A stretch of DNA of 39,967 nt from contig DASVDK010000090.1 of NCBI GenBank assembly GCA_036381125.1, positions 1 to 39,967 on the forward strand, read 5' to 3'. This document shows, piece by piece, positions 1 through 39,967 of this stretch. The notes under the pieces were generated by a model that did not search any database, was not told where the DNA came from, and saw nothing but the letters and a program-made list of their open reading frames with translations. The DNA comes from Thermodesulfobacteriota bacterium (lineage in GTDB: Bacteria > DASVDK01). A program made the position numbers and the translations under genes. Numbering within the stretch: the first letter of the stretch is position 1; each line of letters starts with the position of its first letter.

Positions 1-476
1 TCGTGCTCGAGGCTCGTCTGGAGCGCCTGCCGCACCCGTGCCCCCGTCTCGTCGTCGGCCTCGAGGTCGATGGACGCGAGCACGTCGAGGAGCGCCGCGT
101 CGGCCCGCTCGGCGTAGCCGTGGATCTCCTCCCGGGACGGCCAGCGCTGGGCCGCGCTCCGAGCCGCCGAGGACTCGTCGGCCGGGTCGATGCCCCGGGC
201 GAAGAGCGTCTCGAAGCGGGCGTCGATGCCCGGGCGCCCCAGCGCCTTCTTGAGCAGCGTGTTGACGGCGAGCGCGGCGACGTGCCCTTCGTAAAAGGCG
301 ATCGGCTGGCGCAGGGGGAGCGGACGGGCCAGGTACGCGTCCGGCACGACGAGGTCGAAGAGCGCGGCCGTGCGGCGCCGCGCGGCGGTGAAGGCCTCGA
401 TCGCGTGCTCGCGATCCGGCGCGGCCGTCGGGAAGACGATCGGGGCGGACGGCGGCGATGCGGCGTGTGCGGTCAT
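1..476 (-). CDS. OvoA/EgtB-like non-heme iron sulfoxide synthase, N-terminal DinB-like part (runs off window start)
   Basis: Not in the ORF track. Hand translation from ATG 476 (GGAGG upstream): MTAHAASPP...RPLPLRQPIAFYEGHVAALAVNTLLKK...FETLFARGIDP...WPSREEIHGY...SLEH. This resembles the OvoA RHPLIFYFGH..FINKL/WPS motifs and the start of the EHExxH iron motif. Confidence 0.75.
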   Translation of the reverse strand, partial: MTAHAASPPSAPIVFPTAAPDREHAIEAFTAARRRTAALFDLVVPDAYLARPLPLRQPIAFYEGHVAALAVNTLLKKALGRPGIDARFETLFARGIDPADESSAARSAAQRWPSREEIHGYAERADAALLDVLASIDLEADDETGARVRQALQTSLEH

Positions 477-503
477 TCGGAACGTGCCTCCGGCGGCCGG
501 CCA

Positions 504-519
504 TGCAATACCGTCACCA
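504..519 (-). promoter_or_regulatory. putative sigma54 -24/-12 promoter
   Basis: Minus strand reads TGGTGACGGTATTGCA: GG-N10-GC spacing with TGG and TTGCA, just upstream of the GGAGG RBS of the 1-476 gene. Confidence 0.45.
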
Positions 520-708
520 CGCGAGCGGTAGGCGCACCCATGGTCGCGAGCCGCACCCGGTGCGTGACGCACACCACGCGTGCGCCGGCGGGAGTCGTCC
601 TCCCCGGCCCTCCATCGTGACGAAAGGCGCGCTCCGAGGCGGGGCGCCGAGCCCCCGGGCGGCGAGCGCGCCACCCCGACGGCGACGCGCTCCGATCGGA
701 CCTCGGCG

Positions 709-1672
709 TCAGGCCGTGAGCGCCCAGCCGTCGACGAGAACGGGTGCCGGGAGGTCGGCGGTCATCGTCACGCCGAGGCCGGGTCCGTCCGGGATCTCCA
801 CGGTGCCGTCCTCGCGAAGGGAGGGGACGCCGAACAGCTCGCGGAGCGGGTTCGGCGAGCGATCGTACTCGAGCCAGGGATAGGGTGCGGGCCCGGCGCC
901 GCGCATCTCCGGGAGCACCGCGATCCGCATCCCCTCGGTGAAGCCGCCGCAGATCGAGAGGTCGGGCTCGACGACGGCGGGCTGCCCCACCTCGAGGAAG
1001 TCGCGGAAGGCCCTCAGCCCGGCAAGCGCTTCGCCGCCGGCGATCGGGATGGGCGAGGCCGAAGCGATCTGCCGGTAGCCGGTGAGGTCGTCCGGCGCGA
1101 CCGGCTCCTCCAGCCACGAGACGTCCAGGCCCTCCGCGCGCCGGGCGAACGCCAGGGCGCCGTCCGACGCCGATCTTCATCTTGAGCGCGCGAAAGCCGT
1201 CCCTCGCGTAGGCCGCCGCCTCCGCCGCGTAGGCCCGGTAGGGATCGCCGCCCGGCTTGAAGTAGGGGCCGGCCGCATAGGCGGGCACTGTGCGCCGGCG
1301 CGCGCCGCCGAGGAGCCGTGCCACCGGGACCCGCGCCAGCCGCGCCCGGAGGTCCCGGAGGGCGAGGTCGATCGCTCCGATCGCCATGACCCCGACGCCG
1401 CGCCGGTCGCAGCCGAGCCGCGCGAACATCGCGGCCCAGAGCCGACCCGTCTCCCCCGGATCGGCGCCGAGGACCACCGGCGCGAGCTGCGTCCGGATGG
1501 TGGCCGCGACGGCGTCGGGCGAATGCCAGGCCTCGCCCCAGCCGATCGTGCCGTCGTCGGCCGCCACGGCGACGACGAGCGACCCGCGCGAGGCGTAATA
1601 GCCGGACGCGTTGCCCTGGGGCTCCGCGAGCCGGTACTCCACGCGGTAGCCGCGGATCTCGGCGACACGCAT
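709..1672 (-). pseudogene. mandelate racemase/enolase-superfamily enzyme, frameshifted with internal deletions
   Basis: N-terminal frame GWGEA...AIGAIDLAL...LLGG...KMKIG. After ~1165 the homology continues in another frame (WLEEP...IAGGE...PDLSICGGFTEGMRIA...LEYDRSPNP...PGLG, stop at 709). The DAN segment and the catalytic-His segment are missing. Confidence 0.75.
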
Positions 1673-1676
1673 CGCG

Positions 1677-2093
1677 TCACTCCCGCTCGAAGTGCATTTG
1701 CCGCCTGAGCCGCAGGAGCACGCGGGTGGCGCTCCAGAAGGCGAGCAGTCCCAGGACGAGGATGTAGACCATCCGCCCGCCTTCGAGCACTCCGAGGTGG
1801 ACCGTCTCGCGGGTCTGCTCCATGAGCGCCCGCATGTGCGGGGCGGCGATCGCCCTGAGCTCGATGGCTTCGAGGCGCATCTGCCCGAGCTGCACGAAGC
1901 CCATCCCGAGCCGGTACCGGGCGGTCGCCTTGTCGTGCTCGACGAGACGGTGCGTCTCGAGCACCCCGAGCAGCCGGGCCACGGTCGGCTTCGGCAGGCC
2001 GACCGTCCTCGACAGCGTCAGAAGGGTCGCGCCGTCGCGGGCGGCTCCGAGCGCCTCGAGGATCCGGCAGCCCTTCTCAAGCGCCCTGGCCAA
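1677..2093 (-). pseudogene. truncated IclR-family regulator fused to an unrelated hydrophobic tail
   Basis: IclR HTH (LSRTVGLPKPTVARLL...YRLG) and ETVHLGVL...VYI, then an abrupt LVLGLLAFWSATRVLL tail. Only ~138 aa versus ~250 aa for a typical IclR. Likely start is TTG 2093 (GAGGT upstream); the track start is 2123. Confidence 0.65.
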
Positions 2094-2094
2094 G

Positions 2095-2154
2095 AATGGA
2101 CCTCGGGTCCATTTCCGTGGCACGACCGTACGATCTCGACGACGCGGCGGTCAA
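2095..2154 (-). promoter_or_regulatory. sigma70-type promoter plus inverted repeat upstream of iclR
   Basis: TTGACC-N18-TACGGT on the minus strand. A perfect 8-bp inverted repeat AATGGACC-TCG-GGTCCATT at 2095-2113 covers the RBS. Confidence 0.45.
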
Positions 2155-2200
2155 GAACGACCCGGCGGGGACCGGTGTGGTACGCCGCCGGGCGGCCCGG

Positions 2201-3076
2201 TCAGGGCTTCCTGATCCGGACCGCCTCGATCACCGAGGCGAAGTCGGCCTCGTCGAAGCCCAGGTTGCGCGCCGCGCGGTAGACCTCGCGCGCCGCGGCG
2301 ACGGTGGGCATCGGCACGCCGTGCTCGTCGGCGAGCCGCATGGCGTAGGTCGTGTCCTTGTGCATCCACCGGAGCGCGAACTGCGTGTTCGCGTAGTCGC
2401 GCGCGGCCATGCGGGCCGCCTTCCCCTTGACGACGGGGCTGCCGGGGCCGCCGTTGATGATGAGCGGCACGACCTTCGCCATGTCGAGGCCGGCCCGCTC
2501 GGCCAGCGCGAGCCCCTCGGCCAGCGCCGCGACCTGGACGGCGCTCATCAGGTTGTTGACGAGCTTCATCGCCGCGCCGGAGCCCGTGGGCCCGAGGTGC
2601 GTGATCCTGGCACTCACCGCCTCGAGGACCGGCCGGATCCGCTCGACCACCGCGGCGTCGCCGCCGACGAAGAGCCCGAGCTTGCCCTCCTCCGCCGCCT
2701 CCTTGCTGCCGGTGACCGGCGAGTCGACGAGCACCGCGCCCCGCTCGCGGGCGAGCGCCGAAAGCTCCCGCACCCAGTCGACCGACAGCGTGCTGCACTC
2801 GACGAGGACCGCGCCCGCGCGGGCCCCCGCGAGCGCGCCCCGCTCGCCGGTCCAGACCTCGCGCGAGGCGAGGTCGTCGCCCACCATGGCGATGACGACC
2901 TCGGCGGCCTCGGCCGCCGCGCGGGGCGTCGGGGCGACCGTCGCGCCGCGCGCCTCGAGCGGCTTCGCCTTCGCGGCAGTGCGGTTCCAGACGGTGAGGG
3001 GGAAACCGGCCTCGAGAAGGTTGCGGGCCATGCCCGCTCCCATGACTCCGAGCCCGAGCAGCGCGACCTGACGCAT
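2201..3076 (-). CDS. NAD(P)-dependent beta-hydroxyacid dehydrogenase (3-hydroxyisobutyrate DH/tartronate semialdehyde reductase family)
   Basis: GLGVMG Rossmann motif, DSPVTGS, KLVNN catalytic Lys, MHKD. GGAGG precedes ATG 3076. Confidence 0.9.
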   Translation of the reverse strand: MRQVALLGLGVMGAGMARNLLEAGFPLTVWNRTAAKAKPLEARGATVAPTPRAAAEAAEVVIAMVGDDLASREVWTGERGALAGARAGAVLVECSTLSVDWVRELSALARERGAVLVDSPVTGSKEAAEEGKLGLFVGGDAAVVERIRPVLEAVSARITHLGPTGSGAAMKLVNNLMSAVQVAALAEGLALAERAGLDMAKVVPLIINGGPGSPVVKGKAARMAARDYANTQFALRWMHKDTTYAMRLADEHGVPMPTVAAAREVYRAARNLGFDEADFASVIEAVRIRKP

Positions 3077-3104
3077 GTACACCTCCGGGGAATGGTGAGT
3101 CGGA

Positions 3105-5138
3105 TCAGACTGGCTCCGCGGCGGGGACCACGTCGACGGCCGCCTCGTAGCTCGCCTGTCCGGCGGGAAGGCCCGGGACGAGGTCGGAGGCCTCGGGCGC
3201 GAGGCAGGCGGCGCCCGACGTGAGGGCGTTCACGCCGACCCATCCGTCGCGCATCCAGACCACCCCTCGCGGCACGTCGTCGGTGAGGCGGGCGCGCGCC
3301 TCGAAGCGGCCGCGGTCGTTCACGAGGGCGACCGCCGCCCCCTCCGCGATGCCGCGCGCGCCCGCGTCGGCCGGGTGGATGGCGAGGACGGGATGGGGGT
3401 CGGCGGCGGCCAGGGAGGGGAGGGCGCGCCCCTCGTCGTAGAAGGCGTGGAACGCGGTGAAGGTGCGGCCCTGCCGAAAGACCAGCGGGTACGGAGAGGC
3501 GTGCTCCTCCGGCGGCTCGTAGACCGGCAGCGGCGGCAGCCCGACCGAACGGGCGCGCTCGGACCAGAACTCGACCTTGCCGGAGGGGGTGGGGAAGCGC
3601 CGCTCTGGGTGGGCCACGTGGGAGATGCGGCGCGCGTACCGGTTGCCGGTGCGGCGCATCTCGGCGACGGTGAGGGTGCCGTCGCGCATGGTGCGGAGGA
3701 GCGCCTCGATGGCGCCGTCGGCGTCGGCCCACGGGAAGAAGTCCGGCACCGGCAGGCGGTCGGCCAGCGCCCGCAGCAGCCAGACCACCGACCGCGCCTC
3801 GCCGGCAGGCTCGAGCCCCTGATCGGTGAGGTAGATGTGCGTGGCCGTGTCCTTGATCCCCACCTCCTCGAGCCATGCCGTCCCCGGCAGGACGAGGTCG
3901 GCGTGCCGCCGGATCGTCTCGTTCATGAAGAGGTCGTGGGCCACGACGAGGCCGACGCGGTCGAGCCCCCGCGCAGCCCGGCCCGCGTCCGCGTACGAGG
4001 CGAGCATGTTCGTGCCGAGGAGCAGGAGGACGGCGATGCGGCCCTCGAGCATCGCGTCGTTCATGGCCGTCATGTGCGAGGGGACGTAGTCGCCGGGCGG
4101 CCGGCGCTCGCCCGCCGTGATGTCGGCGAGCGCCTCGCCGTGCGTGAAGGCGCGGTGCCGCGGGCCGAGGCCGCCGCCGGGAACGCCGAGCTGGCCGGTG
4201 AGGGCCGGGAGGCACGAGATGGCCCGCGACGCGAGCCATCCCGTCCGGAACTTGTACATGGAGGAGCCGCCCGCGACGATCATCGCCGGCTTCGCCGTGG
4301 CGTAGCGGCGGGCGAGCGCGCGGATCGTCCCGGCCTCGAGCCCGGTCACCGCGGCCCCCCACTCGGGGGTCCGCTCGCGCAGCGGCCCGGCGAGCGGCTC
4401 GAAGCCGACGGTGTGGCGCGCGACGAACTCCCGGTCGACGAGCCCCTCGGATACGATGACGTGCATCATCGCGAGCGCCAGCGCGGCGTCGGTCCCGGGG
4501 CGGATCACGTGGAACTCGTCGGCGAGGCGGGCCGTCTCCGTCCGGCGCACGTCGATGGCGGCCACGTACGCGCCTCGCCGCTTCGCGGCCTGGAGGTGCG
4601 GTCCCGTCGTGGGCTGGCTCACCACGTTGGCGCCCCACATGAGGACCGTGCGCGCGTGCTTGCCGAGGTCCTCCTTGGTGTTGGCCTCGGGTACGCCGGT
4701 CAGGGCGAAGCCGTAGGCGCCGAGCGTCCAGCAGGTGATGGCGGCGCTCCAGGCGTGGCAGCCGTAGAGGTTGCCGAAGCGGAGGACCAGGAAGCGGTTG
4801 AGCTCGTTCACGAGGGAGCCGTGCCCGCGCCAGAGCGCGGTCTTCATCCGACCCGCCTTCCGCATGGCGGCGACGATCTCGTCGAGCGCCGCGTCCCACG
4901 ACACCGGCTCCCACCGGCCGCTCCCCCGCGGCCCGGCGCGCCTGAGCGGCGTCAGGAGACGCAGCGGGTTGCCGATGATCTCCTTTGCGGCGTGCCCGCG
5001 CTGGCAGAGGAAGCCGCGGCTGTCCGGATTGGTCCGGTCGCCGCGGACCGCGACGACCCGGTCCCCCTCGAGCGCCACCTCCATGCCGCAGAAGGTCGGG
5101 TGGCAGTTCATGGGGCACATCGTCCGGAGGAGCCGCAT
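3105..5138 (-). CDS. molybdopterin (DMSO reductase superfamily) oxidoreductase with N-terminal 4Fe-4S site
   Basis: CPMNCHPTFC...LCQRG, RLLTPL, VSWDAAL, PGTDAALA, ADLVLP, TPSGKVE, IHPADA. No Tat signal. Start taken as ATG 5138. Confidence 0.9.
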   Translation of the reverse strand: MRLLRTMCPMNCHPTFCGMEVALEGDRVVAVRGDRTNPDSRGFLCQRGHAAKEIIGNPLRLLTPLRRAGPRGSGRWEPVSWDAALDEIVAAMRKAGRMKTALWRGHGSLVNELNRFLVLRFGNLYGCHAWSAAITCWTLGAYGFALTGVPEANTKEDLGKHARTVLMWGANVVSQPTTGPHLQAAKRRGAYVAAIDVRRTETARLADEFHVIRPGTDAALALAMMHVIVSEGLVDREFVARHTVGFEPLAGPLRERTPEWGAAVTGLEAGTIRALARRYATAKPAMIVAGGSSMYKFRTGWLASRAISCLPALTGQLGVPGGGLGPRHRAFTHGEALADITAGERRPPGDYVPSHMTAMNDAMLEGRIAVLLLLGTNMLASYADAGRAARGLDRVGLVVAHDLFMNETIRRHADLVLPGTAWLEEVGIKDTATHIYLTDQGLEPAGEARSVVWLLRALADRLPVPDFFPWADADGAIEALLRTMRDGTLTVAEMRRTGNRYARRISHVAHPERRFPTPSGKVEFWSERARSVGLPPLPVYEPPEEHASPYPLVFRQGRTFTAFHAFYDEGRALPSLAAADPHPVLAIHPADAGARGIAEGAAVALVNDRGRFEARARLTDDVPRGVVWMRDGWVGVNALTSGAACLAPEASDLVPGLPAGQASYEAAVDVVPAAEPV

Positions 5139-5205
5139 GACGTGACTGTAGCGCCCGGCAGCGGTGATGTTCGCCGGCCTGGACGACCGCCCCGTGGCGC
5201 GGCCG

Positions 5206-5736
5206 TTATCTCCGCTCGCCACGCTGCGTGGAGCAGTGCTCGTGCCGGACGAGCCAGGCATCGGCCGGCTTGCGGTAGAGGGCGCTGCACCTCGCCCGCT
5301 GCTGCACGGCGACCTGCCCGCCGGCCGCGATGGCGAAGACGAGATCGTAGGTCGCCCAGCCGGTCGTCGCGTTCACCAGGTCGACGCGGATGTTGGTGGT
5401 CCGCGCCACCATCTGGATGGGCGCCCCGCTGTCGATGCGCACCTTGAGCGCCTCGAGGAGGCGGCGCACGTCGGCCAGTGTCTGCCGGTCGCCGTCCTGA
5501 ATGGCGTCGTAGTCCGGAGTGTAGAAGCGCAGGACGCTCTCCGGGTCGGCCGTCCTGGGGAAATCGGTCACCGCCCGCGCCGTGTCGGTGATGGCCCGGG
5601 CGATGGCGAAGCGCTCGTCCGCTCCGTCGGTGGCCGGCTCGGCCGCCGTGCCGCGGGCCGAGGCGCAGCCGGTGAGCGCCAGCAGGGCGCACAGGACGAG
5701 TCCGAGACGTGCACGGAAGGAACCCTCGAGCGCCAT
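5206..5736 (-). CDS. SnoaL/NTF2-like (DUF4440-type) lipoprotein
   Basis: Lipobox LALTG-C, FYTPD motif and WLVRHEHCS C-terminus typical of this fold. GGAGG RBS. Confidence 0.7.
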   Translation of the reverse strand: MALEGSFRARLGLVLCALLALTGCASARGTAAEPATDGADERFAIARAITDTARAVTDFPRTADPESVLRFYTPDYDAIQDGDRQTLADVRRLLEALKVRIDSGAPIQMVARTTNIRVDLVNATTGWATYDLVFAIAAGGQVAVQQRARCSALYRKPADAWLVRHEHCSTQRGERR

Positions 5737-5858
5737 GCCGACCTCCGTCCTCGACGTGTCCCCATTCTAACCATCTCGAGCTCCGGACCGGGGCGCCGCC
5801 GAATAGGGGGCGGGGCCGGCCGTCGATGAGGCGTGAGCGCGAGCGCGGAGGCGTAGGG

Positions 5859-6509
5859 ATGGCGACGGCAGCGGCCACACCGACCCCCGACCTTTCGGCC
5901 GACGACTTCGCGATCCTCAGGCGGATCGGCCGCTCGGTACGGTTCGGGGCGCGACGCTACCTGTACCACCAGGACGACCCGGCCCAGGCGGTCTACCTGA
6001 TCGAGAGCGGGCTCGTGAAGCAGGCGCGCCTCACCGAGACCGCACGCGAGGTCGTGCTCGACTTCCTGGGTGCCGGCGACCTGCTCGGGGCGTTCGACCT
6101 CCTCGACCTCCGTCTCACCGACGGCTTCGCGCAGGCCATCGAGCCGACCGAGGCGCGGGTGATCCGGCGGCAGGACTTCGAGGCGGTCGTGACCGACCGG
6201 CCGGCGCTCCTCCTCGCGGTGACGCGCGTCGTGGCGCGCCGCGCCAGGCTCCTCGGCGAGCGGCTGGCCGCCCAGTCGTCCCACGACGCCGGCCGCCGCC
6301 TGGCCGATCTGCTCGACCGCCTCGTGGCCCGCTTCGGCGTCCCGACCGACCGGGGGATGGCCGTGCCCAGGGGGCTCACCCACGTCGATCTCGCCAACTA
6401 CATCGGCTCGGCGCGCGAGACGGTCACCGAGCTGCTGGCCGGGTTCGCTCGGGCCCGGAAGGTCGAGCGGCAGGGCCGCACCATCATCATCGTCAGGAGT
6501 CGCCCCTGA
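5859..6509 (+). CDS. Crp/Fnr-family transcriptional regulator
   Basis: cNMP-binding domain (LYHQDDPAQAVYLIESGLVK) and HTH LTHVDLANYIGSARETVT. Confidence 0.9.
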   Translation: MATAAATPTPDLSADDFAILRRIGRSVRFGARRYLYHQDDPAQAVYLIESGLVKQARLTETAREVVLDFLGAGDLLGAFDLLDLRLTDGFAQAIEPTEARVIRRQDFEAVVTDRPALLLAVTRVVARRARLLGERLAAQSSHDAGRRLADLLDRLVARFGVPTDRGMAVPRGLTHVDLANYIGSARETVTELLAGFARARKVERQGRTIIIVRSRP

Positions 6510-6539
6510 GGGGCCCCGCGCCGGGCGGGGCGGCGGGAA

Positions 6540-7310
6540 TCAGCCCCCCCGCACCGCGGCGAGCGTCCGCCGGCAGGCGTCGAGGAAGAGCTTCTCGGCG
6601 CCGGCGACGGTCACGAAGTCGACCCCCGCGGCGATCCGGCGACGCGCCTCGGCCTCGTCGTAGCAGGAGAGCCCCGCCGCGAGCCCTCGCGCTTTCACGC
6701 GGGCGATGGCGTCGTCGATCCGCCGCACGACCTCGGGGTGGTTCGGTTGCCCCGCGTGGCCGAGCGCGTGCGAGAGGTCGGTGAAGCCGAAGAAGACGGC
6801 GTCGAGGCCATCGACCGAGAGGATCTCGTCGAGGTTCTCGAAGCCGAGCGGCGACTCGACGAGGACCATCGTCGTGCGCAGCCGGTTCTCGGCCGCGTAG
6901 TACTCGGCCGACGGGGTGAGGCCGTAGCGCGCGCCCCGCACGCGCGGGCAGGCGCCCCGCGACCCGAGGGGGGCGAACTTCGAGGCGGCCACGGCGCGTC
7001 GCGCGTCGTCCCGCGTCTCGACCTGCGGGATCAGCACGCCGTCGGCCCCGAGGTCGAGCGCCTTGGCGACGTGGGGCGAGCCCTTCCCCTCCACGCGGAC
7101 GATCGCCGAGATCCCGGACGTCTCGGCCGCCGAGAGGATCCGAGGGACGGCGTCGAAGCCGAAGGCGCTGTGCTCGAGGTCGACGACGACGAAGTCGAAG
7201 CCGGCCACCCCCATGATCTCGACCAGCTCGGGGAGATCCAGCATCAGCCAGGAGCCGACGAGGCCGCCTCGCGAGAGGCGGCCTCGGAAGGTGTCGCGGG
7301 CGGGCATCAC
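6540..7310 (-). CDS. HpcH/HpaI aldolase family protein
   Basis: GFDFVVVDLEH, ALDLGADGVLIPQV, VES, FFGFTDLS motifs. Confidence 0.9.
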   Translation of the reverse strand: MMPARDTFRGRLSRGGLVGSWLMLDLPELVEIMGVAGFDFVVVDLEHSAFGFDAVPRILSAAETSGISAIVRVEGKGSPHVAKALDLGADGVLIPQVETRDDARRAVAASKFAPLGSRGACPRVRGARYGLTPSAEYYAAENRLRTTMVLVESPLGFENLDEILSVDGLDAVFFGFTDLSHALGHAGQPNHPEVVRRIDDAIARVKARGLAAGLSCYDEAEARRRIAAGVDFVTVAGAEKLFLDACRRTLAAVRGG

Positions 7311-7333
7311 GGCCTCTCCGCCCCCATGCGCGC

Positions 7334-8080
7334 TCAGGACCTCCGGCGGCCGGGCGGCGTCTCGCCCCGCTGCTCCGGGGCGAGGCGGGCGATGTGGTCG
7401 ACCACGGCGTGGCTCCCCTCGAGGATGTTCCGCCGCATGAGCTGCTCCGCCTCCGCCGCGTCGCGCCGGCGCAGGGCGTCGAGGAGGGCGACGTGCTCGC
7501 GGTGCGCCTGCTCCACGCGCTCGGGGAGGTCCCGGTACAGCATCCGGAAGCGGGCGGTCCGGTCGAGGAGCCCCTCGAGCGCGTCGGCGAGGACCGGGTT
7601 GCCGGAGGCGAGGTGGATCGCGCGGTGGAAGTCGCGGTTCATGGCGATGACCTCGGCCAGGCGCCCCTCGGCGAGGTGGCGCGACATCGCCTCGACGAGC
7701 GTCCCGATCCGCTCGAGGGCGTCGGCGTCGGCCCGTTCGGCGGCGCGCGCCGCGGCGAGGCCCTCGAGGGCGCCGCGCATGTCGTAGAGGTGCCGCACCT
7801 CGTCGGCCGCGAGCGGCGCCACCACCGCGCCCCGGTTGGGCCGGTAGACGACGAGGCCGTCCGCGTGCAGGCGGATCAGCGCCTCGCGTACCGGCGTGGG
7901 GCTCACGCCGAGGCTGGCCGCGAGGTCGACCGCCTTCAGCGCGGCGCCGGGGGCGAGCCGGTGCGTGACGATCGCCCGGCGCAGCGTGTCGTAAACCAGG
8001 GTCTGAGCCGAACGATACCCGCGATCGGTGATCGCGAGCGTGCTCGCGTCCGGTTTCCGGGAGATCCGGTTGACGTCCAT
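7334..8080 (-). CDS. GntR-family (FCD domain) regulator
   Basis: LGVSPTPVREAL HTH; FCD motifs NRDFHRAI, SGNPVL and HREH. Confidence 0.9.
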   Translation of the reverse strand: MDVNRISRKPDASTLAITDRGYRSAQTLVYDTLRRAIVTHRLAPGAALKAVDLAASLGVSPTPVREALIRLHADGLVVYRPNRGAVVAPLAADEVRHLYDMRGALEGLAAARAAERADADALERIGTLVEAMSRHLAEGRLAEVIAMNRDFHRAIHLASGNPVLADALEGLLDRTARFRMLYRDLPERVEQAHREHVALLDALRRRDAAEAEQLMRRNILEGSHAVVDHIARLAPEQRGETPPGRRRS

Positions 8081-8124
8081 TGTCTATATTCTATAAACTA
8101 CGCGGCGGCCAGCCGAGCTGTCAA
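8081..8124 (-). promoter_or_regulatory. sigma70 promoter of gntR with AT-rich probable operator
   Basis: TTGACA (8119-8124)-N18-TAGTTT (8095-8100), followed by the TATAGAATATAGACA repeat directly before the ATG. Confidence 0.5.
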
Positions 8125-8168
8125 GCCGTTCGCGTTGCCGTCGACTGGCGTTTGCCGGAGGGGTGGAG

Positions 8169-8924
8169 ATGGAGGTCGTCAAGGTCTACGTCCGGCCCGG
8201 GTGATTCACCTGCGGCTCAACGAAAGAGTTTCTTTCGTCCAACGGCATCCCGTTCGAGACCCGTGACGTCGAGCACGACCCCGAGGCGCGTGCGGAGCTT
8301 GCCGCGCTCGGGCTCAGGACGCTCCCGGTGACGGTCGTCGGCGAGCGGGTCATCGTCGGCTTCGATCGGTCGAAGCTCGCCGCCGCGCTCGGCGTCGAGC
8401 GCGCCGCCGGGCCCCGGGTCGATGCGCCCCTTCTGCTCGAGCGCTACGAGCGGGTGTTCGGCGGCTTCTCGCGCGCGGCCCGGCAGGTGCCCGACGAGAA
8501 GCTGGACTGGAAGTCGCCCGAGCGCGATCGGACGCTCCGGAAGTTCCTCTTCCACGTGTACGACCGGCCGGACCTCATGCTCAGGGGCCGCCAGACCGGC
8601 GTCTACCGGTACGAGGACGTGATGGCGGGATACGACCGGGCGGAGGCGTACCGGACGACGGCGGCGCTCGTCGGGCGGGGCGACGAGCTCGTGGCCGGCG
8701 TCTGCGCCTTCCTGCGCGGCGCCACGCCGGCCGACCTGGCGCAGCCGATCGACACGTACCAGGGGGTGCTCGGGCTCGGGGAGCTGCTCGTGCTGGGGCT
8801 CGGGCACGCCGCGCACCACCTGCGCCAGCTCTACCACTACTTCGGGCTCCTCGGGATCACGGCCGAGTCACCCCTCGGCGAGGCGGACTTCGAGGGGATC
8901 CCGCTGCCGAAGGAGAAGTTCTGA
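8169..8924 (+). CDS. glutaredoxin (UxxC)-DinB fusion, probable selenoprotein (251 aa with TGA read as Sec)
   Basis: ATG 8169 with GGAGGGG RBS: MEVVKVYVRPG-TGA(8202-8204)-FTCGSTKEFLSSNGIPFETRDV...RTLPVTVVGERVIVGFD. This is a NrdH/Grx fold, in frame with track ORF 8328-8924, which carries the DinB His motifs FLFHV and HAAHHLRQL. Confidence 0.85.
8220..8238 (+). other. candidate bacterial SECIS hairpin
   Basis: ACGAAAGA-GTT-TCTTTCGT is a perfect 8-bp stem starting at the 16th nt after the TGA. The apical loop begins with G (+24), and the element is unusually AT-rich for this genome. Confidence 0.7.
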
Positions 8925-10105
8925 CGACGTCCTACCGGCGCGACGCGCTCGTCCTCGCGACGTCGGTCTTCCTCGCGTCGCCGGGACTGGCCATCGTCGC
9001 GCCGCTCATCGCGCCGATCCGCGACGAGTTCGGCGTCGGCAACTTCGAGGCGGGCCTCGTCGTGTCGGCGTTCGGCATCGCCCGCATGCTGGCCGACCTC
9101 CCGGCGGGCGTGCTCGCCGACCGGCTGCCGAAGGCCTTCCTCACGGCCGGCGGCTTCGGGTTCCTCCTGGCCGGGTCGCTCCTCTCGGCCGTGGCGCCGA
9201 GCCTCTCGCTCCTGCTCGCCGGCCGGGCGCTCACGGGGATCGGCTCCGGGCTCGTCATGACGACGGCGATCGCCTGGGCGGGCGCCATCGCGCCGCCCGG
9301 CCGGCAGGCGCGCCTCATCAGCCAGGTCGAGGCCACCTGGATGACGAGCGCCACGGTCGCGCCGGTCATCGGCGGCACCGTCGCGAGCCACTGGGGCTGG
9401 CGGGCGACGTTCTGGTACTGCGCGATCGCGGCGGTCGTGTCCGCGGCCATGCTCCTCGCGCTGGCCGGCCGCGGACGGGCCGCCGCGCCGGCCGCGCGCA
9501 AGCGGGGGGCCGCGCCGCACGCGGTCGGCGCCTCGGGCCCGGTCCTCGGGGCCTACGCGGCCGGGTTCACGATCTTCTTCAACCGCAACGGCGTGCGGAA
9601 CATGCTCCTGCCGCTCTTCGCGGCGAGCGTGGTGGGGCTCGGCGAGGCGTCGGTGGGGCTCGTCGTGGCGGTCGTGGCCGGTGTGACCGTGGCGACGACG
9701 GTGCTCGGCGGTCAGCTCGCCGATCGGTTCGGGCGGCGCCCGGTCCTCCTGGCCGGCCTCGCCGTCCTGATCGCGGGCGACCTCGCCCTCCTCGTCGCCC
9801 GGAGCGAGCCCTGGCTGCTCGCCGTGGGGGTCCTCATGGGGCTCGGCGGCATCGCGAGCAGCATCCCGGCGGCCGTCCTCACCGGCAGCGTCCCGGCGGA
9901 GCGGCTCGGCGGGACGATCGGCGGCTACCGCCTCGTGCAGGACGTCGGCTTCGTGCTCGGCCCCCTCGTGCTCGGCGCGATCCTCGACCGCGCCGGGTTC
10001 GGGACCGGGCTCGTCTTCGCGGCGGTCGTCGTCGCCGCCGGATCGGCGTTCGTCGCCGCGCTCGTGCGGCCGCCGGCGCCGGGAGCGGGGCGGGGAGGGA
10101 CGTGA
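8921..10105 (+). CDS. MFS transporter, probable CTG start
   Basis: GVLADRL and GQLADRFGRR MFS motifs. The frame extends upstream of track start 9062 through a first TM helix to CTG 8921, which overlaps the upstream TGA (CTGA) and follows AAGGAG. Confidence 0.85.
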   Translation: MTTSYRRDALVLATSVFLASPGLAIVAPLIAPIRDEFGVGNFEAGLVVSAFGIARMLADLPAGVLADRLPKAFLTAGGFGFLLAGSLLSAVAPSLSLLLAGRALTGIGSGLVMTTAIAWAGAIAPPGRQARLISQVEATWMTSATVAPVIGGTVASHWGWRATFWYCAIAAVVSAAMLLALAGRGRAAAPAARKRGAAPHAVGASGPVLGAYAAGFTIFFNRNGVRNMLLPLFAASVVGLGEASVGLVVAVVAGVTVATTVLGGQLADRFGRRPVLLAGLAVLIAGDLALLVARSEPWLLAVGVLMGLGGIASSIPAAVLTGSVPAERLGGTIGGYRLVQDVGFVLGPLVLGAILDRAGFGTGLVFAAVVVAAGSAFVAALVRPPAPGAGRGGT

Positions 10106-10126
10106 TGGGGCGGCGCCGCCCGCGCC

Positions 10127-10999
10127 TCAGGCCCTCGCCACGTAGCGCCGAGGGGCGACCGCGCGCCCGCGCGGCCTCGCCGCGCGCGCCCCGGCGAGGA
10201 GCCCGCGCAGGCGCGCGAGGCTCCGCCGCTTCGCCTCCACGTCGCGCAGTTCGATGATGAGCGGCCCCGCGTAGTCGATGGCGCCGAGCTGCCGGAAGAG
10301 GGCGCCGAAGTCGAGCGTCCCCTCGCCGACCGCGAGGTGCTCGTCGATCGTCCCCCGGTTGTCCGAGAGCTGTACCTCGCGGATCCGGTCGCCGAAGAGC
10401 CTGACGAACCGCCCCGTCCCGCCCGGCAGGAGGTTGCAGTGGGCGGCGTCGAGCGCCAGCCCCAGGTAGGGCGAGCGGATCCGCCGGAAGAGGTCCGCGA
10501 ACTCCTCCGTCGTGACCCCCAGGTACTGGAACTCCGACGCGGGCCCCATGTGGTTCATGTTCTCGATCACGAGCGGGACCCGCCTGCGCTCGCCGTAGTC
10601 GGTCACCTCGGCGAGCGTGTCGTAGAGCGCCCGCTTCACCCGGTCCAGGTAGACGCTGAAGTGGAAGCCCATGTGGATCACGAGGTACTCGCAGCCGAGC
10701 GCCTTCGTGAGGTCGACGTACGCCTTCATGTCGGCCACGACCGCCTTGCGGACGATCGGCATGATCTCCGCGGTGTTCACGAACGAGGCCGAGTGGAGCC
10801 CGCACCGCAGGCCCGAGCGCTCCACGAGGCGTCGCACGCGGGCGATGCGCGGCCGGTCGAAGGTCTCGGGGAAGTTCGCCGGGTGCTGGCAGGCGAACTC
10901 GAGCCAGGAGAGGCCCTCCCGCCTCGCGAGCGGGAGGTACCGCTCGATCGGGCCGGACGAGGCGGCGAAGCCGATCTGATCGGGCGTGATGCGACGCAT
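10127..10999 (-). CDS. sugar-phosphate isomerase/epimerase (xylose-isomerase-like TIM barrel)
   Basis: IEN, LDAAH, QLSDN, DEHL..GEG..DF and IIE metal-binding motifs. Confidence 0.85.
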   Translation of the reverse strand: MRRITPDQIGFAASSGPIERYLPLARREGLSWLEFACQHPANFPETFDRPRIARVRRLVERSGLRCGLHSASFVNTAEIMPIVRKAVVADMKAYVDLTKALGCEYLVIHMGFHFSVYLDRVKRALYDTLAEVTDYGERRRVPLVIENMNHMGPASEFQYLGVTTEEFADLFRRIRSPYLGLALDAAHCNLLPGGTGRFVRLFGDRIREVQLSDNRGTIDEHLAVGEGTLDFGALFRQLGAIDYAGPLIIELRDVEAKRRSLARLRGLLAGARAARPRGRAVAPRRYVARA

Positions 11000-11018
11000 G
11001 GCGGTCTCCGGGAACGGG

Positions 11019-12506
11019 TCAGGCGGCGGCCCGCTCGGGCCGCACGAGCCGGACGGCGAGCGGGGTCAGCACGACGAGCGCGGTCGCCGCGAGGAGCACG
11101 GCCGAGATCGGCCGCGTCAGGAAGATGGCCACGCTGCCGTGCGACAGGGTGAGCGACTGGCGCAGCGCGTTCTCGAAGAGCGGCTCGAGCACGAGGCCCA
11201 GGATCATCGGCGCGGCCGGGAAATCGTACCGCTTCATGAAGAAGCCGAGGAGGCCGAAGCCGGCCATGAGCCAGAGGTCGTCGAGGCTGTTCGACTGGCT
11301 GTACACGCCGACGATGCAGAAGGCGAGGATGACGGGGTAGAGGATGGCATAGGGCACGCGGAGCAGGACGGCGAAGATCGGCGCGAGCGGGAGGTTGAGG
11401 ATCAGGAGCAGCACGTTGCCGATGTACATGCTCGCGATGATCCCCCAGACGAAGTCCGGGTGCTGCTGGAAGAGCTGGGGGCCGGGCCTGAGGCCGAACA
11501 TGATGAGCGCCCCCAGCATGACGGCGGTCGTGCCCGAGCCGGGGATGCCGAGGGCGAACATCGGGACCATGGCGCCGGCCGACGCGCCGTTGTTGGCCGC
11601 CTCCGGCGCCGCGACGGCCTCGATCGTGCCGGTGCCGAACCGCTCGGGGTGCCTCGACAGCTTCCGCTCGACCGCGTACGTGACGAACGAGGCGATGGTG
11701 GCGCCCGCGCCCGGCAGGACGCCCACGAGGTAGCCGATGAGGGAGCCCCTGAGGATCGGCAGCCGGCAGGCCCGGAAGTCCTCCCGGGTGGGCCAGACGT
11801 TCCGGATGCTCGTCGTGATCGGCGCCGGGATCTCCTGGCTCACGCTGGCGAGCACCTCGCCGACCCCGAACATGGCGACCGCGAGCACGAGGAACTCGAT
11901 GCCGTCGAGGAGCCAGACCTGGCCGAACGTGAACCGGGTGCTGCCGACCTGCGGGTCGATGCCGATGGTCGCGAGGAGGAGGCCGGCCACGCCGGTGAGG
12001 AGCCCCTTCAGGACCGATCCGCTCACGATGGCGAGGGCGGCCAGGCCCATGACGACCAGCGCGAAGTACTCCGGCGGTCCGAAGAGGAGCGCCGCCTGTG
12101 CGAGCGCCGGGGCGGCCAGCATGAGGCCGACCGTCCCGAGCGTGCCGGCGACGAAGGAGCCGATCGCGGCCATGCCGAGCGCCGCGCCGGCGCGCCCCTT
12201 GCGGGCCATCTGGTAGCCGTCGAGGCTGGTCATGACGGTGGAGGACTCGCCCGGCACGCTCACGAGGACCGACGTGATCGTGCCGCCGTACTGCGCGCCG
12301 TAGTAGATGCCGGCGAACATGATCGTGGCGGCGATCGGGTCGCCGCCGAACGTGAGCGGCATGAGGATGGCGATGCCGGCCGAGGGGCCGATCCCCGGCA
12401 GGGCGCCGATGGCCTGGCCGAGCAGGACGCCGAGAAGGCAGAAGAGGAGGTTCGTCGGCGTGAGGACGACCGAGAACCCCTGCGCGAGATGTCCGAGGAC
12501 GTCCAC
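11019..12506 (-). CDS. tctA: tripartite tricarboxylate transporter large permease TctA
   Basis: GALPGIG, YYGAQYGG, PGESS, PEAANN, LGIPGS motifs. GTG start at 12506. Confidence 0.93.
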   Translation of the reverse strand: MDVLGHLAQGFSVVLTPTNLLFCLLGVLLGQAIGALPGIGPSAGIAILMPLTFGGDPIAATIMFAGIYYGAQYGGTITSVLVSVPGESSTVMTSLDGYQMARKGRAGAALGMAAIGSFVAGTLGTVGLMLAAPALAQAALLFGPPEYFALVVMGLAALAIVSGSVLKGLLTGVAGLLLATIGIDPQVGSTRFTFGQVWLLDGIEFLVLAVAMFGVGEVLASVSQEIPAPITTSIRNVWPTREDFRACRLPILRGSLIGYLVGVLPGAGATIASFVTYAVERKLSRHPERFGTGTIEAVAAPEAANNGASAGAMVPMFALGIPGSGTTAVMLGALIMFGLRPGPQLFQQHPDFVWGIIASMYIGNVLLLILNLPLAPIFAVLLRVPYAILYPVILAFCIVGVYSQSNSLDDLWLMAGFGLLGFFMKRYDFPAAPMILGLVLEPLFENALRQSLTLSHGSVAIFLTRPISAVLLAATALVVLTPLAVRLVRPERAAA

Positions 12507-12508
12507 GG

Positions 12509-12961
12509 CTAGAACCCCCAGGGGCCGCGGGGGAGCGGCACCTTGAGCCAGGCCTGGAAGATCAGGTAGAGCCCGAGCGTCGCCCCCAGGGCGACGCCCG
12601 CCGACAGGCCCCATCCCCGCCGCTCGACCGCGCGGGCGAGGAAGAGCAGGTAGGCCGCGATGGAGGCGGTGAAGCCGAGCTCCCCGATCGCCGCGATGCA
12701 GGCGACGAGCCCCAGCGACACCGCCGCCACCTTGCGCCGGTCCGCCGGGGAGGGCCCGGAGGCGCCGTCGCCCGCCGGCTTCGCGGGGCGCGTGGTGAAG
12801 AGGAAGCCGGCGACGAGCGCGACCAGGAGGAGGCCGAGCCAGAAGGGGAGGAAGCCGGCGCCCGGCACCGACTCCTCCATGTAGCTCAGGTCGCGCGCCT
12901 CGAGCGCGAAGAACAGGCCGACGAGGCCGAAGAGGCCGGCGAGGACCCGTTCACCGCTCAT
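12509..12961 (-). CDS. tctB: tripartite tricarboxylate transporter small permease TctB
   Basis: 150-aa membrane protein with PGAGFLP, LGF and FQAWLKVPLPRG, directly upstream of tctA. Confidence 0.88.
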   Translation of the reverse strand: MSGERVLAGLFGLVGLFFALEARDLSYMEESVPGAGFLPFWLGLLLVALVAGFLFTTRPAKPAGDGASGPSPADRRKVAAVSLGLVACIAAIGELGFTASIAAYLLFLARAVERRGWGLSAGVALGATLGLYLIFQAWLKVPLPRGPWGF

Positions 12962-14082
12962 CGCGCGCGCCACTCCTCGATGCGGGCCCAGTCGAGCGCC
13001 ACGCCGAGACCCGGCCCGATCGGCGGCCGGATCTCGCCCCGCCTCGGCTGGAGGTCGGCCGTGACGATGTCGGCCGTGACCCCCATCGGCTGCAGCGAGC
13101 CGATCTCGTGCGGCGGGCAGAGGTTGGGCGCGGTGAGGGCGAGCTGCGCCTCGGCCGCCGCGGCGAGGCCCATCTCGAAGACGTGCCCGAGGACGCAGCC
13201 GATGCCGGCCGCCTCGAGCATGCCGACCAGGAGCCGCGCGCCGTCGAGTCCGTGCTTCGTCGCCTTGACCTTCACCCGGTCGGCCGCGCCGAGACGGATC
13301 ACCGCGGCGGCGTCCTGCGGCGTCGCGACCGCGTCGTCCGTCATGAGCGGCACGCCGACCTTCCGGCGCACCTCCGCCATGCCGAGCAGGTCGTGGCGGG
13401 GGAGCGGCTGTTCCACGTGCTCGGGCTCGTACGGCTCGATGGCGCGGATGAAGCGGACGGCGTCGGCCGGCCGGTAATGGTCGTTGGCGTCGACGCGGAG
13501 CGCCGCCGCCGCGCCGACCGCCTCGCGCACGGCGCGCACCCTGGCGAGGTCCCGTTCCGGCGTCTCGCCCACCTTGAGCTTGAGGGTGGTGAAGCCGGCC
13601 TCGACGAGCGCCCGCGCGCGGGCCGCCATCTCGTCGGGCGCCGCCATGGAGAGGACCGGCCCGATCACCGGGATGCGGTCGGTCAGGCGGCCGCCGAGCA
13701 GATCGCTCACCGGCACGCCGAGCGCCTTTCCCTGGAGGTCCCAGAGGGCGTTGTTCAGCGCCGCCTTCGTCCAGATGCGTCCCTTGAGGACCGCCTCCAC
13801 CCGCCGCATGGCGGCGATCCGCTCGGTGGCGGGAAGCCCGGTGACGGCCGGCGCCACGTAGCGCCGAACCGCGCCGACGATCTCCTCGAGGAACTCCTCC
13901 GGCTTGCCCGGCGGCGCCGAGACGGCCTCGGCGATCCCCTCGAGACCGTCCACGTCGGTGAGGACCCGCAGCACGACCGAGACGTGCGTTCGGGTCCCCC
14001 CCTCGGAGATGCGGAAGTCGCGAGGGCCGGCGACGACGAGCGGGATGGCCTCGACGCCGGCGATGCGCGGACCGGTCGTCAC
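12958..14082 (-). CDS. muconate cycloisomerase-like enolase-superfamily enzyme
   Basis: KLKVG, VDAN, EQP, MTDD, KVKATK and PGLGV motifs. GTG start overlaps the tctC stop. Confidence 0.88.
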   Translation of the reverse strand: MTTGPRIAGVEAIPLVVAGPRDFRISEGGTRTHVSVVLRVLTDVDGLEGIAEAVSAPPGKPEEFLEEIVGAVRRYVAPAVTGLPATERIAAMRRVEAVLKGRIWTKAALNNALWDLQGKALGVPVSDLLGGRLTDRIPVIGPVLSMAAPDEMAARARALVEAGFTTLKLKVGETPERDLARVRAVREAVGAAAALRVDANDHYRPADAVRFIRAIEPYEPEHVEQPLPRHDLLGMAEVRRKVGVPLMTDDAVATPQDAAAVIRLGAADRVKVKATKHGLDGARLLVGMLEAAGIGCVLGHVFEMGLAAAAEAQLALTAPNLCPPHEIGSLQPMGVTADIVTADLQPRRGEIRPPIGPGLGVALDWARIEEWRAR

Positions 14083-15059
14083 CTGGGGAGCTGGCCGAGC
14101 CGGGCGAGCATGTCCCTGTAGAGCGCTTCCTGCCGCTCGAGGAACCCTGCGAAGTCTCGTGCCGGCAGCACGTGCTCGGTCGCCACGTTGGACGAGATGT
14201 ACGCCTTGAACGCCGGGCTCCGGGCGACCTGCTGCATGACGCCTTCCCAGTAGGCCACGGCGTCGGCCTGCACGCCCTTCGGCATGGCGACGCCGCGCCA
14301 CATCTGGAACGGCGCCGTCTCGATCCCCTGCTCCTCGAGGGTCGGCACGTCGGGCATCGCCGTGAAGCGGGTGGGCCGGAAGACCCCGATCGGCCGCACC
14401 GCGCCGGCCTGGATCTGGCCCATGAACTCGAGCGGGTTGCCCGAGGCGACGTCCACGTGGCCGCCGAGGAGCGCCGTGAGGACCTCTCCGCCGGAGTTGA
14501 ACCGGACGATGTTGAGCCTGATGCCGGTGGCCGCCTCGAACACCGCGATCGACATGTCGTCCGCGGTGCCCGCGGAGCCGACCGACACCGTGCGCGGTCC
14601 CTTCTGCCTCGCCGCCGCAACCAGCCCGGCCGCCGTCGTGTAGGGCGAGTCCTTGCGGACCATGAGGATGTAGTCGTCGAGCATGAAGTTCATGACCGGC
14701 GTGAGGTCGCGCCACCCCCTGGCGTCCTTGACCCGGAGGGGGGTGATCTGGGTCTGCGGGTTGATCAGCACGAGCGTGTGCGGGTCGCCCGACTTCGCCG
14801 CCACCACGTAGCCGACGCCGGCCGCGCTGCCGCCGCCCGGCTTGTTCACCGCCACGACGGAGGTGGGGACGAGCTTCTCCTCCTGGATGATCTTGATGAT
14901 CGTCCGGGCCAGGAGGTCGGCCCCGCCGCCGAGGCCGTACGGGATGACGAACTCGACCTCTTTCGTCGGCTTCCACTCCGCCTGCGCGGCGGACGTCGCG
15001 AGGACGACCCCCACCAGCGCAAGGACCCCCGCAAGGGCCGCCCGCCGGACCATTCGCAT
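14079..15059 (-). CDS. tctC: tripartite tricarboxylate transporter substrate-binding protein TctC (Bug family)
   Basis: Signal peptide; PYGLGGGADLLAR, NKPGGG, ALLGGHVD, DVPTLEEQG. AGGAGG RBS. Confidence 0.92.
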   Translation of the reverse strand: MRMVRRAALAGVLALVGVVLATSAAQAEWKPTKEVEFVIPYGLGGGADLLARTIIKIIQEEKLVPTSVVAVNKPGGGSAAGVGYVVAAKSGDPHTLVLINPQTQITPLRVKDARGWRDLTPVMNFMLDDYILMVRKDSPYTTAAGLVAAARQKGPRTVSVGSAGTADDMSIAVFEAATGIRLNIVRFNSGGEVLTALLGGHVDVASGNPLEFMGQIQAGAVRPIGVFRPTRFTAMPDVPTLEEQGIETAPFQMWRGVAMPKGVQADAVAYWEGVMQQVARSPAFKAYISSNVATEHVLPARDFAGFLERQEALYRDMLARLGQLPR

Positions 15060-15081
15060 GTCCTGCCTCCTGACGGTACCC

Positions 15082-15138
15082 GTTCTAGAACATTGTTCTC
15101 TATGGAACAAGCCTACGGGAACGGCCGTCGCCTGGCAA
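15082..15138 (-). promoter_or_regulatory. sigma70 promoter of tct operon with two palindromic operators
   Basis: TTGCCA-N17-TAGGCT on the minus strand. Palindromes TTGTTC-N6-GAACAA (15093-15110) and GTTCTAGAAC (15082-15091) lie at or just after the predicted start site. Confidence 0.6.
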
Positions 15139-15145
15139 GTGCCGA

Positions 15146-16639
15146 TCAGCGGGCGCGGAGGGCGGCGAGGAGCTTGTCGTGGATGCCGCCGAAGCCGCCG
15201 TTGCTCATGACGAGCACGACGGCGCCGGGAGGGGCCTCGGCGGCGATCGTCGCGACGATGTCGTCGACGGCCGGGATGTGGCGGGCGCGGCGGCCGCGGG
15301 CGCGGATCCGCTCCGCGACGGCGTCGGCCACGAGACGCTCGCCGGGCGCCAGGCTGGCGGCGTTGTGGACGCCGGCGATCACCACCTCGTCGGCGGCGTC
15401 GAACGCGGCCGCGTACTCGTCCTGGTGGACGGCGCGGCGCGAGGTGTTCGAGCGGGGCTCGAAGACCGCCCAGAGGGGCCGGCCGGGGTACTGCGCGCGG
15501 ACCCCCTCGGTCGTCACCCGGACGGCGGTCGGGTGGTGCGCGAAGTCGTCGAGGACCAGGACGCCGCCCGCCTCGCCGCGGACCTCCTGTCGCCGCTTGA
15601 CCCCCTCGAAGCCGGCCAGCCCGCGGCGGATCGCCTCGAACGGGACCCCGAAGCGGTGAGCGACGGCGATGGCGGCGAGCGCGTTCTCCACGTTGTGGCG
15701 CCCGGTCATCGGCAGCGCCATCCGTCCGGCCGGGCCCGAGGGGGCGACCAGGTCGAACGAGGCGCCGTCGGCGCCGAAGACGATCCGCTCGGCGCGCCAC
15801 TCGAGGTCGGCCGTCCCCTCGGCGGCGCCGTAGCGGACGATCGCGGCGCCCCTCGCGCCGGCCCGCACCGCGTCGACGGCATGGGGGAAGGACGCGCCGA
15901 CGATGAGCGTCCCCTGCGGCGCGGGGGGGACGAGCGCGGCGAAGGCGCGGAAGGCGGCCTTCACGTGGTCGAGGTCGCGGTAGATGTCGGCGTGATCGAA
16001 CTCGACGCTCGTCACCACCGCCGTGCGGGGCCGGTAATGGAGGAACTTGGGGCCCTTGTCGAAGAAGGCGGTGTCGTACTCGTCCCCCTCGACGACGAAC
16101 GCCTCGCCCCCTCCCAGCCGAAAGTTCGACGCCCAGTTGCGCGTGACGCCGCCGATGAGGAACGACGGGTCGAGGCCGCCCACGTGGAGGAGCCAGGCGA
16201 CGAGCGAGGCGGTCGTCGTCTTGCCGTGGGTCCCGGCGATCACGACCGGGTGCTTCCCGGCGAGGAAGAGCTCCCCGAAGGCGGCCGGGAAGCTCGTGAA
16301 GGGGATGCCGGAGGCGACGAGCGCGTCGGCCTCCGGGTTCCTGCGCGTGATCACGTTGCCGACGACGACCAGGTCTGGCCGGGGCGAGAGGTTCTCGGGC
16401 CGGTAGCCTTCCCTGAACGGGATGCCCCACTTCGCGAGCTGGGTGCTCATCGGCGGGTAGACGTTCTGGTCGGAGCCGGTGACCTCGTAGCCGGCCTCCT
16501 TGAGCATGCCGGCGAAGGAGCCCATGGCGGTGCCGCCCACGCCCATGACGTGGATGCGGCGGATGCCGCGCGGCAGCGGCGAGGCCGGGACGACCTCCGG
16601 GTAGGGGTTGAAGGCGGTGCCGTCGAGCGTCGGGGACAT
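15146..16639 (-). CDS. mpl: murein tripeptide ligase Mpl (MurC family)
   Basis: GVGGTAM, YPPMST, GTHGKTTT, EGDEYDTAFFDKGPKFLHY, DDFAHHPT, EPRSNT and MSNGGFGG are Mpl-type motifs. Confidence 0.9.
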   Translation of the reverse strand: MSPTLDGTAFNPYPEVVPASPLPRGIRRIHVMGVGGTAMGSFAGMLKEAGYEVTGSDQNVYPPMSTQLAKWGIPFREGYRPENLSPRPDLVVVGNVITRRNPEADALVASGIPFTSFPAAFGELFLAGKHPVVIAGTHGKTTTASLVAWLLHVGGLDPSFLIGGVTRNWASNFRLGGGEAFVVEGDEYDTAFFDKGPKFLHYRPRTAVVTSVEFDHADIYRDLDHVKAAFRAFAALVPPAPQGTLIVGASFPHAVDAVRAGARGAAIVRYGAAEGTADLEWRAERIVFGADGASFDLVAPSGPAGRMALPMTGRHNVENALAAIAVAHRFGVPFEAIRRGLAGFEGVKRRQEVRGEAGGVLVLDDFAHHPTAVRVTTEGVRAQYPGRPLWAVFEPRSNTSRRAVHQDEYAAAFDAADEVVIAGVHNAASLAPGERLVADAVAERIRARGRRARHIPAVDDIVATIAAEAPPGAVVLVMSNGGFGGIHDKLLAALRAR

Positions 16640-16658
16640 GAGCGGAGCGAGGCCCCTT

Positions 16659-17747
16659 CTACCGGGCGGGCTCGTCGAACGCCGCCGCGACGAGGTCGTG
16701 GAAGCGGGGACGGAACGCCTGGATGCGCCGGTTCTCCCGCGTCGGGTGGACGCGGTTCGTCAGGAGGACGGCCACGAGGCGTCGGCCCGGGTCGATCCAC
16801 ATGGAGGTGCCCGAATAGCCGAGGTGCCCGATCGAGTCAAGGGCGAAACGCGTCCCGGCGGCGGAGGCGCCCTCGGTCGGCGTGTCCCAGCCGAGCGTGC
16901 GCGTCGTCACCCGCGCCCCCTGCCGGCGGAAGGTCTCCTCCACGAGCCGGTGCGGGATCGGTCCCGGCTCGCCCTCGCGAAGGGCGAGCCAGCGCGCGCA
17001 GAAGCGGTACACGTCGCGTCCGGTGGCGAAGAGGCCGGCGTGGCCGGCGACGCCGCCCATCGCCCACGCCGTGTCGTCGTGCACCTCCCCTTCGAGGACC
17101 CCTCCCCGCCAGGCGGAGTCCTCCGTCGCCGCCACGGAGGCGCCGGGCGGCCAGGGGGCGCGCTCGCCGATCGGCGCGAAGCCGGTCTCGACGAGCCCGA
17201 AGGGGCCGCGGACGTACCGCTCGAAGAGCGCGTCGAGCCGCGCCTCCCCGACGCGCTCGAGCACCGCGCCGAGCGTGATGAACCCGAGGTCGCTGTAGAC
17301 GGCGCGCGTGCCGGGCGGCGCCTCGAGCGGGGTCTCGTCGACCAGCTCCGCGGCCGCGCGCCTCGCGTCGGGCCGGCCGCGAAGCCGCTCGTGCAGCGGC
17401 AGCCAGGCCGGCAGCCCGCTCGCATGGGCGAGGAGGTGGCGGACCGTGACGCCGGGGTGCGCGAAGCTCGGCCGGTATCGGGTCACCGGCGCGTCGAGGT
17501 CGAGCCGTCCCTCGGCGGCCAGCGCCAGCGCGACCGTGGTCGTGGCGATCGGTTTCGAGAGGGAGGCGAGGTCGAACCAGGTGGCCGACGTGACCGGTTC
17601 GCCGGGGGCCGGCAGGAGGCGGGTGACCCCGGCGGCCGCCTCGAGGAGCACCCGGTCGCCGCGGCCGACGACCGCCACGGCGCCGGGAAAGGTCCCGTCG
17701 GCCACCCCCTCGGCGAGGAGGGCACGGACGGCGTCCCAGCCGCTCAT
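16659..17747 (-). CDS. serine hydrolase, beta-lactamase/AmpC-like fold
   Basis: FDLASLSK (SxxK), YSDLGF, GEVHD, GHAGLF, GHLGYSGT, LLTNRVHP. Confidence 0.88.
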   Translation of the reverse strand: MSGWDAVRALLAEGVADGTFPGAVAVVGRGDRVLLEAAAGVTRLLPAPGEPVTSATWFDLASLSKPIATTTVALALAAEGRLDLDAPVTRYRPSFAHPGVTVRHLLAHASGLPAWLPLHERLRGRPDARRAAAELVDETPLEAPPGTRAVYSDLGFITLGAVLERVGEARLDALFERYVRGPFGLVETGFAPIGERAPWPPGASVAATEDSAWRGGVLEGEVHDDTAWAMGGVAGHAGLFATGRDVYRFCARWLALREGEPGPIPHRLVEETFRRQGARVTTRTLGWDTPTEGASAAGTRFALDSIGHLGYSGTSMWIDPGRRLVAVLLTNRVHPTRENRRIQAFRPRFHDLVAAAFDEPAR

Positions 17748-17748
17748 C

Positions 17749-18690
17749 TCACGCGACCGCGCCTTCCAGGCAGACGAGGCGGCGACGATCGGCGTCGATC
17801 TCGACCATGGCGCCGAGCGGAAGGGCGAGGTTGCGCCGGAGGTGCCCGGCGGGGAAGTCGTAGAGCACCGGCACGCCGACGATACCGAGCACCTCCTGGA
17901 CGACGCGCCGGATCGACGCCCGCTCGCCGGCCGCCGCCCGCTCGAAGGCGCCGACGACCACGCCGCGGACCTCGTCGAGCGCGCCGGTGAGGCCGAGCTG
18001 CACGAGCATCCGGTCGATGCGATACGCCGGCTCGTCGACGTCCTCGAGGAGGAGGATCGCGCCGCGGGTGTCGATCTGCCAGGGCGTGCCGATGAGGCTC
18101 GTGACGAGCGCGAGGCAGCCGCCGACGAGGATGCCGCGCGCCCGGCCTCGCCCGAGCGCGCGCACCGAAGGTCCGGTGACGGCGCCCGCGGGCCGGGGGT
18201 CGGTGAGCATCCGCCAGAGCGAGTCGAGCGCGACGCGCGCGGGGCCCGGCCGCGCGCCGAGCATGGCGCCGTGGATGGAGACGAGCCCCGCCTTCGCGGC
18301 CAGCGCGTGGAGCGCCGTGATGTCGCTGAAGCCGACGAGCGGCTTCGGGTAGCGCCTGAGGAGGCCGGCGTCGAGGGCGGGGAGGATGCGCGTGGCGCCG
18401 TAGCCGCCGCGCAGGCAGAGGACGGCGTCGATCGCCGGGTTTCGGAACGCGTCCTCGAACTCGCGGGCGCGCCTGGCGTCGTCGCCGGCGAGGTACCGGT
18501 CCCGGGCGAGCACCGAGGCGTCGACCGCCGCACGGAACCCCCGGCGCCGCACCTCGCGCTCGGCCGCCGCAAGCCCTTCGGGATGCACCGGCCCCGACGG
18601 CGCGACGAGCGCGACCGTCCCTCCGGGACGCAGGCGGGGCGGGCGCACGCGCCGCTGCCCGCGGGTGGACGGTCGTCGTCGGACGGTCAT
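17749..18690 (-). CDS. ldcA: LD-carboxypeptidase (peptidase S66)
   Basis: RGGYG, GFSDIT (Ser), LEDVDE (Glu) and PAGH (His) catalytic triad. Confidence 0.9.
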   Translation of the reverse strand: MTVRRRPSTRGQRRVRPPRLRPGGTVALVAPSGPVHPEGLAAAEREVRRRGFRAAVDASVLARDRYLAGDDARRAREFEDAFRNPAIDAVLCLRGGYGATRILPALDAGLLRRYPKPLVGFSDITALHALAAKAGLVSIHGAMLGARPGPARVALDSLWRMLTDPRPAGAVTGPSVRALGRGRARGILVGGCLALVTSLIGTPWQIDTRGAILLLEDVDEPAYRIDRMLVQLGLTGALDEVRGVVVGAFERAAAGERASIRRVVQEVLGIVGVPVLYDFPAGHLRRNLALPLGAMVEIDADRRRLVCLEGAVA

Positions 18691-18762
18691 AGGCGCGCGA
18701 CTCTACACCACGACCGCCGTCGGCGCAAGACGGCCGTCGCCCGCTTCGAGCCGGTGACTCCC

Positions 18763-19698
18763 TCACCCTCGCCCGGTCAAGAACCGCTCGACCTCGGCGC
18801 GAGTCGGGATCCCGGCGCGCCCGCCGAGCTGGCGGCACTTGAGGGCCGCGGCCGCGTTGGCAAAGCGGAGCGACTCGGCCACCGCCTCGGGAGCGGGCGT
18901 CCGCCCGGCGTCGCGGTCGAGCATGGCCAGGAGGAAGGCGCCGTGGAAGACGTCGCCCGCGCCGGTCGTGTCGACGACCGGCACGTCGAAGCCGGGGACC
19001 TCGACGTGGCGGCCGGCCACGAAGGCGCGCGCCCCCTCCCGCCCGAGCGTCTGCACGACGACGGGCGGTCCGAGGTCGGCCAGGGCCTCGAGCGCCGCGC
19101 GGTCGTCGGCGCGGCCGGTGAAGGCTCGCGGGAACCCGTGGGCCGCGACGAGGTAGTCCACGAGAGGCACGAGCGCGTCCACCCCCGCCCTGATCCGCTC
19201 GGCGTCGAGCGAGACGAGCGTCCCCGTCCGGCGAGCGTGATGCGCCGCGGCCGCGGCCCCGTCGACCTCGTGCGTGGCGAGGTGGACGGCGCGCGCGTCG
19301 GCGACCGCCGACTCGGGCACGTCCGACGGCGCCAGGACGACGCGCGGGTCCTTGCGCGAGAGGACCGTGCGGCGTCCCGAGTCGGCCTCGACCACCACCA
19401 CCGAGAAGACCGAGGCCATCCCCGGCACGACGAGGGCGCGGGAGCAGTCCACCCCCTCGCGCACCAGCGCCTCGCGCGCGGCCTCCCCGACGTCGTCGTC
19501 GCCGAACTTGCCGATGAAGGCGGCGCGGCCGCCGAGCCGGGCCACGGCGGCGAGGGCCGTGCCCACCTGCCCCCCGCCCTGTCGGCTCATGGCGAGCACC
19601 GGCACCTTGGTGTCGGGCTCCGGGAACCGCTCGACCAGGCAGAGCAGGTCGAGCGCGGCGTACCCGACCCCGAGGACGTCCACGGACCGTGACGCCAT
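18763..19698 (-). CDS. PfkB-family carbohydrate kinase
   Basis: GGGQVG..A..RLG and DTTGAGDVFHGAF signatures. Confidence 0.9.
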   Translation of the reverse strand: MASRSVDVLGVGYAALDLLCLVERFPEPDTKVPVLAMSRQGGGQVGTALAAVARLGGRAAFIGKFGDDDVGEAAREALVREGVDCSRALVVPGMASVFSVVVVEADSGRRTVLSRKDPRVVLAPSDVPESAVADARAVHLATHEVDGAAAAAHHARRTGTLVSLDAERIRAGVDALVPLVDYLVAAHGFPRAFTGRADDRAALEALADLGPPVVVQTLGREGARAFVAGRHVEVPGFDVPVVDTTGAGDVFHGAFLLAMLDRDAGRTPAPEAVAESLRFANAAAALKCRQLGGRAGIPTRAEVERFLTGRG

Positions 19699-19701
19699 CG
19701 G

Positions 19702-19995
19702 TCACACGGCCATGGGATCGGCCGGATCGGCCACGGTCGCGGTCAGCTCGGGCGTGCGCTTCATGAGCCACTCGACCGAGTCGGTTGGCCAGGCCACGGT
19801 CGTCTTCCCGTGATGGTCGGCATACGTGAAACGCAGCTTCGCCCCGGCCGGCACCGCGCCGCCGGCTCGCTCCCGGACGCGGGCGGCGAGGGCGTCGAGA
19901 CGCTCCCCCAGGATCTCCGCGTAGCGGACCTCGACGTCGACGCCGAAGGCCGGGGCGACGACCCGGAGGACGCGCCGCGAGGTGTCCGTCGTCAT
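19702..19995 (-). CDS. hypothetical protein (97 aa)
   Basis: ATG overlaps the alkA stop, GGAGG RBS, ends 3 nt before pfkB. Codon usage matches real genes. Confidence 0.6.
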   Translation of the reverse strand: MTTDTSRRVLRVVAPAFGVDVEVRYAEILGERLDALAARVRERAGGAVPAGAKLRFTYADHHGKTTVAWPTDSVEWLMKRTPELTATVADPADPMAV

Positions 19996-20930
19996 CTCGT
20001 CCTCCGCCACGGCCCGAGCTTGAGGCGCGCCGCCGTGATGAGGTAGAGGAGCGCCGTGCTGCGATACGGGCGCCAGCGGTCCATGATCGCGTTCGCCCTG
20101 GCGGCGTCGATCGGCCCCGGCTCGCCCGTCGCCTGCGCGACCAGCTTGCGCAGCCCCACGTCGTCGGCGGGGAACACGTCCGGCCGGCCGAGCCCCCGGA
20201 TGAGGTACCACTCTGCCGTCCACCGCCCGATGCCGCGCAGCGCCGTGAGCCGCTCGACCACCGCCTCATCCGGCAGCCGATCGAGGGCGGCGAGGTCGAG
20301 CCGGCCGCCGGCAAGGCAGCGCGCGAGTTCAATGATATACTCCGCCTTGCGCCAGCTGTACTGCAGGGCGACCAGCTGGTCCGGCGTGGCGGCCGCGAGC
20401 CGATCGGGGGTGGGGAAGGCCGTGAAGGTTTCCGCGCCCACGGCCAGGGTGCGCCCGAACGCACGGGTGAGCCGCGCGCGGATCGTGTAGGCGAACGCGA
20501 GGGTCACCTGCTGGGCCGTGATGGACGTGACCAGCGTCTCGAACCCCGTGGGCCAGCGCGCCTGACGCAGGCCCGAAAGCGGGGCGAGGAGCGGGCCCAG
20601 GATGGGGTCGGTCGCGAACGCCCGGCGGGCAGGCTCCAGCCGGTCGTCGACCCCGAGCATGGCCCGCACCCGGTCGCGCAGCGCGGGGTCGGGGGGACCA
20701 GGCAGGCCGTCGTCGGCCGCCTCGTAGAGGAGGGCCTCGACCTCGAGGGCCGGCGCGGCGGCACGCCCCGTCTGGCGCACGGCGACGAGCGCGAGACGCG
20801 TGCCGTCGTCGAGGAGACGCCGATAGGTGACGCCGTCGAACCGATCGGCCGCCTCGACCGGGAAACGGACATAGAACCCCGCGGTGAGGCCGAGGTCGTA
20901 CGGCGCCCGCGGGCGGATCTCGAATCGCAC
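19992..20930 (-). CDS. alkA: DNA-3-methyladenine glycosylase II (AlkA family)
   Basis: FETLVTSITAQQV, FPTP, HhH motif LRGIGRWTA, DVFPADD, WRPYRS. Start uncertain (GTG 20930 or ATG 20972). Confidence 0.88.
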   Translation of the reverse strand: MRFEIRPRAPYDLGLTAGFYVRFPVEAADRFDGVTYRRLLDDGTRLALVAVRQTGRAAAPALEVEALLYEAADDGLPGPPDPALRDRVRAMLGVDDRLEPARRAFATDPILGPLLAPLSGLRQARWPTGFETLVTSITAQQVTLAFAYTIRARLTRAFGRTLAVGAETFTAFPTPDRLAAATPDQLVALQYSWRKAEYIIELARCLAGGRLDLAALDRLPDEAVVERLTALRGIGRWTAEWYLIRGLGRPDVFPADDVGLRKLVAQATGEPGPIDAARANAIMDRWRPYRSTALLYLITAARLKLGPWRRTR

Positions 20931-20970
20931 GCTTCGCCGCGGCTTGCGGCTGGCGGCCAGGGGGTCAGGC

Positions 20971-21546
20971 ATGGATCGGCGGTCGTTCGAGGCGGTGGTG
21001 GAGGAGGCATTGGCTCGCCTGCCCGAGGAGTTCCAGGCGCGGCTCGACAACGTGGCGGTCCTGGTCGAGGACCGTCCCTCGCGCGAGTTGCTGAAGAGCA
21101 TGGGCCTGCCGCCGCAAGAGACCCTGCTCGGCGTCTACCAGGGCACGCCGCTGCCGCAGCGCGGGCCCACGACGTACGGCAACGTGTTGCCCGACCGCAT
21201 CGTCCTCTTCCAGGAGCCGATCGAGGAGATGGGGGGCGGTCTCCAGGCGATCAAACGCCGGATCGCCGACACGGTGGTGCACGAGATCGGACACTACTTC
21301 GGGCTCTCCGACGACCAGATGGACGACGCCGAGGACGAGCTCGACGCCACGTTCGGCCCCGACCCGGCGGCGCAGTCCGCACGCCGCGACGAGGACGACG
21401 ACGACGACCTCGACGACGAGGACCTCGACGACGAGGACGAGGACCTCGACGACGAGGACCTCGACGAGGACGACGAGGATCTCGACGACGAGGACCTCGA
21501 CGAGGAGGACGACGAGGAACCGGTCCCGCCGCGCCGCCGCCGGTAG
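20971..21546 (+). CDS. zincin-like metallopeptidase (DUF1025 type) with acidic tail
   Basis: FEAVVEEAL..LP, LLGVYQG.PL, PDRIVLFQ.PI, HEIGHYFGLSD (HExxH). Confidence 0.88.
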   Translation: MDRRSFEAVVEEALARLPEEFQARLDNVAVLVEDRPSRELLKSMGLPPQETLLGVYQGTPLPQRGPTTYGNVLPDRIVLFQEPIEEMGGGLQAIKRRIADTVVHEIGHYFGLSDDQMDDAEDELDATFGPDPAAQSARRDEDDDDDLDDEDLDDEDEDLDDEDLDEDDEDLDDEDLDEEDDEEPVPPRRRR

Positions 21547-21974
21547 CCGGGCGGCGGACCGAGCACGCGGGCGCCGCGCGGCCGCCACCCGTGGCGCTCG
21601 AGGTCGATGCGCCCGTCGGGGCCGGCGACCACCCCCTCCTCGGCCAGGAGCGCCCGCTGCCGCGCGGCGGCGTCCCACCCCGCCAGGGCCGCGACGCGCG
21701 GGCTTATCCCGCCCGCGCCGTTGACCACCCGCTGCCAGGGAAGATCGAGATCGTCCGGCAGGTGCCGCAGGATCGACCCGACGGCGCGCGCGGCGCCCGG
21801 ACGACCGGCGAGCGCTGCGACCTGCCCGTAGGTTACCACCCGGCCGAACGGCACGCGCGCGACGATCGCGAGTACCTGCGCGCCGAAGGCCGAGCGCGCG
21901 CGCCCGCCGAACGCCGCCGCGCCGGGCCCGGCGTCCCGCGGCGGCTCCGTCGGCGCCTCCGCCGGCCGGCTCAC
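21294..21974 (-). CDS. alkyltransferase-like protein (ATL/MGMT family)
   Basis: VPFGRVVTYGQVA, ARAVG, PWQRVV (Trp replaces the catalytic Cys), QRALLAEEGV. GTG overlaps the upstream stop; no stop until 21294. Confidence 0.8.
   Translation of the reverse strand: MSRPAEAPTEPPRDAGPGAAAFGGRARSAFGAQVLAIVARVPFGRVVTYGQVAALAGRPGAARAVGSILRHLPDDLDLPWQRVVNGAGGISPRVAALAGWDAAARQRALLAEEGVVAGPDGRIDLERHGWRPRGARVLGPPPGYRRRRGGTGSSSSSSSRSSSSRSSSSSSRSSSSRSSSSSSRSSSSRSSSSSSSRRADCAAGSGPNVASSSSSASSIWSSESPK
21388..21519 (+). repeat. imperfect GACCTCGACGACGAG tandem repeat encoding (DLDDE)n
   Basis: 44 codons: 38 Asp/Glu and 6 Leu. Confidence 0.85.
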
Positions 21975-22909
21975 ACGGGGAACGGCGACCGCTCCACCGC
22001 CTCGCCCCCCTCCTCGGAGAGACCGTAGCGGGCGAGGGCCATCATGAAGACGAGCGCCGGCAGGCGGCGCCGGAGGTCCTTCACGAAGCGCGCGATGTCG
22101 GTCGTCTGCGCGGGCGACAGGCCGAGCTGTGCGGCGGCGGCCGGACCGACCGTGAAGCGGAAGGGGAGCCGGCGAGCCGCCTCCTCGGCCATGTCGCCGA
22201 GCCGGCCGACGCCGGGCCGGGCGGTGTGGGGCCTGGCCGTGGTCCAGACGATCTCGAGGAAGTCGGGCCAGCGGCTGATCGCCCGCAGGTCGTCGGTCAC
22301 GGCCGGCAGCGCGAGCGTCGCGACGATGTCGTTCCACAGCCGGAGGATCCGGCCGGGCGCCTCCCCGTCGCCGAGCGCGGGCAGGTCGGACACCTCTTCG
22401 GGCACCCCGGAGGGGATCGCCTCGCGCTCGACCGGCAGGAGGTCGGCCGCCCCCCCGACCGGCTCGTTGTCGAGCGCGAGGTCGAACGCCGTGGCGGCGA
22501 GGAGGATCTTGGGGTCGGCGTAGCAGGCGACGTTGGCGGCGCGGACGATCTCGTCCACCACGCTGGTCGAGAGGGCGCGCCGCCTGAGCGCCTCCCGGAA
22601 GGCGCCGGGCTCCACCGCCCCCGCCTGCGCCGCCTCGCGGACCGCCGCCGCGCGGATGATGTCGGACTGCGCCTCGAAGGCCCTGGTGAGGACGTTGGGC
22701 TTCAGCTCCCGCCAGGCCCGCTCGAGGTAGGCGGGGGCGACCGACCAGAGGCGACGGACGAGCAGCGGCACGAACGGGGTGCGGAAGGCGCTGCGCACGT
22801 CCTCGAAGAGGAGCCGCTGCGCCTCGGCCGCCTCGGCCTGCTCCCCGCGCTGGCGGCGCCGGGTCTCGGCGTCGACGGCGGGCGTGCGGTCGCGCGCCGG
22901 ATCAGGCAC
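21971..22909 (-). CDS. DehI-like (group I haloacid dehalogenase fold) protein
   Basis: Two-fold repeat (FEDVRSAFRTPFV...AWRELKP / WNDIVATL...RWPDFLEIVW). YADPK and TDDLR correspond to the family YxNPK and SDYR motifs. Confidence 0.65.
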   Translation of the reverse strand: MPDPARDRTPAVDAETRRRQRGEQAEAAEAQRLLFEDVRSAFRTPFVPLLVRRLWSVAPAYLERAWRELKPNVLTRAFEAQSDIIRAAAVREAAQAGAVEPGAFREALRRRALSTSVVDEIVRAANVACYADPKILLAATAFDLALDNEPVGGAADLLPVEREAIPSGVPEEVSDLPALGDGEAPGRILRLWNDIVATLALPAVTDDLRAISRWPDFLEIVWTTARPHTARPGVGRLGDMAEEAARRLPFRFTVGPAAAAQLGLSPAQTTDIARFVKDLRRRLPALVFMMALARYGLSEEGGEAVERSPFPV

Positions 22910-23975
22910 GGGCGACTCCGTTCCGGCCGGCCCGCTTGACGGTGTACATGGCGCGATCGGCCGCGCGAAGGAGTTCCATCTTCTCCCGCGCGTCGTCGGG
23001 GAAGGCGGCCACGCCGAAGGAGGCCGTGATGCGCAGGCCGAGGCCCTCCTCCTGGAGGAAGCTCGTCCGCTCGATGGCCGAGCGGATCCGCTCGGCCGCG
23101 AGGACGGCGCTCTCCTTCGGCGTCTCGGGCAGGACGACCAGGAACTCGTCGCCGCCGTAGCGCACCGCCACGTCGACCTTCCGGATCGTCCTCAGCACGA
23201 TCTCGGCCACCTCCCGCAGGATCTTCGTGCCGGCGAGGTGGTCGTTGAGGTCGTTGACGCTCTTGAAGTGGTCGAGGTCGAAGAAGATGAGCGCGATCGT
23301 GGAGCCGTACTGTCGCGCGCGGGCCAGCTCGTAGTCCAGGAAGCGGTGCAGGTGGCGGACGTTGAAGAGCCGCGTGGCGTCGTCCTGGATCGTCAGCTCT
23401 TCGAGCTTCCGGTGGATGCGCGCGTTCTCGATGGCGATGGCCGCGAAGTCGGCGAGCGTGGTGAGGACGAGCATGGCGGTGTCGTCCTCGAGCGCGAGGC
23501 CGAGCGACGACTCCGTCGGCGGCCCCTTGCGGTCGCCGCTCGGGAAGTGGTTGATCAACTCGATCACGCCGAGCACCCGCCCGCGCGCCTTGAGCGGCAC
23601 GCAGATGATCGACTCGGTCCGGAAGCCCGACAGGCTGTCGACCCGCTTCGAGAAGCGCGGATCGAGCGACACGTCGGGGATGACGAGCGGCTCCCCGTTG
23701 GCCGCCACCCAGCCGGCCACCCCTTCGCCGACCTTGAGGGTGATCCCCTTGAGCCCCTCGCTGCCCGGTCCCACCGCGATGACGAACGACAGCTCGCGCC
23801 CCTCGTCGTCCACGAGCAGCAGCGACCAGTTTTCGGGCCTGAGGTGCTCGCTGATCTTCGTCATGATGAGGCGCAGGACCTCGTCGAGGTCGAGCGTCGA
23901 GGTGAGCGCCTTGCCGATCTCGTTGATGGAGGCGAGTTCGGGCAGGCGCGGGGGCGCTACGGGGGGGACCGACAT
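22902..23975 (-). CDS. GAF-GGDEF diguanylate cyclase
   Basis: GAF domain (GEGVAGWVA, CVPL..RGRVLGVIEL); DLDHFKSVND; RYGGDEF with the RKVD inhibitory site. Confidence 0.92.
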   Translation of the reverse strand: MSVPPVAPPRLPELASINEIGKALTSTLDLDEVLRLIMTKISEHLRPENWSLLLVDDEGRELSFVIAVGPGSEGLKGITLKVGEGVAGWVAANGEPLVIPDVSLDPRFSKRVDSLSGFRTESIICVPLKARGRVLGVIELINHFPSGDRKGPPTESSLGLALEDDTAMLVLTTLADFAAIAIENARIHRKLEELTIQDDATRLFNVRHLHRFLDYELARARQYGSTIALIFFDLDHFKSVNDLNDHLAGTKILREVAEIVLRTIRKVDVAVRYGGDEFLVVLPETPKESAVLAAERIRSAIERTSFLQEEGLGLRITASFGVAAFPDDAREKMELLRAADRAMYTVKRAGRNGVARA

Positions 23976-24038
23976 GGCGCAATCATACATAATGGGAACC
24001 CAAATGCGCGTCAAGATTGGCCCGAAGGGGGTGAAGGC

Positions 24039-24902
24039 GTGCCGCGGAGCGGAGCCGGCGGCGGCTTGCGCCGGGTGATCGTGGTCGCAGACGGATTCGG
24101 CGAGGCGCCGACCGGCCTGGTGCAGGACGCCCTGCGGACGCTGGAAGGGGAGCACCCGGCCGTCCGGACCTGGGGGTACGTTCGCGAGGAGATCGACCTC
24201 GACGCCATCGTCGAGAGCGCCCGGGCGGACGGCAAGCGGGCGCGCGCCGGGGTGCTGGTCGTGGCGCTGGCCGATCCGGCTCGCCGCACCGCCCTCCTCG
24301 CCCGCGCCGAGCAGGCGGGCGTGGAGGCGATCGACCTGATCGGCCCTCTGGCCCAACGGCTCTCCGACGCCTTCGACCTCGTGCCCCGCGTCGAGGGACC
24401 GGCCGCTCCCCAGCTCGATCCCGACTATTTCCGCCGCCTCGACGCCATCGACTTCACGGTCAAGCACGACGATGGTCAGGGCCTCGGCACCCTGTCGAAG
24501 GCCGAGGTGGTGCTGGTCGGGCCCTCGCGGACCTCGAAGACGCCGACCAGCGTCTACATGGCGACGCGCGGCTGGAAGGTGGCGAACGTCCCCTACGTGA
24601 TCGGCGTCGAGCCGCCGGCCGAGCTCTTGCGACTGCCGCAGTCGCGCGTTTGCGGCCTCACCATCGCGCCCGGGTCGCTCCTCGAGCGGCGGCTGAACCG
24701 GCTCGAGCGGATGGGGGTCGAGCACGACCCGACCTACGCCGACCCGAGGCGGGTCACCCAGGAAGTCATGACGTGCCGGGCGTTCTGCCAGCGGCAGGGG
24801 TGGAAGCTCGTGGACGTGACCGGCAAGGGGGTGGAGGAGGTGGCCCAGGAGGTCCTCGCGGTCCTGGGCAAGCTCGGCCCCGGCGTCTCGCCGGTCGCCT
24901 GA
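24039..24902 (+). CDS. pyruvate,phosphate dikinase/PEP synthase regulatory kinase-phosphorylase (PDRP, DUF299)
   Basis: YFRRLDAIDFTVKHDDG, GPSRTSKTPTSVYMA, KVANVP, DVTGKGVEEVA. Confidence 0.88.
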   Translation: MPRSGAGGGLRRVIVVADGFGEAPTGLVQDALRTLEGEHPAVRTWGYVREEIDLDAIVESARADGKRARAGVLVVALADPARRTALLARAEQAGVEAIDLIGPLAQRLSDAFDLVPRVEGPAAPQLDPDYFRRLDAIDFTVKHDDGQGLGTLSKAEVVLVGPSRTSKTPTSVYMATRGWKVANVPYVIGVEPPAELLRLPQSRVCGLTIAPGSLLERRLNRLERMGVEHDPTYADPRRVTQEVMTCRAFCQRQGWKLVDVTGKGVEEVAQEVLAVLGKLGPGVSPVA

Positions 24903-24915
24903 GAGGGAAGGGACG

Positions 24916-25611
24916 ATGACGGCTGAGGAGCTGGGAGTCCTCCTGCTCAACACGCTCTGGGAGGCGCCGGTCCTCGGGGTGATCCGGCACGTGCCGCGGG
25001 CGCGTCTCGCGACGGTCGCCGCCGGCCTCGTCGCCGGCGGCGTCCGGGCGATCGAGGTCACCTGCAACACCGCGGGGGCCTTCGAGATGCTCGAGTGGCT
25101 GTCCGCTCGCTACGGCGACCGGCTGCTCGTCGGCGCCGGCACGGTGCTCGGCAGGACCGACGCCCGCGAGGCGAAGGCGCGTGGAGCGCGGTTCCTGGTG
25201 TCGCCGGGCGCCGGCGACGAGGTGATGGACGCGGCCGACGACCTCGGCATCCCGATCGTGCCGGGCGCCATGACGCCGACCGAGATCCTCCGGGCGTACG
25301 CCCGCCGGGCGCCCCTGGTCCGGGTGTTCCCGGCGTCGGCGGTCGGGCCGGTCTTCTTCCAGGCGCTGCGGGAGCCGATGCCCGACGTCCCGCTCGTGGC
25401 GGCGGGCGGCGTGACGCGGGAGAACGCCCGCGCCTTCGTCGAGGCCGGCGCCGTGGCGGTGACCTGCGGGCGGGCGCTGCTGCCGCCCGACCCCGCCGCC
25501 GGGGAGGAGGCGATTGCCGCGCACGTGGCCGCGCTCCTGGCCGCGGCCAGGGTCGGCGCGGCGCGGCCCACCGATGGCGGGCCGGGTGCGATGCCCCCCG
25601 CTTCGCTCTGA
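24916..25611 (+). CDS. KDPG/KHG aldolase (Eda)-like protein lacking the Schiff-base Lys
   Basis: IEVT, GAGTV, FLVSP, PGAMTPTE, GGV. The conserved KxFPA reads RVFPA. Confidence 0.8.
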   Translation: MTAEELGVLLLNTLWEAPVLGVIRHVPRARLATVAAGLVAGGVRAIEVTCNTAGAFEMLEWLSARYGDRLLVGAGTVLGRTDAREAKARGARFLVSPGAGDEVMDAADDLGIPIVPGAMTPTEILRAYARRAPLVRVFPASAVGPVFFQALREPMPDVPLVAAGGVTRENARAFVEAGAVAVTCGRALLPPDPAAGEEAIAAHVAALLAAARVGAARPTDGGPGAMPPASL

Positions 25612-25752
25612 CAGAGGCCTTCCGCTACGCTCGTGCGCCGCGCGCCGGCGGGGCGCCACCCCCGCTCGGCGGGGGGCCCCCGGCGCACCCACCGGCGCGA
25701 CCGCAGCCGGCGCGGCGTAGTCGGTACGAGCAGCCGAGCCGCTGCGGCGTTC

Positions 25753-26520
25753 CTAGCGCAGGTGCCGCTCGAGGAAGCCGACGATCTCGGGCCAGGCCTC
25801 GAAGGCCGCCGCCTCGCGGTAGGTCGGCCGGTAGTCCGCCAGGAAGGCGTGCCCGGCGTTGCGGTACGTCTTCAGCGTCGCCGGCTTCGACGCCCGCTCG
25901 AGTCGCTCGCGCAGGCGGGCCGCGTCGTCGGGCGACGGGTTCTGGTCCTCCTCGCCGAAGACGGCCAGCAGCGGACACGACAGCCGGTCGACCAGGTCGA
26001 TGACCGGCGTCGGCCTGGCCGGCGTCGTGACGGCGTCGGGCGTCGCGCGCGTGATGTAGCCGCCCCAGCAGTCCACGGCCGCGTCGAGCCGGGTCGTGCT
26101 GCAGGCGAAGAGCAGCGTCTGGCGACCGCCCGAGCAGAAGCCGATGCAGCCGACCTTCCCGGTCGCGTCCGGGAGGCCGCGCAGGTACGCCGCGGCCGCC
26201 TCGAGGTCGCGGACGACCTGCGCGTCCGGCAGCGCGAACATCTTCTCCATCACCGACGGCCGGTCGTCCGGGTTGGGCCCGCCGGTGCGCGAGTAGAGGT
26301 CCGGCGCGAGCGCCGTGAACCCGACGTTGGCGAAGCGGCGAGCCAGGTCCTTGATGTGCTCGACGAGGCCGAACGCCTCGTGGAGCACGATGAGGCCGGG
26401 GTATCGTCCCGACTCGCTCGGCCGGGCGAGGTAGGCCTGGATGGTGTCGCCGCCGCTCGTGAACCGCGTCGTCTCCGTTCGGACCCGCGTGGGGTCGGTC
26501 ACCGCGCCTGGTACACGCAC
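25753..26520 (-). CDS. dienelactone hydrolase family protein
   Basis: HEAFGL, APDLY, GFCSGG nucleophile Cys, GEED, AGHAF. Confidence 0.9.
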   Translation of the reverse strand: MRVPGAVTDPTRVRTETTRFTSGGDTIQAYLARPSESGRYPGLIVLHEAFGLVEHIKDLARRFANVGFTALAPDLYSRTGGPNPDDRPSVMEKMFALPDAQVVRDLEAAAAYLRGLPDATGKVGCIGFCSGGRQTLLFACSTTRLDAAVDCWGGYITRATPDAVTTPARPTPVIDLVDRLSCPLLAVFGEEDQNPSPDDAARLRERLERASKPATLKTYRNAGHAFLADYRPTYREAAAFEAWPEIVGFLERHLR

Positions 26521-26671
26521 CGTCCGTCCTCCTTGGCGTCAGGGTTGGTCACGTTCGACGATCCTACATCTTAGCCGGCGGCATCGAGGCGCCTCGTCCA
26601 ATCGGCCTCCATGGGGTCGGACCCCACCGTTTTTGCCCGTCCGGAACACGGCAAGGCCCGACCCCGGCGCC

Positions 26672-27235
26672 CTAGAGCAGCGCGAGGAACCGCACCAGGC
26701 CCCACCAGGCAACCCCCATGGCGAAGAGGAGCGTGAAGGGGCCGAGCCAGCCGCGGCTGTAGGCGAGCATCGCGCCGGCGGTGAGCGGGATGGCGAGGAT
26801 GCGGGCCGCGTCGGCGTGGGGACCGGCGGACGTCGACTCGGACCACCAGAGCCTCGCCGCCGATGCGCCGATCAGGCCGAGGACCACGGGGCGCATGGCG
26901 AGTTCGGCCCGGTGGATCCACGCGATGTTGCGGAAGCGCCGGTAGACCCCGTATACGAGGGCCATGATGAGCGCCGGGCAGAGGTAGACGCCGATGAAGG
27001 TGGCGGCGAACCCGGGCCAGCCGGCCACCAGGTAGCCGATGAGCGGCAGCATGGCCGAGTTGGGTCCCGGGAGGAACTGCGAGAAGACGTACGCCTGGAC
27101 GAACTGGTCGTGCGTCACCCACGCGTGCTCGTCCACGGCCTGCCGTTCCACCTGAGGCAGGACGCCGAAGAGCCCGCCGAAGGCGAGCACGCTCACCCGA
27201 AAGAACGTCCAGAAGAGGTCGAGCAGGACCGTCAC
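26672..27235 (-). CDS. short-chain chromate transporter (CHR) subunit 2
   Basis: LAFGG, SQFLPGPN, GYLVAGWPG. GTG overlaps the upstream stop. Confidence 0.85.
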   Translation of the reverse strand: MTVLLDLFWTFFRVSVLAFGGLFGVLPQVERQAVDEHAWVTHDQFVQAYVFSQFLPGPNSAMLPLIGYLVAGWPGFAATFIGVYLCPALIMALVYGVYRRFRNIAWIHRAELAMRPVVLGLIGASAARLWWSESTSAGPHADAARILAIPLTAGAMLAYSRGWLGPFTLLFAMGVAWWGLVRFLALL

Positions 27236-27807
27236 GCGCGCGTCTCGACGAGGATCTCGACGACGAGGCCCACCGCGACGCCGCCGCCGATGAGCCAGGG
27301 CAGCGGGGTGCCGAGCGACGAGGCTAGGGCGACCAGGGCGGCCACGCCGAGCCGCCAGAGGAGCGGGTCGTGGAGCCCCTGGGGGCGGATCGGCGTGGCG
27401 GCGGCGAGCCCCCGGGCCATCCGCCCGACGAAGACGAGGAAGAGGACGGCGCTGCCGAGGGCGAAGCCCTGGAAGAGGTCGCGGAGGGCCGGATGGTCGA
27501 ACGGCACGACCGTGAAGAGGAGCGCGGCGAGGAGCGACCCGGGCAGGCAGAGGCCCAGCACGCCGACGATCGCGCCCGGCACGCCGGCGAAGCGGACGCC
27601 GAGGTGCGCGACGAGGTTCACGATGTTCGGCCCCGGCAGCGCCTGGGCGAGCGTCAGCGTCTCGTAGAACTCCTCGTCGGTCAACCACGCCCGTTCGCGC
27701 ACGACGAGGTCCTGGTACATCAGGGCGCGCCCCGAGCCTCCGAAGCTGAGGCCCCCGATGCGAAGATTGGCGATCGCCCACTCGGCGAGGGTCGGACCGG
27801 CGGCCAC
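27232..27807 (-). CDS. short-chain chromate transporter (CHR) subunit 1
   Basis: IGGLSFGG, WLTDEEF, AQALPGPN. Confidence 0.85.
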   Translation of the reverse strand: MAAGPTLAEWAIANLRIGGLSFGGSGRALMYQDLVVRERAWLTDEEFYETLTLAQALPGPNIVNLVAHLGVRFAGVPGAIVGVLGLCLPGSLLAALLFTVVPFDHPALRDLFQGFALGSAVLFLVFVGRMARGLAAATPIRPQGLHDPLLWRLGVAALVALASSLGTPLPWLIGGGVAVGLVVEILVETRA

Positions 27808-27817
27808 CGTCCCCCCC

Positions 27818-28600
27818 TTACAGCCCGGCCACGAGCGCCGGGAGGTCGGCGAGGCGCACGAGGGTCGCATCGGGGGCCGGCGCCTCGCGGCCGTCCGGCC
27901 AGCGATGCGGCGGCAACGCCCAGGCGGCCCACTCGGGCGACCGCGCCGGCGTGAAGTGCACGACCCGCAGGCCGGCGTTCCGCCCGCCGAGGACGTCGAG
28001 GACCGGGTCGTCGCCCACGTGCACGACCTCTCGGGGCGCGAGCCCGCCGAGGTCGCCGAGCGTCCGCTCGAAGATCGCCGCGCCCGGCTTGGACGCCTCG
28101 ACCTCGTCGGAGAAGGTCAGCACGTCGAAGTGCCGGAGGAGGTCGGCGCGGTCGAGCACGCGGCGAAGCGACCGGCCCGGCGAGCGCCCGGTGTTCGAGA
28201 CGAGGGCCACGCGATAGCCGGCCGCCTTGAGGGCCGGCAGCAGGGCCTGCGCGCCGTCGACGAGCCGGGGCGGGATGTCGACGATCACGTCGGCGTAGTG
28301 CGCCACGACCGCCTCGAACGCGTCGGGCGGGAGCGCGGCCGGCAGCGCCGGGTCGAGGCACTCGAGGAGGGTGGCCACCTGCCGGTGGATCGGCAGGTCG
28401 AGGTGCTGCGCCTGCACCGCCTGCATGGTGCGACCGCAGGCCGAGTAGGCCACCTCGAGGGCGCTCCGCTCGACGGGGTGGCCCGCGTCGGCCAGCGTGG
28501 CGAGGATTCCCTCGAAGCGGCGTGCGGTCCGCACGGCCTCCATCTCGGGCGTGTCCCAGAGGAGCGTGTTCCAGAGGTCGAGGCAGACGGCTCGGATCAT
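27818..28600 (-). CDS. HAD-superfamily hydrolase
   Basis: Motif I DLWNTL, motif II VSNT, motif III SKP, motif IV HVGDD..DV.G. Confidence 0.88.
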   Translation of the reverse strand: MIRAVCLDLWNTLLWDTPEMEAVRTARRFEGILATLADAGHPVERSALEVAYSACGRTMQAVQAQHLDLPIHRQVATLLECLDPALPAALPPDAFEAVVAHYADVIVDIPPRLVDGAQALLPALKAAGYRVALVSNTGRSPGRSLRRVLDRADLLRHFDVLTFSDEVEASKPGAAIFERTLGDLGGLAPREVVHVGDDPVLDVLGGRNAGLRVVHFTPARSPEWAAWALPPHRWPDGREAPAPDATLVRLADLPALVAGL

Positions 28601-30432
28601 GGCGCGGGGATTGTAGCGAGCCGCGCGATCAACGCCGGATCGGGCGCGACGACGACGCTGCGGTGGCCGCCGCCGAGCGTGACGAGGCCCGGACGGGCGC
28701 CCCGCGGCTTCCTGACCGCCGAGGCGGGCGCGACGTGGACCGACACCTTGCCGGCCGCGCGAGCCTTGCTGTAGTACGCGGCGACGGCCGCGGCCTCGAG
28801 GACGCTCCGCTCGGGGATCTCGCCGCGGCCGGCGCGCCGTATGAGCACGTGGGCGCCCGGGTAGCCGTCGGCGTGCAGCCAGAGGTCGTCGGGACGGGCC
28901 AGGCGCGTCGAGACGTAGTCGTTCGAGACGTTGGTCTTGCCGGCGACGACCTCGTAGCCGTCGGACGTTCGGAAGCGCCTCACCGGCGGCTCGGCGCTCG
29001 CACGCCCCGGACGGCCGGCCTGCGCTCCGGCCCCTGCGCGGGGCCCCCGCGGAGCCTTCGGTTCCGTGGGGTGCGCGTGGCGGGCGGTCGCTCTCCCCGG
29101 GCCCCGGCCGCCGGCGGCCGGCGGGGACGCGAGCGGCGACTGTTCCTCGATCTCCGCCTCGATCGCGTCGAGGTCGTCGGCCGAGTCGGCGGCGTCGAGG
29201 GTGAAGAGCGTCGCGTCGAGCCAGGCCAGCTCGGCCTCGGTGTCGGCGCGCCGGGCGGCCACGGCGTCGGCGCCGCGCTCCGCCTTGCGAGCCCGCGCGT
29301 AGAGCGCCTCGATGTTGGCCTGCGGGTCGAGGGCGGGGTCGAGCGGGACGGTGATCTCGCGCCCCTCGGGGTCGAAGAGGTCGACGACCCGCGCCTCCCG
29401 CTGCCCGCGGGCCAGGCGGTGACGCTGCGCGGCGAGGAGGTCGGCCAGGCGGCGCGCCGCGCTCGCCGCCTCCAGGTTCGCGCGGTCCCGATCGAGCGCC
29501 GCCAGCCGCCGGACGAGCCGATCGCGCGCCTTGAGGAGGCGGGCCCGCAGCGGGGCGGCCCGCCGGGCGAGCCGCTCCTCCGGCGATGCGGCCCAGCGCT
29601 CGACGGCGGCCGAGGGAGAGGCGAACCGCTCCGTCTCGACGTCGGGCGCCCCCTCGAGGTGGGCGAGAGGCGCCATCGCGAGCAGCGGCGCCGCCCCCTG
29701 GCGCCGGTAGACGCGCGGTTCGAACCGCCCCTCGGCCAGGCGCGCCGCCAGCGCCTCGGCGGCCGCCGCCAGGCGGGCGGGGTTGCCGGCCGCCGCAGCC
29801 GCCAGGTGCGCGACGAGCGCCGGCGTGACGCCGGCCACCGTCCGGCCGAGCGGCGCCGGGTCGGTCTCGCCGCGCGCCCGGAGCGCGGCGACGGCCTGCG
29901 GCAGCTCGGCGAACGGGCGCCTCGAGCCGGGCGGCGGCGGGACGTAGGGCGTGCCCGGCGCGAGCGTGCGGCCGCCGGCCGCCGCGGTGCGCCGCAGCGC
30001 CTCCCGCACCCGCCCGTCCGCTCCCACCGCGACCACCTGCGCCTGGGCGCCGAGGAGTTCGACGACCAGGTCGAGCCGCTCTCCGTCGTCGCCGGGGCGC
30101 GCGAGCCGGAGCGTCACGACGCGGTCCGCCTCGGCGTGCCGCACCTCGAGGAGCCGCATCCCCCGGGTGTGCGCCCGCAGGAAGGCGGCGAAGCGAGGAG
30201 GACCGCCGTGGGGCGGAGGCAGCTCGCGGAGGGCGGAGGCGGCGAGCGCGGTCAGGTGGAGCCGCGGGGCGTCGGGCTCGGCCGAGACGACGAGGCGCCG
30301 CTCGCCCCGGCCCCCGGCCCACCACTCGAGGACCAGCGTCTCCGGCGCGGTCTGCACGACCCGGGAGAGAATCGCCCCCCGCACGGCCTCGTCGACCTCC
30401 CGGGCGACCGCGACGACGGCGAGGAGGTCCAT
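28597..30432 (-). CDS. rqcH: NFACT family ribosome quality-control protein (RqcH/Rqc2/FbpA-like)
   Basis: NFACT-N (ADRVV, LVVELLG), coiled coil, VPLDP..QAN..Y..ARK, and NFACT-R (GKTN..ND, DLWLHA..PGAHV, AAYYSK, KP.G..PG.V). Confidence 0.85.
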   Translation of the reverse strand: MDLLAVVAVAREVDEAVRGAILSRVVQTAPETLVLEWWAGGRGERRLVVSAEPDAPRLHLTALAASALRELPPPHGGPPRFAAFLRAHTRGMRLLEVRHAEADRVVTLRLARPGDDGERLDLVVELLGAQAQVVAVGADGRVREALRRTAAAGGRTLAPGTPYVPPPPGSRRPFAELPQAVAALRARGETDPAPLGRTVAGVTPALVAHLAAAAAGNPARLAAAAEALAARLAEGRFEPRVYRRQGAAPLLAMAPLAHLEGAPDVETERFASPSAAVERWAASPEERLARRAAPLRARLLKARDRLVRRLAALDRDRANLEAASAARRLADLLAAQRHRLARGQREARVVDLFDPEGREITVPLDPALDPQANIEALYARARKAERGADAVAARRADTEAELAWLDATLFTLDAADSADDLDAIEAEIEEQSPLASPPAAGGRGPGRATARHAHPTEPKAPRGPRAGAGAQAGRPGRASAEPPVRRFRTSDGYEVVAGKTNVSNDYVSTRLARPDDLWLHADGYPGAHVLIRRAGRGEIPERSVLEAAAVAAYYSKARAAGKVSVHVAPASAVRKPRGARPGLVTLGGGHRSVVVAPDPALIARLATIPAP

Positions 30433-30493
30433 GGCCGCATGCTAGCTCGGCCCCTCGCGCGGCCGGAAACTTCGAGGATCACCTCGCTCCTCC

Positions 30494-30523
30494 TTGACGG
30501 CGCGCGAGACGGGACCGTATAGT
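30494..30523 (+). promoter_or_regulatory. sigma70 promoter of minCDE
   Basis: TTGACG-N18-TATAGT. Confidence 0.6.
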
Positions 30524-30569
30524 ACCGGCCAACTCCGAGCCCACCCAACGCGGTCACGGAAGGGCGCTC

Positions 30570-31415
30570 TTGCAGATCGATCTCCCGAAGCTCGACAAGC
30601 GAGTCGTCATCAAGGGCTACCGCACCGGCATCGGCATCTTCTTCGACGAGGACGGACCCTTCGCCGACCTGCTCGTCGACCTCGCGCAAAGCCTCGAGCG
30701 GTCGAACGCGTTCTTCAACGGGGCCCCGGTCACGCTCCACATCGGGCGCCGGGAACTCGGCTCGCGCGACTTCATGGCGCTGCGCGACCTCCTGGTCGAG
30801 CGGCACCGGCTCATGATCGCGCAGGTGCACGCCGACCTGCCCGGGACCCGAACGGCGGCGGAGCGGCTCGGGCTCAAGGTCAGCGGGACGCCGGGAGGGT
30901 ACCGTGCGGCCGACGCCGCCCCGGCGCCGGGCGGCCCGGAGGTGCGGGTCGTGCCGGGGGGGCGCGACCTCGCCCGCCAGGTGGAGCCGCCGCGCGAGCC
31001 GGCGGCCAGGGGCGAGCCGGCGCGATCGGCCGAGCGCGCGGAGCCGAGCGGGGGCGCGAGCCCGGTCGCCGACACCCTCACGGTGCGCCAGACCCTGCGC
31101 AGCGGGCAGCGCATCGAGTTCCCGGGCCACGTCCTGGTCCTCGGGGACGTCAACTCCGGGGCGGAGATCGTGGCGGGGGGCGACATCGTGGTCTTCGGGG
31201 CGCTCCGCGGCCTCGCGCACGCCGGGGCCTCCGGCGATCGGACCGCGGTCATCGTGGCGCTCGGCATCCAGCCGCCCCAGCTGCGGATCGGCCCGGTCAT
31301 CTCCCGGGGGAGCGAGAGCCCGGCCCGGCGCGACGCCAGGGAACCCCAGACGCCGGAGATCGCCCGCGTGGAGGGCGACACGATCGTGGTGGAGGCCTTC
31401 CGCGGCCGCCTCTAG
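30570..31415 (+). CDS. minC: septum site-determining protein MinC
   Basis: VIKG N-terminus; TLRSGQRI...GDVNSGAEIVAGGDIVVFGALRGLAHAG...PQLRI. Confidence 0.93.
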   Translation: MQIDLPKLDKRVVIKGYRTGIGIFFDEDGPFADLLVDLAQSLERSNAFFNGAPVTLHIGRRELGSRDFMALRDLLVERHRLMIAQVHADLPGTRTAAERLGLKVSGTPGGYRAADAAPAPGGPEVRVVPGGRDLARQVEPPREPAARGEPARSAERAEPSGGASPVADTLTVRQTLRSGQRIEFPGHVLVLGDVNSGAEIVAGGDIVVFGALRGLAHAGASGDRTAVIVALGIQPPQLRIGPVISRGSESPARRDAREPQTPEIARVEGDTIVVEAFRGRL

Positions 31416-31439
31416 GCGCCGCGAGGGGAAGGAGATTCG

Positions 31440-32312
31440 ATGGCGAACGATACGGACGCGGCCGTGAAGGGGCCCGAGACCGCGAACGGCAACGGGCACG
31501 GGGCCTCGCCCTCGCGGCCGGGCGAGAAGAAGGTCTTCGTCGTGACGTCCGGGAAGGGCGGCGTCGGCAAGACGACGACCACGGCCAACCTCGGCATGGC
31601 CCTCGCCGTGCGCGGCCGGAAGGTCTGCGTGATCGACGCGGACATCGGCCTGCGCAACCTCGACGTCATCATGGGGCTGGAGAACCGGATCGTCTTCACC
31701 CTCGTCGACGTGATCCAGGGCAAGTGCCACTACCGCAAGGGGCTCATCAAGGACCGGCGGGCGCAGACGCTCCACCTCTTGCCCGCGTCGCAGACCGACG
31801 AGAAGGACGCGGTCTCGCCGGCGCAGATGAAGGCGCTCCTCGACGAGATGCGCGAGGAGTTCGATTACGTGCTCATCGACTGCCCGGCGGGCATCGAGCA
31901 GGGGTTCCGCAACTCCATCGCCGGAGCGGACGAGGCGCTCGTGGTCACGACGCCGGAGGTCGCGGCCATCCGCGACGCCGACCGGGTCATCGGGCTCCTC
32001 CAGGCGGAGGGGGTCGGCGCGCGGCTGATCATCAACCGGATCTCGCCGGAAATGGTGCGGCGCGGCGACATGCTCGGGCAGCAGGACGTCCTCGACATCC
32101 TCGCCATCGACCTGCTCGGCATCGTGCCGCTCGACGAACAGGTCATCATCGCGACGAACAACGGCGTCCCGGCGGTCCTCCAGGACGCGTCGCGGGCCGG
32201 ACAGGCCTTCAACCGGATCGCCAGGCGGCTCGAAGGGGAGGACGTCCCCATCCAGTCGCTCGACCCCGCAGGCTTCCTGGCCCGGCTCGGGCGGAAGCTG
32301 CGGCTCGCTTAA
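31440..32312 (+). CDS. minD: septum site-determining ATPase MinD
   Basis: SGKGGVGKTT, DIGLRNLD, DCPAGIEQG, RDADR, C-terminal amphipathic GFLARL. Confidence 0.96.
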   Translation: MANDTDAAVKGPETANGNGHGASPSRPGEKKVFVVTSGKGGVGKTTTTANLGMALAVRGRKVCVIDADIGLRNLDVIMGLENRIVFTLVDVIQGKCHYRKGLIKDRRAQTLHLLPASQTDEKDAVSPAQMKALLDEMREEFDYVLIDCPAGIEQGFRNSIAGADEALVVTTPEVAAIRDADRVIGLLQAEGVGARLIINRISPEMVRRGDMLGQQDVLDILAIDLLGIVPLDEQVIIATNNGVPAVLQDASRAGQAFNRIARRLEGEDVPIQSLDPAGFLARLGRKLRLA

Positions 32313-32351
32313 GAGGCGTCTCATGCCCCGACGGGCGAAAGCGAGGCGGCG

Positions 32352-32636
32352 GTGCTCGACGATTTCATGAACCGTATCAACGGCTTCTGGAGGCGAGGCG
32401 TCGGCGGCGGTAGCGGCAAGGTCGCCAAGAGCCGCCTCCAGGTCGTGCTGGTCCACGACCGGGTGGGGGTCTCGCCGAGGGTGCTGGCGAACTTCCGCAA
32501 GGACCTCGTCGGCGTCATCGGCAAGTACTTCGAGATCGACGGCAACGCGCTCGAGATCGACGTCCGGCAGGTCGAGGACTACCACGCGCTCCTGGTGAAC
32601 ACGCCGATCATCCGGACCAAGGCTGCGGCGCGCTAG
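32352..32636 (+). CDS. minE: cell division topological specificity factor MinE
   Basis: AKSRLQVVLVHDR, VIGKY, VNTPI; follows minD. Confidence 0.92.
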   Translation: MLDDFMNRINGFWRRGVGGGSGKVAKSRLQVVLVHDRVGVSPRVLANFRKDLVGVIGKYFEIDGNALEIDVRQVEDYHALLVNTPIIRTKAAAR

Positions 32637-32666
32637 CAGCGGCGCACCCGGTCGCCGGCCTGGCGC

Positions 32667-32879
32667 CTAGACCCCCTGGCGCTCGAGGCGGAGGAGGCGC
32701 CGGCAGTGTGGGCATTTCGCCACGGTCGTGTCCACCGGCGCCTGGCAGTGCGGACACGGACGCTGCCGTACCCGCGAGGGGGCCGGCTTGAGCGGCAAGG
32801 CCTGGGCGAGCCCTTCTCTCAGCCTGGCAAGGGCGTGATTGACGACCGACCGGCCTACCGTGGGAAAGCGACGGGTCAA
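32667..32879 (-). CDS. small zinc-ribbon protein (70 aa)
   Basis: TTG start with GGGAGGG RBS and TTGCCA-N18-TACGAT upstream; CPHC-x10-CPHC. Confidence 0.55.
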   Translation of the reverse strand: MTRRFPTVGRSVVNHALARLREGLAQALPLKPAPSRVRQRPCPHCQAPVDTTVAKCPHCRRLLRLERQGV

Positions 32880-33012
32880 CGCTGATCCCTCCCCGCGAGC
32901 ATCGTAGCGACATGGCTCTCGCCCTGGCAACAGGGTGAACAGGCCCGAATTATCGGACCTACACCACCCCCTGTCACCTGACCAGGTGTTTCGGCTTGAC
33001 GGCGTCGCGCAT

Positions 33013-33027
33013 CTGTAATAACTACAA
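33013..33027 (+). promoter_or_regulatory. Per/Fur-box-like operator upstream of perR
   Basis: CTGTAATAACTACAA matches TTATAATNATTATAA at 10 of 14 positions. It lies downstream of TTGACG (32996-33001). Confidence 0.55.
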
Positions 33028-33078
33028 GTTGGGAGTCGATACAAGATCGTAGCGATTTCAGGTGGAGCGTCCAGGCGG

Positions 33079-33528
33079 ATGAGCAGCCACGACCTCGCGC
33101 GTGTCGAGCGGAAGCTCAGGGCGAGCGGCTTCAAGGTGACGCCGCAGCGGCTCGCCGTGGCCCGCGCCGTGCTCGGCAGCCAGGAGCATCCCACGGCGGA
33201 CGACATCTTCCGGGCCGTGCGGCGCGACTTCCCGAGCATGTCGCTCACGACCGTGTATCACACGCTCGACACCCTCAGGGCGCTCGGCGAGGTGACCGAG
33301 CTACGCGCGGGCGAGGCGGTGCGCTTCGACCCGAACCACGAGCCGCACCACCACCTCGTGTGCGTCGGCTGCCGGCGCATCGTCGACATCGATCGCGGCG
33401 CCGCTCCGGTCCCGATCCCGCCGTCGGTCGCGGCCGAGTACGAGATCCTCGACTACCACGTCCAGTTCACCGGATACTGCACCACCTGCCGGCCACGGCA
33501 GGACACCCAAGCTGGAGGTCCACGATGA
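33079..33528 (+). CDS. perR: PerR-like Fur-family regulator
   Basis: TPQR, HPTAD, TVY, RFD, HHHLVC..C, IVDI (PerR-type Asp), C-terminal CxxC. Heads a peroxide-defence operon. Confidence 0.85.
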
Positions 33529-33947
33529 GCAAGAGCCTCAAGGGCACCAAGACGCTCGAGAACCTCAAGGAGGGCTTTGCCGGCGAGTCGCAGGCGAACC
33601 GGCGCTACCTCTACTTCGCGCGCAAGGCCGACATCGAAGGCTACCCCGATGTCGCCGGTGTCTTCCGCGACACGGCCGAGGGTGAGACCGGTCACGCCTT
33701 CGGTCACTTCGAGTACATGGAGGAGGTCGGCGACCCGGCGACGGGCGAGCCGGTGGGCGACACCGCGCTGAACCTCAAGTCGGCCATCGCCGGCGAGACC
33801 TACGAGTACACGAAGATGTACCCGGGCTTCGCCAAGACCGCCCGCGAGGAAGGGTTCAACGAGATCGCCGAGTGGTTCGAGACGCTGGCGCGCGCCGAGA
33901 AGTCGCACGCGGGCCGCTTCGCGAAGGCGCTCGAGTCGATCCAGTAA
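33525..33947 (+). CDS. rubrerythrin (no rubredoxin domain)
   Basis: [27 protein letters not shown] and EKSHA di-iron motifs; GGAGG RBS. Confidence 0.93.
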
Positions 33948-34005
33948 CGCAGCATCAGCTCGGGCGGGACGGGGGGGCGCCCGTCCCGCCCCGTGCGGGA
34001 GCGTC

Positions 34006-34575
34006 ATGGCTTCGGGCATCCAGCTCGTCCCCTCGCAACCGGTCGACTTCGACGTGCGCCAGCCGGCCTTCTACGACCCGGCGGCGCTCAAGGCGGAGAT
34101 CGATCGGCAGTTCACGGTCTGCGAGGGCTGCCGCATGTGCATCAACTACTGCGACAGCTTCCGCACGATGCTCCGTCGCTTCGACGAGCACGAGCAGGAC
34201 GTGACGGCCCTCTCGCTCGACGAGCGGCGGGAGATCGTCGACCTCTGCTTCCAGTGCAAGCTCTGCTACATCAACTGCCCCTACATCCCGCCCCATCAGT
34301 ACGCGCTCGACATCCCGCGGCTGTTCCTGCGGGCGAAGGCCGTCGAGGCCAGGCGGTCGGGGCTCGGTCTGCGCGAGCGCCTGCTCGCGCGGGTCGACCT
34401 CGTGGGGCGGCTCTCGTCCCTCGCCGCGCCGCTCGTGAACGCGCTGAACCGGTTCGCGCCGAATCGGCTCGTGCTCGAGAAGGTGCTCGGCGTGCACCGG
34501 GACCGCAAGCTGCCGCCCTTTGCCGGCGAGACCTTCGCCGCGTGGTGGCGGGCGCGCGAGAGGAGCGCGCGATGA
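34006..34575 (+). CDS. rubrerythrin-associated Fe-S oxidoreductase, N-terminal 4Fe-4S dicluster part
   Basis: CEGCRMCINYC and CFQCKLCYINCPYIPPH. Confidence 0.85.
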   Translation: MASGIQLVPSQPVDFDVRQPAFYDPAALKAEIDRQFTVCEGCRMCINYCDSFRTMLRRFDEHEQDVTALSLDERREIVDLCFQCKLCYINCPYIPPHQYALDIPRLFLRAKAVEARRSGLGLRERLLARVDLVGRLSSLAAPLVNALNRFAPNRLVLEKVLGVHRDRKLPPFAGETFAAWWRARERSAR

Positions 34576-35345
34576 GCGATCGTCCGACCTCGGGGCGCGT
34601 GGCCTTCTTCTACACCTGCTCCGTCAACTACAACGTTCCCGAGGTGGGGCGTGCGTGCGTCGAGGTGCTCGAGAAGAACGGGATCGAGGTGACGGTCCCC
34701 GAGCAGAAGTGCTGCGGGATGCCGTTCCTCGACTCGGGCGACATGGCGGGCATGCAGGCGAACCTCCGCTACAACGTGGCGCGCCTGCTGCCGCTCGTTC
34801 GCCAGGGCTACGACATCGTGACGCCGGGCCCGTCCTGCTCGCTCATGCTGAAGCAGGAGTACCCGGGGTTCGTCCCGGGCGACGACACCCGCGAGGTGGC
34901 CGCGGGCACGTACGACGTGTGCGAGTACCTCGTGAAGCGCAAGGCAGAGGGCCGGCTCGTCACGGAGTTCGCCCGCTCGCTGGGCACGGTGGTGTACCAC
35001 CACGCCTGCCACCTCCGCGCGCAGCGCATGGGCCCCAAGGCGGTGCAGCTCCTCCGCCTCGTGCCCGGCACGAAGGTCCAGATGGTCGAGGCCTGCTCGG
35101 GCCACGACGGGACCTGGGGCATGAAGACCGAGTATTTCCAGCTCTCGCTCAAGCAGGGCGAGAAGCTCTTCCGCGGCATGCAGAAGCCGGACGCCGACTT
35201 CGCCGTCTCCGACTGCCCGCTGGCCGCGCGGCAGATCTGGCAGGGGACCGACCTCGCGGTCGTCCATCCGATCCTGCTCCTCCACCACGCGTACGGCCTG
35301 GGGGAGGGGCTGGTCAGCCGGCGACGTGCAGCCATGACCGTCTGA
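34572..35345 (+). CDS. CCG-domain (GlpC/HdrB-like) Fe-S protein, C-terminal part of the oxidoreductase
   Basis: TCSVNY, CCGMP, PSC, HACH, CSGHDGTWG, SDCP. ATGA overlap with an AGGAG RBS. Confidence 0.85.
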   Translation: MSDRPTSGRVAFFYTCSVNYNVPEVGRACVEVLEKNGIEVTVPEQKCCGMPFLDSGDMAGMQANLRYNVARLLPLVRQGYDIVTPGPSCSLMLKQEYPGFVPGDDTREVAAGTYDVCEYLVKRKAEGRLVTEFARSLGTVVYHHACHLRAQRMGPKAVQLLRLVPGTKVQMVEACSGHDGTWGMKTEYFQLSLKQGEKLFRGMQKPDADFAVSDCPLAARQIWQGTDLAVVHPILLLHHAYGLGEGLVSRRRAAMTV

Positions 35346-35354
35346 GATGCCGGC

Positions 35355-35430
35355 GCGGAGGTCGGCGCCGAGCCGTTGGAGAGGCCGGCGCGAGCCGGCC
35401 GGAGCGGAGGCCGGCGCCGAGCCGTTGGAG
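35355..35430 (+). repeat. 27-bp intergenic direct repeat
   Basis: GCGGAGG(T/C)CGGCGCCGAGCCGTTGGAG at 35355-35381 and 35404-35430 (26/27 identical). Confidence 0.7.
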
Positions 35431-35439
35431 GAAACCGAC

Positions 35440-36033
35440 ATGCAGAAGCTGACCCTCACCGACATCACGCCGCCCGTGGAGTACGAGCCCAGGCGGGCCG
35501 CCTTCCGCGCCATGATCATCGAGCACAAGAAGCCCCGCCGGGTGCCGGTGGGCGACCGCGTGACGTTCGTCTTCGAGGACCGGCAGACGATCCGGTTCCA
35601 GATCCAGGAGATGTGCCGGGTCGAGCGGATCACCGAGCCGGAGAAGATCGCCGAGGAGGTGGCCGTCTACAACGACCTCATCCCGGACACCGGCGAGCTG
35701 GTGGCGACGATGTTCGTGGAGGTCGCCGAGGCGTCGCAGATCGCGCCGGTCCTGAACGCGCTCGTCGGGCTGCGCGACATGGTCGTCCTCGAGGCGGGGA
35801 GCGAGCGGATCAGGGCCGAGACCGTTGCCAACCACGGCGCCGACGACCGCCTGGCGGCGGTCGAGTACCTCAAGTTCCGCCTCACCCCGGCGGCAGTGGC
35901 AGCGCTCCGGTCGGGCGCCGAGGCGGCGCTCGTCACGGAGCACCCCCGCTACACGCACCGCACGGCGTTGTCGGCCGCGACGCGCCGCGCGCTCCTCGAG
36001 GACCTCTCGGACGCGCCGGCCGCGCTAGCATGA
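35440..36033 (+). CDS. DUF3501 family protein
   Basis: KKPRRV.VG....FE...TIRFQIQEM.RVERI...YNDLIP...L.ATMF, in its usual context after rubrerythrin and the Fe-S oxidoreductase. Confidence 0.85.
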   Translation: MQKLTLTDITPPVEYEPRRAAFRAMIIEHKKPRRVPVGDRVTFVFEDRQTIRFQIQEMCRVERITEPEKIAEEVAVYNDLIPDTGELVATMFVEVAEASQIAPVLNALVGLRDMVVLEAGSERIRAETVANHGADDRLAAVEYLKFRLTPAAVAALRSGAEAALVTEHPRYTHRTALSAATRRALLEDLSDAPAALA

Positions 36034-36079
36034 GAGCTTTGCCAGGGATGGCCAACCAGATACCCCTCGGAGGACCAGC

Positions 36080-36721
36080 ATGGCGCTACCTGTGACGTCC
36101 AAGGCGTACAAGCCTCGCGAGTTCAAGCTGAGCGGCCTCAAGGGCATCTCCGATCAGACGCTCGAGATGCACTTCGGCCTCTACAAGGGGTACGTGAACA
36201 ACACGAACCTCCTCACCGAGCAACTCTGCGAGCTGTTCGAGAAAGGGCAGGCGTCGGGCACCAACCCGGCCTATGCCGAGATCACCCGCCGGCTCGGCTT
36301 CGAGTACAGCGGGATGATCCTGCACGAGTACTACTTCGAGAACATGAAGAAGGACGGGACCGGCCTGCCGAACGCGTCGTCGAAGACGGCCGCCGCGATC
36401 AACGCCACCTTCGGCTCGCTCGACAACTGGATGAAGGACTTCAAAGCCGTCGGCGCCATGCGCGGGGTCGGCTGGGCAATCCTCTTCCACGACCCGGTGA
36501 CGGGCCGCGTGACGAACCAGTGGGTCACGCTGCACCAGGACGGCGTGCCGGTGTCCTTCAAGCCGCTCCTCGTCATGGACGTCTGGGAGCACGCCTTCCT
36601 CCTCGACTACAAGCCGGCCGAGCGGGGCAAGTACATCGAGGCCTTCTTCCAGAACATCGACTGGGACGCGGTCGAGAAGCGCGTCGTCGAGGCCGCGGCC
36701 GTCCGTCCGGTCGGGGCGTAG
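36080..36721 (+). CDS. Fe/Mn superoxide dismutase
   Basis: Metal ligands in MHFGLY, LHEYYF and MDVWEHAF; GGAGG RBS. Confidence 0.92.
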   Translation: MALPVTSKAYKPREFKLSGLKGISDQTLEMHFGLYKGYVNNTNLLTEQLCELFEKGQASGTNPAYAEITRRLGFEYSGMILHEYYFENMKKDGTGLPNASSKTAAAINATFGSLDNWMKDFKAVGAMRGVGWAILFHDPVTGRVTNQWVTLHQDGVPVSFKPLLVMDVWEHAFLLDYKPAERGKYIEAFFQNIDWDAVEKRVVEAAAVRPVGA

Positions 36722-36904
36722 CTGCAACCGGGGGGTCGGGCCTTTCCGTTTTCCGCGCACGCCGCGGAGGACGGGGCGGCCCGACCCCGGCCCGGCGCCG
36801 TGCAGAACCGGCGCCGGCCCGTTCGCGCCGCCGTCCGCTCGCCACGGCCGGACCTCCGTGATGATCTGATCGGGTCCGGAGCGGCGAAGGCCGCCTCTCC
36901 TCGC

Positions 36905-36939
36905 ACGCTCCCCGCCGGTTCTACGCTCCCCGCCGGTTC
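36905..36939 (+). repeat. 17-bp tandem direct repeat
   Basis: ACGCTCCCCGCCGGTTC at 36905-36921 and 36923-36939. Confidence 0.7.
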
Positions 36940-37092
36940 GTCGTCCGACAGCGCCCCCAGTTCCCTTCCGTAACCGCCGGTCGCAGCCTCGTACCCCGGC
37001 CTGCCGGAGACCTCCGCCAGCCGGCCGGCGACCCCGCTGTATGCCGGCCGCTTGGCGCCCCCCGCGTGCGCTCGCTCACGGCCCGATCGCCC

Positions 37093-37118
37093 GGGCATGT
37101 CGACTGCAAGAGGGCTTG
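37093..37118 (+). promoter_or_regulatory. sigma54-type promoter, copy 1
   Basis: GGGCATGTCGACTGCAAGAGGGCTTG contains GG-N10-GC (GGCA...TGCA). An identical copy precedes the paralogue. Confidence 0.65.
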
Positions 37119-37155
37119 GTCGTCCGGCCCACGGGGCGCCGGAACGGGGGAGGGG

Positions 37156-38136
37156 ATGCGCACGAGGTCCTGGAGGGCGCAGGCGGCGGCCGCCGCCGTG
37201 GCGGCGCTCCTGACCGCGGCGTGCGGCGGCGCGGCCGGGGATGCGGAGACGCCGTCGGCGTCCGGCCGGGCGCCGGAGGAGGAGCCGGGCCGTCCCGGCG
37301 ACCCCGACTCGCTCGAGACCTTCAAGATCCTGCACTGGAACGTGCAGAGCGGCTTCGGCAAGGCCGGCTGGACGGGGGGCGACGCCGGCTTCACACCCGG
37401 CTCGAACTGCAAGAGCAACGCCTGGGGCGACGGGCGCGGCCCCCTCGCCGAGGCGCTGCTCGCGACCGCCGGGCACGACCCGAGCGTCGTCGCGGTCACG
37501 CTCAACGAGGCGTGGACGTGCGCCACGCCGCGACGCGTCAGGACGCTCCTCGGCTTCGCCGCCGTCGCGCCCGACACCGCCACCGGCGAGGTGGGCGGCG
37601 TCGGCATCGTCGCCCGTCACGGCCTTGCCGGCCCGCCGGAGGTCGTGGCGCTGCCGCGGTGCTCGGACGACGCGGAGCCTCGCCACGTCGTCAGGGCCCC
37701 GGTCTTCGCCGATGCGGCCCGGCGGCGGGTCGTACAGGTCTTCGCCACGCACTGGACCGGCTGCACCGCCGAGGCGGAGGCGACGGTCCGCCTGATGGAG
37801 CCGTACGCGTCCACGCCCCGCATCCTGGCGGGCGACCTCAACGTGAAGGACGCGTCGGCGGCGCCGGTCGCCAGGCTCGCGGCGGCCCGGTACGCCGACG
37901 CGTGGGTGGTGCGCCACGGCGCGGCCGGCGGCCCGACCGCCACCTGGAACAGCCGGTACGGCTCCCCCAGGGGGAGCCTCTACAAGCGGATCGACTACGC
38001 CTTCTCCAGCGCGCTCGCCGTCCGGTCGGTGTCCCGCGTGAACGCGAGCGGCGAGCCGGGCGAGGCGAAGGTGGCCGATCACGCCGGGCTCGTCGTCGAG
38101 TACGCCCACCGGGACCGCGAGGGTTCGGATCCGTAA
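37156..38136 (+). CDS. EEP (endonuclease/exonuclease/phosphatase) family lipoprotein
   Basis: Lipobox LTAA-C; HWNV, LNEA, ATH, GDLN, RIDY and DH catalytic motifs. Confidence 0.85.
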   Translation: MRTRSWRAQAAAAAVAALLTAACGGAAGDAETPSASGRAPEEEPGRPGDPDSLETFKILHWNVQSGFGKAGWTGGDAGFTPGSNCKSNAWGDGRGPLAEALLATAGHDPSVVAVTLNEAWTCATPRRVRTLLGFAAVAPDTATGEVGGVGIVARHGLAGPPEVVALPRCSDDAEPRHVVRAPVFADAARRRVVQVFATHWTGCTAEAEATVRLMEPYASTPRILAGDLNVKDASAAPVARLAAARYADAWVVRHGAAGGPTATWNSRYGSPRGSLYKRIDYAFSSALAVRSVSRVNASGEPGEAKVADHAGLVVEYAHRDREGSDP

Positions 38137-38256
38137 CCCGGAGACACAGCCCTGCACCTCCATCGGGACCGCCGGCGGCGCCGGCCGGGAGAGGCCGAAC
38201 GATCCGCGCGGCAACTTGCGGCCCCGGGGGTGCGACGACTCACGGATCGAGCGCAT

Positions 38257-38282
38257 GGGCATGTCGACTGCAAGAGGGCTTG
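38257..38282 (+). promoter_or_regulatory. sigma54-type promoter, copy 2
   Basis: 26/26 identical to 37093-37118. Confidence 0.65.
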
Positions 38283-38330
38283 CTCGCCCGGCGCGCGATG
38301 CGCCCACGTCAACGGGAGGGAACGACATCG

Positions 38331-39197
38331 ATGAAGAGGACGCACGGGTCGGTGGCACGAGGCGCGTTCGCCGTGACCGCGCTCGTGATGCTGCTCGGGG
38401 CGAGCGACGCCTTCGCCTCGTTCAAGATCGCGCACTGGAACGTGCAGAGCGGCTTCGGCAAGGGGGGCTGGGCGGGGGGCAACGCCGGCTTCACGCCCGG
38501 CTCGGATTGCAGCCGCAACGCCTGGGGCAACGGCAGCGGCCCGCTCGCCAGGACGCTCGTCTCCAGGGTGAAGGACGACAAGGCCGTCGTCGCCCTCACC
38601 GTCAACGAGGCGTGGACCTGCGCGACGCCGTCGCGGATCCGTTCACTGCTCGGCTTCGCGGCGGCGACGAAGGAGGTGAACGGCGTCGCGATCATCGCCC
38701 GTCACGGCTTCGCCGGGAACAGCGAGGTCGTGGCCCTGCCGAAGTGCTCGGGCGGCGCCGAGCAGCGATACGTCGTGCGCGCGCCGGTCTACACCGACTC
38801 GGCTCGCAGCAAGGTGGTGCAGGTCTTCGCCACGCACTGGACCGGCTGCGCGGCCGAGGGGAAGGCCACGGTCGAGTTCCTGCAGCGCTACGCCTACCAG
38901 CCGCGCAGCCTGACGGGCGACCTCAACGTCAAGAGCGTGTCGGACGCGCCGATCGCGGCGATCACGGCCAAGAACTGGACCGACGCGTGGTCGAAGCTCC
39001 ACGGCAAGTCGGGCGGCCAGACCGCCACGTGGAACAACTCGTACGGGTCGCCCAGGGGCAACCTCTACAAGCGGATCGACTACGCGCTCTTCAAGACGCT
39101 GAAGGTGCGCTCGATCTCCCGCTTCAACCACACGGGCGAGCCCGGCGCCGCCAAGATGGCCGACCACGCGGGGATCGTCGTCGAGTATGACGACTAG
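38331..39197 (+). CDS. secreted EEP family protein, paralogue of upstream gene
   Basis: Sec signal ending AFA; the same EEP motifs and Cys positions as the upstream gene; GGGAGGG RBS. Confidence 0.85.
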   Translation: MKRTHGSVARGAFAVTALVMLLGASDAFASFKIAHWNVQSGFGKGGWAGGNAGFTPGSDCSRNAWGNGSGPLARTLVSRVKDDKAVVALTVNEAWTCATPSRIRSLLGFAAATKEVNGVAIIARHGFAGNSEVVALPKCSGGAEQRYVVRAPVYTDSARSKVVQVFATHWTGCAAEGKATVEFLQRYAYQPRSLTGDLNVKSVSDAPIAAITAKNWTDAWSKLHGKSGGQTATWNNSYGSPRGNLYKRIDYALFKTLKVRSISRFNHTGEPGAAKMADHAGIVVEYDD

Positions 39198-39894
39198 GCC
39201 CGTCCTGCTCGGGCTGATCGGCGCGGTCGCGCTCGCGCCCTGCGCGGCGGCGGCGGCCGCGCCGATCCACGTCGAGCTTCAGGGCGGCCGGTGGTCCCCC
39301 GGCGGCCCGGAGCTGGTCCGCGTGCGGGCGGACGGCCGTCCCGTGGCGGCGGTGCTCGCGGCGGTCGAGCGGGCGACCGGCGTGACGATCGACGCGCTGC
39401 CGCCCGACGTCGCGGCGGCGCCGGTCACGATCGACGTCGGCCCGCTCCCGCTCGACCGCCTCGTGCGGCAGCTCGTCCGCCCGCACGGGCTCGCCGCGAT
39501 CTACGACCACGGCGGGCGCCTCGCCCGCCTCGTCGTCGTGCCGACCGACGTGGAGACGCCCGGCGAGGCGTGGCAGGTCGGCGCGCGAGCGCCGGCCGAG
39601 GCAAGCAGCCGCGAGCCGTCGATGCGCGAGCCGTCGATGCAAGCCCGCGTCGACGGCACCTGGTGGCGCCTGGAGGACATCGGCCCGGAGGCGCCGCCGG
39701 CCAGGCGCGAGGCGGCGCTCCTCGCCCTGGGGGGCGCGCTCGACGACCCGGACGCCGTGGCGCTCCTCGAGGCGGCGGCCGACGGCCGCGCCGGGCTCGC
39801 GGAGGACGACCCGGCGCGACGCCTCGCGCGCCGCATCCTCGCGGTCCGTCCGGGCGTCGGCGACGAGGACGAGGCGGAGCCGAGCGAGGGCTAG
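39187..39894 (+). CDS. exported hypothetical protein with STN/N0-like segment
   Basis: Signal peptide; VRADGRPVAAVLAAVERATGVTI...VTIDVGPLPLDRLVRQL resembles secretin/TonB N-terminal domains; helical C-terminus. Confidence 0.55.
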   Translation: MTTRPVLLGLIGAVALAPCAAAAAAPIHVELQGGRWSPGGPELVRVRADGRPVAAVLAAVERATGVTIDALPPDVAAAPVTIDVGPLPLDRLVRQLVRPHGLAAIYDHGGRLARLVVVPTDVETPGEAWQVGARAPAEASSREPSMREPSMQARVDGTWWRLEDIGPEAPPARREAALLALGGALDDPDAVALLEAAADGRAGLAEDDPARRLARRILAVRPGVGDEDEAEPSEG

Positions 39895-39967
39895 GCCCCG
39901 CGCGCGGCCTGGAGGGCGGGCGCCGCGGCCGCGGCGAGCGCGCGGGCGAGGAGGAGGCCGGCGGGGC
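39891..39967 (-). CDS. probable 3' end of a convergent gene (partial)
   Basis: Frame ...PAGLLLARALAAAAAPALQAARGA* ends at TAG 39891-39893 with typical codon usage. Too short to name. Confidence 0.35.
   Translation of the reverse strand, partial: PAGLLLARALAAAAAPALQAARGA

Follow-up and report, generated by a model that had tools for sequence, protein, structure and literature searches.

Positions 8169 to 8924 on the plus strand of the window (the whole stretch of DNA analysed, 39,967 nucleotides) are read here as one intact gene for a selenoprotein in which a glutaredoxin (Grx) domain with a U12-x-x-C15 motif is packed on a DinB bundle, and the probability of this reading is put at roughly 0.87. 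Judging from sequence comparison, the in-frame TGA is almost certainly a selenocysteine (Sec) codon in the Grx active site.

Reading frame and features of the gene

With TGA read as U, 251 residues are encoded, and the gene terminates at a second TGA (8922–8924). A first-pass annotation, made from the letters of the DNA, had proposed a ribosome-binding site and ATG at 8169, a Grx/NrdH-like N-terminus, a TGA at the first position of a CxxC motif, a DinB domain with His motifs and an ORF list that cuts off the N-terminus. All of this was borne out. GGAGG lies at the expected place with a spacing of 7 nt, the TGA is codon 12 (VYVRPG-U-FTC-G) in a frame open to 8924, and the listed ORF begins only at GTG 8328. 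Both Pfam domains, PF00462 and PF12867, match above their cut-offs, with Foldseek matches to 7c10 and NrdH on the Grx side and conserved His129, His213 and His217 on the DinB side. The features are as follows.

8157–8161, plus strand: Shine-Dalgarno-like GGAGG, 7 nt upstream of ATG 8169 (direct reading of the letters)
8169–8924, plus strand: full coding sequence of the predicted Grx(U)-DinB selenoprotein (translation with TGA as U; both Pfam domains; full-length TGA and Cys homologues)
8178–8354, plus strand: glutaredoxin/NrdH-like domain (residues 4–62 by Pfam; fold about 1–75)
8202–8204, plus strand: in-frame TGA, codon 12, predicted Sec at the first position of U-F-T-C (TGA in 48 of 48 TGA-form genes, Cys in 40 relatives)
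8211–8213, plus strand: TGC, codon 15, Cys15, the resolving Cys of UxxC (invariant in the 40-sequence alignment A3)
8328–8924, plus strand: 198-aa ORF with a GTG start, expected from a standard gene caller (mechanical ORF list)
8448–8831, plus strand: DinB_2 four-helix bundle (residues 94–221; PF12867 and Foldseek)
8553–8555, 8805–8807 and 8817–8819, plus strand: CAC codons of His129, His213 and His217

Were the TGA a true stop, the product would be the 198-aa DinB-only protein from GTG 8328 and the Grx frame a decayed remnant. Such a product matches every database gene call, and stand-alone DinB proteins are common. However, the 198-aa ORF begins inside β-strand 3 of the Grx fold (AF2 pLDDT 90–96) and so splits that fold mid-domain, and the ribosome-binding site precedes ATG 8169 and not GTG 8328. 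Purine-rich GGAG/GAGG boxes are also found upstream of the extended ORF in a paralogue and in three other loci (L039, L041 and L042). Cys-form homologues are continuous proteins of 245–276 aa, and in-frame conservation on both flanks of the TGA holds down to 41% identity. The chance that the TGA terminates translation is accordingly very slight.

Conservation of the in-frame TGA among relatives

With a threshold of E ≤ 1e-10, an exhaustive search returned 210 cluster representatives; a metagenome scan returned at least 555 relatives. Near-length database homologues were N-truncated in 16 of 16 cases; among the best 150 of the 210 cluster representatives, 84 were N-truncated, 63 carried Cys and 2 carried Trp at the codon-12 position. 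When TGA-form genes were read at the DNA level, all 48 (44 distinct) had TGA at the same codon, a recurrence well beyond chance, and other homologues carried Cys there. These 48 genes span the U-FTC, U-FSC, U-TSC and U-SSC clades. The paralogue (G000:C302, 76% identity) shares this TGA, as do a same-genus orthologue (91% identity), all 5 of the full-length loci taken from MAGs that bear the labels Thermodesulfobacteriota, Gemmatimonadetes, Ca. Sulfotelmatobacter, Binatia and Dehalococcoidia, and all 7 full-length genes found across 401 genomes.

Metagenome loci in which the motif was found (n = 77) divided into 37 with TGA and 40 with Cys. Five loci were left out: L087, L113 and L156, whose redox site was missed by the motif pattern, L044, which runs off its contig, and L045, which matched residues 218–249 only. 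In alignment A3 (40 sequences), column 12 held TGA in 7 sequences and Cys in 33, and U/C12, C15, P53 and H217 were invariant; P53 we take to be the cis-Pro before strand 3 of the Trx fold. A tree of TGA and Cys forms needs only 3 state changes. The Grx(U)-DinB family is widespread in soil bacteria, and about half of the Grx-DinB family appears to use Sec.

An error of sequencing or assembly, or a nonsense mutation of recent origin that left the locus a pseudogene, would account for a lone in-frame stop near the 5′ end, and the MAG is fragmented (382 contigs). Against this stand the 48 TGA-form genes under several phylum labels and the contigs of two other studies (X2 and X3), which carry the TGA with 0 differences across it; neither TGC nor TGT was seen at 8202–8204 in contigs of the 4 sequencing runs compared. 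In addition, codons 4–11, which lie 5′ of the TGA, show only synonymous differences between the two paralogues. The likelihood of an error or a pseudogene is thus negligible.

A candidate SECIS hairpin downstream of the TGA

One further feature follows the TGA closely.

8220–8238, plus strand: candidate SECIS hairpin, 7–8 bp stem with an (A)GUU(U) apical loop, starting 15 nt past the TGA

The hairpin has a predicted energy of −7.6 kcal/mol (z −3.34), and a value as good was obtained in 1 of 200 shuffles. For the comparison among homologues, the helix that pairs columns 17–25 with columns 31–39 was kept. In 8 UFTC/UFSC genes the hairpin core is alike save for single changes, with GC3 of 0.61–0.94 in the 7 measured, and in 5 of the 6 columns for codons 18–23 only one codon is used (7 genes, GC3 0.61–0.94). 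Pairing holds in 74.2% of the helix cells across the 44 distinct TGA forms, compared with 69.2% in shuffled sequences; 0 of 500 shuffles reached the observed fraction, which falls to 32–52% once the helix is slid off register. Covariation was seen at pair 19–37 of the TGA forms (C-G in 23, A-U in 8 and G-U in 2).

TGA forms have 5–8 of the 9 helix pairs formed and Cys forms 2–5, with no helix in the latter. The same division is seen in single triplets: AAA was found in 35 of 44 TGA forms versus 7 of 37 Cys forms, GAG in 43 versus 21, TTT in 36 versus 17 and TCG in 40 versus 0, counts that compare clades and hence are not independent. Part of the nucleotide conservation of the hairpin reflects protein constraint, because the T-K-E-F-L peptide is also kept in Cys forms. 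Taken over these alignments, the comparisons show selection on the RNA sequence of the putative hairpin 8220–8238 in TGA forms only.

RNAalifold predicted no consensus pairs for 48 sequences consisting of the TGA and 57 nt, and an Rfam scan of 8100–8400 at E ≤ 10 gave three chance-level matches and no SECIS family. In the large U-TSC clade mismatches are usual at 2 of the 9 helix pairs, and a shifted hairpin is favoured there by RNAfold. This shifted hairpin (columns 15–21 with columns 25–31) was rejected, as it showed no covariation and its paired fraction was equalled in 234 of 500 shuffles.

Selenocysteine machinery in the genome

Of selA, selB, selC and selD, all but selC were found in the genome. 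Matches above the curated cut-offs were found for selA (3.7e-148), selB (3.9e-101) and selD (7.3e-105), the last with U at its own catalytic site (...CAG-U-ASK). The missing part is the tRNA-Sec, which was not found in the 382-contig assembly (G000), where the best RF01852 match (46.4 bits) is a tRNA-Ser. ARAGORN reported 53 tRNAs in the whole genome, none of them tRNA-Sec, and called none in the RF01852 matches either; Rfam gave 0 matches to tRNA-Sec in two odd ARAGORN calls and in the contigs with sel genes. A same-genus genome (G001) has a tRNA-Sec of 71.7 bits with anticodon TCA, the flank of which matches contig G000:C236 to within 10 nt of the contig end. Because this syntenic flank stops at the end of C236, the tRNA-Sec of G000 would sit in an assembly gap, an explanation drawn from synteny with one relative. 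All 10 of the genomes that hold a TGA form have selA, whereas in the sampled background the figure is 178 of 401.

The absence of tRNA-Sec from this assembly bears on a further explanation, that read-through of the UGA yields a residue other than Sec, such as Cys or Trp, by near-cognate decoding or under a reassigned code. Trp at this position in two database entries (P0093 and P0111) points the same way, although this may fit gene calling with a table in which TGA is Trp. The gene itself stops with TGA, its genome encodes selA, selB and a selD of the Sec type, selA was found in 10 of 10 genomes holding a TGA form, and the hairpin is specific to TGA forms, all of which speak against non-Sec read-through and leave it a slim chance.

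Structure of the two domains

The AF2 model of the protein is one compact two-domain chain (pLDDT 94, pTM 0.90). The N-terminal domain matches PF00462 at 6.9e-14 (52.2 bits, cut-off 22.9). The best Foldseek match for this domain is cGrx1 (7c10; 42% identity, TMt 0.92, residues 1–82), with BC3987 and NrdH also matched (PDB entries for this fold: 7c10, 3zit and 1h75), and 7c10 was recovered in a PDB profile search at 5.1e-21.

The C-terminal domain matches PF12867 (DinB_2) at 5.8e-11 (43.4 bits, cut-off 24.8), and its long helices in the AF2 model are residues 86–104, 123–143, 164–184 and 203–228. His217 is invariant in A3, and His129 and His213 are each kept in 90% or more of its sequences; by analogy with other DinB proteins, the three are presumably the metal ligands of the domain. 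Conserved Arg119, Arg121 and Arg219 would line the putative His3-metal site, and the domain has no conserved Cys. Foldseek matched it to 2nsf (top), 1rxq, 6iz2 and 8f5v; in the PDB sequence-profile search 6iz2 was the best DinB match (2.2e-5), and 2nsf, 8f5v and 1rxq were not found. In sequence, the domain is not near any characterised enzyme. An EgtB-type sulfoxide synthase was also considered and rejected, since Pfam showed no FGE-sulfatase domain and the PDB profile search at E ≤ 0.01 no EgtB chain.

Gene neighbourhood

Two genes flank the Grx-DinB gene.

7334–8080, minus strand: GntR/FCD-family regulator, divergent (Pfam FCD 7.4e-30, GntR 3.1e-16)
8933–10105, plus strand: MFS transporter, directly downstream (Pfam MFS_1 1.1e-50, residues 9–200 of the translation from 8933)

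The MFS transporter is probably co-transcribed with the Grx-DinB gene, and the pair adjoin in 1 of 87 loci. Its start is uncertain, there being no ATG, GTG or TTG before 9062, yet the MFS_1 match begins at about 8957. A GntR/FCD homologue occupies the same position beside the paralogue, 2 of 87 loci in all. When 962 flanking ORFs from the 87 loci were clustered, no neighbour common to the whole family was found; the commonest were TctC (18 of 87 loci) and SDR (9 of 87), and the contexts of loci L040–L043 are unrelated to one another. No thiol-biosynthesis gene recurs beside the family in the 87 loci, and the ergothioneine genes egtD and egtB adjoin the paralogue only (1 of 87). HpcH aldolase, enolase-superfamily and TctA/TctB genes are also found in the window.

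Proposed decoding and mechanism

In bacteria, Sec is decoded by SelB-GTP with Sec-tRNA(Sec) and a hairpin 3′ of the UGA. Here SelB-GTP with Sec-tRNA(Sec) would bind the hairpin while the UGA lies in the ribosome, and selenocysteine would be inserted.

The function that we infer is that of a (seleno)thiol centre working with the DinB metal site. The catalytic nucleophile would probably be the U12 selenolate, with its substrate bound by the His3-metal site of the DinB domain, since U12 and C15 are the sole conserved redox-active residues and the DinB domain is devoid of conserved Cys. Disulfides, thiol conjugates and electrophiles are candidate substrates. The adduct would be resolved by C15 with formation of a selenenylsulfide, to be recycled by a cellular reductase system. 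In this way the fused chain would provide in cis a thiol for which stand-alone DinB/YfiT enzymes draw on bacillithiol or mycothiol. Taken jointly, the nucleophilic attack and the steps that follow it form a tentative proposal, at somewhat less than even odds. The thiol-conjugate forming or resolving chemistry suggested by the first-pass annotation is a reasonable possibility.

The Grx domain may alternatively be an attached electron donor or deglutathionylase that recycles the thiol adduct of an ordinary DinB S-transferase, as in Prx-Grx hybrids. The profile match to the Grx part of HI0572 (1nm3, 1.9e-7), the use of mycothiol by the DinB relatives 2nsf and 8f5v and the position of the paralogue beside egtD/egtB are consistent with such a role. 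The egt neighbourhood is confined to that one locus, and the want of a recurrent thiol-biosynthesis neighbour likewise counts against an electron-donor Grx, which we regard as possible but rather unlikely. The sole difference between an electron-donor Grx and an in-cis nucleophile is the identity of the thiol that makes the first attack, and the present data fit either.

A thiol-dependent cis-trans isomerase of the maleylpyruvate type, with U12 as built-in nucleophile and a place in organic-acid catabolism, would agree with 2nsf as the top structural match on the DinB side, with the HpcH aldolase, enolase-superfamily, TctA/TctB and GntR/FCD genes of the window and with the frequency of TctC beside the family. 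Against it, the invariant C15 suggests disulfide or selenenylsulfide chemistry, for which an isomerase has no need, and no gene of the gentisate pathway was found; genomes of this kind hold many Tct genes, and TctC is missing at 69 of the 87 loci. An isomerase is therefore improbable.

Returning to U12 as nucleophile in cis, the family may also be old, possibly Sec-ancestral, comprising self-contained DinB enzymes in which the redoxin would supply the selenolate or thiolate in cis, in place of the bacillithiol or mycothiol that the soil phyla concerned presumably lack. A SECIS core, AAAGAGUUUCU, would have been handed down with the gene across phyla. This wider history is speculative and, as a whole, unlikely.

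Novelty and comparison with known systems

UxxC Trx-fold selenoproteins are a well-known kind; here, the Sec redox centre comes together with a DinB metal domain. No model for a Grx-DinB fusion was found in Pfam or NCBIfam, and the text and tables of reviews of prokaryotic selenoprotein families (2022 and 2026) do not mention one. The first-pass annotation had likewise known of no characterised Sec version of the fusion, in agreement with the literature searched. The finding implies an annotation correction for many soil MAGs, as Sec members are systematically truncated in public records. The TGA and Cys forms also make a well-controlled natural set for the study of SECIS evolution, and the protein is a tractable candidate for establishing the role of a DinB domain that carries its own (seleno)thiol. 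If the reading of an old family of self-contained DinB enzymes is true, it would be the first DinB-fold selenoenzyme and a new catalytic route for thiol-dependent detoxification or isomerisation.

UXX-star proteins, to judge from their family names, have Sec near the C-terminus. Membership of the NCBIfam UXX-star, HUGP/GUXX-star and ArsC families was considered and rejected, the scores being 48, 37.7, 30.2 and 16 against cut-offs of 66, 100, 325 and 85, respectively; Cys forms and a U-TSC form likewise fall under the UXX-star, HUGP/GUXX-star and ArsC cut-offs. Among these models, NF045501 (HUGP/GUXX-star, Grx-containing fusion selenoproteins) matches at 2.9e-7, far under its cut-off (30.2 versus 325). 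The NCBIfam YruB and NrdH models also score under their cut-offs here (66.7 versus 88.55 and 52.9 versus 85.75).

The Prx-Grx hybrid HI0572 of Haemophilus influenzae, matched by profile as above, resembles the present protein in that a Grx is fused to the enzyme that it serves, but in this hybrid and in the HUGP/GUXX-star fusions the partner domain is Prx or HUGP and not DinB. Glutathione S-transferases (GSTs) have a similar layout, a Trx-fold domain packed on a helical domain, and weak whole-chain Foldseek matches were obtained to 4kh7 and 6f05 (TMq 0.31–0.34, rmsd 10–15 Å). Because of this rmsd, the resemblance to GSTs is analogy and not homology; the helical domain here, a DinB bundle that carries the metal triad, differs from the GST C-domain.

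On the DinB side, the metal-dependent thiol enzymes YfiT of Bacillus subtilis (1rxq), the mycothiol-dependent maleylpyruvate isomerase 2nsf, the mycothiol S-transferase of Mycobacterium tuberculosis (8f5v) and DR0053 (6iz2) share with the present protein a four-helix bundle whose first long helix bears one His and whose last has H-x3-H. They are stand-alone or have a different C-terminal domain, and they take their thiol from solution. The likeness to the DinB thiol S-transferases and isomerases (BstA, MST and MDMPI) is at the level of the modelled fold and does not assign membership. On the Grx side, cGrx1 of Clostridium oremlandii (7c10) has a comparable Trx fold of about 75 residues with an N-terminal U/C-x-x-C, and native Sec is described at the same first motif position (PMC7642778). 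It stands alone, carries a U-P-x-C motif and serves to reduce MsrA, whereas the motif here is U-F-T-C (sister clades have U-T-S-C or U-S-S-C) and the Grx is fused to a DinB bundle.

Reading frame and domain content

The stretch 8169–8924 of the forward strand is a genuine hidden selenoprotein gene, with selenocysteine (Sec, U) predicted at an in-frame TGA, and it represents a family of Grx(U/C)–DinB proteins that is both large and mis-annotated.

8157–8161, + strand: ribosome-binding site GGAGG, upstream of ATG 8169
8202–8204, + strand: in-frame TGA, codon 12, inside VYVRPG-U-FTC-G
8922–8924, + strand: the gene's own stop TGA, the frame being open from ATG 8169 until there

The first-pass annotation had claimed a ribosome-binding site with ATG 8169, a single TGA at the first CxxC position (PG-U-FTC) and a glutaredoxin (Grx)-like N terminus joined to DinB. 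All three were borne out, Pfam placing Glutaredoxin at residues 4–62 and DinB_2 at residues 94–221, both above curated cut-offs; NCBIfam matches for the product were of Grx type only, each below its cut-off. It was also right that the ORF track loses the N terminus: the mechanical ORF list has a 198-aa frame from GTG 8328, which begins partway through the Grx fold.

Conservation of the in-frame TGA

Examined at codon 12, as the first-pass annotation had proposed, some homologues keep TGA and others carry Cys. TGA stands at the same codon in a paralogue in the window's own genome (G000:C302, 76% identity) and in the orthologue from a same-genus genome (91% identity). A scan of species-representative genomes gave seven relatives, of which one is cut by a contig end and one matches the last 32 residues only; the five full-length relatives all have TGA and share the motif RPG-U-FTC-[GS]x-TKEFLS. 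The labels on the records of these five read Thermodesulfobacteriota, Gemmatimonadetes, Ca. Sulfotelmatobacter, Binatia, and Dehalococcoidia, with identities from 91 to 41%. Profile searching in 401 genomes recovered seven full-length genes, spread over six genomes and each with a single TGA; four of them, one U-FSC gene and three U-SSC genes, were additions to the set. This search also gave many Grx-only matches of ~80 aa with one TGA each.

Contigs of four public runs were placed on 8000–9000, and in none of them were other letters found at 8202–8204. Contigs from two other studies (X2 record 9 and X3 record 16) span this codon and show 0 differences. In the possible source run, the two differences known from the paralogue, at 8216–8217, are seen as well. 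The TGA is neither an error nor a nonsense mutation.

Selenocysteine machinery

A check for selA, selB, selC, and selD in the window's genome (G000) recovered selA (E-value 3.7e-148), selB (3.9e-101), and selD (7.3e-105), whereas selC (tRNA-Sec) was not found in the assembly (382 contigs, 96% completeness). SelD (G000:C156:487–1425, locus L010) is itself a selenoprotein, because its catalytic codon is an in-frame TGA (...YAACAG-U-ASKLGP); we take this residue to align with Cys17 of Escherichia coli SelD. The same-genus genome G001 holds tRNA-Sec (71.7 bits; tRNA-SeC with anticodon TCA by ARAGORN), and the DNA next to it (G001:C139) corresponds to G000:C236 as far as 10 nt short of the contig end, so the tRNA-Sec of the window's genome was most likely lost in an assembly gap. 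Those last 10 nt are 15785–15794, and tRNA-Sec is predicted by synteny to lie ~0.75 kb beyond. Across genomes, selA is present in all 10 carrying the TGA form, including 6 of 6 (4 genera) within the 401-genome sample, against a background of 178/401.

Candidate SECIS hairpin

8220–8238, + strand: candidate SECIS hairpin, beginning 15 nt after the TGA

The hairpin has a 7–8-bp stem and an apical (A)GUU(U) loop, with an energy of -7.6 kcal/mol (z -3.34; 1 of 200 shuffles folds equally well). Its core is the same, except for one loop change, in seven U-FTC genes with protein identity down to 41% and GC3 of 0.61–0.94. In these genes, five of six columns in codons 18–23 (T K E F L S) use one codon only, including the A/T-ending AAA, TTT, and CTT, whereas most other invariant-residue columns use 2–5 codons. 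In the U-FSC gene L057, a stem pair changes on both sides, from C-G to U-A. For 44 distinct TGA forms, helix 17–25/31–39 is paired in 74.2% of cells, compared with 69.2% in column shuffles (0/500 reach the observed value) and 32–52% with slid partners; pair 19–37 is C-G in 23, A-U in 8, and G-U in 2.

Cys forms encode nearly the same peptide over this region and thus serve as a natural control, although the two sets are clades and hence non-independent samples. Lys is AAA in 35/44 TGA forms versus 7/37 Cys forms, which use AAG; GAG occurs in 43/44 versus 21/37, TTT in 36/44 versus 17/37, and TCG as the next codon in 40/44 versus 0/37. TGA forms make 5–8 of the nine helix pairs, and Cys forms 2–5. 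Neither an RNAalifold consensus structure nor an Rfam match was obtained for the hairpin region, and the U-TSC clade usually mismatches two helix pairs. In loci of the large soil U-TSC clade (L096, L083, and others; columns 15–31 after the TGA), RNAfold favors a hairpin shifted a few bases 5' (-6.8 kcal/mol, 3' arm GAGUUUC), in which no covariation was found.

Cys relatives and phylogeny

All 16 gene calls of near-length database homologues (36–91% identity) start at residue 27 or later of the read-through protein, and the redox motif is present in none of them. An exhaustive HMMER search returned 1879 proteins at a threshold of E <= 1e-3, of which 210 pass E <= 1e-10; the best 150 cluster representatives comprise 63 with Cys-x-x-Cys, 2 with Trp at the position, 84 N-truncated (76 starting at query positions 13–45), and 1 other. 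Source names for family proteins are only "glutaredoxin," "DinB family protein," or hypothetical. Two public gene calls, P0093 and P0111, carry Trp at the Sec position (G-W-FTC and G-W-FSC), which may be TGA translated under a TGA=Trp table.

A metagenome scan with the Cys-form profile gave at least 555 relatives, and the motif was located in 77 of the best 80 loci: 37 have TGA (36 U-TSC and 1 U-SSC) and 40 have Cys (21 CSSC and 19 CTSC). In a quick maximum likelihood tree (88 genes; U/C column masked), the window's gene lies inside an all-Sec U-FTC/U-FSC clade of eight (SH-aLRT 100), and the other 80 rows form a second clade, in which a small U-SSC group stands beside clades that mix Sec with Cys. 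Three Sec/Cys state changes are needed (shuffled mean 29). With midpoint rooting, Sec occurs on either side of the root, which fits a Sec ancestor for the family but does not establish it.

Gene neighborhood

7334–8080, divergent: GntR/FCD regulator, upstream neighbor
other side of the gene: MFS transporter
G000:C302:20353–21114 (L034:1495–2256; L052): paralogue Grx(U)–DinB, 76% identity, U-FTC, same hairpin

Further nearby window genes encode an HpcH aldolase, a TIM-barrel isomerase-like protein, TctA/TctB, and enolase-superfamily proteins. The segments 473–1672, 3105–5261, 6540–7310, and 10127–14976 have the look of organic-acid or sugar-acid utilization (two MR_MLE enolase-superfamily genes, molybdopterin oxidoreductase, HpcH/HpaI aldolase, xylose-isomerase-like TIM barrel, TctA, and TctB). 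The MFS gene has no ATG, GTG, or TTG before 9062, yet its MFS_1 match runs from about 8957; the sole candidate start nearby, CTG 8921–8923, overlaps the selenoprotein stop (cTGa), from which translational coupling or a non-canonical start would follow.

The paralogue has its own upstream regulator of the same GntR/FCD type, with TctC and TctA further upstream; downstream and convergent are egtD (Methyltransf_33, 2.7e-87) and the C-terminal FGE-sulfatase domain of egtB, which runs off the contig. These contexts are not general to the family: over 87 loci, the commonest neighbor is TctC (18 loci), with the egt pair at 1, GntR/FCD at 2, and MFS at 1. At G001:C241:383–619 (L035), a Grx-like ORF of ~75 residues stands alone; it has TGA in G-U-GAC and probably encodes another, distinct small selenoprotein of this genus.

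Predicted structure and function

AlphaFold2 (40-row alignment; pLDDT 94, pTM 0.90) predicts one compact two-domain body. The structural matches of residues 1–80 are cGrx1 (Clostridium oremlandii; 42% identity, TMt 0.92), BC3987, and NrdH; cGrx1 is described as natively a selenoprotein (PMC7642778). Residues ~85 to 240 match mycothiol-dependent maleylpyruvate isomerase, YfiT, DR0053, and Mycobacterium tuberculosis mycothiol S-transferase; an isomerase function for the fusion is improbable. No solved chain spanning both domains was found among the structural matches or by PDB profile search.

Among 40 aligned forms (7 with Sec, 33 with Cys), U/C12, C15, G48, P53, G199, and H217 are invariant, and conservation reaches 90% or more at H129, H213, R219, Q220, K19, and E20; no Cys is conserved in the DinB domain. 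By the established bacterial pathway, SelB with Sec-tRNA(Sec) would bind the 8220–8238 hairpin and UGA-12 would be decoded as Sec. Because U12/C15 is the only redox centre among the conserved residues, the U12 selenolate would probably attack a substrate bound at the DinB His3–metal and arginine site; C15 would then resolve the adduct to a selenenylsulfide, recycled by a reductase system. That U12 only re-reduces a small-thiol adduct is an alternative of only slightly lower probability. U12 as the primary nucleophile is the preferred reading, tentatively held at a probability of about 0.4.

Comparison with known systems

A full-text literature search pairing selenoprotein or selenocysteine with DinB gave no such protein among the matches listed, and, of four papers on prokaryotic selenoproteins (two reviews, from 2022 and 2026, the preprint by Haft and Gwadz, and the deep-Sep paper), the term DinB was sought in the main texts of three and occurs in none of the three. 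PF12867 is absent from the main texts of both reviews, whose supplements may list the family under another name; there, Grx (PF00462, UxxC) appears only as a small stand-alone family. The annotators' statement that they knew of no characterized Sec version of the fusion agrees with these main texts. The protein belongs to Pfam Glutaredoxin and Pfam DinB_2 and to no NCBIfam selenoprotein family. It differs from EgtB, which has an FGE-sulfatase domain that the Grx–DinB protein is without, and it would work in the manner of Grx-type UxxC selenoproteins.
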